Source: Dictyostelium discoideum
Taxonomy: Eukaryota
NCBI GenBank assembly: GCA_000004695.1
Contig: CM000153.2
Coordinates: 5,386,250 to 5,450,249, forward strand
DNA length: 64,000 nucleotides
Reading direction: 5' to 3'
Part shown: piece after piece, positions 1-64,000 of the stretch
Position numbering within the stretch: the first letter of the stretch is position 1
Layout of the letters: each line of letters opens with the position of its first letter
Made by a program: the position numbers and the translations under genes
Notes under the pieces: generated by a model
What the model was told of the DNA's origin: nothing
The model's input: only the letters and a program-made list of their open reading frames with translations
Databases searched by the model: none

Positions 1-40
1 ATTGAAAATGTGTTAGAAATTTTAATTCTATTCAAAATTT

Positions 41-80
<40 letters not shown>

Positions 81-449
81 TTTTTTTAAAATATCATGAT
101 CACATTTAAAATTTTTGTGGTTATCAAAATATCCAAAAAAATCATGTGTTTGTGTTTTGCTAAGAAAAAAAAAATTTAAAAAAAAAAATAAAAAAAATCC
201 GGTGTTTTCGGTGGTAAAAAAAAAAAAAAAAACTTGGGGAATAAAATTAATTAGAATTAATTTAAATTTAAATTAATTCGAATTTTTTTTTTTTTTTTAA
301 AAGGGCTTTGAGAAGCCAATGTTAGTGTTATTTTTATAATTGTTTTTTTTTTCCCCCCCAATAGAGTTTTTTTAAAAGGGTAAGATTTTTTTTTTTCCCT
401 TTTGTCTCCCATAGATTTTTTTTTTTTATTTTTTTTTTTTAATTTTTTC

Positions 450-490
<41 letters not shown>

Positions 491-673
491 AATAAAACTC
501 GTTAAAAATAAAGTTTTATTTTTAAAAATAAAAAAGAAATAGAAAAAGATAAAAAAAAAAAAAAAAATCGAAAAGTAAGATCACCAAAACAATCAAAACA
601 ACTACACCTTTTTTTTTTTTTTCTTTTTTTTTTTATTTTTTTTATTTTTTTGTTACAACAAATTTTTGTGAGA

Positions 674-694
674 GTGTGCGTGTGTGTGTGTGTG
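674..694. repeat. (GT)n dinucleotide microsatellite in intergenic AT-rich DNA
   Basis: The run gtgtgcgtgtgtgtgtgtgtgtg is read directly from the sequence. Confidence 0.8.
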
Positions 695-1105
695 TTTTTT
701 TGTGGGTATAATAGTTTACTTTTTGATAATAAAACAATTGTTTTGTTTTTAATCTAATTTTTTTTTTTTTTTTTTTTTTGTTAATTGATTGATCAATAAT
801 TATTGTGTTTTTTTATTATTTTATTTTATTTTATTTTTTTATAAAAATATTTTATTTTATTTTTAAAATAACTTTTACTTTCACAAATATCAATCATTTT
901 CCAAAATTTTTCATACAAACCAAAAACAATAACAAATAATAGATATAAAAAATAAATTAAAAATTTATAATGTATGTGTTTAATAAAAAATTTATTATAT
1001 CATTTTTTCTTTTTTTTTTATAATTATAATTTCATTATTATCATCATATTAATGTTAACAACGATTCAATGACAATAACAACCACACACCAACACTATAA
1101 TAATT

Positions 1106-1106
<1 letters not shown>

Positions 1107-1196
<90 letters not shown>

Positions 1197-1208
1197 TAAT
1201 AATAATAA
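1107..1208. repeat. (AAT)n trinucleotide microsatellite (~33 units), non-coding
   Basis: Uninterrupted aat repeats. The only ORFs here are low-complexity poly-N/poly-L on either strand, with no flanking coding signal. Confidence 0.85.
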
Positions 1209-1850
1209 AAAAAAAAAGAAACCCGTTTTTAATTCAATGATATTGTTCAAGATAATAATAGCAATAATAAACCCACACATAAATAATAAAAAAAAAAAAT
1301 AAATAAATAAAAAAAAAAAAATGATCATTAATTATGTCTATATTATGGCTATAAATGGATTTTTAACACCTTAGTGTGAAAACACATTATAAAAGAATTA
1401 AAATTATAATTTTAATTATTTTTTATTTATATTTTTAATTGTTAAAGAACTTACTAAAAATAAACGTATTTTTCCTCAAATAAAAATAAAAATAAAAATA
1501 ATAATAATAATAAATAGCATTAAAAAAAAAAAAAACAAATAAAAATAAATAACATAAAAAAAAAAAAAAAAATACATTTCTAAATCTTTAAATTTCCTAT
1601 TTTTATAAAGATAACATAAAACTAATTTTTTTTTATTTTAACTTTAAAATTTTAAATTTTAAATAATTTTTTATACCAAATGAGTTATACAATAAAAAAA
1701 AAGTAAAAGAAAGGAAGAAAGATAGAATAAAAAAATAAAATAAAAAAATAAAATAAATAAAATAAAATAAAATAAAATAAAATAAAATTAAATTAAATAA
1801 AATAAAATAAAATAAAATAAAATAATTAATAATTAATAAAAAATAAAAAA

Positions 1851-4800
1851 ATGATAAATAATAAAATTTTAATAGCAATATTAATTTTAATATTATTAAT
1901 TAAATTATCAAATTCATTATGTATACCAATATTAGGTGGTATATGTATTTTGGAAGGACCATTATTACTTGATGTTAGTCAATTATTTTCAAGTCTTGAT
2001 TTAAAAAGTAATCCATTATCAATTCTTGGATCAATAATAACGATAACTGGTAAATTAACATGTGATTCAACTATATCATTATTAGGTGGTACATTAGTAT
2101 TACAAGGTTTAATTGAAATTAAAGCTGGATGTGTATTTAAAATTGGCAATGAAACTGTAATTGAAACTTCATCATCACTATTGTCAATGCCATTGTTATC
2201 AGTTGAATTTTTAAATTCAAATGGTAATTCATCATTAACATTTAAAAGTTCAAATAGTAATTCAGCATTGGATTTACAATTCTTTTCATTAAATGGTACA
2301 GAAACACCAAAATTTATATTTAATTCAAATAATGTTTCAATTTCAACATCGTTTTTACATTTACCAATTTCAAGAATTGGTAAAGCTATAGTTAATATGG
2401 GTAATAAAATTGGTAGTAAATTAGAGATTAGTAATGATTTTAAATTTGATAGTTTATTAATACAAAATTCAATCTCACAATTATTATTACCCGATCAAAT
2501 CGATATTAGTACATTAACATTAACAAATGTTAACAATGTATTAGGTTTATCAAATTTATCACCAACAATTACAAATTTATATACTCAATTAAATTTAATA
2601 CTTGATTCAACAAATATATCATTTAATAAAAAAGTTTTTTTAAAGTCAATAAATTCAATTTCAAGTAATTTAAATTTTTTAAATTCAAATATTATAATTG
2701 GTGTTAATAATGGTAATATAATAAATTCAATGATTCAATTTAATGGTAATGAAAATAATCAAATTTTAGATTTATTTGGTAATTTAAATTTAGTTTCAAC
2801 AATTTCACCAATTATAAATTCAATTCAACAATTAGTTACAAGTTCAACCAATAATAATAATAATGGTATAATTAGATTAAATAATGGTTTAATTAATTCA
2901 AATTTAATAATTGGTAATGATTCAAGTTTAATTTATAAATTAAATTGTCAATTAATCGGTGGTACAATTGGTGGTACAATTAATTCAATTGGTGGTTTAT
3001 TTTTACCAAATCAATTAAATTTATTAGAAAAATTAAATTTAAATTTAAAAAGTTTATTAATTGATTCTGGTCAAATTTTATTAAATAATTCAATTTTAAA
3101 TATTAAAGATTCAATTGGTTTCAATAACAATGTAATTGGTACAATGAATTTAACAAATAGTTTATTAGAATTAGGTGGTAACATTTTTAATAATACTTCA
3201 AATTCATTTAAAGATTTATTATTAATAAATGTTAAATTATCAGCAAATAATTTAATTTTAAATATTGCAAATAATATTATTCTACCAAATCGTATTTCAT
3301 TAGGTATTGGTTCAACTTTACACTTTGTAAATGGTATTGAAAATGATTTAAAATTTCAAACAACTTTAGATTTAAATTTATTAAATTCAATTTTAAATAC
3401 AAATTTTGTTTTTGTAATTTCAACATCATCTTTAATATTTTGTAATGGTCAATCACCACCAACTATGATACAATTACATGGTAGTTCAACTTCAACCTAT
3501 CAATTTATGTGTGATAATAATATGATTGTAATGAGATTAACCAATTGTTTTGGTGGTTATATTTGTCCTTCAAATGATCAATGTGTATCAAATGAATCAC
3601 AATGTTCATCAATTGATGATCAATCGGCAGTATTACCAGCTTGTAATGTAAATGAAATTCGTTGTTTATCAGGTTGTCATTCAAATATTGATTATTGTAA
3701 TAATACTCAATGTATAAGTGAGGGTGGTACAATTGAATGTTTATCACCAACCACTGCCAAAAGTTTAAAATATAATGGTTGTCCATTTAATTATTTTCAA
3801 TGTGGTGATGGTTCTTGTCATTTAAATAAATTGGATTGTTGTGTTGTTGGTATAAATTGTACTCAATCTTTATTGGTTTCAACATTTGTTAAACCAGAAT
3901 TATCGTACTCTCCAATTCATACTTTAAAAGATATGAAAGTTCCAATCATTTCAAAATCGAAATCAACTGGAATTTTAGATATTTATGGTTACGTTTCAAT
4001 GCCAAGTGGTTTCTTAACTATAAATTCACTAAGTAAATTAAAAATAACCTATAAAGATGATTCTTATTTAGATTCAGTAAATGGTGATGAAATTTGGGGT
4101 ATTGATTCAAATATATCTCAATATAGACAGTCTGCAATTAGTATGATATTCGATATTTCAATCGATACAATTCCAAATCCAATTTTTAATCATAATATAA
4201 CATTTGAATTAAAAGTTAATAATCTTCAACTTTTAAATTTATCAAATTATTGTCTTTACTATATTAATACTACTCAAAATAAATGGAATTGTGAAACTAG
4301 TTCAACTATTTCAATATCTCCAAGAAATACTTTGTTAGTTACAACTCCTCATTTCACTGATTTTGGTGTTTTACTTAATAATTATAAACCTCAAACAACT
4401 CGTCCACCTGCTGGTGGTGGTACTTGGACAAATCCAACATTTACAACAACTGGTACTACAACTGGTACTACTACTGCAACTACAACTGCAACTACTACTG
4501 CAACTACAACTGCAACTACAACTGCAACAGGTAGTTCAAATCCTACTACAACAACAACTACTAATCAACAAACAACAACAACAACAATTTCTCAAACCAC
4601 CAATGGAGGTGATGGATCATCAATTGATACAACAACTGGGGGATCATCAAATCCTACTACTACTGGTACTACAACTGCAACAACTTCAGGTACTACAACT
4701 GCTACAACTACTGCTACAACTACTGCAACAACAACTGCAACAACAACTGCAACAACAACTGCAACAACAACTGCAACAACAACTGCAACAACAACTGCAA

Positions 4801-5027
4801 CAACAGGTGTAACATTAACAGAAGAACCAATATCAGATGAAGAAGATAGTAATAAAAATACAATTATAATGTCAACAACAATATCAGGTGGTGCATTAGT
4901 TATAGCTGGTGTATCATCTTATTTTATAAATAAAAGAATAAGACATGGTCGTGTAGTATATTGGTGGAAACTTAGAAAACCACCTCCCTCTCAACTTGAA
5001 TTAAGTACAACTACAACAAAAGTTTAA
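1851..5027 (+). CDS. Large type I membrane glycoprotein (1058 aa). It has a signal peptide, an Asn/Leu-rich repeat region, a Cys-rich EGF-like module, a Thr-rich mucin-like stalk, a C-terminal TM helix and a short basic tail
   Basis: Single long ORF. An A-rich tract precedes the ATG at 1851. N-terminal hydrophobic leader MINNKILIAILILILLIKLSNSLC. A Cys-dense region (CPSNDQCVSNESQCSS...CGDGSCHLNKLDCC). Tandem 9-bp ACAACTGCA units encode TTTATTTAT at 4447-4800. Hydrophobic segment GGALVIAGVSSYFI followed by KRIRHGR. Confidence 0.7.
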   Translation: MINNKILIAILILILLIKLSNSLCIPILGGICILEGPLLLDVSQLFSSLDLKSNPLSILGSIITITGKLTCDSTISLLGGTLVLQGLIEIKAGCVFKIGNETVIETSSSLLSMPLLSVEFLNSNGNSSLTFKSSNSNSALDLQFFSLNGTETPKFIFNSNNVSISTSFLHLPISRIGKAIVNMGNKIGSKLEISNDFKFDSLLIQNSISQLLLPDQIDISTLTLTNVNNVLGLSNLSPTITNLYTQLNLILDSTNISFNKKVFLKSINSISSNLNFLNSNIIIGVNNGNIINSMIQFNGNENNQILDLFGNLNLVSTISPIINSIQQLVTSSTNNNNNGIIRLNNGLINSNLIIGNDSSLIYKLNCQLIGGTIGGTINSIGGLFLPNQLNLLEKLNLNLKSLLIDSGQILLNNSILNIKDSIGFNNNVIGTMNLTNSLLELGGNIFNNTSNSFKDLLLINVKLSANNLILNIANNIILPNRISLGIGSTLHFVNGIENDLKFQTTLDLNLLNSILNTNFVFVISTSSLIFCNGQSPPTMIQLHGSSTSTYQFMCDNNMIVMRLTNCFGGYICPSNDQCVSNESQCSSIDDQSAVLPACNVNEIRCLSGCHSNIDYCNNTQCISEGGTIECLSPTTAKSLKYNGCPFNYFQCGDGSCHLNKLDCCVVGINCTQSLLVSTFVKPELSYSPIHTLKDMKVPIISKSKSTGILDIYGYVSMPSGFLTINSLSKLKITYKDDSYLDSVNGDEIWGIDSNISQYRQSAISMIFDISIDTIPNPIFNHNITFELKVNNLQLLNLSNYCLYYINTTQNKWNCETSSTISISPRNTLLVTTPHFTDFGVLLNNYKPQTTRPPAGGGTWTNPTFTTTGTTTGTTTATTTATTTATTTATTTATGSSNPTTTTTTNQQTTTTTISQTTNGGDGSSIDTTTGGSSNPTTTGTTTATTSGTTTATTTATTTATTTATTTATTTATTTATTTATTTATTGVTLTEEPISDEEDSNKNTIIMSTTISGGALVIAGVSSYFINKRIRHGRVVYWWKLRKPPPSQLELSTTTTKV
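4447..4800 (+). repeat. Coding tandem repeat (9-bp unit ACT/ACA ACT GCA) encoding a poly-Thr/Ala mucin-like stalk
   Basis: The periodic actgcaaca units are visible in the sequence. They translate to TTTATTTATTTA. Confidence 0.8.
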
Positions 5028-5354
5028 AAAAAAATAATGATAATAATAATAATACATATATATACCAAAAAATTAATATCTATTTATTATACAAAATTAA
5101 AACATTGTAAATAAACAAAATTATAAACTCGATAAAATTTTAATTATTTTTCCTATAATTTTAGGTCGGTAAATAAATATCCAATTTTTTTTTCATTTAA
5201 TTTAATTTTTAGGTTTTTTTCAACCTACGTTTTTTTTTTTTTTTTTTTTTTGAAAAGTGACCAGAAAATTTTCACAAAAGCTCGAATACCAAACTAAAGT
5301 TTTTCCCACTCTTTGATTATATTAAAAAAAAAAAAAAAAAAAAATTATGTTAAT

Positions 5355-5388
<34 letters not shown>

Positions 5389-5421
5389 CATTTTAAATTA
5401 TGATATATATATTTTTTAAAA

Positions 5422-7014
5422 ATGAATAATTATTATTATATTTTAATATTTTTATTATTTATAAATTTATTAATTGTTAAAGGTGATGATGTTCAATGTA
5501 ATACATTTGTAAATTCACAATCAAATATGGATCCAAGTGAATGTGGTTCTTCATCAAATAATGCATGTTCAAATATTTCACAATCAATTTTAAATTGTGG
5601 TGAATTTAATGAAATTATAATTACAATTAGTCCAGGAAATTATTCAATTAATAGTGAAACATTTGGACCAATTACAAATAAGAAAATTACAATTTTAAAT
5701 TCTGATCAACCAATTATTCAACCATCAGTTATTATTAATTTATCAAAATCAGTTTCTCCATTTATTAGATATATTCCAACAACTATTGATGATACATTAA
5801 CAGTATCATTAAATGGTATAACATTTGAAAATGGTATTCAAAGAGGATCAGTATTATTAAATAATGGATCTGGTATAATTAATTTATCAGTTGTAAATTG
5901 TGCATTCATTAATATGTTGGATTCAAGTTATGGTAGTACATTTTCATTCACTAATAGTAGTAGTTTAACAACACCAACAACAATTGGTATTGTTTCAATT
6001 AGTAAATCAACTTTTTCAAATTCAAATTCAAATCAAATGGGTGGTTTTATTTATAGTATTAATTTACCAATTCAATTTACAATTGATCAAAGTAGTTTTT
6101 TAGGTCAAAATATTAGTGGTACTGGTATTAGTGTTGCAATTTTAAATGGATACTTGTCAGTTTCAAATACAATCGTTAAAGGACTCTATACAAAATATCC
6201 ATTCTATTTACAAAGAAATAATGGTATTAAATCAGCAATGACAACTTTTACATTTAATAATGTTACATTTAAAGATTTAACCGAAGGTTTTGCTATAATG
6301 ATAACTGGTGATAAAACAACATCAACTGAAATTAAGAATTGTACATTCACCAACACTGTTAATATTTCACCAATTTTCATTCAAGGTATTTCTCAAGCAA
6401 ATATTCAGTCATGTACTTTCACTAATAATACAAATACACTTTCACTATTAAATAGTGCAGGTGGTATTTCAATTGAATCAACCACTGCAACTATTAATGA
6501 TTGTGTTTTCTTAAATAATAAAGCAAGACTAGGTGGTGCAATTTCAACAAGTTATTGTGATCTTCAAGGCGTTACAATTACAAATTCAACATTCCAAGGT
6601 AATAGTGCTCAGTATTTTGGTGGTTCAATTTATAATGTCAATTGTAATACTACATTTAAAAATGTTGATTTCTCAAGTTTAGTTACAAATATTTCAACAG
6701 TTTATTGTTCAGCTTCAAATATGATATTCTCTTCTTCAAATTTCACAGATTCTGGTAAAGAAATAAATGATTTAAGTAATCTTGGTATTATTTGTAATTC
6801 AAATCCTTGTGCTATTACAATTGATTCAAAACCATCAATTCAATGTCAATATAATGAAAATGATTCAAATGATAATAAAGGTGGTTTATCAACTGGTCAA
6901 AAAATTTTAATTGCTTTCGGTGTAGTTATTGGTTTAATAATTATAATTATAATTATTGTTATTATTGTTAGAAAAGTTAAAAAAAATAGAGAATATAAAC
7001 CATTTGGTTATTAA
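5422..7014 (+). CDS. Secreted/membrane protein (530 aa) with parallel beta-helix-like repeats (GGxI/S, NxTF motifs; pectin-lyase or Pmp-like fold), a C-terminal TM helix and a short cytoplasmic tail
   Basis: ORF with signal peptide MNNYYYILIFLLFINLLIVKG. Repeated motifs NCTFTN / GGAIS / GGSIYN / TITNSTF. C-terminal [22 protein letters not shown] then RKVKKNREYKPFGY. Confidence 0.6.
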   Translation: MNNYYYILIFLLFINLLIVKGDDVQCNTFVNSQSNMDPSECGSSSNNACSNISQSILNCGEFNEIIITISPGNYSINSETFGPITNKKITILNSDQPIIQPSVIINLSKSVSPFIRYIPTTIDDTLTVSLNGITFENGIQRGSVLLNNGSGIINLSVVNCAFINMLDSSYGSTFSFTNSSSLTTPTTIGIVSISKSTFSNSNSNQMGGFIYSINLPIQFTIDQSSFLGQNISGTGISVAILNGYLSVSNTIVKGLYTKYPFYLQRNNGIKSAMTTFTFNNVTFKDLTEGFAIMITGDKTTSTEIKNCTFTNTVNISPIFIQGISQANIQSCTFTNNTNTLSLLNSAGGISIESTTATINDCVFLNNKARLGGAISTSYCDLQGVTITNSTFQGNSAQYFGGSIYNVNCNTTFKNVDFSSLVTNISTVYCSASNMIFSSSNFTDSGKEINDLSNLGIICNSNPCAITIDSKPSIQCQYNENDSNDNKGGLSTGQKILIAFGVVIGLIIIIIIIVIIVRKVKKNREYKPFGY

Positions 7015-7548
7015 AAAAAAAAAAAACAAATAAAAATAAATTATTATAAAATATAATATTTTTTTTTTATTTAACTAAAATTCTATTTAATATTTTATTT
7101 ATTTTTAGTTATATTTAAAACAAAACAAAGTTATTTAATTTAAATATTAAATTACTACTTTATTACTAACTTAATTAATTTTATTATAATAATATTTTTT
7201 AATTACAATTAAAAAAAAAAAAATAATAAATAAAATGAAATAAGATAAATAAAATTTAATTTAAACAATCCAAAAGGATTGATTGTTTAATAATCTTAAA
7301 ATATTAATTTCATAAAGTTTTAGATTTTACAAACTAGGTACTGGTCTTTAAAAGACTTTAGATTTAAATAATTTAATTTTAAAAAAAAAAATAAAATTAA
7401 ATAAAAATAATATATATAAAAAAAATTTTTTTTAAAAAATTATTATTATTATTTAGATAAACCAAAAGAATTTATTGAAAAATGTAATATTACAAGATTA
7501 CTATAAAAATATCTTGTTAATAATATTTTATTTTAATTTTTATTTTTT

Positions 7549-8478
7549 TTATAAATTTAATTCATTACTAATTGAAAGTAATTCACAAGTTTTTTCCCAT
7601 AAAAGTTTAGAATTTTCAAGATTTGAAGCAAATGGTGAAGGTGAAATTTCTTTTGAAATTGAAAAATATTTACCAGAATGATTTGAATTATTTTCAATTA
7701 AATTAACAATTCCATTGATTGTATCTTCAGTTTTTGAACCATAACCAAAAAAGAATATTGGTGCAATGATATGTCTAGTGAACCAACTTAAATCTCTATT
7801 TATTGGAGTTCTTAAATAACCAGGATGAAGTGAATTCACTCTAATATTATTATTCTTTAAATTATCCAATCTATTATGTAATTCCATTGAAAATAAAAGA
7901 TTACATAATTTTGATTTTGAATATTCTCTAAGAGTATCAAAATTTGAAGAATCATTATCTGTTAATAATAATTTATCAAAATTTAATGGTTCACGTTGAT
8001 GAAATTCCGAACTTAATATTACAATATTTCCAAAGTCTTCATTGTTTGAACTTGCACCATTTGAATTTTCATAATTTGAAGAGTTTTTAAAATTTTTTAA
8101 TAATAATAATGTCAATAGTGATGTACCTAAATGATTTACACCAATTGTTGATTCAAAACCATCGACTGTTTTTATAAATCTTGGTTGCATTATACCAGCA
8201 TTATTTACTAATATATCTAAATGTGGTAAATTTAATTGATTGAAATTTTTTACAAAATTTCTTATCGATTCAAATGATGATAAATCCATTTCCATTAAAG
8301 TTATATCAACTTTTTCATTAATTTCTTTTAATTGTTTTTTTAATAATTCTCCTTTTTCTAAATTTCTAACTGGTAATATAAATTTATAATTTTCACATTT
8401 TTCTCTTACCAAATGATTAATTACTAATAATCCAATACCATCTGTACTACCTGTGAAAATTATAACTTTTTTTTCCAT
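7549..8478 (-). CDS. Short-chain dehydrogenase/reductase (SDR) family oxidoreductase, retinol-dehydrogenase/WWOX-like, 309 aa
   Basis: N-terminal Rossmann motif VIIFTGSTDGIGLLV (TGxxxGIG). NNAG motif (LVNNAGIM). Catalytic YSKSKLCNLLF (YxxxK). This is a single exon. Confidence 0.85.
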   Translation of the reverse strand: MEKKVIIFTGSTDGIGLLVINHLVREKCENYKFILPVRNLEKGELLKKQLKEINEKVDITLMEMDLSSFESIRNFVKNFNQLNLPHLDILVNNAGIMQPRFIKTVDGFESTIGVNHLGTSLLTLLLLKNFKNSSNYENSNGASSNNEDFGNIVILSSEFHQREPLNFDKLLLTDNDSSNFDTLREYSKSKLCNLLFSMELHNRLDNLKNNNIRVNSLHPGYLRTPINRDLSWFTRHIIAPIFFFGYGSKTEDTINGIVNLIENNSNHSGKYFSISKEISPSPFASNLENSKLLWEKTCELLSISNELNL

Positions 8479-9390
8479 TTTTATTTATTAATTTATTTTA
8501 TATATTTTATTTATAAAATTTATTTATTTTTAAAAGAAGAAGGTAAAATAGTGATTTTAGAAAAAAAAAGATAGAAGAAAAAAAAAAAAAAAGGTGATTT
8601 AAAGTATTTTTTTTTTTTTTTTTTTTAAATAGAAAAAAAAAAAAAAAATAAAAATAAATATATAATAAATAAATTGAAAAAAATAATTTAAAATAAAATA
8701 AAAATGAAATACCAATATTAATTTATATATTTATCTTTAAATTAATTAATCTTTTAAAATACAATAGATCTTTACAATATACTATTTCTGTAATAAAAAA
8801 GGTTAAAGATTTTGAAAAAAAGGATAGTCTTTTTTTATTTTTTTTTATTTTTTTTTTATTTTTTTTTTATTTTTTTACTTACAAGAAATTTAACTAAAAA
8901 CAAATTAGGTCATTTATAATTAAAATTTTTTATATTTAAATTAAAAAAAAACATCCCCTATATGTCATAAAAATAAAATTAACAAGAAAAAAAATTATAA
9001 AAAAGGATCGTGTGTGGTTTGTATGTGTGGTTTGGGTGTTGGTAAAATTTTATTTCTTTAATTTTAATTTTTTTAATTTATTTTAATATGATTTATTATG
9101 ATTTATTATTATTTAATTTTTAATCAAAAAAAAAAATAAAAATAAAAATAAAAAAAAAAATAAAAAAAAAAAAAAGAAATTAAAATAGTTATAACTATTT
9201 TTCAAATAAAATAATCATTATTTTTTTATTTTTTATTTTTTATTATTTTTTTTTTTATTCTTTTTGTTTTGAAATATCCGTTGATTTATTTCTAATAAAC
9301 TCAGAAAACAAAATTTTAATATTTTAATAATATAATTATATTTTTATTTTTATTTTTTTTTTTCCAAAATAAATAGTAATCTATATATAA

Positions 9391-9425
<35 letters not shown>

Positions 9426-9575
9426 AAAAATGAAAAAAATAAAAAAATATAATGAAAAATATCTGAACTAATTTTATTTTTAGTTAATCTTTTTTTTTTT
9501 AAATGAATTTATATAAATAAATTTATTTTTTTTTTTTTTTTTTTTTTTTTTCCAATTTTTTTTTTTTTTTTTTTT

Positions 9576-9612
<37 letters not shown>

Positions 9613-9743
9613 CTTAAATTGCACACGAGCAGTAACGTCAAAAAAGATATCTTTTTTTTTTTTTCTTTTAAATAAAAATAAACGAAAATAAAATAAATAA
9701 TAAAATAAATAATAAAATAAATATATATATAAATAGATAAAGG

Positions 9744-10557
9744 ATGTCTGAATTATATTCAACACCACAACCATTTTATTATGATAAAAAATCAGGATTC
9801 ACACAAGATGAATTTAAACATGCAATAGATAAATCATCAACTATTTATGTTGGTTACTTATCATTTTATACAACAGAGGAACAATTATATGAATTATTTT
9901 CAAAATGTGGTGAGATTAAAAGAATTATTATGGGTTTAGATAGAAATCAAAAAACACCATGTGGTTTTTGTTTTGTAGAGTTAGTAAAAATATATATAAA
10001 TATAAATATAAATATAATTAGTAATAATAATAATAATAATAATTAATTTAATTTAATTTAATTAAATTTAATTTAAATTTTTTAATAGATATTATTCAAA
10101 AGAAGATGCAGCAGATTGTATAAAATATATTAATGGTAGTAAATTAGATGAGAGATTAATTCGTTGTGATTGGGATTATGGATTTAAAGAGGGTAGACAA
10201 TATGGACGTGGTTTAAGTGGTGGTCAAGTTAGAGATGAATATAGAACTGATTATGATCCAGGTCGTGGTGGTTATGGTAAACAAAGACAATTTGAGATGG
10301 ATCAATTTAGTGATGTAAATGGTGGTGATATCACTTATCAACAACAAATCTTACAACTTCAACAATCACAACAACAACATCAACTATATCAACAAGCAAA
10401 TGCTGGTGGTCCTCAAAATTATTCAGGTAAAAGAAATCGTGGTGCTGATGATGATTCAGATTCTTTTAAAAGACAAAGAGATAATAATGGTTCAATTTCT
10501 GCTGGTAATACTCCAAATAAAGGTAGATTTAGAGAAAGAGATGAAGAAGATGATTAA
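9744..10557 (+). CDS. ncbp2: Nuclear cap-binding protein subunit 2 (CBP20), with an RRM plus a Q-rich and R/D-rich C-terminal tail. Two exons: join(9744..9979,10089..10557). Intron 9980..10088
   Basis: Exon 1 encodes ...[48 protein letters not shown]. Exon 2 continues [52 protein letters not shown]. Both match the conserved CBP20 RRM (RNP2 YVGNLSFY, RNP1 CGFCFVEY). Donor gttagt, acceptor aatag. The frame links to the downstream ORF 10297..10557. Confidence 0.85.
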
Positions 10558-10799
10558 ATTAAAATTTTTTAAAAAAAATAAATAATAATAATAATAATAA
10601 AAAACTGAAAAAAAAAAAAAACTGAAAAAAAAAAAAAACACACAAATTAAATTATAATACAACAGATACACACACTCCCCTTCCCCCTTACTCCCTCCCC
10701 CCCTTCCTTTTAGTTTTATGTTTTTTTTAAAAATGTATATATATATTTATTTATTTAGTTAATTTTATTTTTATAAACGAAAAAGTAATTTGTTTTGAT

Positions 10800-12533
10800 T
10801 TAATAAAATAAAGTAATAAAGATTAATAATAATAAAAATAATGATGATGTTGATAATAATTTTGAAGTTGAATTACTTGAATATTTATCTTGATCACAAA
10901 TTTTACCAGTTTTGGTTGGTAAACATTGGCATAGACCAGTGACAGGATTACAAGTACCACTATTACTACAACCTTGTGTTGTTGTATTGGTTGAAGAAGT
11001 TGGAGAAGTGGTACCATTGGAAAATGATTGACCTGGGCAAAGTGAATAGAATGAAATTGTTGAAGTATCACTATCTGGTGCTATATTATTTCTTTGACCA
11101 TCAACAGTTATAACATAAGAGATTGGATTTTGTAAAATTTCAACACCAGCTTCATAGTAACATACAATTGTTGAACTTGTAATTTCTAATACTTTACATG
11201 GTTTATCAGCGATTGTAATTGTAGTATTTGTATAATTTGCCCAATTTGTACCATAAAATGTGAAATTCAATTTATTATTAACATAAAATCCATTTGGAAC
11301 AACTGCATCAATAATTGGTTTTTGATAATGTGATTTAAATTCATTCGAATCATGATTAACATTATTCCCAACTGATCTTGAAAAAATTGAAAATGAAATT
11401 GAATCATTTAAATTTCTTTGTGGGAATTTACATTTTTTATAATAAATATTATTATTACTTGATGATGAAGTTGTTGCTTTTGTTGATGATGATGAAGAAT
11501 CTGATGTTGATGATAATGTGTCATCACCATTGTCATCATCATCAGTATTTGAATCTTTAATTAAAATTGTTGAACAATTTAATTTTGTTGATGGTGATAA
11601 ATAAATATCAGATAAGTAACTACCAGTTATATTAATTGTATCACCATTATAATTTGGAAAATCAACATTTGTAATTATTGGTGTTAAATATAATGGTAAT
11701 GTATTTGATTGTTGAGAATTTGCATTTACATAGATATTACCACTTGAAGAATCACTATTAATTTTAATTAATAAATTTGTATCGTTAATTGATAAGATAT
11801 CAGTTAACTTTGTAATGATTAATGAATCATTATTAAAATCATGGATTTCAACGAAAACTAATTTCATTGATTGTTTTGATCCAAAATTTGTACCACTAAT
11901 ATTAAGATATTGTTGAGTGGTTTTATTATTATTATCTTTAATGTCAACAACTGATAATGATTCAATATTTGGTAATTCATATTTGAATTTAATTGAATTT
12001 GATTTTTTACCACTATCAACATTTGTTAATGATATGGTTAGAGGTGTTTGGAAAAAACTTGGTGGATAGAATTTAACGGAATCAGATGCTGTTGAATTTA
12101 TATCAACATTTGAACCACCAATGGTAACAAGTAAATGAGTTGATGTTTTGTTTGTTTCTGGATTTGAATTTGCGTTGAAATAGAATCCTCTAATTGTGAT
12201 TTCAATTGATGATGTTGGTATTACTTTTGGATCCATACTTGAAATATATGGTGATAATACAACTGTGGTTATATCAATTACATTTGTACCTTCTTCTTTA
12301 TCATACACCAAGAATCCACCATTAATTGATTTGGCTGGTGGGAAACATGTCAATATTGTAGTATTAATTGAACATAGTTGAGTAATATCACCAATATTTG
12401 AAAAGGAAATTGTATATTTGTCAATGGTTTTATCAAATTCTCCAGTAACTATTATTTTTTCATTTGTTTGACTATAACCACATTTTGATAATATTATTGA
12501 ATTTATTATTAAAAATAATAATAATAATAATTT

Positions 12534-12536
<3 letters not shown>
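10800..12536 (-). CDS. Cell-surface glycoprotein (about 578 aa) with a signal peptide, beta-rich ectodomain, C-terminal EGF-like Cys module and hydrophobic C-terminus (probable GPI anchor)
   Basis: The ORF track start at 12614 lies in a poly(A) leader read-through. The likely true ATG is the second Met (MKLLLLLFLIINSIILSKC) at 12536. EGF-like GCSNSGTCNPVTGLCQCLPTKTGKICDQ. Ser-rich omega region then LFLLLLIFITLFY at the end. Confidence 0.6.
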
Positions 12537-12573
<37 letters not shown>

Positions 12574-13829
12574 ATTATAATATAGAATAATTTATGAATA
12601 ATTAAATTATACAAATAATAAAATTATGTGAAAAAAAAATTAATATTGAGTTTAATAATCAAATTAAAAAAAAAAAAAAAAAAAATAAAAATAAGAAAAA
12701 AAAAAAAAAAAAATTTTTTTAATTGGGGTTTTATTAATCAAATAAAAAATTTAAAAAAATATATTTAAAAATTAAAAATTAAAAATTAAAAATAAATAAT
12801 AATAATAATAAAAAAAAACTTGTATGATTCTAAGCTGTGGTCAATAGAAAATTTTGAATATGTAATTGTGGGGTTTTTTTTTTTTGTGTATGATTTAAAG
12901 AAAAACCACTAATATTAGAATTTTAAACACATACATTTTGACGGTTAAATTAAATAAACATGTGGCATACCACCACCACCAACCCCTTGATGTTAAAAAT
13001 AAATAACAAAAAAAAAAATAAAAATAAAAATAAAAAAATTAAACTTCCCATTTTGATAGTGGTGTCTTTATCTATTTTCTGAAATTTTCTATTTTTATTT
13101 TCACACACAATCAAAAGAAATATTTTTTAAATTTATGATGTGTAAAAAAAAAAAAAAGTTTTTATTGATAAATTGTTTTCAGCTTTTTCAAGCTTCTTTT
13201 AATTTTCTTTTATATTTTTTTTTTTTTTTTTTTTTATTTATTTCTTTTTTTCTTCCTCCCAATTTTTATTTGTTTGTTGAGAACCTTTGGTAACCTCTTT
13301 GACTTTATATAATTGGTTTTTTATTTTTATTAACTCTTTTCTTTAAATTATTACTTCTTTCTGCTGCAAAAATCAGACCTAAACTCTAGTATAAAAGGAA
13401 GAGGAAAGCCATTAGCCAAAATTGAATGACAAAAAGAGTTCAAATCTTTAAAGTTTGACTTCTTTTGGCTGCAAAAATCATACCATTTATTTTTTCCTGA
13501 TTTATTTGATTTTAATTATAAATATATAAATTCAAACATTATAATTATAAAAATAAAAAAAAATAATAAAAAAAAGTTATTAACTTTAAAATAAAGTTTT
13601 TTTATTATTCATCTGGTTAATATTTTCCAAGACCTTCATAAGTTCTTTTTTTGTTTACTTTTCCTATGAAACAGATTTTTAATAAAAAAAATATATAAAT
13701 AAGTAAAAATAAAAAAAAACAGTGGGATAAATATAAAAAAAAAAAAAAAAAATGATAAACCATTTTTATCTCTACGTGTCAATAAAAAACAAGTAAAAAT
13801 AATTAAGACTTAATGCATTTATTTTTGGA

Positions 13830-13860
<31 letters not shown>

Positions 13861-14150
13861 CGACCAAATAAAAAAAAAAGTCAAAATTTAGGACTTTTTT
13901 ATTTGTTTTTGGTAAAAAAAAAAGGATAATTTTTTTTTTTTTTTTTATTCCAAAAAAACAAATAAAAATAATTCCAAATTTGGTATACAAAATTTAAACG
14001 ATATGAAAAATATCAATAACATGTAAAAATAAAAAAAAAAAAAATAAAAAATAAAAAATAAAAAAAAAAAAAAAAAAACATTTCATTTGAAATTTTTAAA
14101 AATAAAAAAAAACAAAAAAAAAAAAAAAGAGATACACACATACAACAAAA

Positions 14151-15003
14151 ATGGTATGAAAAAATGAAAATAAAAATAAAAATAACAAGTATTTATTATT
14201 ATTATTATTTGACTAACTTTTGTTTTTTTATTATTTTTTAGTCATTAGCACAAACAAGATTAACAGAAGAAAGAAAAGCATTTCGAAAAGATCACCCAGT
14301 GGTAAGTTCGAATTAATTAATTTCTTTTTTTTTTAAATATTAACTTATTAATTTAGTCAATCCCTGTATATTTATATATTTAAACATATATACACAAATA
14401 TGTTTATAGGGTTTTCATGCTAGACCAGTAACAAATGCAGATGATACATTAAATTTATTAAAATGGACTTGTGGAGTTCCAGGAAAAGTAGGTACACCAT
14501 GGGAAGGAGGTATTTATGATGTAACAATAACATTTAAAGATGATTATCCAAGTAGACCACCAGTATGTTCATTTCCAAAAGGATTCTTTCACTTAAATTG
14601 TTTTCCAAGTGGTGATATTTGTTTATCAATTCTTAATAATGAATGGAAACCATCAATCTCTATAAAAAATGTATGCTATAGCATTATTCATATTTATATT
14701 TAGAATTTACACCTCTAATCTGTGTGTGTGATAAATTTAGTTGATGCTAATAAAGTATAATTTATAGATTTTATTAGGTATACAAGAATTATTAGATAGT
14801 CCAAATCCAGATAGTGCTGCAAATAGTGAAGCTTATTCATTATGGAAGTATGTTATTTTTATATTTTTCTTTTTTTTTTTCACTAATATGTATTTAATAA
14901 TTAATAATTAATAATTAATAATAACAGGAAAGATAAAGCAGGTTATTTAAAGAGAATAAAAGATCAAGCTAAATTGTATGATGCTCAAAGACTATTGGAA
15001 TGA
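14151..15003 (+). CDS. ubc9: SUMO-conjugating enzyme UBC9 (E2), 159 aa. Five exons: join(14151..14153,14242..14301,14410..14670,14768..14847,14928..15003)
   Basis: The ATG is immediately followed by an intron (ATG|gtatga). Exon 2 encodes SLAQTRLTEERKAFRKDHPV. Exon 3 encodes GFHARPV...WTCGVPGKVGTPWEGGIYDVTITFKDDYPSRPPVCSFPKGFFHLNCFPSGDICLSILNNEWKPSISIKN, with the UBC active site HPN..GxICLSIL and catalytic Cys. Exon 4 encodes ILLGIQELLDSPNPDSAANSEAYSLW. Exon 5 encodes KDKAGYLKRIKDQAKLYDAQRLLE. All junctions use GT..AG and exon lengths are phase-consistent (480 nt total). Confidence 0.85.
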
Positions 15004-15144
15004 AAAAAAAAACAAAAAATAAATAAATAATTGTACAAACAAAAAAAAAGAAAAAAAAAAAAAGAAAAAAGAATTAAAAAAAAGAATAAATTTAAGAATA
15101 CTATTTTATTTTAATTACATTAAATAATGATTAGCTAGTTTTTT

Positions 15145-15176
<32 letters not shown>

Positions 15177-15246
15177 TTATTTATTATTTATTTACTATTT
15201 ATTTACTATTTATTATTTATATATTCAATTATTTTATTTTATTTAT

Positions 15247-16992
15247 TTATTTATTTTTTAAATAATTTGTAATTAGTCTAGCAGTATTTTTTGAAGATAT
15301 AGTTGTTGTTTCAATAGTAGATACAGAATGTTCGAAAGCATTATTATAGAATAAACCTTGATCTATAATGATTGGTGGGAATTTTTGAGCTGGTGTCAAT
15401 ACTGGATATGCACTCCAAACATGATAATGTAATAATTCAGGTTTAATAAAGAATTTATCAATTAATTTTGAATCTAATTTCTTTGGAGCAAATATTTTAA
15501 AAACTTGTCTTCCATCATCAAGTTTACCCTATATGAAAATAATTAATAATTAATAATTAATAAATAATAAAGAAAAATGACTAATAAATATAATAAAAGT
15601 TACCCTTGAATTTTCACAAAGACTAAAGAATGGTAAAGATTTATTAAAAGAAGTTAAAATACAATCAATTGGATGATCTTTTGGATAACCAAAATATTCA
15701 GCATTGATTGAATTTGCAGCAATTAAATGAACATGAACTTTTTTATAATCTTTTTTTGGTATTGTTTCATGAGTGAATGGTAAACCTGTGAATTTAATAT
15801 TTGAGAATTCAATAGGTGTTGAAATTACAACAATATCAAATTCCTCGATTGATATTTGATTATTATTTGATAAATCTTTTGATGTAATTTTATAAATAAT
15901 TTTTTTATTTTTTTCATCATCATTATCATCATCATCATGATCAATTAAAACTTTTTCAATTTCAATAACTTCATGAGTTGATAAAACTTTTGATTTTGTA
16001 TTATTTAATAATGCCTCAGATATTTGATAATTACCACCTTGAACAGAGAATAAACCATCATCAGTACCTGCCAAACCAATGAATGCAGCAAATGCTGATA
16101 AATTATCATAATCTTGATTATAATTTACTCTCATACCAGCCGATAAAATATCTTCAACAAATTCAGTTGAAATTCCTAACTTATCACAAAAATGTTCTTT
16201 TGCTGTTGATTTAGTAACTTCTAATAAACCTAAATTTTTATAAAATTCTTCAACACTTTTAAATGGTTCACTATTATTATAACCTTTTAAAAATTTATTT
16301 ATAACATCATCTCTAGCATCTTTACAAAAATAATAATTAAATAATTTTAATTTTAATTTTTTTGGTAAAATAAAAATAAAAATAAAAATTGAAAAAAAAA
16401 AAAATTGGAAAAACTTACTTTTAAATTTAATTGGTGACATAAAATAATTATATAACATTTTTAATTGATTAACTATTGTATATGGGTGTTGTGAAAAAAC
16501 AAATTCTTTACCATTCCAAATTACTAAATTTTTATTATCAACTTCTTCAGATTTTTTAATTTTTAAACCAAGTTTATTTATTAATCCAATTATATTTTCA
16601 TTTAATGGGTGAACGACACTACCACCTAATTCAGTGTATTTACCTTGAATATCGATATTTCTAGTTCTACCACCAATTTTTTCCTTTTCAAAAACTGTAA
16701 TTTCAATTGGTTTATCAATTCTATCTGATAATGATTCTTCATTAATATAGTATGCACATGATGATCCTCCAATACCTGATCCAATAATTGCAATCTTTAT
16801 TGGTTCAACAGGTTCAAAATGATTATGTGATTTTATTTCTTCTTTTTCATTATTATTATGTTGATGTTGATGATCAGTTTCAAAGAATGGATGGTTATGT
16901 GGTGTATTTTTATTTTCATTACCACTACATTCTATAATTGAATTTAAAAATAAAGAAATTAAAAAAATTATTAAAATATTATGTTTTATCAT
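15247..16992 (-). CDS. Prenylcysteine oxidase (PCYOX1-like flavoprotein), about 523 aa. Three exons: complement(join(15247..15528,15604..16319,16419..16992))
   Basis: Signal peptide, then FAD-binding KIAIIGSGIGGSSCAYYI (GxGxxG) and ITVFEKEKIGGR. The C-terminal part is prenylcysteine-lyase-like. Introns 16320..16418 (gtaagt..aaag) and 15529..15603 (gtaact..atag). The exon lengths close the reading frame exactly. The 3' exon ends at TAA, 15247. Confidence 0.8.
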
Positions 16993-17215
16993 TTTTTTTT
17001 TTTTTGTTTTATTATTTAAATAATAATAATCTAAAGAAATTAAATTGTTTTTTTATTTTTTAAATTAAATTTTTAATTTAAAAAAAAAAAAAAAAAAAAT
17101 GATTGTTGGGCAATTTACAAAAAAAAAAAAAAAAAAATTAAAAAAAATAAAAAAAAAAAAGAAAATCTTTTTTTTTTATTGTGAAATATATATGAAAATA
17201 AGATTTCATTTAAAT

Positions 17216-17450
17216 TTATTTATTTTGTTTATAATAGTAAAAATAACTTGGGCCAATATGTGGCTTTAAAGTGTGTGTTAAAAAATATTTTAAACTAATT
17301 TGTGTTCCAAATAATATATTATCAATTTCTAACTCTCCATACAAACTATCAGGATTCATCCTAAAAAAAGGTTAAAATTAAAGTAATAATAAATAAAAAA
17401 ATTATTTATTAGTAATGTAATGTTTTTTAATTTTTTAAGAAAATATATTA

Positions 17451-17481
<31 letters not shown>

Positions 17482-17724
17482 TTACCTTTTAATCTCTCTA
17501 ACCATATTATCTTTTTCTAAAATTAAATCTTTTTCTGAACCATTTTCAAATAATATATAAATTATTATACTATAACAATAAATATTATTATTATTAAATC
17601 TAGCCTGTATTGTTAAAAATCCTAAATCAGATGATTGTATAGTATTTTCTAAATATTCACTTTTATTGTACCTTGAAAGTTGATATATTAACCCATTATT
17701 AATTGATCCAGTTATTTGCTCCAT
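17216..17724 (-). CDS. Small conserved-looking protein of unknown function (about 127 aa). Two exons: complement(join(17216..17360,17486..17724))
   Basis: Exon 1 is MEQITGSINNGLIYQLSRYNKSEYLENTIQSSDLGFLTIQARFNNNNIYCYSIIIYILFENGSEKDLILEKDNMVREIK, ending AAA AG|gtaaat. The 124-nt intron ends ttttag. Exon 2 is RMNPDSLYGELEIDNILFGTQISLKYFLTHTLKPHIGPSYFYYYKQNK, in a consistent phase. The composition is non-repetitive and protein-like. I could not assign a family (possibly a small roadblock/longin-like fold). Confidence 0.5.
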
Positions 17725-18409
17725 TTTTATTTTAATTTATTATAAAGATATTTTTATTTTTATTTTTAACTAAAAATAGTTTTGTTTATTTTTCTTTTTT
17801 TTTTTTTTTTTTTTTTTCTAAAAAAATAAATTAAACCTTTTTTTTTTTTTCTTTTTTTTTTTTTTTTATTTTTTAATTTTGAAATAATTAAACAATAATA
17901 AAAAAAAATAAAAAAAAAAACAATATCTTTCCATTATTATAAAACTATTGAATACAATCGGAAGAATCTTAATTTTTTTATACATTATTATAAATATATT
18001 CCATTATAATAATTATTTTTTACAATAAAAAAAAAAAAAAAAAAAAAAAATCGCCAAATCTTTAATTTTTTAAAAACCCATAGAATTTTATGTCAAATTA
18101 TTTTTGATAAATTTTAGTTATAAAAAAAAAAAAAAAATTGCTCTCGACGTTTTATAATACAAAAATGATGAAAATAAGAGAATAAAAAAAAAAAAAAAAA
18201 ATAACACCGAATAGTAAATCCAAATAAACATAATAATAAAAATAATAATTAGTAAATAAATGAATAATAATAAAAAAAAAAAAATAAATAAATATATAAA
18301 ATGAAAATTTAGTAAATTATTTATGTACAAATAGGTTTTTTTTTTTTTTATTTTTTATTTTTATTTTTGTAATGTTAAAGTTAGGGGATATCATCAAATT
18401 GTATTGAAA

Positions 18410-18774
18410 TTATCTAATTGATTCACAAGCATCAATCCAATCACTATAAACGTCTATGGCATCTGATAACTCTGCATGTTTTTTTTATTTTTTAAATAAT
18501 GACGAAATGAAAATAAAAAAGAATTAGTATTTCTATTAATTATTGTGTGTGTATGTGAGTGGATTTATTAAAAAGAAAAAATAATAAACATACCATGAAT
18601 TGGTGTTTCATATGAGGCATTACAAACTCTGCACTTGGCAACTCCTTTACCAAGTTCTCTATCTAATATACAATCTACAGACTGAGAATGGGCACAAAAT
18701 AAGCAATCAAAATGCTTTGGGAGTTTTTGAACTACCTTTTTTGGGGGTGGCTTACTTGATTTACGCTTACCCAT
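18410..18774 (-). CDS. elof1: Transcription elongation factor 1 homolog (ELOF1/Elf1 zinc-finger), 80 aa. Two exons: complement(join(18410..18471,18594..18774))
   Basis: [60 protein letters not shown] matches the ELOF1 basic N-terminus plus C4 zinc ribbon (CxxC...CxxC). Donor CAT G|gtatgt. Acceptor catgcag| then [20 protein letters not shown], the conserved ELOF1 C-terminal motif [10 protein letters not shown]. Confidence 0.8.
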
Positions 18775-18863
18775 ATTATTTATATATGTGTTTATATATA
18801 TAAAATAATGTGTAAAAAAAAAAAAAATTATAATTTAAATTAAAAAAAAAAAAAAAAATTTTC

Positions 18864-18900
<37 letters not shown>

Positions 18901-18933
18901 TTTATTTTATTTTTATTTTTATTTTTATTTTTA

Positions 18934-18964
<31 letters not shown>

Positions 18965-19211
18965 TTCATTTTTATTTTTTACCAAATTAAAAACATTTTT
19001 GAAACACAAACAAAAAGGGAGGCAATTTTTATGTTGGGGATGAAGTAAAAAAAAAAAAAAAAAAAAAACAAAAAAAAAAAAAAAAAAAAAACAGAATATA
19101 TTATTCCTTTTTTTATTATTAAAAATAACTATAAAAAAAATTAAATCTTTAAAATTTTTCATTTTGTTTTTTATATAAAGTAATAGAATTTTTATTTTTA
19201 TTTTTACTATT

Positions 19212-19247
<36 letters not shown>

Positions 19248-19339
19248 GGTATTTTTAATTTGGATTTAATAAATAATTTCGATATCTTCTCTTTAAATAG
19301 TTTTTTTTTTTTTTTTTTTTTTTTCCAAAATGTATCAAG

Positions 19340-19589
19340 TTAATTACACATATATGGTCTTGTAAACATAGCACCACTATACAATTTATTGGTTGCAGTT
19401 ACTTGATTTAATGATGATGATAAAGAAGAGGATTCTTGGCTATTAATTGTGATTTTGTTGTTTGATTTTTCAACGGTGGTTAATGAAATTAATGATTCTA
19501 TAAAAATATTTAAAAAATTAGTAAGTATTTAATCTTTTTTTATTTTATTTTATTTCTTTTTTTATATTTTCACACATACTGAATAACAT
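19340..19589 (-). CDS. Putative tiny two-exon ORF (about 55 aa), unknown function: complement(join(19340..19497,19580..19589))
   Basis: aaaATGTTATTCA|gtatgtgtg donor and tttttatag acceptor, giving [55 protein letters not shown]. The phases are consistent, but the ORF is short and not conserved-looking. Confidence 0.25.
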
Positions 19590-20774
19590 TTTAAAGATAG
19601 TTTTTTTTTTTTTTTTTTTAATAAAATAAATAAATAAATAAGTAAATAAATTAATAAATAAATAATTAGTTTTTTTAATAAAGTAAATAAATAAATAAGT
19701 AAATAAATTAATAAATAAATAATTTTTTAAAATCTTTTTTTTTAATAAATAAATAAATAAATAATTGTTTTTGAATGATTTTTTTTTTTTTTTCTTTATT
19801 AAAAAATATTCCTATTTATACTTTTTTTTATATATATTTCCTTTTTTAATATTAATTTTTGTTAAAATAATTTAGTAGTGTTTTCTTTTTTTTTTAAAAA
19901 AAATGAATAGTTAAATTTGATTATAATTATTTGAAATAATTTCCTTTTTAAAAACATTACTTGGTGGGAATTTCTCCCCCAATAAAAAATAAAATCCTTT
20001 TAAGATTTTTTTTTTTTAAAACATAAAAATAAATAAAGTAAAAATAAAGATTATTTTTAAAAAAAAAAATATTGCACATTGCCACACTAAATTGATTGAT
20101 TTTTTAAAAATAAAAATAATTATATAAAATTCAAAATTATTTTAAAATTTACGAAAATTAGTAAATAGCCCAATAGGAAAATCTAATTCATACTTGTACT
20201 AATAAAATCCCTATTTTTGGCAATAAGTTTTCAAACCGAAATATTAAACATAATATCAGAGATTTTAAAAAAAAATCCTGATCAATAATAATTTTTTTTA
20301 TTATAATATTATTTATTTGAATATAAAATTTTCTTTTTTTTTTTTTTTTTTCTTATTATTATTTTAATTTAAACAAAAAGTGTAATTATTTTTTTTTTTT
20401 TTTTTCTCCTCTTTATTGTTTTCAATTTAATTTTGATTTTATTTAATTTAAAATTTATAACCACTTTTAAAATAATAAAAAATAATTTTAAAATTATTAT
20501 TTATTATTATTATTTTTTTTTTTTTTTTTTTTTAAACATTTTTTTTAAACATTTTTTTTTTTTTTAAATTTTAATCTATAAAAACAAATACATATTAAAA
20601 ATTAAATATAACTTTATAAAATTTTTAAAATTAAAATTAAAATACATTTAAAAAAAATGTTAAAATTGAATTGAAAAAATAAAAAAAATTAAACATTTTA
20701 TATTTATTTTTATATAATTTTATAAAAGAAAAAAAAAAAACAATAATATAAATAAAGAAAATAAATAATTAAAC

Positions 20775-20877
20775 ATGAAAAAAATAATAAATTTAATAAT
20801 GATTTTTTTTTTAATAAATGAAATTATAGGATTTGAATATAAAAATATAAATACTATAATAATTAACAATAATAATG

Positions 20878-20909
<32 letters not shown>

Positions 20910-21293
20910 TTAAATAAAATCCAATGTAATGATAATTCATTGTATCCATTTGATTTACCAGTATTAATTTATATTGTATCATTAGTTGAAAGAAATGATA
21001 TTAATAATGAAATTAATAATAATAATGAAAATGAATCAAATAAATTTTTAACAGCAACAGTTAATGGTAGAACATGTTTAAGTCAAGGTATTGATAATAA
21101 TTTATCATTTGAATTATCAATTGGTTCAAATGTAACAATTCCACAACAATTATTAGAAAAAGAATTTGAAGCAAAATATATAAATATTAATTTTCGTGGT
21201 GAAATTTTATCATTTCCTGATTTATCAATTTTAATTAAACATAATAATTTTCCAGATACATATCATATTGAAACTATATTTAAAAAATTTTAA
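20775..21293 (+). CDS. Hypothetical small secreted Asn-rich protein (172 aa)
   Basis: ORF with ATG after an A-rich leader. Hydrophobic N-terminus MKKIINLIMIFFLINEIIG. Non-repetitive C-terminal half (TATVNGRTCLSQGIDNNLSFELSIGSNVTIPQQLLEKEFEAKYININFRGEILSFPDLS). I recognise no family. Confidence 0.4.
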
Positions 21294-21460
21294 TTTAAAT
21301 AAAATAATCATAAATGTGTATATATATATATATTATTTTATTTTATTCCTTTAATTATAATTATAACTATTTTTATTTTTTATTTTTTTTATTTTTAAAT
21401 ATTATTTATTTATTTTATTTTATTTATTTTTATTTATTTTTATTTATTTAATTCTATTAA

Positions 21461-22704
21461 CTATTGATTCCAATTTAAATTTGGTTTTACAAAAATAAAA
21501 TTATTTGTATTTTTAGTTTTTGATAATTCTTTGTTAAAACGTTTAGAGATAATTTTAAAATGAGGTAAATTTAATTTACCAGCAACTAAAGGTAATAGAA
21601 TATGTTTAATTTCATGAGTAGAATCGGGATGAATTGAGAAAGTTGATTGTTTATCACCAGAAAAGAAGAAAGGAATATCAGAATTACCATAACTTGGTGG
21701 ATTAATAACTTGTAGATCAAATTCTTGTAAAAAGTTTGTATTATTTTTAATGATAATCGATTGGGTTAATGGTTGACCGACTATACCAAAAGAAGGTACA
21801 TGAACTTTTGCAAGGAATGGATTTGGTGTTGTTCTAATATATGGTAATTGAATTGGTAATGTTGAAATGATTTTACTTGATTGACCTTTTCTTCTCCATT
21901 CAATAATAAAAGAACCAAAACTAATAGATTCACTAATTACCAATGGTATCAAATTAAACCAACCACTATAAGTTGTATTTTTTGATAATTCAACATCTTT
22001 TAATAATTTATTTGAATCTGATAATAATTGTGCAACTGGTAAATTATTAATGCTATCATCTAAAATCATATTAAGATTATTTATAATATTATTATTTACA
22101 CCACCACTATTATTATTTGGATTATTTGGATTATTATTTGGATTATTATTATTTGGATTATTATTTGGAGTATTAGGATTATTATTAGCAACATTTGGTG
22201 ATAATAAAGTTGCATTTCTTGCAGATTCAGCAGCAGTTGAAATTGATAATTTTGTATTTTCAATTATAATATTAAAAGGTAATTGTGATTTAATTTCACT
22301 TAATAATAAAAGATTCTCTCTAGTTTGTACACCTTGATCATAGAGATCAGTAATCAATTGTAAATGTTCATTAAAGAATTGGAATTGTGTATTGAAACCA
22401 ACAACTACAGGAATTGTAAATAACTTTGATGTATGTGATATTTCACCAGTTTTAGTTTCATAACTAATACTAATTAATAATTTATTTTCATCAACAACTG
22501 AAGAATAAACATAAAACATTTTCTTAAAACTCTTTGTTTCTTTAATCGTTGTTAATTTCATTTCACTTAATGGTGTTGATCTATTTGGTTCTAAATAAAT
22601 TCCTTTTTCACATGATTGATTATTAATATTAATAATATTAACTGATTGTTGTTGTTGTTGTAATTGTTGTTGTTGTTGTTGTTGTTGTAATTGTTGTTGT
22701 TGTA

Positions 22705-22735
<31 letters not shown>

Positions 22736-25084
22736 ATGATGATGATGTGAGTGTTGAGTTTGTGGTAATGGTTGTTGTGGATTCTGTTGTAGTAGAGTTG
22801 TAGTTTGTTGTGATTGTTGAATTTCAAATCTAATTGTACCACCTTTAATTTCAGCATCATTATTTATAATTTCTAATTCAATTTCATAAAATTCATTTAC
22901 AATTGCAGGTGAACTATGATTACATTTAATTTGAATTAATGATTCATGATCAAGTATTCTAATTGATGATCTTTCTAAAAACTTTTTATATGGATTTAAT
23001 TTCTCTAAAGTTTTTGGTGGTTGTTGTTGTTGTTGTTGTTGTGTTGTTTTAATATTTTTATCTTTTAATTTGTTTTGAATTGGTGGTGTTGTTGTTGTTG
23101 AAATTAATAATGATGATGGATCTTTAATTTTCTTTTCAATTTCAGTTTCATCAGATTTAATTGCCCATTCTTGAACATTCCAAACAAAGTTTATAGTTTT
23201 TGTTGGTGAACCAATATTACCCAATTCTAAAATTACTGATAAACATTCTAATTCCATTTTCTCTTTTGCTACTTCAAGTTTAAAAGTGAATAATCTAGAT
23301 TCATCAGGAAGGAAAATTAAATCTTGTCTGCTATGATCATCTCTTTTAATTGTTGATTGATTGATTGGTGATTGAATTGGTTGTTTATCATGAATTGATT
23401 TATTATAAGATTTCTCAGAGAAAATAACTTTTAAAGCAGAGAATCTAATTGGGTTTGGAAAATGTGACCCAATTACAACATAAAATTCTGTGGTTGAATT
23501 TGTAAAAGTGAAAGAAGAAGGGAACTGAACTCTACAATCTAATAATGGATGAACATGATCCATATTGATATCCAATGATTTCTCCAATGATAATGGTGGT
23601 GACAATTTTTGAGCACCATCAGTTAGAATATGAATGATGGTATTTTGAATATTTGCTCTATCCGCTACTGTATTATTTAATTCTGGTGATAGATAATCCA
23701 AAGCGTAACCAATATAATTTGTTGGTAAATTTAAATAGTGTACAGATTTCAAAAGCATTGATAAACTATGAGTTAATAAAGTTGTCCATTTCTCACGACG
23801 ATATGTAAATGCATTCTTATTATAATATTTCAATGCTAAATCATATTGTTTCGATATGAAATATTCATAAGCAATTAATGATTCAATGAATGATAAAATA
23901 CGATGATTACCACTAACAGTTGATTGATCATATGCTTTAACCAATGTTTTAATTATTAAATTTGTATAATTTAATGATAATTCAATTGCAATTGATTTTG
24001 ATAAATCATTTTCATCTGCAATTGTTAATTGTTCTTCATATGTTTGTAATTGTGTATTATTATTATTACTAATATTATTGGTATTATTGGTATTATTATT
24101 ATTATTATTATTATCATCAAGTGGATGTGAACCAACTGGTGGTGGTTGACCAATATATGTTAAATTTGAAAGATCAAACTTTGGTTTAATATCACGATAT
24201 TCTAAAACATTAACATTCTCTTTATAATGATTTGATAATGCTTTGAAACTATCTCTACGATTACCTTGATGTTTTGCAGAAATTTGATAATAAAAACCAG
24301 GATTTGTATTAAAATTTGATCTAATAATTGATGGACATAATTCTAATAACTCTGCAAATATTTGATACTCTCTTGCTAACCAAATACAATGAGTGAATTC
24401 CTTTTCAGCTGGACCCATATAAATTTTAAATGTTTTAATATGTTTTTCAAATTGATTCAATGAATCTTGAATTAATTTAATTTGTTTTTCAAATTGATTT
24501 TGTTGTTGTTGTAATAATATTTGTTGTTGTGATTGTTGTGATTGTTGTGATTGTTGTTGTTGTTGATAAAAAAAACCTGTTCCACTTTGTTGAATTTGTT
24601 GTTGTGGCTGTGATGGTTGTAATGATTGTTGTTGTAAATATGAAGGTTGATATTGTGATTGTAATGGTGATGTACTAAATTGTGCTTGTTGTTGTTGTTG
24701 TGATGATGGTTGTTGCATCATTCCAGGTGTACCAGTTGGTGATAGAATTGTACCACCAGGTGTAGATGTTGTTAATGTTGTTGTCGCCAAAATTGGTATT
24801 GAAGGTGTTATAGATATTGATGGATTTGTCGTTATTGAATTTGGTGTATTTGGTGTAGTATTTGTTGGTGTGGTGGTAGTGGTTGCTATATCGCTATTTA
24901 ACATTGATATTTTACAAATTTTAAAATTAAAAAATGATGCTAAACTTCTAATCTCTGCAAACCTAATGCCTCTACTATCATTATTTGATTTATAATTTAA
25001 TAAATTATAACAATCTCTATAATACCTATTTTTTAAAAAATAAAAATAATAATAATAATTATTAATATAAATTATTATTATTAT

Positions 25085-25144
<60 letters not shown>

Positions 25145-26289
25145 TACTTTAAACTTGTAGAATTATCACCTCTGAAAAATTCAGAATAAAAAGCTATTTT
25201 AAAATTATAACGAATTGAAAGGAAAGGATGATTTGATTTTGCAATTTGTGATTTTGTATATTGACACATTTCTTTATAATATTGTTCAGATAATTCTAAA
25301 GCTAATCTTTCCCATTTCTTTACAAATGGTTTTATATCTTGTTTATTTAAGAATAAAAAGTATTTTGGATCAATATCTGCTTTCTTTCTAATAGTGTTAA
25401 CTTTTTCTTCATGATCTAATACTATTGATGTTACAATAATAACTATTAATTTAATATTTCTACTTTTCATATTTGTTCTAAAATAAATAATTTAAAATAA
25501 ATAATATAAAATAAATAATATAAAATAAATAATATAAAATAAATAATATAAAGTTTGTTAATTTTTTAATTTTTTTTTTTTTTTTTTTATAAAGAAACTT
25601 AAAACTTACCTAACTAAATCAACTTGTTGTAACATTTGATCATGAGCTTTAGAATTATTTTTATCATCAGGCCATTGAAGGAATAATGAAACTACAGATG
25701 GTATTGAAAATGTATGTTTATGAATCCAATTTGCTTTTAAAATACCCATTGGATGTGGATTAACTTCAACTTTTTTTTCTTTTTTAAATGATAATGAATC
25801 AGTTTCTAATGGTACTGTTTTAAATAATGGTATATTTGAATTTTGAAATCTCCATCCACCTGCTTCACCACCTGTTGCTGCTGATGTTAAAATTGGTGTA
25901 CCAACTTTTTGAGTTGGTGATTTCCATAATTCATCAAATTGTGATAATGATTTTTGTTGTAATGATAATTCACCCAATTGATTTGATAGTGATGATGGAC
26001 TATTACTATAATTTGAAGTATTATTATTGTTATTGTTATGTAAAATTGAAAATGGATCAATTGATGGTGATGATGAATATTGACCACTATTCCTTCTATT
26101 ATCACCACCAATAGTTGATGTTAAAATTGGTGTATTATTATTTGATGGTGTTGTTGGATGAATCCTTTCAAAATCTGTTACATTCTTTGTTGATAAACAA
26201 TCAATAATTTGTGAATGTAATGATTGACATCCAATTAAACCAATTAATGGTTGTGGTGAAAGTACAAGATCATCTGGTAATTCATTCAT
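21461..26289 (-). CDS. trappc11: Trafficking protein particle complex subunit 11 (TRAPPC11 / foie-gras / gryzun), about 1524 aa with long poly-Q/N/T insertions. Three exons: complement(join(21461..25025,25148..25477,25610..26289))
   Basis: Exon 1 holds PMGILKANWIHKHTFSIPSVVSLFLQWPDD, which resembles the TRAPPC11 N-terminus ([29 protein letters not shown]). Exon 2 holds SRNIKLIVIIV...RYNFKIAFYSEFFRGDNSTSLK, matching VAVVLIQKK...[21 protein letters not shown]. Exon 3 opens KYYRDCYNLL..FNFKICKIS and contains NPGFYYQISAKHQG, matching NPGFYYQQAAYYAQ. Introns 25478..25609 and 25026..25147 both use gtaagt donors and (t)ag acceptors. Exon lengths close the phase (4575 nt). Confidence 0.8.
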
Positions 26290-26709
26290 TATTATTTAAA
26301 AAAAAAATTATTTATTATTAAATTTTAATTTATTATTTTATTATTATACATGTATAAATATTAATTATATATGAAAAAATGATAATTGAATAATGAAAAA
26401 AAAAAAAGTAGTTTTAAATTGAAAAAATTAAAAAAAAAAAAATTAAAAAAAATTAAAAAAAAAAAAATTAAAAAAAAAAAAAAAAATAAAAATAAAAAAA
26501 AAAAAATAAAAAAAAAAATAAAAAAAATATCTTTTTTTTTTATTTCAGTGTTCATGATCATTTTGGGTTTTGATTGATTTAATGTGAAAATATGTATTTT
26601 TTTTTTTTTTTAATTTTTATTTAAGGAAAATAAAAAAAATAATATATTTTGTTTTTTTATTTTTTATTTTATTTTATTTTATTTTATTTTATTTTATTTT
26701 AAAATAATT

Positions 26710-28294
26710 TTATTGTGGTGATTGAGTTGAAGTTAAAGTTGGTGATGATGTTGAAGTTGATAATGATTTCAAATAATTATTATGTTCTTTAGTTTGATTA
26801 TCATATTCTTTTTGTAATTTTTTTAATTGTGATTTTGTAATTTCAACACCTTCCTTATCATGAGTTGGCATACCCAATTCATTGAATTTTGAGTATTTAT
26901 CAGTTTCATTGATAAAGAGTTGTTGTGGTGGAATTTTTGATTTTTCAAATTTCTCTTTTAATTTTTTTTCTTTTTCTTCCTTGTCAGCTTGTTTCTTCTT
27001 TTCAATTTCTTTCTTTTGTTCAATTTCTTTTTTGAGGGTTTCTTTATCTTCAAATTTCCACATTGCAGTTGTTGCGGATTTATCATCAATCTTTACGCCC
27101 AATAATGGTAAAACCTCATCACGAAGGTTATCACAAGTTTTAAGGATTGAGGTAGTATCTTTTGCGATTGCAGAAGCACGTACCTCTGAACGGAATTGAG
27201 TGAGAGCATTTAAGATTGGAGTCATCTCCTCTTCGATATTACCTTTACCAGCGGAACCGAAACCAATCATTGAAGAGGCGGTTGAAGATTCGGTTAAACC
27301 GAAAACAGAGAAAATGTAAGTGATATACTCTGCGATTGCACTAATTAAATTTAATCTTGGATTTGTCTTTTGTTCAGCACATGATCTAATGTAAACATTT
27401 GTTTTATTGACGAGATCTGATAAAGTTTTCAAAGCGTCAGAGGTGTTAAAGTTATCAAGAATGAATTGATGAACTTGGTCATTTGCATTTTGAAGATGTT
27501 TATTTAAATCCTTTTCAGCTTGAGTCCAAAATTGTGGTAAAGATAATGGAGAATCTCTAAGGATTTGTTTGGCGGTATGGAAGAACTCTACAAAAGTTTT
27601 CTCCATTTCAATGGCGTAACCCATGGACTCTGGTGAATAGTTCATGGCTTTATCATATTTATGAAGAATGAAAAACATTCTCATTTGACGTGAAGTATAC
27701 TTTTCCAAGGCTTGTTTAATTGTGATGAAATTCTTTAAGGATTTTGACATTTTCAAACCATCGATCAATAAATGACCACTGTGTACGAAATAGTTAATCC
27801 ATTGACGATTGCCATAGAATGCTTCAGATTGTGCCAATTCGTTATCGTGATGTGGGAATTTCAAATCTGAACCACCCGAATGAATATCGATATTGCCACC
27901 AAGAAGGTCGGATGCCATTGCTGAACATTCAATATGCCATCCTGGACGACCCTCACCCCAAGGACTATTCCAAACTGGTTCACCTGGTTTAGATTTCTTC
28001 CATAATGCAAAATCAAAACCACTACGTTTCTCTGAAACTGCTGATGTTGCTGTTAATGATCCTTCACCCTCTGCTGCTAATTTCTCATTACCAACTGAAT
28101 TTGGTTCTAATTTACCATAATCATGTGCTTTTGAAAATGCTACTGTATCAAAATAAACTGATCCATTTGATTCATATGCAAATCCATTTGAAATAATCTT
28201 TTCAACATATTCAACAATTTGTGGTACATATTCTGTAACTCTTGTTAATGCATCTGGTGGTAATACCTTAAAAAATAAAAAAATAATATTAATA

Positions 28295-28338
<44 letters not shown>

Positions 28339-28776
28339 TACAAAATTTACATTTAATAATTTCATATCTTCAAAGAAAGCAGTCTCCCATTTTTTTGAAA
28401 GATCACTATGTGAAATACCATTTTCATTTGCACGAATAATGATTTTATCATCAATATCGGTAATGTTCATAACATATTGGATATTGAAACCAAGATAATT
28501 TTTCATAATACGTCTAATGATATCAAAACTAATATAAGTTCTAGCATGACCCATATGTGATGCATCATAAACTGTTGGACCACAAGCATACCATGTTAAT
28601 GATCTACCTTTACCACTTTCATTGAAAACGAATGGTACTTTACCACCTGTTAAACTATTATTAATTAATAATTCAGTTTCTTTGCCTTTAGGTTTAATCC
28701 ATTCTGGGAATGGTTTTTTTGTACTTGCTGCTGCTGCTGATGTTGATTCTAATTTTGGTGATGAATTTTCAGACAT
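26710..28776 (-). CDS. cysS: Cysteinyl-tRNA synthetase (class I), cytoplasmic type with a Lys/Glu-rich C-terminal extension, about 660 aa. Two exons: complement(join(26710..28266,28351..28776))
   Basis: WYACGPTVYDASHMGHARTYISFD (HIGH motif), KMSKSLKNF (KMSKS), and Zn-binding Cys positions typical of CysRS. An 84-nt intron (gtaaat...tttaag) lies between ...EDMKLLN and VLPPDALTRVTEYVPQIVEYV. It is in-frame and stop-free, so the ORF track reads through it as a poly-Lys insert. Confidence 0.9.
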
Positions 28777-29358
28777 CTTAAATATATTATTAGTTTTTCT
28801 TGATTTGGTTGAAAATAAAAAATGAAATAAAAAAAAAAATTTTAAAAAATAAAAAAAGTGAAAAAAAAAAATAAAAAAAAAAAAAAATAAAAAAATAAAA
28901 ATAAAATTTTAAAATACCACACCCAAAAACAAAAAATTTAAAAAAATAAAAATTAAAACAAATCAAAAACAATTTTCTTATAAAATTATAAAAATAATTA
29001 TTTCCTTTTCTAAAAAAGTTTTATTTAATATTCCCAATATATTTTTTATTTTATTTTTTTTATTTTAATTTTTGTTTAAGGTTGATTTGAAAAAAAAAAA
29101 CAAAAAAAAAAAATAAATTTAAATTTGTTTTGGTTTGGTTTGAAAATAAAAAATTACCTTAACAAACACACTCTTGTAATCAAAAAAAAAAAAAAAAAAA
29201 AAAAAAATTGTATATAAAATTTTAATTGGTTTATTTATTTATTTTAATAGTGACATTTATTATTTATTTATTTATTTATTTATTTTTTTTTTTAATTTTT
29301 TTATTACTTATTGGTTTTAATTTTTTAATTTTCCATTGTTTTCCATTTATAATTGTGT

Positions 29359-30512
29359 TTATATTGAATTTATTAAATGTTTTAAACCTTTAGATTTTAG
29401 AAACATAAATAATAAACCCCCCATTATAATATAAACATATGAAATGGTTCCAGGGAGTGGCACCTCTTGGTTAATACCATTTAACCTTTTAAATCTTAAT
29501 TTATCTTGACCTAATCTATAATCTTTATAATCAGTGTCTTTTATTAAAATTTCTAAAACATATAGACCATCATTCTTTGGATTTACTACTTTGTGGAAAT
29601 AAAATAGTAGGTAATTTGCTGGCATTGGGGTGATTTTGGCATATACTTTGCTTTGGATTGCAAGTTTAAGATCATCTAAATTAGAACCTTGAAGCTCAAT
29701 TCCATGTACTGTGGAGTCATCATGAATTCCTACAAAAATTGATCCACCTATTGAATTTAAAAATCCACAAATCTGTTTAACCAATTCGTCAATATTTACT
29801 TCTTTTTTTTTCATACTAACATTTTTATCTTTATTACCTTTTAACTCTAATTCATAGTCCTCTTGAAAATTTGTTTTTTTTCCAAAAACAAATTTATCTT
29901 CGCCTACAGCTAACTCTAAACATGTTTAATAAAATTAGTAAATTAATTCTAAAATAAAATTACATGTTACTTACCCATATAATTTTGTAATTCTTCATCA
30001 TCATTAATATCAAAAATAATTTGTTTATAAACTTTCATAGCAGCTTTGTTTTTTTGGTATTTTTTATCACCAGATTGTAATGAATGAGACCCAATATAAA
30101 CTTTTGGTTCGTTAGATTCATTTATTAAAGTAATTTTGCATTGATTAAATCCATCTATATCTTCCCAAATAACATTTGTTTTCTTTTTACTTGCAAAAGT
30201 GTTGAGGACTCCCAAAGGTGTTTTATTTTGATGTGTAATTTCATCCAATTCTACAATTATACCAAGTACTTCTAATGCTAAAATCGTTACCATTGCATGA
30301 GCAAGGTTATGTGTTTTATAGCCTTCTTTAGTTTCAAAAAAACTATTTTTTTTAATAACCATATTATTTTCAGGGTTGGTTGCTTGTTTTAAAAATGTTA
30401 ATTTTGATCCACTATTTGTTCCAAATTTTATAGTTTCATATTTTAAATCCTCGTAATTAATATATTTACGTAGTTCTTCCATAGTTTTTTTTATTGATAG
30501 TTTTTGTGTCAT
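29359..30512 (-). CDS. Protein with a putative N-terminal dsRBD-like region and a C-terminal Schlafen-type AlbA_2 (divergent-AAA) domain, about 365 aa. Two exons: complement(join(29359..29915,29975..30512))
   Basis: Two ORFs (204 and 151 aa) are joined by a 58-nt intron (ATG G|gtaagt ... catgtttag|AG). The join adds 33 stop-free codons (ELAVGEDKFVFGKKTNFQEDYELELKGNKDKNVS) upstream of the second ORF. AlbA_2 signature: EDYELELK...ELVKQICGFLNSIGGSIFVGIHDDSTVHGIEL (compare lEfK...AfaNs.GGtlviGvdD.g.v.Gv). The N-terminal half has two dsRBD-like alpha-beta-beta-beta-alpha units ending in basic/Ala helices (KTHNLAHAMVTILALEVLG; KKYQKNKAAMKVYKQII). The likely start is the Met at 30512 (MTQKLSIKK), not the upstream read-through Met at 30581. 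Confidence 0.55.
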
Positions 30513-30832
30513 TGTGTTTTTGAAAAATATAAAATAAAAATAATAAATTTTTATTTTGTTTTTTCCATCAAAAAATTTCAAAAAAAAAAAAAATTAAATT
30601 TTAATCAAAATTTTTTTTTTTTTATAGAACAAAGATATTTCTTTTTTAAATATTCTCCCCAAAATATTTTTTATTATTTGGTTTTAAATTTTTTTTTTTT
30701 GTTATTATTATTATTTTTTTATTTTTTTTTCATGATTTAATAATTTTTATTTCATGAATTTTACAATTTATAATTAATTAAATAAAAAAAAAAAAAAAAC
30801 GACAATTTAAATTAAAGAATAGTATACAACAC

Positions 30833-30863
<31 letters not shown>

Positions 30864-31029
30864 GAAAAACACTTGGAAATAAAATTTTAATTGATTTCTA
30901 GGGGTTAACTATTTAAGTTTTTTTTTTTTATTTATTAATTTTAGTAGTGACATTTAAATTTTATTATTATTATTATTTTTTTTAATTCTTAAAATTAAAT
31001 CTAATTGGTTTTAACAAGATATTAATATC

Positions 31030-31652
31030 TTAATAACCATTATCTCTTAAGTAATCACCTAACTTTTCAACAATAAGTGCAGCTGATCCCTATTAATTTA
31101 AAAAAATATAAAATAATTAGTAGTTATAAATTTAATTGCAAGTTATTATAATATCAATAAAATAATGTTATACATACTGGTTGGACTTTATCATCATAAA
31201 TGCCAACAATGATTGCTTGGCCTGTTCTAACAAGAACACAACCAGTTGCTCCCTTTTTACCATAGATACTTTGTGGGTCACCCTTTTAAAAATAAAGAAA
31301 TAAATATAAATGTTAATAATTTATAAAAAAAATTTTCAACCCATATATAAAAAAGTTATAATATTTTACCTTAATACCCATATATTTTACTCCACCAATC
31401 AAAGCACCCTTAGCAAATACCTCAGCTGGATTTTTGAATAAAGCAGCTATACCATCACCTTCTGGTTTCTATAATAAAAACAAATAATTAATATTATTAT
31501 TATTATTATAATAATAATTAATTATCGATAATTACAGTAATATTAATACCTGATGATTTAGCCCAAACACCACCATCATTTGCACCTAAAATTGCTCCTT
31601 GAGAAAGTCCTGCACCAGTTAATTGTTCATCGACATATTGTTGCCAGCTCAT
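31030..31652 (-). CDS. Profilin (actin-monomer-binding), 126 aa. Four exons: complement(join(31030..31089,31178..31282,31370..31468,31536..31652))
   Basis: Translation is MSWQQYVDEQLTGAGLSQGAILGANDGGVWAKSSGINIT | KPEGDGIAALFKNPAEVFAKGALIGGVKYMGIK | GDPQSIYGKKGATGCVLVRTGQAIIVGIYDDKVQP | GSAALIVEKLGDYLRDNGY. This is the canonical profilin N-terminus (MSWQ.YVD..L) and C-terminal helix. Introns of 66, 87 and 88 nt have GTAATT/GTAAAA/GTATGT donors and TAG/AAG acceptors. All phases are 0. It belongs to the Dictyostelium pro gene family. I cannot say which paralogue. Confidence 0.9.
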
Positions 31653-32827
31653 TTTATTTTATTTGTATGTATATATATTGTATTTGAAGAAAAAAGAAAG
31701 AGATAATTAATTTACTTTTTTTTTATGGAATATAAAAAATTGATTTGAAAAAAAAAAAAAAAATTTATTTGAAAGAAAAAAAAAAATAAAAGAAAATTAA
31801 ATTTAAAAAAAAAAAAAAAAAAAAATTAAATTAATAATTAAAATTGTAATTTGGGTCACAAGTGATTTATTTTTTTATTTTTTTTTTATTTATTTTTTTT
31901 TTTTTGAAACTTAATGGGGTTGTGTTGGGTTAGTTGAAAATCATATGATCAAAAGAGATGTTGACCAATAAGATTTAACTGTGATTTTTAAAATTTTTTC
32001 AAATAAAAATTTACTTTATTGTGTGCCATTTTTTTTTTTTTTTTTATTTTTTTTATTTTTTTTTTTTTTTAAGTTTTTTTTATTTTTAATTTTTTTTTTT
32101 TTTGATTTATTTATTTATTTATTTTTTTTTTTTTATTACAAATAATAATTATTATTTGTAATAAAAAAAATAAATATAAATTATGGCAAAAAATTGGGTT
32201 TTAGTTTTAATGGTTAATGAAGTTTTTTTTATAAAAAATGGGTTTGAGATAATTAAATGTTGGGTCAATTTATTTTTAAAAAATTAATTTTAATTGGCAG
32301 TGTTTTTTTTTTTTTTTTATTACCCTTTTAAAAATTTCACCAAACTTTTCATTTACCCCCATAATTTTTTTTTTTCAGTGAATTTGATGATTTTAAAAAA
32401 ATATTTTTACTTTTTTTTTTTTTTTTTTTTTTTCAAAAAAAAAAAAATAAAAAAGATGGTTTAAAAATAAACAATTTTATAAAAGTGAAAGATAAAGAGA
32501 TTTCATCTCAAAACAAATAGAACCCTCAAAATTATATTATTTTTTTTTTTCCTAATTTTGGAATTACTGATAAAACAGTTAAACCATCTTTTAATAAAAA
32601 TAAGGTGCACAGTATTTTTTTTTTTTTTTTTTTGTGGGTATTTTTATAATTTTAACGGTATCCAAAATCGAGATTGTAAATAAAAAATTAATTTTAAATC
32701 TACACACCCATCCTCACACACACGCGCATAATAAAAAAAAACAGTTCAGTTTAATTTTTTATTTTATTTAATTTTCCAGTTTTTTTTATTTTTTTTATTT
32801 TTTTTTTTCCTCCAATTATTTTTTGTT

Positions 32828-32923
32828 TTAATTATTTCCACAACACCAAATATTAAACAATAGGAATTTTCTATTTGTTGAATTCTTTAATGTTTTTTTA
32901 ATATTTTCAATTTCTTTTATATT

Positions 32924-32962
<39 letters not shown>

Positions 32963-33734
32963 TGATTGTAAAGTTGGAGAAATTAAAATGATTTTATTAG
33001 TATCAATTAATAAATTCCAATTAATATTAAAATCTATTGAAGTTGATTGAATCTCTTTTAAAATTAATTCCAAAGATTTTAAATCATAATGTCTATATTG
33101 AATGAAAACTAGTGCTTGTTTTGCACTCTCTGAGAAATCACTAAATCCAAATGAAGATTTAAAGAATATTTGATCAGGTGAACTATCAACATAAATTGCT
33201 TTTTCAATTTCTTGATCTGTTAAATCAAATTTAATAATTCTATACATTTGAAACATTTTCATTGATAATCTTTTTGTATAAAAATAAATTACTTTATAAA
33301 ATGATTGAACCAATTCTTTTATTTGAATATTAAATCCTTCCTTTATTGGTAATATAATCTTAATATTTGCACCATCATCATTATTATTATTACTATCTTC
33401 ATTTTTAATATGTTTTATTATTAAAATTTTGGTTTTTTTAATTATTTGAATAACTTGATCTGATTTTAATTTAATTTCTTTTAATAATTCTAAAAATATA
33501 TAAAATTCCAAAATTATTATTATTATTATTATTTTTTTATTTTTTTAAAAAAAAATTAAAAATTAATTTCTAATTACTTTTTTCTTCTTCTAAATTTAAT
33601 TGATTAATATTATTTGATTTATTATATAATTCATCAACATTTAATTTTATAGAATTTATTAAATTGTTTATTTCAATTTCTGTTTCACTCAACTCAAATA
33701 TACTTTCACTATTTTTTAAGTGTGATGTGGTCAT
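32828..33734 (-). CDS. Hypothetical protein (about 272 aa), two exons: complement(join(32828..33489,33578..33734)). Unknown family
   Basis: Exon 1 is MTTSHLKNSESIFELSETEIEINNLINSIKLNVDELYNKSNNINQLNLEEEK, ending AAA A|gtaatt. The 87-nt intron ends tttttag. Exon 2 joins in frame with the 227-aa ORF (...LLKEIKLKSDQVIQ...SFGFSDFSESAKQALVFIQYRHYDLKSLELILKEIQSTSIDFNINWNLLIDTNKIILISP...), which carries a poly-Q tract. The composition is protein-like. I found no recognisable motif. Confidence 0.45.
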
Positions 33735-34188
33735 ATTATTTTTGTTTGATTATAGTTTTTTTTTTTTTTTATTTTTTTTTTTTTTTAGAAATGAAATTAA
33801 ATATATTTTATATATTATAAAATAAAAATAAAAATAAAAATAATAATAAACAAAAAAAAAAAAAAAAAATAATTAAAAAAAAAAAAAAAAATAAATAAAA
33901 TGTCAAAACACCACTTCCACACACTTTAAACAAATAATTAAATTTTTGACATTGTATTTTTTCAAAATAATAATTCCCTTATTTTTTCAAAATAATAATT
34001 TCCTTATTTTTTTAAAAAAATAAAATAATAAATAATAAAATAAAAAATGTAAAGTATTGGTTTGTTGAAAATGTTTGATGAAATTATTTGAAAAAAAAAA
34101 TAAAAAAAAAAATAAAAAAAAAAAAATTAAAAATTAAAAAAAAAAGAGCGCTCTTTGGATGTCAAAAAAAAAATTGTGTTTTTTATTT

Positions 34189-34236
<48 letters not shown>

Positions 34237-34287
34237 CAACAACCATCTAAAAAAACATTTGTTATTATTTTTAAATAAATAAATAAC

Positions 34288-34338
34288 ATGTTGTTTGATT
34301 TAATAAATTCATTTTTAAAGAATGGAATAAATAATAGC

Positions 34339-34370
<32 letters not shown>

Positions 34371-36255
34371 TAATTTTTATAATTCTTTGGAGGATGATGA
34401 TTATTTATTAAATAATCAAACAACCAAAGTATCATTGTATTTGTATTTCTTTATATTTGCATTTATGTTTTTAGTAGTGGATTTAATAATGTTATATTAT
34501 AAACATAGAGAGAATATAGAGTCAAGAGAAACTGATCTATCTTTAAAATTAAATAAAATGTTAATAGATTTTGAAAATGATAATAAAATAAAATCATCAC
34601 CAACAACATCTACTACAACAACTACAATAACACCAACTACTACTTCATCATCACAATTAAGACAACCATCAACACCAAAAACAACAACTAAAACAATTAA
34701 TTCACCACCATCAACACCAAAATCACCACCACCTTTACCATCATTAGAATCAAAACTATTATATAAAGATGATATTAAACAACAATTATCATTAAATGAA
34801 GCAAAGAGTCAAATTGATAGTGCTAAACAACTGGATGAATCATTAAAATATAATAGTTGTATTAAATTATATATAGATGGTATCGAGAAATTAATGGCAT
34901 TATTCTCAAGTTACAACTCTAAAGAATATAGAGATTATATTGATTTTTACCTAAAAAGAGCGGAATATTTAAAAAATGAATTAAAAAAAGGTACAAATTT
35001 AAAATCAATAACTAATTTTAATAATTTTTCAAAAGAATATCAAATAAATTATAATAATAAAATTTTAGAACAGCAACAACAACAACAACAACAATCATCA
35101 TCAACATATAGAAACTCATTAAATTTATCTTCTTCTAAATCAAATTCAACTATAAATAATAGACATTCAATATCTTCATTATCTTCATTAAATTCAACAA
35201 CAGCAACAACAACAACACCATCAAATACTTCAACAATAACAAGTCCGGGTAATAAATATGGATTACAAAAAAGTTTATCATCAACAACATTATCATTAAA
35301 AAAATCATCAAATTCAACCAATTTTCAACAACCTTCACCACCATCAATGGTTATACCAGATATAAAAGGAATTGATAAATCTATGGTAACATTAATTATG
35401 AATGAAATTATGGATAGAAAGAATCCTGTTAAATGGGATGATGTGGTTGGATTGGATAAAGTTAAACAATCATTGATGGAATCAGTTATTTTACCAAATT
35501 TAAGACCCGATGTTTTCACAGGTTTAAGGGCACCTCCAAAAGGTTTATTATTATTTGGTCCACCAGGTAATGGTAAAACAATGATTGCCAAAGCAGTTGC
35601 CTATGAAAGTAAAGTAACATTTTTTAGTATCTCTTCAAGTTCACTAACTAGCAAGTATGTAGGTGACGGTGAAAAATTGGTACGTGCATTATTCGCTGTT
35701 GCAACTCATTTTCAACCTTCAATTATTTTCATTGATGAAATTGATTCATTGCTAACTGAACGTTCTTCAAATGAATCTGAGGCATCTCGTCGTTTAAAAA
35801 CAGAGATTTTAGTTCAATTCGATGGTGCTAGAACAAATGGTGATGAAAGAGTATTGGTAATGGGTGCAACTAATAGACCAGAGGATTTGGATGATGCTGC
35901 ATTACGTCGTCTCGTTAAACGTATTTATGTTGGTTTACCAGAACTTGAAACTCGTTTACAAATTATTCAACATTTACTAGTGGGTCAAAGACATTCTCTA
36001 ACCAAACAACAAATTAATTCACTAGCTGAAGTAACTCAAGGTTACAGTGGTTTTGATTTAGCTGCACTTTGTAAAGATGCTGCTTATGAACCAATTAGAA
36101 GATTAGGTATAGGTATTAAAGATTTAGAATTAAATGAAATCTCTCTTATTAGTTTTAAAGACTTTGCTAATAGTTTAAAACAAATTAGACCATCAGTAAC
36201 TTCTCAATCTTTAAAATCTTTTGAAAAATGGAATCAAAAGTTTGGAACTATTTAA
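34288..36255 (+). CDS. Spastin-like AAA ATPase (N-terminal hydrophobic hairpin, MIT domain, AAA cassette), 655 aa
   Basis: TM hairpin [27 protein letters not shown]-like helices [39 protein letters not shown]: [58 protein letters not shown] (Walker A), [12 protein letters not shown] (Walker B), and [14 protein letters not shown]. The linker and pore-loop residues match the spastin/katanin meiotic clade. Confidence 0.85.
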
Positions 36256-36440
36256 AAAAAAAAAAAAAAAAAAAAAAAATAACAAAGTAATAGGATCGAT
36301 AAAATTAATTAATTTTAAATTTATAAAATTATTATTATTATTATAGTTTATTTTAAAATAACAACAATATAAAATTTGGTAATCAATAAATAATAAAGAT
36401 TGATTGTAATATAATTTTTTATTTTTTTTTTTTAAAAAGT

Positions 36441-39229
36441 TTAAATTTTATTTTTATTTAAACCAACTTTTTCTAATTTTCTTTTTAATGTTTGTTGTAA
36501 CATTTTATTCTTTTTATTTTTATAAAAGTAATAAATAATACAAACTATAATGACTGTTAAGAAAGCAACACCACCAATGACGATACCAGCGATTTGACCT
36601 TTAGTAAGAGATGAATTATTTGAACAAATTGAATTTTCAGAATTACTGGATGCTGCTCTTTGATCAATAATGATTGAAAAGTCTGGATCAATAATAACTT
36701 TATTCGAATATTGTGGAATTGTAATTCCAATAAAACTTTGAGTTGAATATGAATTTGATATTGGTTTCATTGTTGAATCTAATAATATATTTTCAATTGA
36801 TTGAACTTTTGAATCGATAATTGCACGTTTAATAAATCTACCATAGACTGAATGATTATCTACTTGAATCTTTATATAATTTGAGTCATCACCACTTGTT
36901 GTATTACCAAATTCTTTTGATGAACAAATATCATCATTGTTTTCACTTGATATTAATGATGCTGACATTACAAATTGTAATGTATTTAATGATTGTGAAA
37001 ATGGATATTTATTAATTTCGATTGTATATTTAATTGATGATGGATTCATTATTAATTGTTGATTTGCAAATTCAACTATACTACTTTTATTAAACCATTC
37101 AATTGTTGCACTAATATTTGTAATAGTATTTGTATTTGAATTAACAATTGATGTTTCATATAAATTTTTATTACTTTCGAGTGGTGTAAATATCCATTTA
37201 TCAAAAGTATATAATTTAATTTGTTCACCTTTATAATTTAATTCTCTTAATGATACTAATGATATTAATGATTTAAATATTATTTTTGATATATTTTCAT
37301 CACTATCACTACTATTATCAGGTGATGGAATTGGAATTTCAGTTGATGGTGTAGTTGTATTTGTTGATGGTTGTGGTACTATTATAATTTGAGAAGTACA
37401 AGTTAAACCAATAAATGGTGGATAACAAATACATCCACCGTCTTTACAAATACCTTGGTTTGAACCTCCACATTCTGGATTACCTTGACATTTTTGTGGT
37501 GGGTTTGTTGGTATTGGACTAACTGTTGGTATTGGTGTTGTGGTTGGGGTTGTGGTTGGTGTTGTAGTTGGGGTTGTAGTTGGTGTTGTAGTTGGTTCAA
37601 TTGGGTCTGTATAATTAAAAAAGAATAGTTTTGGTTGAACTATAAATTCATTTGATTCCATAGATGTTGAAGAACTTGTAATTTTAATTGTAAAAGATTG
37701 ATTTGTTGATCTAATATTTTCAATATAAATAAAACTATCAAAAATTGTTTTTGGAATAAATGATATATAATTTGCACCATCACCACCATCAGAGTATTTT
37801 AAAAGTACTCGAATTGAATTAATATCTCCAATGTTTCCATATGTTAACATTCTACCATAAATCATTAAATTACCACCATAATTTGTAATTGAATTGGTTG
37901 ATGAGATATATGGTTGATTATTTGTAAAAATACTTGTATTTATTGAATGATCAAAACCTAAATTTATAAGTGATTGAGTTGGATAACCACTATAATAACC
38001 TCCATTATTTATAAATCCAAAAACTGATAAAATGATACCATTCATATTACCAAAACCGATTGGTACAGTAGTTGTACATACGAATTTTGTTTTATATTGA
38101 AATGGTGTTGAATTTGTTGAAATACATTTATGTATATCTAATTCTAATGTTGTTAAATAAACAATTGGGAATTGATTATCTCTAATACCTGTTTCTTGAT
38201 CTTCACATTCGAATTCAAATGTAATACTTCTATCACCTAATGATCCAACATCTAAACTACTTTTACTACTTTTAAATGATAAAAGCATTGGTCCTGTTGA
38301 ATCATTAATACCACCACTACAAATGTTATTAATTGGTGATACTAAAACTATTGATGTATCATTTAAATAGTTTATAAATGGATTAAATTGTGATGACTCT
38401 GGATCTTCAGATAATTTAATATAGGAAGCTTGATTATTAAAAGTATCATATAAAATTACATCTGTGATTTCATAAGGTTGTTGAATACATTGTAATTGAT
38501 TTTCTTCAATATAAATTTCATATTCACCATTCCATTTATCACCTTTGATTGCTTTTGATGGTTCGATTGTAAAATTATGAAGTGAAGAATCGATTGTACC
38601 TCTAACTGAAATATAACCATTCTTTAATCCATTTATATTATCTTGAATAGTAACTAACCAACCAAATGTATCTTTTGGTAAATTTGATGGATTCTTTATA
38701 ATTTTACTAAAAATTGGTCCATATATATCAATATCTATGAAAAAAAAAAACGGTTAATAAGAATTTATGTATCAATATCTGTGAAAAAAAAAAAAAAATA
38801 ACATACTTTTTGAAATTAAATTTAATTGTGCAGATTGTGGTAGTTCAGAACTAAAGATTTTAATTTCTTTTGAAAAAGTTAAATAATAATTAGCAATACC
38901 AGTCATAGTGTTTGCAGGAATATTAAACATTACTTGATATCTATTATCTACCCATTCTGCGAAAATGTAATTTTCTTTAATTTCTCTATTATTTGAATTA
39001 ACTACTGAATTAAATTGATTTTCAGTTAAAGTTTTTGGATCCATTAAACTAAAACCAATTGATAAATCTTTATAATTATTAATATTTGTAAAATTAAAAT
39101 AAATAATATTTGAAACTGATTGATTTGTAACATGAACATTATTATATAAAAATGTAATATTAACTAAATCTTGAAAATTAAATTCTAAAAAATAAATATA
39201 TATATTTTAATAAAGGAGAGAAAAATGTT

Positions 39230-39275
<46 letters not shown>

Positions 39276-41362
39276 AAACATACCATTAATTTCAACAGAA
39301 GGTAATCGAAATGACTTTTGATTTAAAAATGAAATTGGTAAACCAATGTAATATAAATTAACCATACCAGAAAATGTTAATACTTTCATTAATTTTCCAT
39401 TTGAATCTTTTCCACCTAATACACCATCATAAATGGTTTCCCAAATTCCATGATAATAATCACCTGATACAATATCGTTTGGTGTTAAAGTAAAGGATGA
39501 TTTATCGGTATCACCTCTATATCTAATAGATTTAATTGGATATGGACCAATAGTTGATAATGTAAATTGAAGTAAAAATTTAAAGTTACCTAAATAAACA
39601 GAGTTGAAATCTTGAATTTTTCCTACGATTGTTTCATTATATGGTACGATATTGATTGGTTTGAATTCAATGTATTTGGAAAAAGAAATACTTATAAAGG
39701 TAAATTTCATATAATCAATAAAATATTGATATGTAATTGTTGAAACTGTTAAATTAAAATTTAAATTATTTCCTTCAGTGAATGCATAAGGGAATGGTTC
39801 AGCATAATTATTAAATTGATCAGTAGCATCATAATGTATAATTTTAAAATCATAATCCTTATTAAAATTAAGACTAACTGTATAAGTTGTTATTGTTTTA
39901 TTTTCGAAGATTGGATATGTAATATTATCTGATAATGGTAAAAATGGAGCTATTTTTTTTTAAAATGAAAAATTGGATTAGAAATTTTTTATTATTAATT
40001 ATTATTAATTATTATTATTATATTTTATATTTACTAGTAATAGAATTTGTAAAATCATAACTATTGTAATTAGGTTGACCATTTTGATAAAATAAAGAAT
40101 ATGAGCCAGGAAGATAGGAAAGACAAGATGCAATGAATTCAATATTACCTAAACTTCCTAAAATTGGTGTGACGATAAAATCAGTGGAACCATAAAATGA
40201 TAATTGAAAGCTTGGCATATTTGTGATATTTGTTTTTGTAAGTTTGAATTTAATAATTTGACCATAAAATAATGTCATTGCTATTATATCTGTTTGGTTT
40301 GGATATAATGTAAAATCTGTAATTTCACTATCAAGAATAGTTGGTGTTGTTTCTTTTTAAAAAAAGATGATTTTTAAAATAAATTTTAATATTATTCTTA
40401 TTATTTATTATTTATTATTTATTATTTATTATTTATTTATTATTTATTATTTATTATTTATTATTTATTATTTATTATTTATTATATATTATATATTATA
40501 TATTATTTATTATATTTTATTGATAAATACCATATTTGTATGTTATATTAAATGAAAGTTCATCGCCGTTAATTGGTAAAATAACTTTCCAATTGGGTGT
40601 TGTTTGAGTTCTAACAAAAGTATTAATGAATTTGATTCTATATAAATATGTATCTGATAATTTGACAATACTATATGATGGTGCGTCTGATAAAATTATA
40701 GGTCTTGGTAATCCATTTAATTTGAAAACTGCTGAATAATATGACATTTCATTGTATGTTATATCATTAATTAATGTAACTGATAGTTTTGATACATCAA
40801 CAACTTTTTCATTTTAAAAAAAATAAAATGTCATGGTGGTAAAGAAATTATAATTAAAAAAAAAAAAAAAAAAGTTAGGAAAAATCAAATAGAGATTTTT
40901 TATATTTTTTATTTTCATTTTTTTTGAAAATAAAAAATATAAAAAAAAAATAAAAAATAAAAAAATTGAATAATTACAGTTGCACGAATAATTTAAATTA
41001 ATATCAGATTCTGGAAATCCTGGAATTGTTACATTTGAAGTATAGGTTCCTTTTGAAATTTCAATTTCAAAGTTGTAAATAGCAGAATTTTCATTTTTAA
41101 CAATTGAACTATACACAAAAAAACTTTGAGAATCTAAAAATACTTGAATTGGTGGACCAGTTTGATCAAGAATATTGATAACTAAAATATTAATTGTAAT
41201 CTTACATTTAAGATCACCAATAGGTGATGGATAGGTATCTAATTCCAATTGGGAATTAATACATGAAGTTTCATACTTTTTTTGACAACTTACACAACAA
41301 AATAAATAAAAAATAAAAAATATAAAAACAAGTAAAGATCTTTTATTTATTGTTGTTGCCAT
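36441..41362 (-). CDS. Large type I transmembrane surface glycoprotein (about 1437 aa) of a multigene family. Six exons: complement(join(36441..38734,38807..39184,39284..39949,40035..40352,40531..40803,40978..41362))
   Basis: A signal peptide (MATTINKRSLLVFIFFIFYLFCCVSC) sits in the 5' exon. All five introns (72-178 nt) have GTAAGT/GTATGT/GTAAAT/GTATTT/GTAATT donors and (t)ag/aag acceptors, and every exon length closes the phase with the flanking ORF-track frames. The last exon has a (TTPTTTP)n stalk, an EGF-like module CQGNPECGGSNQGICKDGGCICYPPFIGLTCTSQ, the TM helix IAGIVIGGVAFLTVIIVCIIYYFY and a basic tail. The architecture resembles the Dictyostelium IPT/EGF adhesion (Tgr-like) families, but I cannot assign the family. 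Confidence 0.6.
40380..40500. repeat. (TTATTTA/TTATT)n minisatellite inside intron 4 of the large glycoprotein gene
   Basis: The periodic repeats tatttattatttattatttatt lie within the 40353..40530 intron. Confidence 0.7.
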
Positions 41363-41415
41363 TTTTATATTTTAAAAATTTTATTTTTTTTTAAAATTTA
41401 AAAAAAAAGACGTAG

Positions 41416-41458
<43 letters not shown>

Positions 41459-41743
41459 ACCAGCTGCTGGATGTTTCGTGTTTATAAAAAAAAAGATTAA
41501 ATATAAAAAAGTTTTTTTTTTTTGGATATTATTTCCCACCTTTGCATAAAAAAAAAAAAAATACCAGAAATACGTACTCATTTCTTAATAAAAATTTTTT
41601 TTTTTTTTTTTTTTTCCAATCAAAAAATTAATTTAAAGAATTTAATTATTTATCCATTACATAAGAAAACCTGTCAATCAAATCACAAATGTTCAAATAC
41701 CAAACAAAAAATAAATAAATTTAGTTCACACAATAAATATTTT

Positions 41744-41776
<33 letters not shown>

Positions 41777-41839
41777 GAGATCAATTTTAAGAAATTAGTA
41801 ATAAAGTTGTATTTGTTTATTATTTATTATTTATTATTT

Positions 41840-41879
<40 letters not shown>

Positions 41880-41888
41880 TTTGTTTTT

Positions 41889-42803
41889 TTATTTATTTAA
41901 ATTTGGATATTTTTCAAAAAGTTTATTAATATGACCTCTTTCATATATAAAGGTATTAATATTATATCTTTTGGCTGGGGCAGAATCTTTAACACTATCA
42001 TCCAAATAGAGGATTTGTTTACCTAATTCTTGAAATAATGATAATTGTTGTCCAATTAATGGTTCACCATGTTTCAAGACTACATCTTTAGTTTCTTGAG
42101 GAAAACAAATCTTTATTAGATATTCAATGAAATAGTTATCAGGTTTAGTTGCACCACAATCAAAACTATAAGCTTCTGCATCGAATAATGAACGAAAATG
42201 ATATTTATCTTCTAAATATTGAATTCTTGATGGAATATTACCACTGAATGCAACTAATTTATAATTATTACCTGGTTTCTTTAATGTATTCTTCATCCAA
42301 TTCGATAAATCTTCATCGAGAATATATCCACGATAATAAGCTTGTTTAATTAAATCTACATCATAATTTGATGGTACTTTAGATTTCAAATAAATATTCC
42401 AAAATTCATTATCACTAATCATTCCTTTTCTTAATTGTTGTGCTTTTTCACTAACTAATTCATCATGAATTAATACTACATCATATCCATATGAACTCCA
42501 TTCTGCTTTTGCAAATTCTTTTCCTAATAATAATAAAAAAAAAAATAATAATAATAAAAAAAAAAAAATGGAATAAATATTTTTTTTTTTTTTTATTTTA
42601 TTTTATTTATTTTATTTTATTTTATTTTATTTTATTTTATTTTATTTTATTTTATTTTATTTTATTTTATTTTATTTTATTTTATTTTATTTTATTTTAT
42701 TTTATTTTATTTTATTTTATTTTATTCTAAAAAAAGAATTTTTACCTGCAGAAAATAATACACCTCCTAAATCAAATGCTATACACCTAAAATTGTTATC
42801 CAT
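41889..42803 (-). CDS. HAD-superfamily hydrolase (subfamily IA-like phosphatase), about 230 aa. Two exons: complement(join(41889..42523,42746..42803))
   Basis: The short first exon is MDNNFRCIAFDLGGVLFSAG, HAD motif I (hhhDxDGVL). Donor GCA G|gtaaaa. The 221-nt intron is built largely from a (TTTTA)n microsatellite. The acceptor attattag| extends the 177-aa ORF upstream in frame (GKEFAKAEWSSYGYDVVLIHDELVSEKAQQLRKGMISDNEF...). Motif II/III/IV-like residues are present (LVAFSGN, K..., LYLDDS). The exon 1 coordinates could be off by a nucleotide. Confidence 0.65.
42590..42727. repeat. (TTTTA)n pentanucleotide microsatellite (~25 units) within the HAD gene intron
   Basis: Uninterrupted attttattttattttat... 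run visible in the sequence. Confidence 0.85.
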
Positions 42804-43017
42804 TGGGAATTCTTTAAAGCAATCAGAGACTGATTGTGAGGAGAGAAAAAAAAAATAAAAATTAAATTAAATTAAAATAAATTAAATTAATTTAAATTTT
42901 ATTTTTTTTTTTTATTTTTTTTATTTTTTTATTTTTTTTTTAATTTCAGTGCCCAATAATATTTTTTTTTTTTTTTTTTTATTATTATTTTTTTTATTAA
43001 CTTGAAAGGCACCTTGT

Positions 43018-43050
<33 letters not shown>

Positions 43051-43093
43051 GAAGATAATTATTTTAGTTGGAAAAATTTTTTTTTTAAACTAA

Positions 43094-48801
<5,708 letters not shown>

Positions 48802-49059
48802 AATAAAATATTTGTTTTTTTATTTTTTTTTTAATCAATTATTTTAATTTTTTTTAAAAGATTCCATAAAATTGAAGTTATTTTTTTATAAAAAAAAAAA
48901 AAACATATAAAATAAAAAAAAGAATAATAGAAATAAAAATTTAAATATATATTTTTTGACCTTTAATTTTTCAAAAAAATCTTCCAGACGACCATTTGCA
49001 AATGGTAGAAATTATTGAAACGAACCAATATTGCTTTCATTTTAAAAATTTCCAAAAAA

Positions 49060-49141
49060 GTAAGCTTGCCCGAGCTGGTCTAAGGGGTTGCATTAAGGCT
49101 GCAATATCATTGATACAAGGGTTCGAATCCCTTAGCTTACA
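49060..49141 (+). tRNA. tRNA-Leu (anticodon AAG), type II with a long variable arm, 82 nt
   Basis: GTAAGCT acceptor stem / AGCTTAC 3' half. D-arm GCCCGAGCTGGTCTAAGGGG. Anticodon stem TTGCA/TGCAA with loop TTAAGGC (anticodon AAG). Variable stem-loop ATATCATTGATA. T-arm with B box GGTTCGAATCC. Discriminator A. Confidence 0.85.
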
Positions 49142-49172
49142 AATAATTTTTTCAAAAAAAAAAGAGATCAGA

Positions 49173-49183
49173 GGATCGATTCC
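49173..49183 (+). promoter_or_regulatory. ex-B box (extra TFIIIC-binding B-box-like element) about 32 nt downstream of tRNA-Leu copy 1
   Basis: GGATCGATTCC resembles the internal B box GGTTCGAATCC. Its position matches the ex-B boxes characteristic of Dictyostelium tRNA genes. Confidence 0.5.
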
Positions 49184-49199
49184 ATATTGAAAAAAATCT

Positions 49200-49570
49200 C
49201 TCGAGTTGTTTGGATATGATAGATTTGAAATTTTTGGCTTGTTCGTTGTTTGTAGCTTTTTTTTCTTGTCTAATTAGTTTGAATATGTAGTTTTTGGTTC
49301 TCTCCCACGCTACGTATTGCGTTTTTTTAGTTCGTGAAATATTAATATTTCCTTTCTTGGGTTTTTGAGGGTGATTCCTTCATGAACTTTTTGTTTCTTC
49401 TTCTCCAGATGTTTTCGCATATAATGGCTATTGTATTGGATGTTAAAGAAATACCTAGTTTGTTGAGAACTTCAATACCCCATACAATCCTGGACCTCCA
49501 CTTTTCTCTTGTACGTAGTTTATGCAGTTTAAATAATTTGTAATTGAAATGAACTTTTTTTTTTGAATTA
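49200..49570. mobile_element. Non-AT-rich, non-coding block between the two tRNA-Leu copies. Probable truncated tRNA-gene-targeting retroelement (TRE-like) remnant
   Basis: The G+C content here is markedly higher than in surrounding intergenic DNA (e.g. ctctcccacgctacgtattgcg, gggtgattccttcatgaac, ccccatacaatcctggacctccac). There is no long ORF. It lies about 55 nt downstream of a tRNA gene with an ex-B box, the preferred insertion zone of TRE3-type elements. Confidence 0.35.
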
Positions 49571-49686
49571 TATAACGCAATTATTAGTTGCTTCTCCTTG
49601 AGCTTTGAAATGAAATAATTTTTTTTTTTTGAATTTGAAATGAAATAATATTTTTTTTTTTTTTTTTTTCAGAAATTTTCAAAAAA

Positions 49687-49768
49687 GTAAGCTTGCCCGA
49701 GCTGGTCTAAGGGGTTGCATTAAGGCTGCAATATCATTGATACAAGGGTTCGAATCCCTTAGCTTACA
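49687..49768 (+). tRNA. tRNA-Leu (AAG), second identical copy in a tandem duplication (coordinates +/-1)
   Basis: The same 82-nt sequence as copy 1. The upstream 20 nt (tttccaaaaaagtaagc) and the downstream ex-B box are duplicated too. Confidence 0.8.
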
Positions 49769-49800
49769 ATTAATTTTTCAAAAAAAAAAAAAGAGATCAG

Positions 49801-49811
49801 AGGATCGAATC
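49801..49811 (+). promoter_or_regulatory. ex-B box downstream of tRNA-Leu copy 2
   Basis: GGATCGAATCC sits about 33 nt after the tRNA 3' end. Confidence 0.5.
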
Positions 49812-50470
49812 CAGTGTTACGAAAAATTGATTTTATATTTTATTTTTATTTTATTTTTATTTTATTTTTATTTTTTTATTTTCGGTATTAACAAACCGAA
49901 CTTCGTAAAAATAGCAATATATTTTACACCAGATTGAAAACAATGGTAAAATTAATAAACCAAAATTTCCATGCGAAGTTCATCAATCTTTATCTCAATC
50001 AATCACTCTTTAAGATTATTTCAATAGTAGTATTTTCTATGCTCAGATCCTAAACTTCACTAAAAAAAATAGGTAAATATTGATATTGATATTGATTTTG
50101 ATTCTGTGAAATTTTCAATTGTTTTCCTAGAATTTTTATTTAACTCTTGTTGGAAATCATTAAACTTTCTGTGTGCATCATTGAACTGAAAAATATTAAG
50201 TACCCCAGCCAAAACTGCTATATTTTTTAATTTTATGAACATATTTTTATTTTTTAAATTTCTCTTTTGATAGCTGTTGGACTTGATTTTCATTCAAAAT
50301 ATTGTAGAATAAAATCAATCTTTAGTATTAAAAATTTTTGATTATTAATTAAAATGAAACCATAGTGGAGAAAGGAACTCCTTAAAATAATTTAAAAAAA
50401 TAAATAATTCCTTAAGGAATTAATTGAAATAATTGATTTTATTCATGAAATAATAAAAATTTAATATATT

Positions 50471-50507
<37 letters not shown>

Positions 50508-50567
50508 GGTGACCTTTTTATTTCTATTTTTTGATTTCTATTTTGAAAATAATTTAGATTTGATTAA

Positions 50568-50606
<39 letters not shown>

Positions 50607-51038
50607 GTTCTGGTAATTATTTAGATTTAATTATAATTCTGCATAAAAAAGAAATCTTTTCTACAACTGCTCGATCAATTAGTACCAACTGAGGCATTCG
50701 ATTTATTAGAAAAGTCCACTTTTATTTATTTATATAATACTATTATTGGTTATCAAATTAATAAAAAAAATTTTTTTATAATAAATTTCTTTATTTTTAT
50801 AAATAGATTTTATAATAAATTAAAAAAATATATATGTAATGAAATTGAATGATGTATTCGGATTGTATTTTATTGTATACAAATATAAAGAAAAATAAAA
50901 ATATCTATTAATTAAATTAATTATATTTTTTTTTATTTTTATTTTTTTATTTATTTTTTTTATACCAACTTTTTTATTTTACACAAAATTTTTTTTTTTT
51001 TTATTTTTGATAACTATATCTAACTTCTTTTGATTTAC

Positions 51039-51095
<57 letters not shown>

Positions 51096-51327
51096 GAAGT
51101 TATTTTCAAAAGGTGGTTTTGATAAAATTAATTTTTTTTTTTTTTTTTTTTTTTTAAATTTCCAATTTTTATTATTTTTTATTTATTTATTTCATACCCA
51201 CATTAATAATAGAAAAAAATATGAGTAATGTTAAAATAAAAAAATATAATTACAAAATCAAAAATTAACTTTTTTTTTTTTCTTATTTTTATTTTTTTTA
51301 ATTTTTTTTTTTTTTCAATTTTTTTTA

Positions 51328-56396
<5,069 letters not shown>

Positions 56397-56425
56397 TTAA
56401 TTTATTTAAAAAAAAATACTTTTGA

Positions 56426-56460
<35 letters not shown>

Positions 56461-56494
56461 TAATAAATTTTAAATAATCTCCATAAAATTAATA

Positions 56495-56588
56495 GGTAAT
56501 TTATGTAATGGTAAGGGTGTTACTTGTCCAATTCAACAAGGTAATTATTCAACAACAACTATTAATCAAGAAATACCTGAAAATGAAC
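56495..56588 (+). pseudogene. Short fragment copy of the ML-domain gene at 62247..62702 (inverted orientation)
   Basis: The stretch translates to GNLCNGKGVTCPIQQGNYSTTTINQEIPENE, against GNLCDGMGVTCPIPQGNYSTTTINQEIPENV in the intact gene. It has no start or upstream exon and is flanked by AT-rich DNA. Confidence 0.45.
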
Positions 56589-56934
56589 TTGAAAGTTTAT
56601 ATATATTTTTTTTTTTATATGGTATAAGGGTGGGAATTTTATTATATTTTTTCAAGTTTTATAATTTATTTTTTTAAATATTAATAAAATAGAATCTATT
56701 AAAAACATTACTGGTACCAGTAATACTATTTTTTAAAATAAAAAGAAATTAATAAAAAAATTCATTAAAAAAAAAAAAAAAAAAAAAAAAAATAAAAATA
56801 AATTAAAAAAATAAATAATGTAAATAACTTCTCAAACTAGCTTCTTTCATCAATTTCAATTGTAATTATTTATTTTTTAAATTTTTATATATTTTTTTAT
56901 TTATTTATTTATTTATTTATATATTTTTTAGTTT

Positions 56935-56970
<36 letters not shown>

Positions 56971-57687
56971 ATAATAATTTGAAAAATTTTAATCATTATC
57001 AACACTTAAGTTGTCTGAACAATCCGAATCAGAATTACGCCTCATCACCTTGATCGGCACCATCATTAAATTTATTTATTGAACCGGGAAAAAAAAACCT
57101 ATAAAATGTTAAAATATAATTAGTTAAATTAAATTTTAATAAAAGTTTGTAATGCTATTTTATAAATTAATAAAAATTATTAAAAAATAAGATTAATAAT
57201 AACAAAAAAATAAAAAAAATAAAATTTATAAAATTTATAAAAAAATGAAACTTATTATAAAAAAAAAATAGCATTTTTTATTAAAATTTAATTAATACTA
57301 AAAAATAAGAAAATATATTAGAATTTTTAAATTTTATTAATTCGGGGTTATTTTTTTTTTAAAAAATAATTATAATAATTATTAGAAAATAGGAATTTTT
57401 ATAAAAAAATAAGATTATTTATAAAAAATGTAACCTATATTATTTTTTAATAAAATATTAAAAAATAAGATAAATAATAATAAAAAAAAAATAATAAAAT
57501 ATATTAAAAATTGAAACATTATATAATTTGTAACATATTTTATTAAAATATAATAAATACTAAAAAAATGAGATAATATATAAGAAGGTAATAAATTTTA
57601 TTAATTATGGTTTTAATAATAAGATGTTTAAATAATAATAAAATAAATTATAAATTGGAAAATTTTATAATATTCAACATATTTTAT

Positions 57688-57718
<31 letters not shown>

Positions 57719-57939
57719 TACATTAATCTTTGAGAAGCAAAGAACTTGGTTGTGAACTCACAAGTGAAATAAAAATTATAATAAATTGTTTCTATATTAA
57801 TTTTTTTATTTTATATATAATTTCTTTTAAAAAACCAAAATAAAAGAATAAAATTATAAAATTAAAAATAAAAGTTGTTTTTTTAATTACATTAGTAAAA
57901 TTTATATGTTTATTATTTTTTTTTTTTTTTTATATTTTA

Positions 57940-58140
57940 TTAAAATAAATAAAATGATTAAAATTACAAAAATAAAAAAAATTATTAAAACGATTTTTAT
58001 TCATCATTTTATTTTTATTATTTATTTTCGTCATTTTATTTATTTTTGTAATTTTAATCATTTTAAAATGATTAAAATAAATAATAAAACTAAAGTGATT
58101 AAAATGACCAAAATAAATAAAAAAACTAAAGTGATTTAAA
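57940..58140. repeat. Cluster of direct and inverted copies of an AAA(A/G)TGA(T/C)(T/C)AAAAT motif, including the perfect palindrome taatcattttaaaatgatta
   Basis: aaaatgattaaaat, aaagtgattaaaatgacc, aaagtgatttaaatgacg and aaaatgaggaaaac, plus reverse-complement copies (gtcattttatttatttttgtaattttaatcatttt), are all visible in the sequence. Confidence 0.6.
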
Positions 58141-58447
58141 TGACGAAAACAAATAAAAATAAAATGAGGAAAACCTTTAAAATAATTAAAAAAAATAATA
58201 AAACTAAAATTATAAAAATGAATAATATGACAATTAATTTAGTTTTTTAGTTTTTTTAAAAAAAAAAAAAAACAACGAAAACACAAAATTATTCTTTTTC
58301 TTTTATTTTTTTTAATTTTTTTATTTTTTTTAGAGGTCCAAAGAGCAAATAAAATGACTAAAACAACAAATTATTCTTTTTAATTTTTTTTTCGCATTGG
58401 CGTGAAGTTAAACTAATATATAACCTATTGAATGATAGTTCATCTTC

Positions 58448-59937
58448 TTATTCTTCATCATCTTCATCATCGACCTCTTCATCACTGACCTCTTCCTCAT
58501 CATCTTGATCATCGAACTCTTCTTCTTTGATACTATTTTCATTTTTACTAAATGTTTGAATTAAAAATACCTCGATTTGACCGATATTTATCTTGTTAAT
58601 CTCTTTAACCATTTTACTGTACTTTACTTTTTTAGCATGCTTTAATAAATTATTGAAAACTGGAAATTTATCTTTTAACAAATTCCAAATAAGATTCCAA
58701 TTATAGAGGAATGCTAATGGATCTCTCCCTGAGGATCTAATAACTTTAGCAATATATGAGAATTTCGTGAGAAGAAAAGTTTTAACGAGTGACTCTAACT
58801 CATCACTCTTGGATACACTAAATTTGGTATTCTCTTTGATGAGTGGTAAAATACGATCTGAAGCTGTGGATAAAGTACCAAGGTATTCTGATTTAACGCC
58901 TTTTTTAGTGGAAAAGGCCCAATCAATAAAGATTGGTTCATTGTTAAAAATGATAATGTTTGATGACCTTATATCTCTATGGATAATACCAATACGATGG
59001 AAACTTTTAATAATATTCAAAACCTAAAACAAGTAAAATGTTTATTATAAGTGGTGAGTAAATATAACAAGACAATTAAATAACAGGTTTACATATTATA
59101 ATTGGCACTTACTTTTATATAAACATCAATACCATGTTTCATATTAAGAACTACACCATAAGGTGAAATTTCTATATAATTTTCACCTTTATATTCATTT
59201 TTGAGATTAACTACACCATTGATATTTCGAGAATTTAAGTATTTAATTGCTTTAACCTCATTATTTTTATATTGATCAAGATATTGCTTGAAAACTCTTT
59301 TTGAATGTAATACAAATATGTAAGATGATGCCCCACCCCCAATATATTTAAAATCTATACTTTCATTAATTGATAAACTTTTTAATAATGAAGTTGGTAA
59401 TTAAATTAACATTATTGTTGTACATGTTAATTAATTTTTTCAATAATTTAAGACCTTCTTTAATTGGAATTGTATCAGAGATTTGAAATTCTGATGGTAC
59501 TAATATATATTTAATAAAAATCATTTCTTTTGGTGCTATAATAAAACAAAACATATAAGATTTTTTAAGATTATTTGTCAAATTATAGAAATTATTTGTC
59601 AAATTATAGAACCATCTAGAGTATATTGTTTTGTTCTGATAATTTTAGTGTCACCAACTATGTGAATATGATGTGGATCTAATGGACAACTTTTAGTCTT
59701 TACCACCCAATCTGAGCTTGTACCTAAAACGTTTTTTTTTGATGAATCATAAAGTTCTAATCTATTAGAATTGATACTTAATTCGTTTAAATCTTCTTGA
59801 AAATCCCTTTCAAGATCATATTCATTTTTTCCAATTTTTTCACAAAATTTATTTATATGATCATCTTCTTGAGTATAATCGCCTAAATTCCAATCTTCAA
59901 TATTAAAGCTATCAACAATCAAACCAGCTTCATTCAT
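58448..59937 (-). CDS. Divergent protein kinase-like gene (about 380 aa). The DFG is replaced by DWA, and there is an acidic D/E C-terminal tail. Proposed structure: complement(join(58448..59023,59113..59354,59613..59937))
   Basis: Exon B encodes the glycine loop DFKYIGGGASSYIFVLHSKRVFKQY and ...YGVVLNMKHGIDVYIK, ending |gtaagt. Exon C encodes VLNIIKSFHRIGIIHRDIRSSNIIIFNNEPIFIDWAFS (catalytic loop HRDxxxxN) and ends in DEEEVSDEEVDDEDDEE. The B-C junction (gtaagt..ttttag, phase 0) is well supported. The A-B junction uses a weak GTTCTA donor and a tatag acceptor, and is tentative. Exon A starts at a real ATG (MNEAGLIVDSF...). Confidence 0.5.
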
Positions 59938-60029
59938 TTTATTATAAAATTATGAATTAGTTAAAGAATCAATTTCACTCTATAGATATACATATATATA
60001 TAATGTTATTAATGTTAATATTAATCTTT

Positions 60030-60323
60030 TTATATATTGTGGTTGATTATAATACTTACATATGGATTTGGATTATTAAGATATTTAATTAAAACCTCAT
60101 TTTTATTTGCTCTTAATTTTTCTTCTTCTAAATTTTGATACTTTTCTTCTAAATTTTGATTCTTTTCTTCTAAATTTTGATTCTTTTCTTCTAAATTTTG
60201 ATTCTTTTCTTCTAAATTTTTAAATTTTTTTAAAATATCTTCTGCTGACAAAACACCAAGTTCCTGAAATAAATATACTAAACTTTCTTTCATTTTGTCT
60301 TCTTTATTTTCATTTTCTTTCAT
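60030..60323 (-). CDS. Hypothetical small coiled-coil protein (97 aa) with four tandem NLEEKNQ heptads
   Basis: ORF MKENENKEDKMKESLVYLFQELGVLSAEDILKKFKNLEEKNQNLEEKNQNLEEKNQNLEEKYQNLEEEKLRANK. It is encoded partly by a 21-bp tandem DNA repeat. It could be a spurious ORF over a minisatellite. Confidence 0.3.
   Translation of the reverse strand: MKENENKEDKMKESLVYLFQELGVLSAEDILKKFKNLEEKNQNLEEKNQNLEEKNQNLEEKYQNLEEEKLRANKNEVLIKYLNNPNPYVSIIINHNI
60105..60232. repeat. 21-bp tandem repeat (ttctaaattttgattcttttc), about 5 copies
   Basis: Directly visible periodicity. It underlies the NLEEKNQ heptads on the minus strand. Confidence 0.8.
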
Positions 60324-60487
60324 TTTTTTATCTTTTATATTTTTTTAACAAATATTTGTTTATTACTTGTAGTGACTGTGTCTTGCAAAAGAAAATTAAA
60401 AAAAAAAATTTTTTATCTTTTAAAAATTAAAATATTAAATTGTTGAAAATGCGCGCAATTTTTTTAATTATATCTGTAAATGGTATA

Positions 60488-60519
<32 letters not shown>

Positions 60520-60562
60520 TTTTTCCATTTTTTTAATTTTTTTTTTTTTTTTTTTTTTTTCA

Positions 60563-61794
60563 ACAGAATCAAGTGAATTTATAGTTCAACCAAAACTTTT
60601 TAATTATACAGATCCAATTGAACCAACTACAACACCAACTACTTCATCAACCACAACACCAATACCAACAGTTAGTTCAATACCAACAAACCCACCACAA
60701 AAATGTCAAGGTAATTCAGAATGTTGAGGTTCAAGCCAAGGTATTTGTAAAGATGGCGGATGTATTTGTTATTCACCATTTATTGGTTTAACTTGTACTT
60801 CTCAAATTCACCATCAACTGAAATTCCAATTCTATCACCTGATAGTAGTGGTGGTAGTAATAGTGGTGATGAAAATATATCAAAAATAATATTTAAATCA
60901 TTAATATCATTAGTATCGTTAAGAGAATTAAATTATAAAGGTGAACAAATTAAATTATATACTTTTGATAAATGGATATTTACACCACTTGATAATTATA
61001 AAAATTTATATGAAACATCAATTGATGTTAATAATACAATTACAAATATTAGTGCAACAATTGTTGAACCAGGTTTAATAAAAGTACTATTATAGTTGAA
61101 TTTGCAAATCAACAATTAATAATGAACCCATCAATTAAATATACAATTGAAATTAATAAATATCCAATTTCACAATCATTAAATACCAATCAATTTGTAA
61201 TGTCAGCATCATTTATTTCAAGTGAAACCAATGATGATATTTGTTGTTTGTCAAAAGAATTTGGTAATACAACAAGTAGTGGTGGTGGTGGTGGTGGTGG
61301 TGGTTGTGGTGGTGGTGGTTGTGGTGGTGGTGGTGGTGGTGGTGGTGGTGGTGGTGGTGGTGGTGGTGGTGGGTGATGATTCAAATTCAATATAAAGATT
61401 CAAGTTAATAATCATTCAGTCTATGGTAGATTTATTAAACGTGCAATTATAGATTCAAAAGTTCAATCAATTGAAAATATATTATTAGATTCAACAATGA
61501 AACCAATATCAAACCTTCATATTCAACTCAAAGTTTTATTGGTATCACAATTCCACAATATTCAAATAGTGTTATTATTGATCCAGACTTTTCAATCATT
61601 ATTAATCAAAGTAATTCTGAAATTTGTTCAAATAATTCATCTCCTACTAAAGGTCAACGATCGCTGGTATCGTCATTGGTAGTGTTGCTCTCTTAACAGT
61701 CATTATAGTTTGTATTATTTATTACTTTTATAAAAATAAAAAGAATAAAATGTTACAACAAACATTAAAAAGAAAATTAGAAAAAATTGGTTAA
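60563..61794 (+). pseudogene. Decayed, inverted partial duplicate of the 3' exon (C-terminal half) of the large glycoprotein gene at 36441..38734. It has frameshifts, an in-frame stop and a (GGT)n expansion
   Basis: Three ORF-track fragments in different frames align colinearly to the parent: STESSEFIVQPKLFNYTDPIEPTTTPT...NPPQKCQGNSEC* against MESNEFIVQPKLFFFNYTDPIEPTTTPT...NPPQKCQGNPECGG; STEIPILSPDSSGGSNSGDENISKIIFKSLISLVSLRELNYKGEQIKLYTFDKWIFTPL against STEIPIPSPDNSSDSDENISKIIFKSLISLVSLRELNYKGEQIKLYTFDKWIFTPL; MNPSIKYTIEINKYPISQSLNT.QFVMSASFIS against MNPSSIKYTIEINKYPFSQSLNTLQFVMSASLIS. The TM and tail (...YYFYKNKKNKMLQQTLKRKLEKIG*) are recognisable at the 3' end. Confidence 0.7.
61270..61376. 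repeat. (GGT)n trinucleotide expansion (~35 units), GC-rich, inside the pseudogene copy. Absent from the parent gene
   Basis: The run ggtggtggtggtggttgtggtggtggtggttgtggtggtggt... encodes poly-Gly (poly-Pro on the other strand). At the same position the parent has SGDDSNY. Confidence 0.85.
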
Positions 61795-62246
61795 AATAAA
61801 ATTTAAACTTTTTTAAAAAAAAAAAATTAAATTACAATCAATCATTATTATTATCACCATAAACCTCATAAACATAATTTTAAATCTCAAATATAAAAAG
61901 TAAAAATTTTCAATAATAAAAAACATTTTTTTTTTTTTTTAAAATTAAAATTAATTTAATATCTAAAAAATTTTTATATTTTGAAAATTCCAATTTAGGA
62001 ATTTTCAAACAAATCTTGAAAATCTGTTAAATAAATAATTGTTAATAGTATTATTAAAAGTAATGAGTTAATTAAAATAAGAAGTATTATTATAGTTAAT
62101 AAATAATTTTATTTGATAAAATTTAACATTTTATCACATTTATTTTTATTATTATTATTAAATATTTTGGTTATATTTATTATTTATTTATTTATTATTT
62201 ATTATTTTTTTTAATTATTATTTTTTTTTTATATTAATTTTGTTTT

Positions 62247-62702
62247 TTATGATTGTGTAATATTCATTTGGACATCAACACAAGTGATTTGCAGATCATC
62301 TTGATCATATAATACAAAATTAACATAGTAATAGCCTTGTGGAACATTTTCAGGTATTTCTTGATTAATAGTTGTTGTTGAATAATTACCTTGTGGAATT
62401 GGACAAGTAACACCCATACCATCACATAAATTACCTTTTAATTTTAAAATTGGTATTCTATCAAATGTAATTGCTAAATATGCTTCACCTTTTGTAATTT
62501 CTTTATTTAAATATCCTGATACTGAAATTATTAAATCTTGCCCTGCAATTGGTTGTTCTGGTGAAAATTCTAATTTTTCAATTTTAAATGAATCACTTGG
62601 ATCACTACAATCACTCCATTCTACTGATTCTATTGGTTTAACAACAATTAGTATTATAAAAAAAAATATTACATAAACTATTTGATTTTGGCTATATTTC
62701 AT
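62247..62702 (-). CDS. ML (MD-2-related lipid-recognition, NPC2/Der p 2-like) domain secreted protein, 151 aa
   Basis: Signal peptide MKYSQNQIVYVIFFFIILIVVKPIES. Conserved Cys pattern (C..C early, ..GNLCDGMGVTCPI.., late ITCVDV). Length and beta-sandwich-like alternation are typical of ML-domain proteins. Single exon. Confidence 0.65.
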   Translation of the reverse strand: MKYSQNQIVYVIFFFIILIVVKPIESVEWSDCSDPSDSFKIEKLEFSPEQPIAGQDLIISVSGYLNKEITKGEAYLAITFDRIPILKLKGNLCDGMGVTCPIPQGNYSTTTINQEIPENVPQGYYYVNFVLYDQDDLQITCVDVQMNITQS

Positions 62703-63069
62703 TTTCTTTTTTTTTTTTTTTTAAAAAATATGATGATAATAATAATAATATAATAATATAATAATAATATAAATGAATGCTGTCTGTAAATTTTTATATT
62801 GATTATAATAAAAAAAAACCCCTTTGGTGGTGATGTTTGAATTATTTTAAATTTTTTTTTTTTTATATTTTTTTTTATTCTATTAAATTTAAATTTATTA
62901 ACCCCAACCACCCTTTATTGTTTAAATAATTTAATAAAAATAATTCAATAATGAAAATCAAATTAATTTTTTTTTAAATAATAATGAAAATATTTTAAAA
63001 ATAAAAAAACCCAACAATTCAAATGATCATTTTTTCATTTTGTAATAAAAATAAAATATATAAATAAAA

Positions 63070-63391
63070 TTAATAGAATAGAATTAGATGAATTTCCTTA
63101 TAAAATTTCAAACAAAAATGGTAATAAAAAATCAATAACATGTCCGATTGAACTATTAGATTTTATTTTTAAATATGGTCCCCAATTTAATAAAGAATAT
63201 TCTGAAAATTTTAAAAAAGAAATTCAAAGTTCAGTTACAAATTTAGCATTATCATTTTTACTTTCAAATAAAAGATTTAAATCATACCAAATTGAAGCAA
63301 ATAATAATAACTTTAAAGATACATTTGATTATATATTTTACAAAATCAAAGAGTTAAATGGTAAATATTTTGATACAAATATTTTTTTTGA
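63070..63391 (+). other. Protein-like open frame without a start codon (possible internal exon of a gene continuing past the window end, or a pseudo-exon)
   Basis: Stop-free non-repetitive frame IELDEFPYKISNKNGNKKSITCPIELLDFIFKYGPQFNKEYSENFKKEIQSSVTNLALSFLLSNKRFKSYQIEANNNNFKDTFDYIFYKIKELNG, followed by a good donor AAT G|gtaaat. I found no in-phase acceptor/ATG partner upstream, so it is not in the ORF track. Confidence 0.25.
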
Positions 63392-63798
63392 GCAATTAAT
63401 AAATTTTGGTCACTTCTTTTTTCCTTTTACAAATTTCTTTTTTTGTTTGAATTTTTTACTTTTTAATTTTTTTTTTTTTTTTTTTTTTATTTTTTTTTTT
63501 ATTTTTTTTTTTCAAATAATTCCGATCAGCACAAAAATCAGATATTTTTTGAAAAAAAAAAATGAAAGTTTAAGAGTTTCGGGAGTCTGAAAATGTGATT
63601 GCTCAAAAAAAAAAAATCAAACATTTAACATTTTATTAATTAATTAATTTTTTATTTTTTTATTTGTTTGTTTGTTTATTTCCTTATTTATTTCTTTCTT
63701 TGTATTTAATTTAATATAAATTTTTTTTTTTATTTTTTTTATAATTTAATTTAATTTATTTTATTTATCTTGTATTCTTGGGTCCAATAATATCTTCC

Positions 63799-63834
<36 letters not shown>

Positions 63835-64000
63835 GAAAGATGATTGATATTTTTTATTATATTTTTTATTAAATTTTTTTATTATTTCTTTATTTTACTT
63901 TTTTTTTGAGAGATGATATTTTAATAAGAAAGAGATTTTATTAGAATTTCTTGGTTGATTTAATTTATTGGTTTAATGAAATTGTAAAATCAAAAAAAAA

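Follow-up and report, generated by a model that had tools for sequence, protein, structure and literature searches.

A six-exon gene of Dictyostelium discoideum predicted to encode a ComC-family surface glycoprotein

The 64,000 nucleotides of Dictyostelium discoideum DNA analysed here (the window) contain on their minus strand a six-exon gene. As judged from its sequence, the gene product is an uncharacterised member of the known, lineage-restricted ComC family of surface glycoproteins. We assign a probability of about 0.8 to the reading that this is a single intact gene for a ComC-family type I transmembrane glycoprotein, which would form a rod on the cell surface and may serve in adhesion or communication. 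As a gene call, this result carries little weight: it concerns a reference genome with curated models, a family that is defined in Pfam, and a structure that is annotated in orthologues. The gene itself is almost certainly annotated already, because the spastin ORF next to it shows 100% identity to spastin of D. discoideum AX4 (Q54KQ7). The useful outcome is a correction of a first-pass annotation: the protein resembles ComC and not Tgr or csA proteins, it possesses an additional supersandwich domain, and it does not form a cluster with the genes at positions 1851 and 10800.

Results

The six-exon gene model is supported by homologous genes

All coordinates of the previously proposed model, which comprises six exons and 1437 residues, check out (Table 1). 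The start codon (41362-41360) is the first ATG of its ORF, and the N-terminus of the protein aligns with that of the D. citrinum homologue P0001. The exons add up to a CDS of 4314 nt (385+273+318+666+378+2294), which codes for 1437 residues plus a stop codon and contains no internal stops. All five introns start with GT, end with AG and are in phase 1; their GC content is 3-18%, compared to 20-26% for the exons. Each of them would introduce in-frame stops if retained. Given a stop probability of 0.094 per codon on the strand of the gene, the shortest exon would be open by chance with a probability of 1e-4, and exon 6 with one of 2e-33. The ORF ends 11-32 nt past the donor at four of the five junctions, and the downstream frames begin merely 4-22 nt ahead of the acceptors.

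The first-pass annotation had argued that five consecutive phase-consistent joins are improbable. This argument is weak, as 8-27 alternative in-frame GT-AG pairs exist per junction within +/-150 nt, close to the third of all pairs that chance would leave in frame; its conclusion is nonetheless right. The strong evidence is comparative and consists of the intron columns and phases of homologues and of the pattern of indels. The comparison covered six homologues, whose gene models are themselves predictions; they stem from D. citrinum, D. dimigraforme and D. discoideum. The introns are located in alignment columns 143, 264, 394, 648 and 783, and agree in position and phase with annotated introns of the homologues. 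Junctions 2, 3 and 5 are matched in all six genes and junction 1 in five; junction 4 is likewise matched in five, the fourth intron of the sixth gene being two columns off (650). The protein alignment is gap-free at four of the five junctions. At junction 1, P0001 is short by two residues, which corresponds to two codons at the end of exon 1, and the model of the homologue P0003 is aberrant. Five of the six gene models that were mapped have an exon 2 of 273-279 nt. In comparison with the closest homologue, all gaps in exons are multiples of three, whereas those in introns have lengths of 1, 2, 8, 10, 13, 19 and more nt. The dN/dS values relative to P0001 are in the range of 0.12-0.50 in every block, which is consistent with purifying selection. 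In summary, coordinates, splice dinucleotides, the open CDS and the intron positions of homologues all agree, and the sequence data confirm the six-exon model.

Table 1. Exons, introns and predicted protein features of the ComC-family gene (positions refer to the window)
Feature	Position	Strand	Description
Exon 1	40978..41362	-	385 nt; aa 1-128 + 1 nt
Intron 1	40804..40977	-	174 nt; GTAATT..AAAAG; phase 1; 11% GC
Exon 2	40531..40803	-	273 nt; aa 129-219; about one beta-sandwich domain
Intron 2	40353..40530	-	178 nt; phase 1; 3% GC
Exon 3	40035..40352	-	318 nt; aa 220-325; about one beta-sandwich domain
Intron 3	39950..40034	-	85 nt; phase 1; 7% GC
Exon 4	39284..39949	-	666 nt; aa 326-547; about two beta-sandwich domains
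Intron 4	39185..39283	-	99 nt; phase 1; 8% GC
Exon 5	38807..39184	-	378 nt; aa 548-673; about one beta-sandwich domain
Intron 5	38735..38806	-	72 nt; phase 1; 18% GC
Exon 6	36441..38734	-	2294 nt; aa 674-1437 + stop at 36443-36441
DUF7035 (PF23034)	38349..38732	-	aa 675-802; Pfam E=6e-35, 120.7 bits, cut-off 27
DUF7034 (PF23033)	37929..38291	-	aa 822-942; Pfam E=5e-30, 104.7 bits, cut-off 27
Third beta-sandwich of exon 6	37605..37928	-	about aa 943-1050; strands in AF2 model
Pro/Thr-rich linker	37491..37604	-	aa 1051-1088; predicted disordered
EGF-like 6-Cys module (DUF7949, PF25820)	37386..37490	-	aa 1089-1123; Pfam E=5.5e-13, 49.4 bits, cut-off 27
ComC supersandwich domain (ComC_SSD)	36669..37301	-	aa 1152-1362; membrane-proximal; galactose-mutarotase-like
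Single TM helix	36522..36593	-	aa 1388-1411; IAGIVIGGVAFLTVIIVCIIYYFY
Cytoplasmic tail	36444..36521	-	aa 1412-1437; KNKKNKMLQQTLKRKLEKVGLNKNKI; 26 aa, basic

The predicted protein consists of a multi-domain ectodomain, one TM helix and a short tail

Hydropathy alone indicates two hydrophobic segments only, residues 7-28 and 1385-1412, and hence a type I topology. The first segment looks like the core of a cleavable signal peptide with a likely cleavage site after VSC26. The second one contains the TM helix, reaches a mean KD of 2.87 and is kept in all homologues. In the following tail, no recognisable enzymatic or signalling domain was found.

The ectodomain is predicted to contain nine Ig/FnIII-like beta-sandwiches, approximately six of which are encoded by exons 1-5 and three by exon 6. 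Exons 1-5 contribute roughly one domain per phase-1 exon and exon 4 contributes two; exon 1 encodes the signal peptide in addition to the first beta-sandwich, and exon 4 is the part that diverges most between paralogues. A comparison of the six exon/domain blocks by means of hhalign detected no internal duplication (best probability 0.8%); the N-terminal domains are therefore not recent repeats. The model of the N-terminal part was built on a D. citrinum proxy with 80% identity and has a pTM of 0.69, whereas the pTM of the C-terminal model is only 0.39; the underlying MSAs were shallow and contained 14-17 sequences. The first full codon of exon 6 is also the first codon of DUF7035. According to the predicted model and a fold search, DUF7035 and DUF7034 would both adopt an FnIII-like beta-sandwich fold. 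The third beta-sandwich of exon 6 had no match in the Pfam copy that was searched. Taken together, the beta-sandwiches of exon 6 match triple-FnIII structures in the fold search, for example gp130 D4-6 and contactin FN1-3; at the sequence level, the C-terminal profile had no match in the PDB.

The Pro/Thr-rich linker contains a (PTTT)5 repeat with a period of four (residues 1054-1074, 37533-37595), and the pLDDT is below 50 across the corresponding residues 370-419 of the C-terminal AF2 model. By analogy with known Pro/Thr repeats of Dictyostelium, it is a likely site of O-glycosylation. The 28 N-x-S/T sequons do not represent an excess over the 25.5 expected from composition, and heavy N-glycosylation is therefore plausible only. 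The EGF-like module has the spacing C-x5-C-x7-C-x4-C-x-C-x8-C, and its six cysteines (C1089/1095/1103/1108/1110/1119) show no or almost no variation.

The architecture proposed in the first-pass annotation thus stands with respect to the signal peptide, the beta-rich ectodomain, a Thr/Pro segment, the EGF-like module, the TM helix and the tail. It had to be revised for the presumed (TTPTTTP)n stalk: the repeat has the form given above, and it is located between domains and not next to the membrane. The supersandwich domain of approximately 210 residues between the EGF-like module and the TM helix had been missed.

The domain content assigns the protein to the ComC family

Four Pfam domains, namely DUF7035, DUF7034, DUF7949 and ComC_SSD (PF22933), score above their gathering cut-offs. 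The same Pfam set, with the DUF7035/DUF7034 pair upstream of the EGF-like module, is precomputed for nine out of nine homologues. ComC-family proteins share these four domains in the same order as well as the signal peptide, the single TM helix and the short tail. This likeness to comC is one of shared domains and not of orthology, and identity with comC itself is not implied.

Of 1.84 billion representatives searched with the N-terminal 640 residues, only 18 proved to be relatives. Those of full length comprise approximately 1300-1400 residues, one has 2686, and the remainder are shorter fragments. The ends of ten relatives were read, and every one of them has the same C-terminal motif and a TM helix followed by a short tail. 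All relatives that were looked up by name belong to Dictyostelium. A homologue search with residues 675-1053 returned only one fragment, P0010. Among the paralogues recovered from the same species, DDB_G0293664 is the closest with 56% identity, followed by DDB_G0278919 with 33%; both are unnamed "EGF-like domain-containing proteins". A search for literature on these two and on neighbouring DDB_G identifiers found none.

The EGF-like module expected from the first reading was recovered as DUF7949. In contrast, the lead towards IPT/TIG domains and the tgr, lag and csA families was wrong. IPT/TIG (PF01833) had no match in the 1437 residues even at E<=1, and the identical Pfam search detected TIG in the ORF at 10800 with E=6e-19. 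The protein is therefore not a Tgr protein.

The window contains one degenerate copy but no local cluster

A local cluster of related glycoprotein genes, including those at 1851 and 10800, had been proposed. These genes belong to unrelated families. The ComC-family protein has no significant similarity to the products at 1851, 5422 and 10800, and the best BLASTP E-value is 0.4. The product at 1851 has no Pfam match; the one at 10800-12614 is an IPT/TIG and EGF protein with a hydrophobic, GPI-like C-terminal end. Both genes are located 24-35 kb from the ComC-family gene, and housekeeping genes (TRAPPC11-like, CysRS, prenylcysteine lyase, spastin) lie in between. They share with it only the generic layout of secreted glycoproteins.

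Within the window, only one sequence is truly related to the gene; it lies at 60566-61852, 19 kb away, and was absent from the first-pass annotation. It is a degenerate partial copy of the 3' end of the gene, contains one stop, at least four frameshifts and a microsatellite insertion, and is a new finding.

Sister species possess tandem arrays at the syntenic locus

The syntenic locus of D. citrinum contains a tandem array of at least four copies (ACTFIV_005019-005021 and a fourth one), that of D. dimigraforme an array of at least three (ACTA71_011464-011467), compared to one intact copy and one relic in D. discoideum. The flanks are common to the species: orthologues of an SHPRH-like gene and of orf41889 are located on one side, spastin, orf32828 and CysRS on the other. 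The array members are 65-79% identical to the gene in the window. Those with well-predicted models have the same main structure of six exons and five phase-1 introns; the annotated models P0002 and P0003 contain an extra 5' intron, and P0003 is also aberrant in exon 2.

The 3' halves of the D. citrinum paralogues are nearly identical (dS 0-0.08), whereas exons 1-4 are old (dS 0.4-0.97). This contrast indicates gene conversion of the membrane-proximal half. Tandem arrays whose 3' halves appear to be homogenised in this way are a further new finding. In the distal domains, dN/dS between paralogues reaches values of up to approximately 1. D. dimigraforme contains the fragmented copy P0010 and a fragment of 315 residues, and the family shows birth-and-death dynamics.

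Discussion

The domain composition suggests that the protein forms a long rod, which carries N- and O-glycans and is exposed on the cell surface. The fast-evolving, membrane-distal Ig-like domains encoded by exons 1-4 would bind a ligand, either in the matrix or on a second cell. The EGF-SSD-TM module, which is conserved and membrane-proximal, would anchor the protein and probably couple it to a membrane partner, because the tail of 26 residues is too short for signalling alone. A role in developmental cell-cell adhesion or communication is suggested by analogy with comC, for whose mutants aberrant aggregation is listed in Table 1 of PMC2873529. In Table 3 of PMC4931340, comC is listed with EGF domains, a signal sequence and a TM segment, and as conserved only in group 4 dictyostelids; a literature search for comC turned up no mention beyond these two tables.

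Could the gene be assembled or preserved differently? It is quite improbable that exon boundaries differ or that the six ORF pieces stem from more than one transcript. The abundance of alternative in-frame GT-AG pairs and the annotated exon 1 of P0001 leave some room for such errors. However, the chosen sites align without gaps with most homologues and retain the nearly invariant Cys127, the intron columns and phases agree with annotated genes, and ORFs close soon after four of the five donors and open just before the acceptors. Moreover, a signal peptide is found only at the start of exon 1 and a TM helix only at the end of exon 6. That the gene is a pseudogene or decaying copy and intact in appearance alone is very unlikely. 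The decayed partial copy in the same window and the birth-and-death dynamics of the family, exemplified by the D. dimigraforme fragments, show that members can be lost; the 1437 codons without stop or frameshift, ten intact splice dinucleotides, the dN/dS values and the exclusive occurrence of exon indels in multiples of three relative to D. citrinum argue for an intact gene. The real pseudogene at 60566-61852, with its stop, frameshifts and microsatellite, makes the contrast clear.

Two further alternatives concern the nature of the protein. A Tgr/Lag-type protein of allorecognition or adhesion, or a csA-like adhesin, would have a similar broad design of signal peptide, Ig-like sandwiches, EGF-like motif and membrane anchor. 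The distal domains of the ComC-family protein also evolve fast, and an IPT/TIG gene is indeed located elsewhere in the window. This assignment is nevertheless hardly tenable, as IPT/TIG is absent at E<=1, all four Pfam matches are to ComC-family domains, the TIG protein of the window has no sequence similarity, and the relatives from the exhaustive search are all of ComC-type architecture. The csA protein (gp80) carries a GPI-type C-terminal anchor and has no cytoplasmic tail; here, the hydrophobic segment is followed by a basic tail of 26 residues. Finally, the SSD-TM-tail module may resemble GLMP (glycosylated lysosomal membrane protein, the accessory subunit of MFSD1). As an accessory subunit, it would then be obligatory for a multi-pass membrane protein, which it would bind and stabilise, or it would bind carbohydrates, and the protein would serve mainly as a chaperone of a transporter or receptor and less as an adhesin. 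We regard this as improbable: the two sequences are only 10% identical, the supersandwich is a widespread fold, and its model is of moderate confidence. As the Ig/FnIII rod of approximately 1100 residues is absent from GLMP, an extracellular binding role of the ComC-family protein is favoured.

A more far-reaching suggestion, which is possible but doubtful, is that group-4 dictyostelids possess, in the spastin-SHPRH interval, a second fast-evolving locus for cell-surface recognition in addition to tgrB1/tgrC1. Conversion might keep the EGF-SSD-TM half uniform, whereas the Ig-like domains of exons 1-4 would escape and diversify. Such a mosaic would be typical of receptors that diversify for recognition of self/non-self or of prey/pathogen, and the SSD-TM module could be coupled to a common GLMP-type membrane partner. 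Apart from comC, the ComC family is uncharacterised. Due to the phase-1 structure with one exon per domain, the changes in copy number and the conversion of half of the gene, the locus is a reasonable candidate for cell-cell recognition or adhesion in the evolution of aggregative multicellularity.

Comparison with known systems

TgrB1 and TgrC1 are, like the ComC-family protein, type I surface proteins with Ig-like sandwiches and fast-evolving distal parts from a multigene family that is restricted to dictyostelids. In contrast to them, the protein described here lacks IPT/TIG and has a different set of domains, which includes a supersandwich. No sign of polymorphism or of paired ligand and receptor genes emerged from the comparisons, which covered divergence between species and between paralogues. 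GLMP has no detectable relationship at the sequence level, and it lacks the Pro/Thr linker and the EGF-like module as well as the rod. Metazoan Ig/FnIII receptors such as contactins, PTP-delta, gp130 and the FnIII arrays of Dscam have the same fold, arranged likewise as beads on a string. Foldseek matched metazoan Ig/FnIII proteins with E-values of 1e-7 to 1e-5 at an identity of approximately 10%, and Pfam Ig and fn3 had no match in the gene product; the resemblance of the predicted models is one of structure alone and may be either convergent or very ancient. Metazoan extracellular modules are encoded by domain-sized symmetric phase-1 exons, and the domain-sized symmetric phase-1 exons of the ComC-family gene resemble them.

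Gene model and coding constraint

The GC content of the window is approximately 20%, which is usual for Dictyostelium. The gene model was rebuilt on the minus strand and comprises six exons, whose coding sequence of 4314 nt specifies 1437 residues plus a stop codon and is free of internal stops. All five introns (72–178 nt) are of the GT...AG type, and their GC content is 3–18% versus 20–26% for the exons. The exon and intron coordinates of the first-pass annotation were thus exact. With a stop probability of 0.094 per codon, deduced from the base composition of this strand, the probability that an exon (91–764 codons) is open by chance lies between 1e-4 and 2e-33. Retention of any one of the introns leads to in-frame stops. 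In contrast, the earlier argument that five consecutive phase-consistent joins are improbable is weak, because 8–27 alternative in-frame GT-AG pairs exist near each junction; this is about one third, as expected at random. The exon boundaries are fixed by the closure of the upstream ORF 11–32 nt past the donor at four of the five junctions, by the opening of the downstream frame just 4–22 nt ahead of all five acceptors, and by comparative evidence.

A database search yielded nine full-length relatives. Sequence identities are 79%, 72% and 67% for D. citrinum, 70% and 65% for D. dimigraforme, 56% for D. discoideum and D. cf. discoideum, 33% for a DDB_G0278919-like protein, and 31% for D. purpureum. 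The window protein can be aligned with them end to end, and four junctions are free of gaps; at junction 1, the closest homologue (P0001 from D. citrinum) is shorter by two residues. Six homologous gene models, which are predictions themselves, were obtained by mapping annotated proteins back to the DNA of the fetched loci, and four of them follow the same six-exon plan. Under this plan, the exon sizes are ~352–385, 273–279, 315–327, 663–693, 372–381 and ~2270 nt; the models P0002 and P0003 begin with an additional exon of 3 nt, and in P0007 there is an additional 3' exon. The window introns occupy the same alignment columns (143, 264, 394, 648 and 783) and have the same phase as those of the homologues. 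Compared to the closest gene, the exons are 82–90% identical with gap lengths that are all multiples of three, whereas the introns are 57–79% identical and contain gaps of, among others, 1, 2, 8, 10, 13 and 19 nt. The dN/dS values of 0.12–0.50 relative to this gene in every block point to a constrained coding gene; together with the gap lengths in the exons, they led us to reject pseudogene status.

All five introns are in phase 1, and the internal exons (91, 106, 222 and 126 codons) are domain-sized. Symmetric 1-1 exons are a pattern familiar from metazoan extracellular modules; such clean symmetry is unusual for an amoebozoan gene.

Features of the gene, its protein product and the compared loci
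Feature	Position	Strand	Remark
Exon 1	41362–40978	-	
Exon 2	40803–40531	-	
Exon 3	40352–40035	-	
Exon 4	39949–39284	-	
Exon 5	39184–38807	-	
Exon 6	38734–36441	-	
Exon borders in protein	aa 128/129, 219/220, 325/326, 547/548, 673/674		
Likely signal peptide	aa 7–28		Hydropathy
DUF7035	aa 675–802		Pfam; start coincides exactly with first exon-6 codon
DUF7034	aa 822–942		Pfam
(PTTT)5	aa 1054–1074		
DUF7949	aa 1089–1123		Pfam; 6-Cys EGF-like module
ComC_SSD	aa 1152–1362		Pfam
TM helix	aa 1385–1412		Hydropathy
Degenerate copy	60566–61852	+	Inverted and partial; matches 37658–36389
ORF	1851–5027	+	Signal peptide, Leu/Asn-rich repeats, Cys-rich region, TM helix, tail
ORF	5422–7014	+	Adjoins preceding ORF; Chlamydia-PMP-type repeat match (E = 9e-7)
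ORF	10800–12614	-	Apparently one exon; N-terminus MKLLLLLFLI; signal peptide
ORF, 151 aa	29359–29814	-	
Spastin ORF	34288–36255 (also given as 34288–36252)	+	AAA/MIT ATPase; 100% identical to AX4 Q54KQ7
D. citrinum tandem array	L001 4454–24834		
D. dimigraforme tandem array	L003 411–14922		

Domain composition and family

Four Pfam matches in the 1437-residue protein exceed the curated cut-offs. Hydropathy analysis revealed only two hydrophobic segments: the first is likely a signal peptide cleaved after VSC26, and the second is a TM helix followed by a basic tail of 26 residues. The number of N-x-S/T sequons is 28, compared to 25.5 expected from composition. The signal peptide, the EGF-like module, the single TM helix and the tail bear out the first-pass description as a surface glycoprotein. 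Its family lead did not hold: of the domains it had named, the EGF-like module was found, but no IPT/TIG domain was detected by the Pfam search at E≤1, and the domains are of the ComC type and not those suggested by the tgr, lag and csA families.

The N-terminal 640 residues had no match in the Pfam copy searched. When 1.84 billion representative proteins were scanned exhaustively with HMMER, with a D. citrinum proxy 80% identical to the gene's own product as query, only 18 relatives of this region emerged. The full-length ones have ~1300–1400 residues, one has 2686, and the remainder are shorter fragments; every relative looked up by name is from Dictyostelium. All ten whose ends were read possess a C-terminal '..NSICS..LSKGQIAGIIIG..' motif, a TM helix and a short tail. 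The spastin ORF next to the gene, identical to spastin of D. discoideum AX4, assigns the window to this species. The AX4 paralogues DDB_G0293664 and DDB_G0278919 were recovered from the database. The gene belongs to a known family, of which it is an ordinary member, and lies in a reference genome, where it is almost certainly annotated already as an unnamed 'EGF-like domain-containing protein'. The residual interest is small and concerns the dynamics of the locus and the GLMP-like membrane-proximal domain.

Locus evolution and neighbouring genes

The locus is syntenic with those of D. citrinum and D. dimigraforme. Shared flanks are the orthologues of an SHPRH-like gene and orf41889 on one side and those of spastin, orf32828 and CysRS on the other; the spastin ORF and the gene are convergent, with 185 nt between their stop codons. 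D. citrinum has at least four tandem copies and D. dimigraforme at least three (one copy among the arrays is fragmented), compared to one in the window. Between the D. citrinum paralogues, dS is 0–0.08 over most of exon 6 (≤0.16 in the linker/EGF block), whereas it is 0.37–0.97 in exons 1–4. This difference indicates gene conversion confined to the 3', membrane-proximal half. In the divergent 5' half, dN/dS reaches ~1.2; the second D. citrinum copy is nearest to the 5' half of the window gene (dS 0.34–0.47).

The sole true relative of the gene inside the window is the degenerate copy, which spans the last ~1.27 kb (residues 1031–1434 and ~50 nt of 3' flank) and includes the PT linker, EGF module, ComC_SSD, TM helix and tail. 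Its EGF module is interrupted by an in-frame stop, and the copy further carries four or more frameshifts and a G-rich, (GGT)n-like insertion of ~88 nt (61285–61371). Its nucleotide identity to the window gene (83–90%) is higher than that to any sister-species copy (75–83%), which makes it a lineage-specific pseudogene relic.

A local cluster formed with the genes at 1851 and 10800 had also been proposed, and this proposal is wrong. Their best E-value against the protein is 0.4, unrelated housekeeping genes intervene, and the common ground is only the generic layout of secreted glycoproteins. The ORF at 1851 has a long Thr-rich stalk, (TTTA)n/(TTTG)n, and no Pfam match; it may form a pair of beta-helix-type surface proteins with the adjoining ORF. 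The ORF at 10800 encodes a surface protein of the Tgr-like kind that has no relation to the gene; it contains IPT/TIG domains (E = 6e-19) and an EGF-like Cys motif, and its hydrophobic C-terminus resembles a GPI-anchor signal. The 151-residue ORF matches the Schlafen AlbA_2 domain (E = 1.5e-14).

Predicted structure and function

AlphaFold2 models were calculated for the N-terminal region (D. citrinum proxy sequence, 17-sequence MSA; pLDDT 74, pTM 0.69) and for the exon-6 ectodomain (window sequence, 14-sequence MSA; pLDDT 72, pTM 0.39). Both are all-beta, and in Foldseek they matched strings of Ig/FnIII domains best. To judge from the strand patterns and from dips in pLDDT, exons 1–5 would encode six sandwiches and exon 6 three, such that exon borders would coincide with domain borders and each of exons 1–5 would hold a single sandwich, apart from exon 4, which would hold two. 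No mutual similarity was detectable among the six N-terminal domains. The PT segment is predicted to be disordered (pLDDT <50), and the membrane-proximal domain is predicted to be a beta-supersandwich.

For the family namesake comC, a passage of PMC4931340 describes a signal and TM segment, EGF domains and a restriction to group-4 dictyostelids; a passage of PMC2873529 reports aberrant aggregation of the mutant. Our analysis establishes the topology, fold and family of the protein; localisation, binding and developmental role are those we infer. In the most likely mechanism, the protein would be a long glycosylated rod at the cell surface, whose distal Ig-like domains would bind a partner in the matrix or on another cell. 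The conserved EGF-SSD-TM module would serve as anchor and, because the tail lacks a signalling domain, would be coupled to a membrane partner. At the level of the fold, and with identities of ~10%, the best matches of the predicted models include the ectodomains of PTP-delta and contactin, the MG domains of alpha2-macroglobulin and complement, and the FnIII triplets of gp130 D4-6, fibronectin and Dscam.

Follow-up and report, generated by a model that had tools for sequence, protein, structure and literature searches.

Dead TRE5-type retroelement copies very probably fill the spacer between two identical tRNALeu(AAG) genes of Dictyostelium discoideum

The 64,000-nucleotide stretch of DNA analysed here (the window) is the final 64 kb of chromosome 4 of Dictyostelium discoideum AX4, and it encodes exact copies of the proteins DDB_G0287195, DDB_G0287151, spastin and DDB_G0287177. 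Across the whole window, ARAGORN predicted two tRNA genes, both tRNALeu(AAG) on the plus strand, each of which scores 50.8 bits against Rfam RF00005 (gathering score 29). Alignment showed the two to be the same over all 82 nucleotides, which, with the ARAGORN and Rfam predictions, bears out the identical tandem described in an initial annotation of this DNA. The coordinates of LeuAAG-4 and LeuAAG-5 catalogued in S2 Table of PMC5391098 are spaced 627 nucleotides apart, as are the two genes in the window; given this agreement in spacing and coordinates, the pair is the published LeuAAG-4 and LeuAAG-5. The positions of these genes and of the features around them are collected in the table.

Features of the tRNALeu(AAG) pair and its surroundings, in positions of the window
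Feature	Position	Strand	Basis or remark
Unit D1: about 45-50 nt of 5' flank, LeuAAG-4, terminator and its ex-B box	49017-49199	+	Alignments
tRNALeu(AAG) gene 1 (LeuAAG-4)	49060-49141	+	ARAGORN, Rfam; published as chr4 5435309-5435390
Internal B box of LeuAAG-4, GGTTCGAATCC	49120-49130	+	Pattern search
T6 run after LeuAAG-4, putative Pol III terminator	49147-49152	+	Read from the sequence
ex-B box of LeuAAG-4, GGATCGATTCC	49173-49183	+	31 nt past the end of LeuAAG-4
e1, TRE5-type remnant, about 350 nt	49184-49548	-	Translation, protein match, tblastn, blastn, alignments
e2 target-site duplication, distal copy, TTGAAATGAA	49544-49553	.	Read from the sequence
e2, extremely 5'-truncated TRE5 insertion	49555-49603	-	Alignment to four C-module copies, blastn
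e3 duplication, distal copy, 16 nt, TTTGAAATGAAATAAT	49604-49619	.	First part doubles as the proximal e2 copy
e2 target-site duplication, proximal copy	49605-49614	.	Read from the sequence
e3 (tentative): TTC and A11, end of a C-module (..AATTC) with tail	49620-49633	-	Read from the sequence, C-module alignment
e3 duplication, proximal copy, 16 nt	49634-49649	.	-53 to -38 of LeuAAG-5
Proximal 5' flank of LeuAAG-5: A, T19, CAGAAATTTTCAAAAAA	49650-49686	+	Homologous to -1 to -30 of LeuAAG-4
tRNALeu(AAG) gene 2 (LeuAAG-5)	49687-49768	+	ARAGORN, Rfam; published as chr4 5435936-5436017
T5 run after LeuAAG-5, putative Pol III terminator	49774-49778	+	Read from the sequence
ex-B box of LeuAAG-5, GGATCGAATCC	49802-49812	+	33 nt past the end of LeuAAG-5

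Both loci fit the description of a Dictyostelium nuclear tRNA gene with an ex-B box, having a cloverleaf, A and B boxes, a T-run and a downstream B-box-like element. By established Pol III biology, the two T-runs would act as terminators. The pattern GGWTCGAWTCC, with an expectation of 0.00 in the 64-kb window, has four matches there. The internal B boxes account for two of them, that of LeuAAG-5 starting at 49747, and the other two are the ex-B boxes that had been reported downstream of each gene. In LeuAAG-4, the starts of the internal B box and the ex-B box are 53 nucleotides apart. The ex-B core departs by one base (GATCGA) from the B-box consensus GTTCRAnYC (PMC3159450). Judged by these motifs, the two genes appear to retain every promoter and terminator element. 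Their 3' trailers are not alike (AATAATTTTTT against ATTAATTTTT).

Resemblance between the two loci extends upstream of the tRNA genes. Flanks of about 20 nucleotides had been called identical; strict identity does not hold (17/20 and 9/10 in ungapped comparison), but similarity continues to about position -50, with a score of 41 against 1.2 +/- 9.7 (maximum 27) for composition-matched controls. Divergence between the flanks amounts to roughly 10-25%. The best explanation is that the pair consists of two paralogous units, each running from about -50 to about +45-57 and including a terminator and an ex-B box. A larger tandem duplication involving the flanking ORFs of 1,634 and 1,638 amino acids was considered and rejected: the two are not paralogues, one being an SHPRH-like SNF2/RING helicase and the other a Ras/Roc-domain protein. 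Spliced models of the flanking genes come to 1,872 and 1,685 amino acids.

In D. citrinum, the spacer between the same two genes holds a single, inverted tRNALeu(AAG), the unit of which keeps its ex-B box as GTTCGATTCC; neither a TRE remnant nor a second tRNA unit was found in this orthologous spacer. Within the downstream spacer, the two AX4 units are closer to each other than to the D. citrinum unit, which places the duplication after that split, and the remnant likewise. This comparison dates the remnant as well as the second tRNA unit to the lineage of D. discoideum. When the complete downstream gene served as the query, its D. citrinum orthologue was the sole match, a result that probably reflects saturation of the candidate list by low-complexity words.

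Beyond the pair, the GC-richer blocks noted downstream exist as features of composition, with GC contents of 0.237 (49884-50360) and 0.333 (50640-50720). The interval 49816-51330 has no long ORF and, in blastn and tblastx searches of a very small comparison set (loci L001-L003 and the rest of the window), gave no meaningful match. A 77-amino-acid ORF had no relative among 1.84 billion representatives, a chimeric query joining an ORF1-like N-terminus, the N-terminus of the downstream gene and this ORF found no match, and Rfam returned no family other than the tRNA pair.

The block between the tRNA genes is indeed comparatively GC-rich, at 0.32 for 49180-49554 against 0.07-0.16 in the adjoining spacer. 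Its minus strand carries the frameshifted tail of a non-LTR ORF2 (AIICENIWRRRNKK), which in a protein search matched DDB_G0282541, named in UniRef as a reverse-transcriptase zinc-binding-domain protein (E 1.2e-9, 76% identity). The ORF2 pieces fall by tblastn into three frames, with stops, and by blastn the element, e1, is 76.6%, 73.8% and 70.1% identical to three copies at two other genomic loci, L001 and L002. The block is thus not single-copy, and its reading as the remnant of a tRNA-targeted retroelement is upheld; the description of it as non-coding is accurate in that it is decayed (frameshifts, stops and 70-77% identity to other copies), but overlooks the broken ORF2 on the minus strand. 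What survives of e1 is the tail of the ORF2 zinc-finger domain (CINYVQEKSGG / RIVWGIEVLNKLGISLTSNTIAIICENIWRRRNKK), only the last 60 or so codons, the APE and RT parts having been lost by truncation, followed by some 190 nucleotides of the adjoining 3' UTR, which is B-module-like. Pfam gave no match for the 94-amino-acid minus-strand translation.

The 5' end of e1 lies near 49548, and its 3' end is missing. The break falls within 49184-49199, about 8 nucleotides before the ORF1-type ATG of related copies, within 16 nucleotides over which the ex-B flank is similar to the TRE sequence. In alignments with these related copies, the C-module, A-tail and target-site duplication of e1 are all absent, so that e1 is classed by its homology, its strand and where its 5' end lies. 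The missing 3' part was not found upstream of LeuAAG-4 either.

As comparators we used the three TRE5-type copies at L001 and L002 and four copies of the C-module. All comparator copies lie 43-46 bp upstream of tRNA genes in a head-to-head arrangement, with the 5' end facing the tRNA, and have target-site duplications of 11-14 nucleotides, a C-module and an A-tail. Between the sequence ..IWRRRNKK and the C-module's A-run they have about 285-290 nucleotides, which include an ATG (MELTNTH..). The last 54 nucleotides of their C-modules fold into three stems, and the bases at the positions mutated in TRE5-A.1 match, C38 and A35 in stem I and C26 and T15 in stem III. The primers for endogenous TRE5-A (Rep-190 and Rep-109Q; PMC5391098 S1) had no match in these truncated copies.

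Between e1 and LeuAAG-5 lie two shorter insertions. The first, e2, consists of the last 39 nucleotides of a C-module (49603 to 49565, GCTCAAGGAGAAGCAACTAATAATTGCGTTATATAATTC) and ten adenines (49564-49555); it is 83-87% identical to the comparator C-modules by blastn, and, counted from the 3' end, it has T at position 15, C at 26, A at 35 and C at 38, matching TRE5-A.1 (PMC3159450). Its target-site duplication of 10 nucleotides is inside the 10-16 bp published for TRE5-A (PMC9012585). The second, e3, is tentatively read as a TRE5 tail insertion whose body, at 3-5 nucleotides, is too short for homology; its 16-nucleotide repeat occurs as two exact copies 30 nucleotides apart, with no third exact copy in the window, and the whole could instead be a 30-nucleotide slippage duplication. 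Target-site duplications, the prospect of which the initial annotation had raised, are accordingly present at e2 and e3 but not at e1. At LeuAAG-4, the target-site motif ATTGAAACGAAC is found at about -43, with no insertion there. None of the three remnants has any coding capacity, and they probably have no function.

Published TRE5 elements run antisense to the tRNA gene and are found 44-54 bp upstream of it, and TRE3 elements, transcribed in the direction of the tRNA gene, lie 40-150 bp downstream (PMC5911963). TRE5-A has its 5' end turned towards the tRNA's 5' end, with tandems arising at tRNA genes already occupied (PMC5391098), and the C-module forms the 3' end of TRE5-A and TRE5-C, a 3' B-module being found only in TRE5-A (PMC3159450). 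This second B-module, of about 290 bp, is situated between ORF2 and the C-module, is a duplicate from the 5' UTR and contains the start of ORF1. In the TRE5-A(bsr) integration reads of PMC5391098, LeuAAG-5 has a count of zero, which may depend on how multi-mapping reads were treated. At the present locus, the ORF2 tail and the C-module tail lie on the minus strand and the tRNA genes on the plus strand, in keeping with the TRE5 orientation rule (PMC5391098). The 5' ends of e1, e2 and e3 are about 47, 53 and 53 nucleotides from LeuAAG-5, that of e1 after removal of e2 and e3, values that agree with TRE5 and depend on how long the T19 run is at present. An oligo(A) tail with a duplication of 10-16 bp occurs in e2 (A10, 10 nucleotides) and e3 (A11, 16 nucleotides), but not in e1, and the C-module at the 3' end is represented by e2.

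The initial annotation had placed the block in the TRE3 class, as an insertion belonging to the downstream side of the first tRNA gene, and the block does begin 43-58 nucleotides past LeuAAG-4, at the near edge of the 40-150 bp window of TRE3 (PMC5911963). However, its ORF2 tail is antisense to the tRNA, where TRE3 has the same orientation (PMC5911963), at the end near LeuAAG-4 the 3' UTR is broken off and no A-tail follows, and all relatives occupy the TRE5 position, upstream of their tRNA genes with the 5' end facing them. A C-module fragment, specific to TRE5-A and TRE5-C, is moreover part of the same stack, and we consider a TRE3 remnant highly improbable. It is scarcely credible that the block was never mobile, or not of this kind: a decayed fragment of a host gene would not account for homology to a non-LTR ORF2 tail, 3' UTR and C-module, with A-tails and duplications in the other copies, and the same homology speaks against a solo LTR of DGLT-A or Skipper-2. 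Those elements do target tRNA flanks, at 13-33 bp upstream and 8-23 bp downstream (PMC5911963), but the distances here fit neither, and no LTR-like terminal structure was found. The spacer is therefore best described as a stack of dead, 5'-truncated TRE5-type copies upstream of LeuAAG-5, a reading in which we have high, though not full, confidence. The copies are most likely TRE5-A rather than TRE5-C, judged by indirect criteria.

The stack probably arose through target-primed reverse transcription (TPRT), by which TRE5 copies entered the canonical site about 50 bp upstream of LeuAAG-5, probably targeted through the Pol III factors TFIIIC and TFIIIB on that gene, as published for TRE5-A. Repeated insertions at this one tRNA gene would have produced the tandem arrangement. 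A later microhomology-associated deletion or rearrangement may then have taken about 225 nucleotides of the 3' end of e1, together with its distal duplication and any spacer, leaving the remainder of e1 joined to the sequence just past the ex-B box of LeuAAG-4.

The tRNA duplication may have preceded or followed the insertion of e1, and the relation between them can be pictured in other ways. In one, which we regard as rather unlikely, e1 to e3 accumulated at a single tRNA gene, and a small segmental duplication or an ectopic recombination later placed a copy of the unit into or over the 3' part of e1. The position of the junction in the 16-nucleotide stretch of mutual resemblance and the unoccupied site upstream of LeuAAG-4 are consistent with this order, but the 3' part of e1 is absent upstream of LeuAAG-4, so that an extra deletion is still required, and the flank divergence indicates that the duplication is not recent. 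In another, the insertion of e1 itself made the second tRNA unit, either as a target-site duplication of about 190 bp, filled in at a very long staggered break from about -50 to just past the ex-B box, or as a copy left by microhomology-mediated repair around the insertion; the two units would then be the copies on either side of e1. On both sides, the start of e1 coincides with the end of a paralogous unit, duplication and remnant both postdate the D. citrinum split, and partial 5' fragments of tRNASer follow TRE5 tails in L001. However, the coincidence of boundaries is trivial, as detectable homology would stop at any insertion or junction; e1 lacks the 3' end and A-tail that a TPRT product is expected to retain beside the left copy; published TRE5-A duplications measure 10-16 bp (PMC9012585); and neighbouring tRNA genes with the same anticodon are common irrespective of TREs (S2 Table, PMC5391098). 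Such a coupled event seems quite improbable.

The kind of locus is already known and ordinary, and the pair is already catalogued; its importance beyond correct annotation is small. It provides a clean example of how TRE5 inserts safely in a gene-dense haploid genome, by using the region some 50 bp upstream of Pol III genes, and of the tail-only fragments left by repeated insertions at one tRNA gene. The correction from TRE3 to TRE5 illustrates that strand and facing end, not proximity to a tRNA gene alone, decide the class. Some interest attaches to the loss of the 3' end of e1 exactly beside the ex-B box, with a possible tie to the tRNA duplication; were the insertion and the duplication a single event, tRNA-targeting retrotransposons would help to generate the many identical tRNA pairs of D. 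discoideum.

The pair resembles other same-anticodon pairs and arrays of D. discoideum, in which identical genes lie from a few hundred base pairs to a few kilobases apart. About one-fifth of the tRNA genes reportedly occur in such pairs, according to the genome paper of Eichinger et al. from 2005. Examples in S2 Table of PMC5391098 are GlyUCC-3/-2 (437 bp), ValUAC-4/-5 (1.4 kb) and SerGCU-3/-4/-5 (about 4 kb). Relative to these, the only peculiarity of LeuAAG-4/-5 is a spacer made almost wholly of TRE5 debris.

Among retroelements, the closest likeness is to TRE5-A (formerly DRE). Features in common are the placement antisense to a tRNA gene and about 50 bp upstream of it, the 5' end turned towards that gene; truncation at the 5' end, together with oligo(A) tails and duplications of 10-16 bp; a C-module tail bearing the nucleotides that TRE5-A.1 has in stems I and III; a B-module-like UTR segment of about 190-290 nucleotides, with an ORF1-type ATG, behind an ORF2 tail; and tandem stacking at a tRNA gene already occupied. 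Unlike TRE5-A, all three copies here are dead fragments, and e1 is without its 3' end, which is unusual in a TPRT product. TRE5-C shares the target site and orientation, and it too ends in a C-module, whose last 87 bp match those of TRE5-A at 78% identity, but a 3' B-module is missing and the terminal structure measures 51 nucleotides instead of 54 (PMC3159450); the comparator copies differ from it in that an ORF1-type ATG lies in a long UTR segment ahead of the C-module and in that their stem positions fit the 54-nucleotide numbering. TRE3-A to TRE3-D belong to the same superfamily, with the same ORF2 domain order and tRNA targeting, and use the downstream B/ex-B box region, but they have no C-module and insert 40-150 bp downstream in the sense of the tRNA, whereas the remnant here is antisense and has relatives in the TRE5 position. 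Finally, e2 and e3 are reminiscent of extremely 5'-truncated LINE insertions of the L1 type, which are likewise tail-only with short duplications, but they are specific for the site beside a Pol III gene instead of being dispersed.

ARAGORN placed two tRNA genes in the entire 64-kb window, both tRNALeu(AAG), and as the initial annotation had proposed, their 82-nt sequences (tRNA#1 and tRNA#2) are identical; apart from these, Rfam returned no match at E<=1 across 48700-51500. Each gene is indeed followed by an ex-B box, an 11-mer similar to the internal B box: the pattern GGWTCGAWTCC has no occurrence in the window other than the two ex-B sites and the two internal B boxes, against a chance expectation of 0.00. 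The upstream flanks, described as identical, proved similar only, with 17/20 identity and a similarity that reaches about -50 (alignment score 41 versus 1.2 +/- 9.7, maximum 27, for composition-matched controls). A perfect 14-nt palindrome, CCATTTGCAAATGG, lies at 48992-49005, ~55-68 nt upstream of tRNA#1 and just beyond the region common to both flanks.

The pair is already catalogued. LeuAAG-4 (chr4 5435309-5435390) and LeuAAG-5 (5435936-5436017; S2 Table, PMC5391098) start 627 nt apart, the same offset as in the window (49060 versus 49687), and when tRNA#1 is aligned with LeuAAG-4, the window ends exactly at 5,450,249, the length of the chromosome record; in the reverse orientation it would extend past the record. 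The coordinates therefore place the window at 5,386,250-5,450,249, the last 64 kb of AX4 chromosome 4, and it contains exact sequence matches to the D. discoideum AX4 entries DDB_G0287195, DDB_G0287151, spastin and DDB_G0287177. A published profile of TRE5-A(bsr) integration assigns 229 adapter-library reads to LeuAAG-4 and 0 to LeuAAG-5 (PMC5391098 S2 Table). The former is tRNA#1, with an insertion-free upstream site, and the latter tRNA#2, with old TRE5 debris and duplicated 16-mers at its upstream site; the contrast could be an artefact of mapping to repetitive A/T-rich sequence, or the two genes could truly differ in their activity as targets.

Features of the tRNALeu(AAG) locus and of the comparator loci (window coordinates unless a locus is named)
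Feature	Position	Strand	Details
tRNA#1, tRNALeu(AAG)	49060-49141	+	ARAGORN; Rfam tRNA model 50.8 bits
T6 run after tRNA#1	49147-52
ex-B#1	49173-83		GGATCGATTCC
ORF2-tail remnant	~49548 down to break near 49190	minus reading
TTCATTTCAA	49553-49544	minus reading	repeat of 49614-49605
A10 tail behind C-module end	49564-49555	minus reading
C-module end, 39 nt	49603-49565	minus reading	83-87% identity to comparators
ATTATTTCATTTCAAA, second copy	49619-49604	minus reading	same 16-mer
TTC + A11	49633-49620	minus reading
ATTATTTCATTTCAAA, first copy	49649-49634	minus reading	exact 16-nt repeat
Flank nearest tRNA#2		minus reading	17 nt, then A19 run
tRNA#2, tRNALeu(AAG)	49687-49768	+	ARAGORN; Rfam tRNA model 50.8 bits
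T5 run after tRNA#2	49774-78
ex-B#2	49802-12		GGATCGAATCC
GC-richer stretch downstream of tRNA#2	49884-50360		GC 0.24
GC-richer stretch downstream of tRNA#2	50640-50720		GC 0.33
L001 copy at tRNASer(GCU)	start 46 nt from tRNA		exact 14-nt flanking duplication, GCTGTCATCGATGA
L001 copy at second tRNASer	start 43 nt from tRNA		11/12 duplication
L002 copy at tRNAAsn	start ~45 nt from tRNA		~10/11 duplication
D. citrinum tRNALeu(AAG)	L003 9276-9357
D. citrinum tRNALeu(UAA)	L003 15245-15329

The spacer between the two genes does contain a comparatively GC-rich block (49180-49554, 32% versus 7-16% in its surroundings), T-rich on the plus strand, and the proposal that it is a retroelement-like remnant holds. 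One minus-strand frame reads ..RIVWGIEVLNKLGISLTSNTIAIICENIWRRRNKK.., and the minus-strand fragment matches DDB_G0282541 (76% identity, E 1.2e-9), named a reverse-transcriptase zinc-binding-domain protein by UniRef, as well as a D. cf. discoideum protein. By tblastn, homology to this ORF2 tail is scattered across three frames and interrupted by in-frame stops, which marks this copy as decayed. At both loci encoding the matched proteins (L001 and L002, our comparators), the related sequence sits upstream of a tRNA gene and is read from the opposite strand, its 5' end facing the tRNA; DNA identity of the window block to three such copies is 76.6%, 73.8% and 70.1%. In a multiple alignment, the comparator 3' region runs from the ORF2 tail through ~190 nt of UTR to an ATG opening MELTNTH.., followed by ~90 nt, an A-run of ~30, ~100 nt ending ..GCAACTAAAAATTGCGTTATTCCATTC and a short A-tail. 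Behind the A-tails of two TRE5 copies in L001 (8313-8430, 10750-10800) are one to three tandem ~39-nt units, each containing the first ~20 nt of tRNASer(GCU) plus proximal upstream flank, which suggests that the target region and, with it, part of the tRNA gene have been repeatedly duplicated at TRE5-occupied sites.

Reading the minus strand away from tRNA#2, we interpret the stacked features as three successive insertions at a single site, the oldest of which (e1) carries the ORF2-tail remnant. After subtraction of later insertions, the 5' end of e1 would have been ~47 nt from tRNA#2; e2 is a copy reduced to its tail and flanked by a 10-nt duplication, and e3 would be a copy of 3-5 nt plus tail with a 16-nt duplication, each 53 nt from tRNA#2. 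Target-site duplications, which the initial annotation advised looking for, are present for e2 and, on this reading, for e3, and the 16-mer has no further exact copy in the window. As a separate insertion e3 is tentative, since slippage that duplicated 30 nt would leave a similar pattern.

The 3' end of e1 is missing: homology to the comparators ends at ..CTCGAGAGATTT, ~8 nt short of the ORF1-type ATG, where the adjoining bases enter ex-B#1. Some 225 nt (remaining UTR, C-module and tail) and the distal duplication are absent, and a search upstream of tRNA#1 did not find the lost part. Because a product of target-primed reverse transcription is expected to keep its 3' end, and the junction falls inside a 16-nt stretch (49184-49199) where ex-B flank and TRE sequence are alike, we infer that e1 was later cut back by a deletion or rearrangement at microhomology. 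Around its ORF1-type ATG, the TRE5 UTR in reverse complement (GGTGAGTTCCATTGTTAACTAAAT; L001 10500-10540) is ~64% identical to the ex-B box and flank (GGATCGAATCCAGTGTTACGAAAAAT; window 49173-49199 and 49802-49828), a likeness that may be due to chance or to microhomology used in that loss.

To get a comparative perspective on the order of events, we examined the orthologous spacer in D. citrinum, flanked by the same SHPRH-like and Ras/Roc-domain genes as in AX4 and ~850 bp long versus ~2.4 kb. It holds one tRNALeu(AAG), 100% identical, inverted relative to the AX4 pair and with its own ex-B box (GTTCGATTCC); no TRE homology was found in it. In the downstream spacer, the AX4 units are closer to each other than either is to the D. 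citrinum unit. The second tRNA unit and the remnant therefore either arose in the D. discoideum lineage or were lost in D. citrinum. Either the tRNA duplication or the insertion may have come first; that unit homology stops where e1 begins is uninformative, since any junction truncates homology at that point. A D. citrinum tRNALeu(UAA) just past the Ras/Roc-domain gene has no counterpart in the AX4 window and, along with the inverted tRNALeu(AAG), indicates fast turnover of tRNA gene content and orientation between these sister species.

The further GC-richer stretches reported downstream of tRNA#2 are also real. Neither the D. citrinum spacer nor the TRE-bearing loci nor the rest of the window contains a counterpart; Rfam gave no match, there is no long ORF, and a search of 1.84 billion representative proteins with their sole 77-aa ORF found no relative. 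They may come from a decayed element of a class missing from this comparison set (TRE3, Skipper-2 or DNA transposon). A T31 run (50476-50506) faces an A31 run (50573-50603) across a 66-nt spacer (GGGTGACC...AAATTTT); the two could pair as a 31-bp A:T hairpin, and might be opposed retro-insertion tails or mere homopolymer expansion.

The initial annotation assigned the remnant to the TRE3 class and placed it by tRNA#1. TRE3 elements sit 40-150 bp downstream from tRNA genes and in the same orientation, TRE5 elements 44-54 bp upstream in the opposite orientation (PMC5911963). The remnant runs antisense to the two tRNAs, which excludes a TRE3 belonging to tRNA#1; relative to tRNA#2, it shares the TRE5 layout. 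TRE5-A always has its 5' end pointing towards that of the tRNA gene, tandems form from new copies at occupied genes (PMC5391098), and target-site duplications measure 10-16 bp (PMC9012585). TRE5-A has the structure AB-ORF1/ORF2-BC; a 134-137 bp C-module terminates TRE5-A and TRE5-C, not TRE5-B, and a 3' B-module occurs in TRE5-A only (PMC3159450). On folding, the terminal 54 nt of these comparator tails form three stems, with the correct bases, in stems I and III, at the TRE5-A.1 nucleotides mutated previously (C38 and A35 in stem I, C26 and T15 in stem III, numbered from the 3' end; PMC3159450), which ties the tail to a TRE5-A-type C-module; the 39-nt C-module end in the window bears the same four bases. 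The comparators' long UTR with an ORF1-type ATG ahead of the C-module fits a putative 3' B-module; TRE5-A is favoured over TRE5-C for the remnant, though not established. The initial annotation saw the right kind of thing but named the wrong element class and the wrong tRNA: the locus is real but ordinary, an annotated and already known pair of same-anticodon tRNA genes, accompanied by decayed TRE5 debris at the canonical site.

Follow-up and report, generated by a model that had tools for sequence, protein, structure and literature searches.

An inverted, decayed fragment of a neighbouring ComC-family gene, probably an unprocessed pseudogene, carries a GGT microsatellite on chromosome 5 of Dictyostelium discoideum

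The stretch of DNA analysed (the window, 64,000 nt) was placed by exact-sequence look-up on chromosome 5 of Dictyostelium discoideum AX4. An inverted partial copy of a ComC-family gene lies in intergenic DNA, flanked by DDB_G0287179 and the ML-domain gene DDB_G0287185, and the intact gene that it resembles, the parent, adjoins the spastin gene. The features that bear on the relationship between the two are as follows.

34288-36255, plus strand: ORF of spastin, DDB_G0287165 (exact-sequence look-up)
36441..41362, minus strand: parent ComC-family gene, intact and multi-exon, with Pfam hits to DUF7034, DUF7949 and ComC_SSD
36389..37658, minus strand: source segment in the parent, comprising the 3' part of the last exon and about 52-55 nt of 3' flank
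56484-56585, inverted: small fragment of the ML gene, 102 nt, 96% identity, 5.8 kb away
60033-60323, minus strand: ORF of DDB_G0287179 (exact-sequence look-up)
60566..61852, plus strand: partial inverted ComC-family pseudogene fragment (the copy), 95.9% identity to 37658-36389
62247-62702, minus strand: ORF of the ML-domain protein DDB_G0287185 (exact-sequence look-up)

The parent is convergent with the spastin gene, and its 5' limit is approximate, the first-exon boundary at 41362 having been taken from a list of ORFs. Its frame is interrupted solely by two short AT-rich GT..AG introns, both of which are in frame. The last exon encodes DUF7034, DUF7949 (EGF-like) and the ComC supersandwich domain, followed by a transmembrane (TM) segment and a short tail, and all detectable relatives of the protein in a homology search are dictyostelid ComC-type proteins. 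Neither an AX4 parent protein nor an AX4 model of the copy was among the matches when the parent and a composite of the copy's ORFs were used in protein homology searches. In AX4 the parent has lost its stop codon (TAA to TTA) and so is 6 codons longer than the ancestral stop position would allow. The parent locus is single in AX4, is duplicated in tandem in D. citrinum and in ACTFIR, and is amplified in D. dimigraforme. Two further assemblies that bear the name D. discoideum, ACTFIR and ACTFIW, share synteny with the window around the ML gene, and this synteny is broken near 58.45 kb in both. The small inverted fragment of the ML gene at 56484-56585 is of a kind that fits a templated-insertion process.

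The copy consists of a T/P-rich linker, the EGF-like DUF7949, ComC_SSD, the TM segment, the tail and about 58 nt of 3' flank. It matches the parent far above chance (E=0), with 1120 of the 1168 aligned bases identical (95.9%), 48 substitutions and 23 indels in blastn and global alignment, and there are long blocks of high identity, one of 124 nt at 98%. Once its frame has been repaired, its translation matches DUF7949 (8e-13) and ComC_SSD (2.9e-13). There is no signal peptide in the copy, no N-terminal DUF7035/DUF7034 half and no ATG at the start of homology; the homology to the parent, and likewise to P0001, P0006 and P0011, begins only at the linker ahead of the EGF-like domain. The first-pass annotation had described an inverted partial duplicate about 22 kb from its parent, and both parts of that description hold, since blastn and global alignment pair 60566-61852 (+) with 37658-36389 and the separation measures 22.9 kb. 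Its boundaries needed correction. The copy had been said to start almost exactly at an internal Met of the parent, which is right to the nearest codon, but homology begins at the GAA that directly follows that internal ATG (..SMESNEF..), and the Met codon itself was not copied. At the other end, the supposed limit at the parent's stop, 61794, is simply the end of the copy's own stop codon (61792-61794), and homology runs on for about 58 nt to 61852. A possible 6-nt microhomology, TCAACA, lies ahead of the 5' junction.

The copy contains one nonsense codon and six uncompensated frame-breaking indels, and the frame is never restored. These and the other main differences from the parent's reading frame are listed here.

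60725..60727, plus strand: premature TGA, where the parent has GGA for a Gly in the EGF-like domain
60808..60809, plus strand: junction of a 34-nt deletion, a frameshift; the deleted stretch is partly kept in ACTFIR and ACTFIW
60857..60865, plus strand: 9-nt slippage-type insertion, a second AGT/GGT-rich patch
61069..61070, plus strand: +2 nt frameshift (CC) within a rearrangement, 'TTGTTGAACCAGG', that is common to the ACTFIR copy
61278..61371, plus strand: 94-nt insertion (1 mod 3) that holds the microsatellite, from the global alignment
61281..61370, plus strand: microsatellite (GGT)8 TGT (GGT)4 TGT (GGT)16, 30 units (28 GGT and 2 TGT)
61388..61389, plus strand: +2 nt frameshift (CA), common to the ACTFIR copy
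61514..61515, plus strand: +2 nt frameshift (CC), common to the ACTFIR copy
61658..61659, plus strand: +2 nt frameshift (CG) just ahead of the TM segment, in a region deleted in ACTFIR
61792..61794, plus strand: TAA at the ancestral stop position, where the AX4 parent now has TTA

The TGA and the frameshifts that had been noticed on first inspection are thus real features of this DNA. The assembly GCA_054883475.1, compared with 52233-64000 of the window, shows 0 mismatches and 6 gaps, all in A/T homopolymers outside the copy, and the copy, all of its frameshifts and the length of its repeat tract are identical there. This assembly is AX4-like and may share a laboratory lineage with AX4, so that it confirms the sequence and does not represent a separate natural population.

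No single ORF in the copy spans a whole domain, and the real ORFs fall below the Pfam cut-off; the ORF of 111 aa, for instance, reaches just positions 8-80 of the 222-position ComC_SSD profile and is below the cut-off. Even so, gene models have been placed on the fragment. The automated annotation of GCA_054883475.1 has two: a 111-aa gene (60760-61095), its product listed in NCBI under KAM9941686.1, and, at 61122-61794, a spliced gene of 163 aa that requires non-canonical introns starting within the GGT run. Fifteen two-intron versions of the 163-aa model were reconstructed, and the 10 that were looked up by exact sequence gave 0 matches. An 84-aa ORF (61122-61376) has a Gly/Cys run at its end. 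In AX4 itself, two 'hypothetical protein' models, DDB_G0287181 and DDB_G0287183, probably sit on the fragment, since in the accession numbering these are the two left unplaced between DDB_G0287179 and DDB_G0287185. No literature was found on DDB_G0287181, DDB_G0287183, DDB_G0287167 or the data set SRR24091725. A Logan contig from SRR24091725 is a chimera of parent and copy.

The microsatellite was also apparent on first inspection, and the presence of a long GGT tract stands, but its size had been overestimated at (GGT)35: there are 30 units, 28 GGT and 2 TGT, in the 94-nt insertion. By Tandem Repeats Finder, the stretch 61279-61372 has a period of 3 and 31.3 copies, with 95% matches. Sixteen GGT 15-mers occur in the window, all of them in the tract, as against 0 in 100 shuffles, and the GC content of the tract is 65% in a window of 20.9%. 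Nor does the tract replace an SGDDSNY segment, as had been thought. It is inserted inside SGDD, between the Ser and Gly codons of ..TSGDDSN.., where it arises from the parent's AGT-GGT, and the remainder of the segment follows; GAT GAT TCA AAT is retained 3' of the tract, out of frame, a duplicated AGT precedes the tract and one extra G comes after it. The orthologous tract in ACTFIR, (GGT)11 AGT (GGT)3, lies in frame at the same site and is half as long (15 units to the 30 of AX4). The tract therefore predates the AX4/ACTFIR split, and the point interruptions have been gained since.

These observations suggest that the tract was seeded by the parent's AGT-GGT-GAT codons (Ser-Gly-Asp) after coding constraint was lifted, and that it probably grew by replication slippage. 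In its period of 3, its origin at an existing AGT-GGT-GAT motif, its interruptions and its difference in length between strains, it resembles the birth and expansion of a Dictyostelium trinucleotide repeat, coding or non-coding, from a proto-repeat. It differs from the usual Dictyostelium trinucleotide repeats in that its motif is GC-rich in a genome of 79% AT and in that, being in a dead gene, it encodes nothing. The non-coding repeats of D. discoideum are reportedly almost all A/T. Simple repeats, mostly trinucleotide, make up about 11% of the D. discoideum genome (PMC9234386), and indels in this species are known to be prone to slippage (PMC9234386; PMC7466956). The birth of a microsatellite in the copy is consistent with such a repeat-rich, slippage-prone genome.

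A possible G-quadruplex motif in the tract was considered and set aside. The G4Hunter score of the tract (mean 1.27, 25-nt maximum 1.48) is below the threshold of 1.5 used in the published map of D. discoideum G4 motifs (PMC6511855). The 26-mer GGTGGTGGTGGTTGTGGTGGTGGTGG occurs exactly at 61293-61318 in the tract. This is the sequence of AS1411, a two-quartet G-quadruplex oligonucleotide. The likeness is one of sequence, and a coincidence of a simple repeat.

The age of the copy can be bracketed by comparison with other strains and species. The copy was located in ACTFIR (L004) and in ACTFIW (L005), and orthologues of the parent were reached through spastin homologues in ACTFIR (L006, two in tandem), D. 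citrinum (L007, two) and D. dimigraforme (L001 and L002). The retained length of the copy is 1287 nt in AX4, a 49-nt remnant plus about 670 nt in ACTFIR, and 54 nt in ACTFIW. The ACTFIW remnant (E=6e-17) preserves some of the 34 nt missing from the AX4 copy, together with a copy-specific CCA-to-CTA change. Both the AX4 and the ACTFIR copy have the +2 CA and +2 CC insertions, two +3 insertions and the TTGTTGAA..CAGG rearrangement, and they also have several substitutions and the GGT tract in common. In the 580-nt segment that is present in the AX4 and ACTFIR parents (pA, pF) and copies (cA, cF), 12 sites unite parent with parent and copy with copy (pA,pF against cA,cF), 0 sites unite the sequences by strain (pA,cA against pF,cF) and 0 support the remaining arrangement (pA,cF against cA,pF). 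From these site patterns (12:0:0) and the shared lesions, it follows that the copy was made, and a large part of its damage sustained, before AX4 and ACTFIR split. There are also 37 derived sites common to all the D. discoideum sequences relative to the D. citrinum and D. dimigraforme outgroups, at which the copy groups with the D. discoideum parents, and the copying event is accordingly specific to the D. discoideum stem. Thus, copying took place after the D. citrinum lineage had split off and before AX4, ACTFIR and ACTFIW diverged.

The same site patterns bear on gene conversion between parent and copy, for which 0 of the 12 informative sites in the testable segment give any sign; across the whole copy there is only one site at which the AX4 parent and AX4 copy share a derived state. 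Nucleotide divergence among the D. discoideum lineages that carry the copy is 3-5%, and the copy lineage has itself diverged by about 3.8%, with some 44 changes over about 1160 sites. If a published rate of 2.47e-11 base substitutions per site per generation (PMC7466956) is applied, this would very roughly correspond to the order of 1e9 cell divisions. The copy is therefore not 'young', as the first-pass annotation had it: both it and several of its frameshifts are older than the split of the D. discoideum lineages. Its decay by deletion fits the bias seen in mutation-accumulation lines, where deletions exceed duplications by about 3:1 (PMC9849192).

An ML-protein homologue of D. cf. discoideum (L010) is not syntenic on the side of the copy and is uninformative for the dating. 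The D. dimigraforme sequence P0002, at first sight a counterpart of the copy, belongs to the tandem array that adjoins spastin, of which it is a degenerate member. A late conversion that added the 5' part of the AX4 copy (60566-60808) was considered and rejected, as that part has no states derived from the AX4 parent and is diverged like the rest.

Substitutions in the two lineages tell parent and copy apart. Unique changes number 44 in the copy lineage, 19 in the AX4 parent and 12 in the ACTFIR parents, and when derived changes are polarised by the outgroups the figures are 36, 6 and 6. The changes in the parent lineages (AX4 plus ACTFIR) comprise 23 synonymous and 7 nonsynonymous (30 in the coding frame) and 1 in the 3' flank, and this ratio of 23 to 7 indicates that the parents have been under purifying selection. 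Between parent and copy there are 15 synonymous and 30 nonsynonymous differences, distributed 15/11/19 over the codon positions, with a dN/dS for the pair of 0.52. Once the parent's share is subtracted, the copy lineage appears to be close to the neutral expectation, and its spectrum is balanced, with 12 GC-to-AT and 12 AT-to-GC changes. In the 580-nt shared segment, however, the branches that follow the split carry 11 changes in the AX4 parent and 10 in the AX4 copy. The parent has therefore been no slower than the copy since the split, and it is mainly the stem branch, together with the division between synonymous and nonsynonymous changes, that carries the contrast in rate.

Taken with the lesions, this marks the copy as most probably an ordinary dead partial copy of a neighbouring ComC-family gene, a member of a rapidly turning-over family of surface proteins. 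This reading, that it is an unprocessed (DNA-level) pseudogene fragment in which a microsatellite has newly arisen, can be given a probability of roughly 0.85. A piece of 1.3 kb of the ComC-family gene adjoining spastin would have been copied, in inverted orientation, into the region between DDB_G0287179 and DDB_G0287185, most likely by templated repair or template switching at a chromosome break. The donor may alternatively have been a tandem twin of the parent that has since been lost; the copy is marginally nearer to the second tandem parent copy of ACTFIR. The fragment was probably dead on arrival, since it came without a promoter, start codon, signal peptide or N-terminal domains, and it was probably never a complete gene. 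Since its insertion it has drifted neutrally, acquiring substitutions, a nonsense codon, many indels and large lineage-specific deletions. A scan for sigma-70 promoters and terminators gave no excess over shuffles, though such a model is meaningless for a eukaryote.

Among known systems, the fragment can be compared with unprocessed duplicated pseudogenes, with which it shares a DNA-level partial copy that includes non-coding flank, nonsense and frameshift lesions, a neutral pattern and loss by deletion. It differs in being inverted and 23 kb away, not in tandem, whereas the parent locus itself expands tandemly in ACTFIR, D. citrinum and D. dimigraforme. As a piece of about 1.3 kb from a locus nearby on its own chromosome, inverted, intergenic and without poly(A) or a target-site duplication, it is also like the products of templated insertion or template switching (FoSTeS/MMBIR). 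The resemblance is one of outcome only, as no diagnostic junction microhomology can be established after about 4% divergence, and the junctions gave no diagnostic signature beyond the possible 6-nt TCAACA on the 5' side. Membership of the ComC family (Pfam PF22933 ComC_SSD with DUF7034, DUF7035 and DUF7949) is seen in the DUF7949, ComC_SSD and TM/tail of the frame-repaired copy and in its nearest relatives, which are dictyostelid ComC-type proteins, although the copy is without the signal peptide, the N-terminal DUF7035/DUF7034 half and a continuous frame of that family.

Two other routes could in theory have delivered such a fragment. A 5'-truncated retrocopy of the parent mRNA would, like the copy, be complete at its 3' end and carry 3' UTR sequence. 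The absence of introns says nothing on this point, because the copied segment lies wholly within the parent's last exon. However, a processed origin is made highly improbable by the lack of poly(A) at the 3' end of the homology, where the sequence from 61853 onward is ATCACCATAAACC, and by the lack of a target-site duplication at the boundaries, the best direct match being the 7-mer TAATTTT some 25-30 nt from each end. Moreover, tRNA genes are the usual targets of the Dictyostelium TRE retroelements, and the closest to the copy are 11 kb off. Inverted duplicates that flank a segment are, on the other hand, the classic signature of an inversion with staggered breaks, and the parent segment and its copy might be the duplicated breakpoints of such an inversion of 23 kb. 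The break in synteny with ACTFIR and ACTFIW near 58.45 kb and the second small inverted fragment at 56484-56585 could be taken to point this way. Yet an inversion needs one novel junction per copy, and both flanks of the parent segment are ancestral: its adjacency to spastin and its contiguity with the 5' exons are kept in D. dimigraforme, D. citrinum and ACTFIR, and the window is collinear with D. dimigraforme (L001) over 32782-40358. The outgroup synteny thus contradicts the inversion, which can be granted scarcely any likelihood.

The remaining alternatives allow the locus a present function. That the frameshifts are errors of sequencing or assembly in an intact, expressed paralogue, the outcome on which the first-pass annotation had said its case would fail, could draw on nothing but the general difficulty of assembling repeats. 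The second assembly is base-identical across the copy, tract included, and the lesions are therefore not sequencing errors; at least five disabling or rearranging indels recur in the ACTFIR orthologue, and a fragment without start codon, signal peptide or N-terminal domains would be no intact paralogue in any case. At the level of the DNA, an error of this kind is excluded by the independent assembly and by ACTFIR, and its probability is close to nil. Small protein-coding genes, corresponding to the 84-aa ORF and the 111-aa and 163-aa models, have in their favour the models of GCA_054883475.1, the NCBI entry KAM9941686.1 and the two AX4 identifiers that probably fall in the interval. Against this, the ORFs are out-of-register pieces of one decayed frame and none covers a complete domain, the 163-aa model depends on its non-canonical introns from inside the GGT run, the orthologous region is cut short in another way in ACTFIR and hardly any of it is left in ACTFIW, and the pattern of substitution is neutral, so that genuine genes here are hardly credible. 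A functional non-coding element, either a source of antisense RNA for control of the ComC parent through RNAi or endo-siRNA or a donor for gene conversion, is also very unlikely. The geometry would permit it. The ML gene (62247-62702, minus strand) is transcribed in the direction of the copy, with its end about 400 nt away, and read-through would yield an RNA with about 96% complementarity to the parent mRNA in its 3' part, with long blocks of high identity such as the 98% over 124 nt. In other eukaryotes there are siRNAs that derive from pseudogenes, and an RNAi machinery is present in D. discoideum. However, the 0 of 12 informative sites and the single derived site shared by the AX4 pair across the whole copy tell against exchange between copy and parent, and the loss of about half of the copy in ACTFIR and of nearly all of it in ACTFIW argues against a conserved function. 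A role confined to AX4, in which the copy would tune a ComC surface gene by RNAi, or the G-rich, two-quartet-prone GGT tract would act as a trouble spot for replication or recombination, or both, is one that the sequence would allow but for which the odds are very long. If it were true, the tract could contribute to the unusual indel turnover and to the break in synteny nearby.

The pseudogene reading of the first-pass annotation is therefore borne out, with lesions that are present in an independent assembly and in several cases common to ACTFIR, and with a copy that appears neutral beside a parent under purifying selection. Its further suggestion, that the copy is raw material for the diversification of the family, finds no such backing, as no site in the testable segment suggests exchange with the parent and deletion is removing the copy from the other two strains.

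The finding leaves the current view of Dictyostelium genome biology unchanged, and its uses are local. In at least one D. discoideum assembly, and probably in that of AX4 too, the interval appears to be split into distinct 'hypothetical protein' genes; these fragment gene models should be merged into one and marked as a pseudogene of the ComC family. The series formed by AX4, ACTFIR and ACTFIW, together with a parent polarised by outgroups, provides a clean natural example of the decay of a gene fragment, in which deletions dominate, short slippage is frequent and gene conversion is absent despite 96% identity over 23 kb. The GGT tract is a ready-made polymorphic marker, and shows a GC-rich trinucleotide repeat that was apparently born from three ordinary codons once selection had been lifted.

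Copy number at the parent locus of the ComC-family gene is dynamic. The strains and species compared differ as follows:

AX4 parent locus: one copy
ACTFIR parent locus (L006, 12126-19086): two copies in tandem, differing by 0.8-1.5%
D. citrinum parent locus (L007, 12045-18519): two copies, 1.1% apart
D. dimigraforme parent locus (L001, 1-16655, and L002): at least four copies plus P0002, a degenerate family member

The D. dimigraforme copies and P0002 are placed between spastin and the upstream neighbour. The single AX4 parent has itself changed at its 3' end (window 36441-36460, minus strand), where a derived stop-loss has converted the ancestral GGT TAA to GGT TTA and added six residues (LNKNKI); the earlier stop is retained in the inverted pseudogene copy, in both ACTFIR parents and in the outgroups.

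An open reading frame runs into the pseudogene copy from upstream:

60449-60727, plus strand: ORF from the ATG at 60449, entering the copy in frame and ending at its TGA

Before reaching the copy this ORF traverses T-runs, which are translated as a poly-Phe, signal-peptide-like stretch. The second D. discoideum assembly (GCA_054883475.1) has other lengths for these runs, by 1 and 2 nt, and because the differences sum to 3 nt the frame is kept there. The in-frame joining of the ORF to the copy is probably accidental. A 988-nt short-read contig (L009, Logan SRR24091725_9375), which lacks the GGT tract, is a chimera of the two paralogues produced in assembly: parent-type and copy-type stretches alternate several times along it. 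It is not evidence on transcription.

The copy is not the only inverted fragment in its neighbourhood. A second one matches the ML-domain gene DDB_G0287185:

56484-56585, plus strand: inverted gene fragment of 102 nt, 96% identical to 62345-62446 (minus strand) in DDB_G0287185

The matching part of the gene is an internal coding stretch, translated in the fragment as IKLIGNLCNGKGVTCPIQQGNYSTTTINQEIPEN, and the fragment lies isolated in intergenic sequence 5.8 kb from it. As the second of its sort, it suggests that small inverted templated insertions are recurrent around the copy and the ML gene. Synteny of AX4 with ACTFIR and ACTFIW (loci L004, L005 and L006) stops at about 58.45 kb (window ~58450), and in ACTFIR the block carrying the ML gene and the copy and the block carrying spastin and the parent are on separate multi-Mb contigs, each no farther than about 40-85 kb from the end of its contig. 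Together these observations point to a rearrangement between parent and copy in one lineage.

Homologue searches of a large protein collection, with the parent and the copy ORFs as queries, returned no match closer than 73-81% identity, and the AX4 parent protein was not among the matches. Exact look-ups found, in that same collection, AX4 proteins encoded nearby as well as the 111-aa product annotated on the copy; since known members can thus be missing from the match lists, a protein missing from these lists is not evidence of its absence.

Elsewhere in the window lie two tRNA genes in a direct repeat and a C-rich tract:

49035-49167 and 49662-49794: 133-nt direct repeat, units 93% identical and 627 nt apart
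49060-49141 and 49687-49768: tRNA-Leu(AAG) pair, each inside one repeat unit
10677-10710, plus strand: C-rich tract ctccccttcccccttactccctcccccccttcc, G-rich on the minus strand, G4Hunter -2.64

The C-rich tract gives the strongest G4Hunter signal of the whole window, exceeding the 2.0 threshold of the D. discoideum G4 map (PMC6511855).
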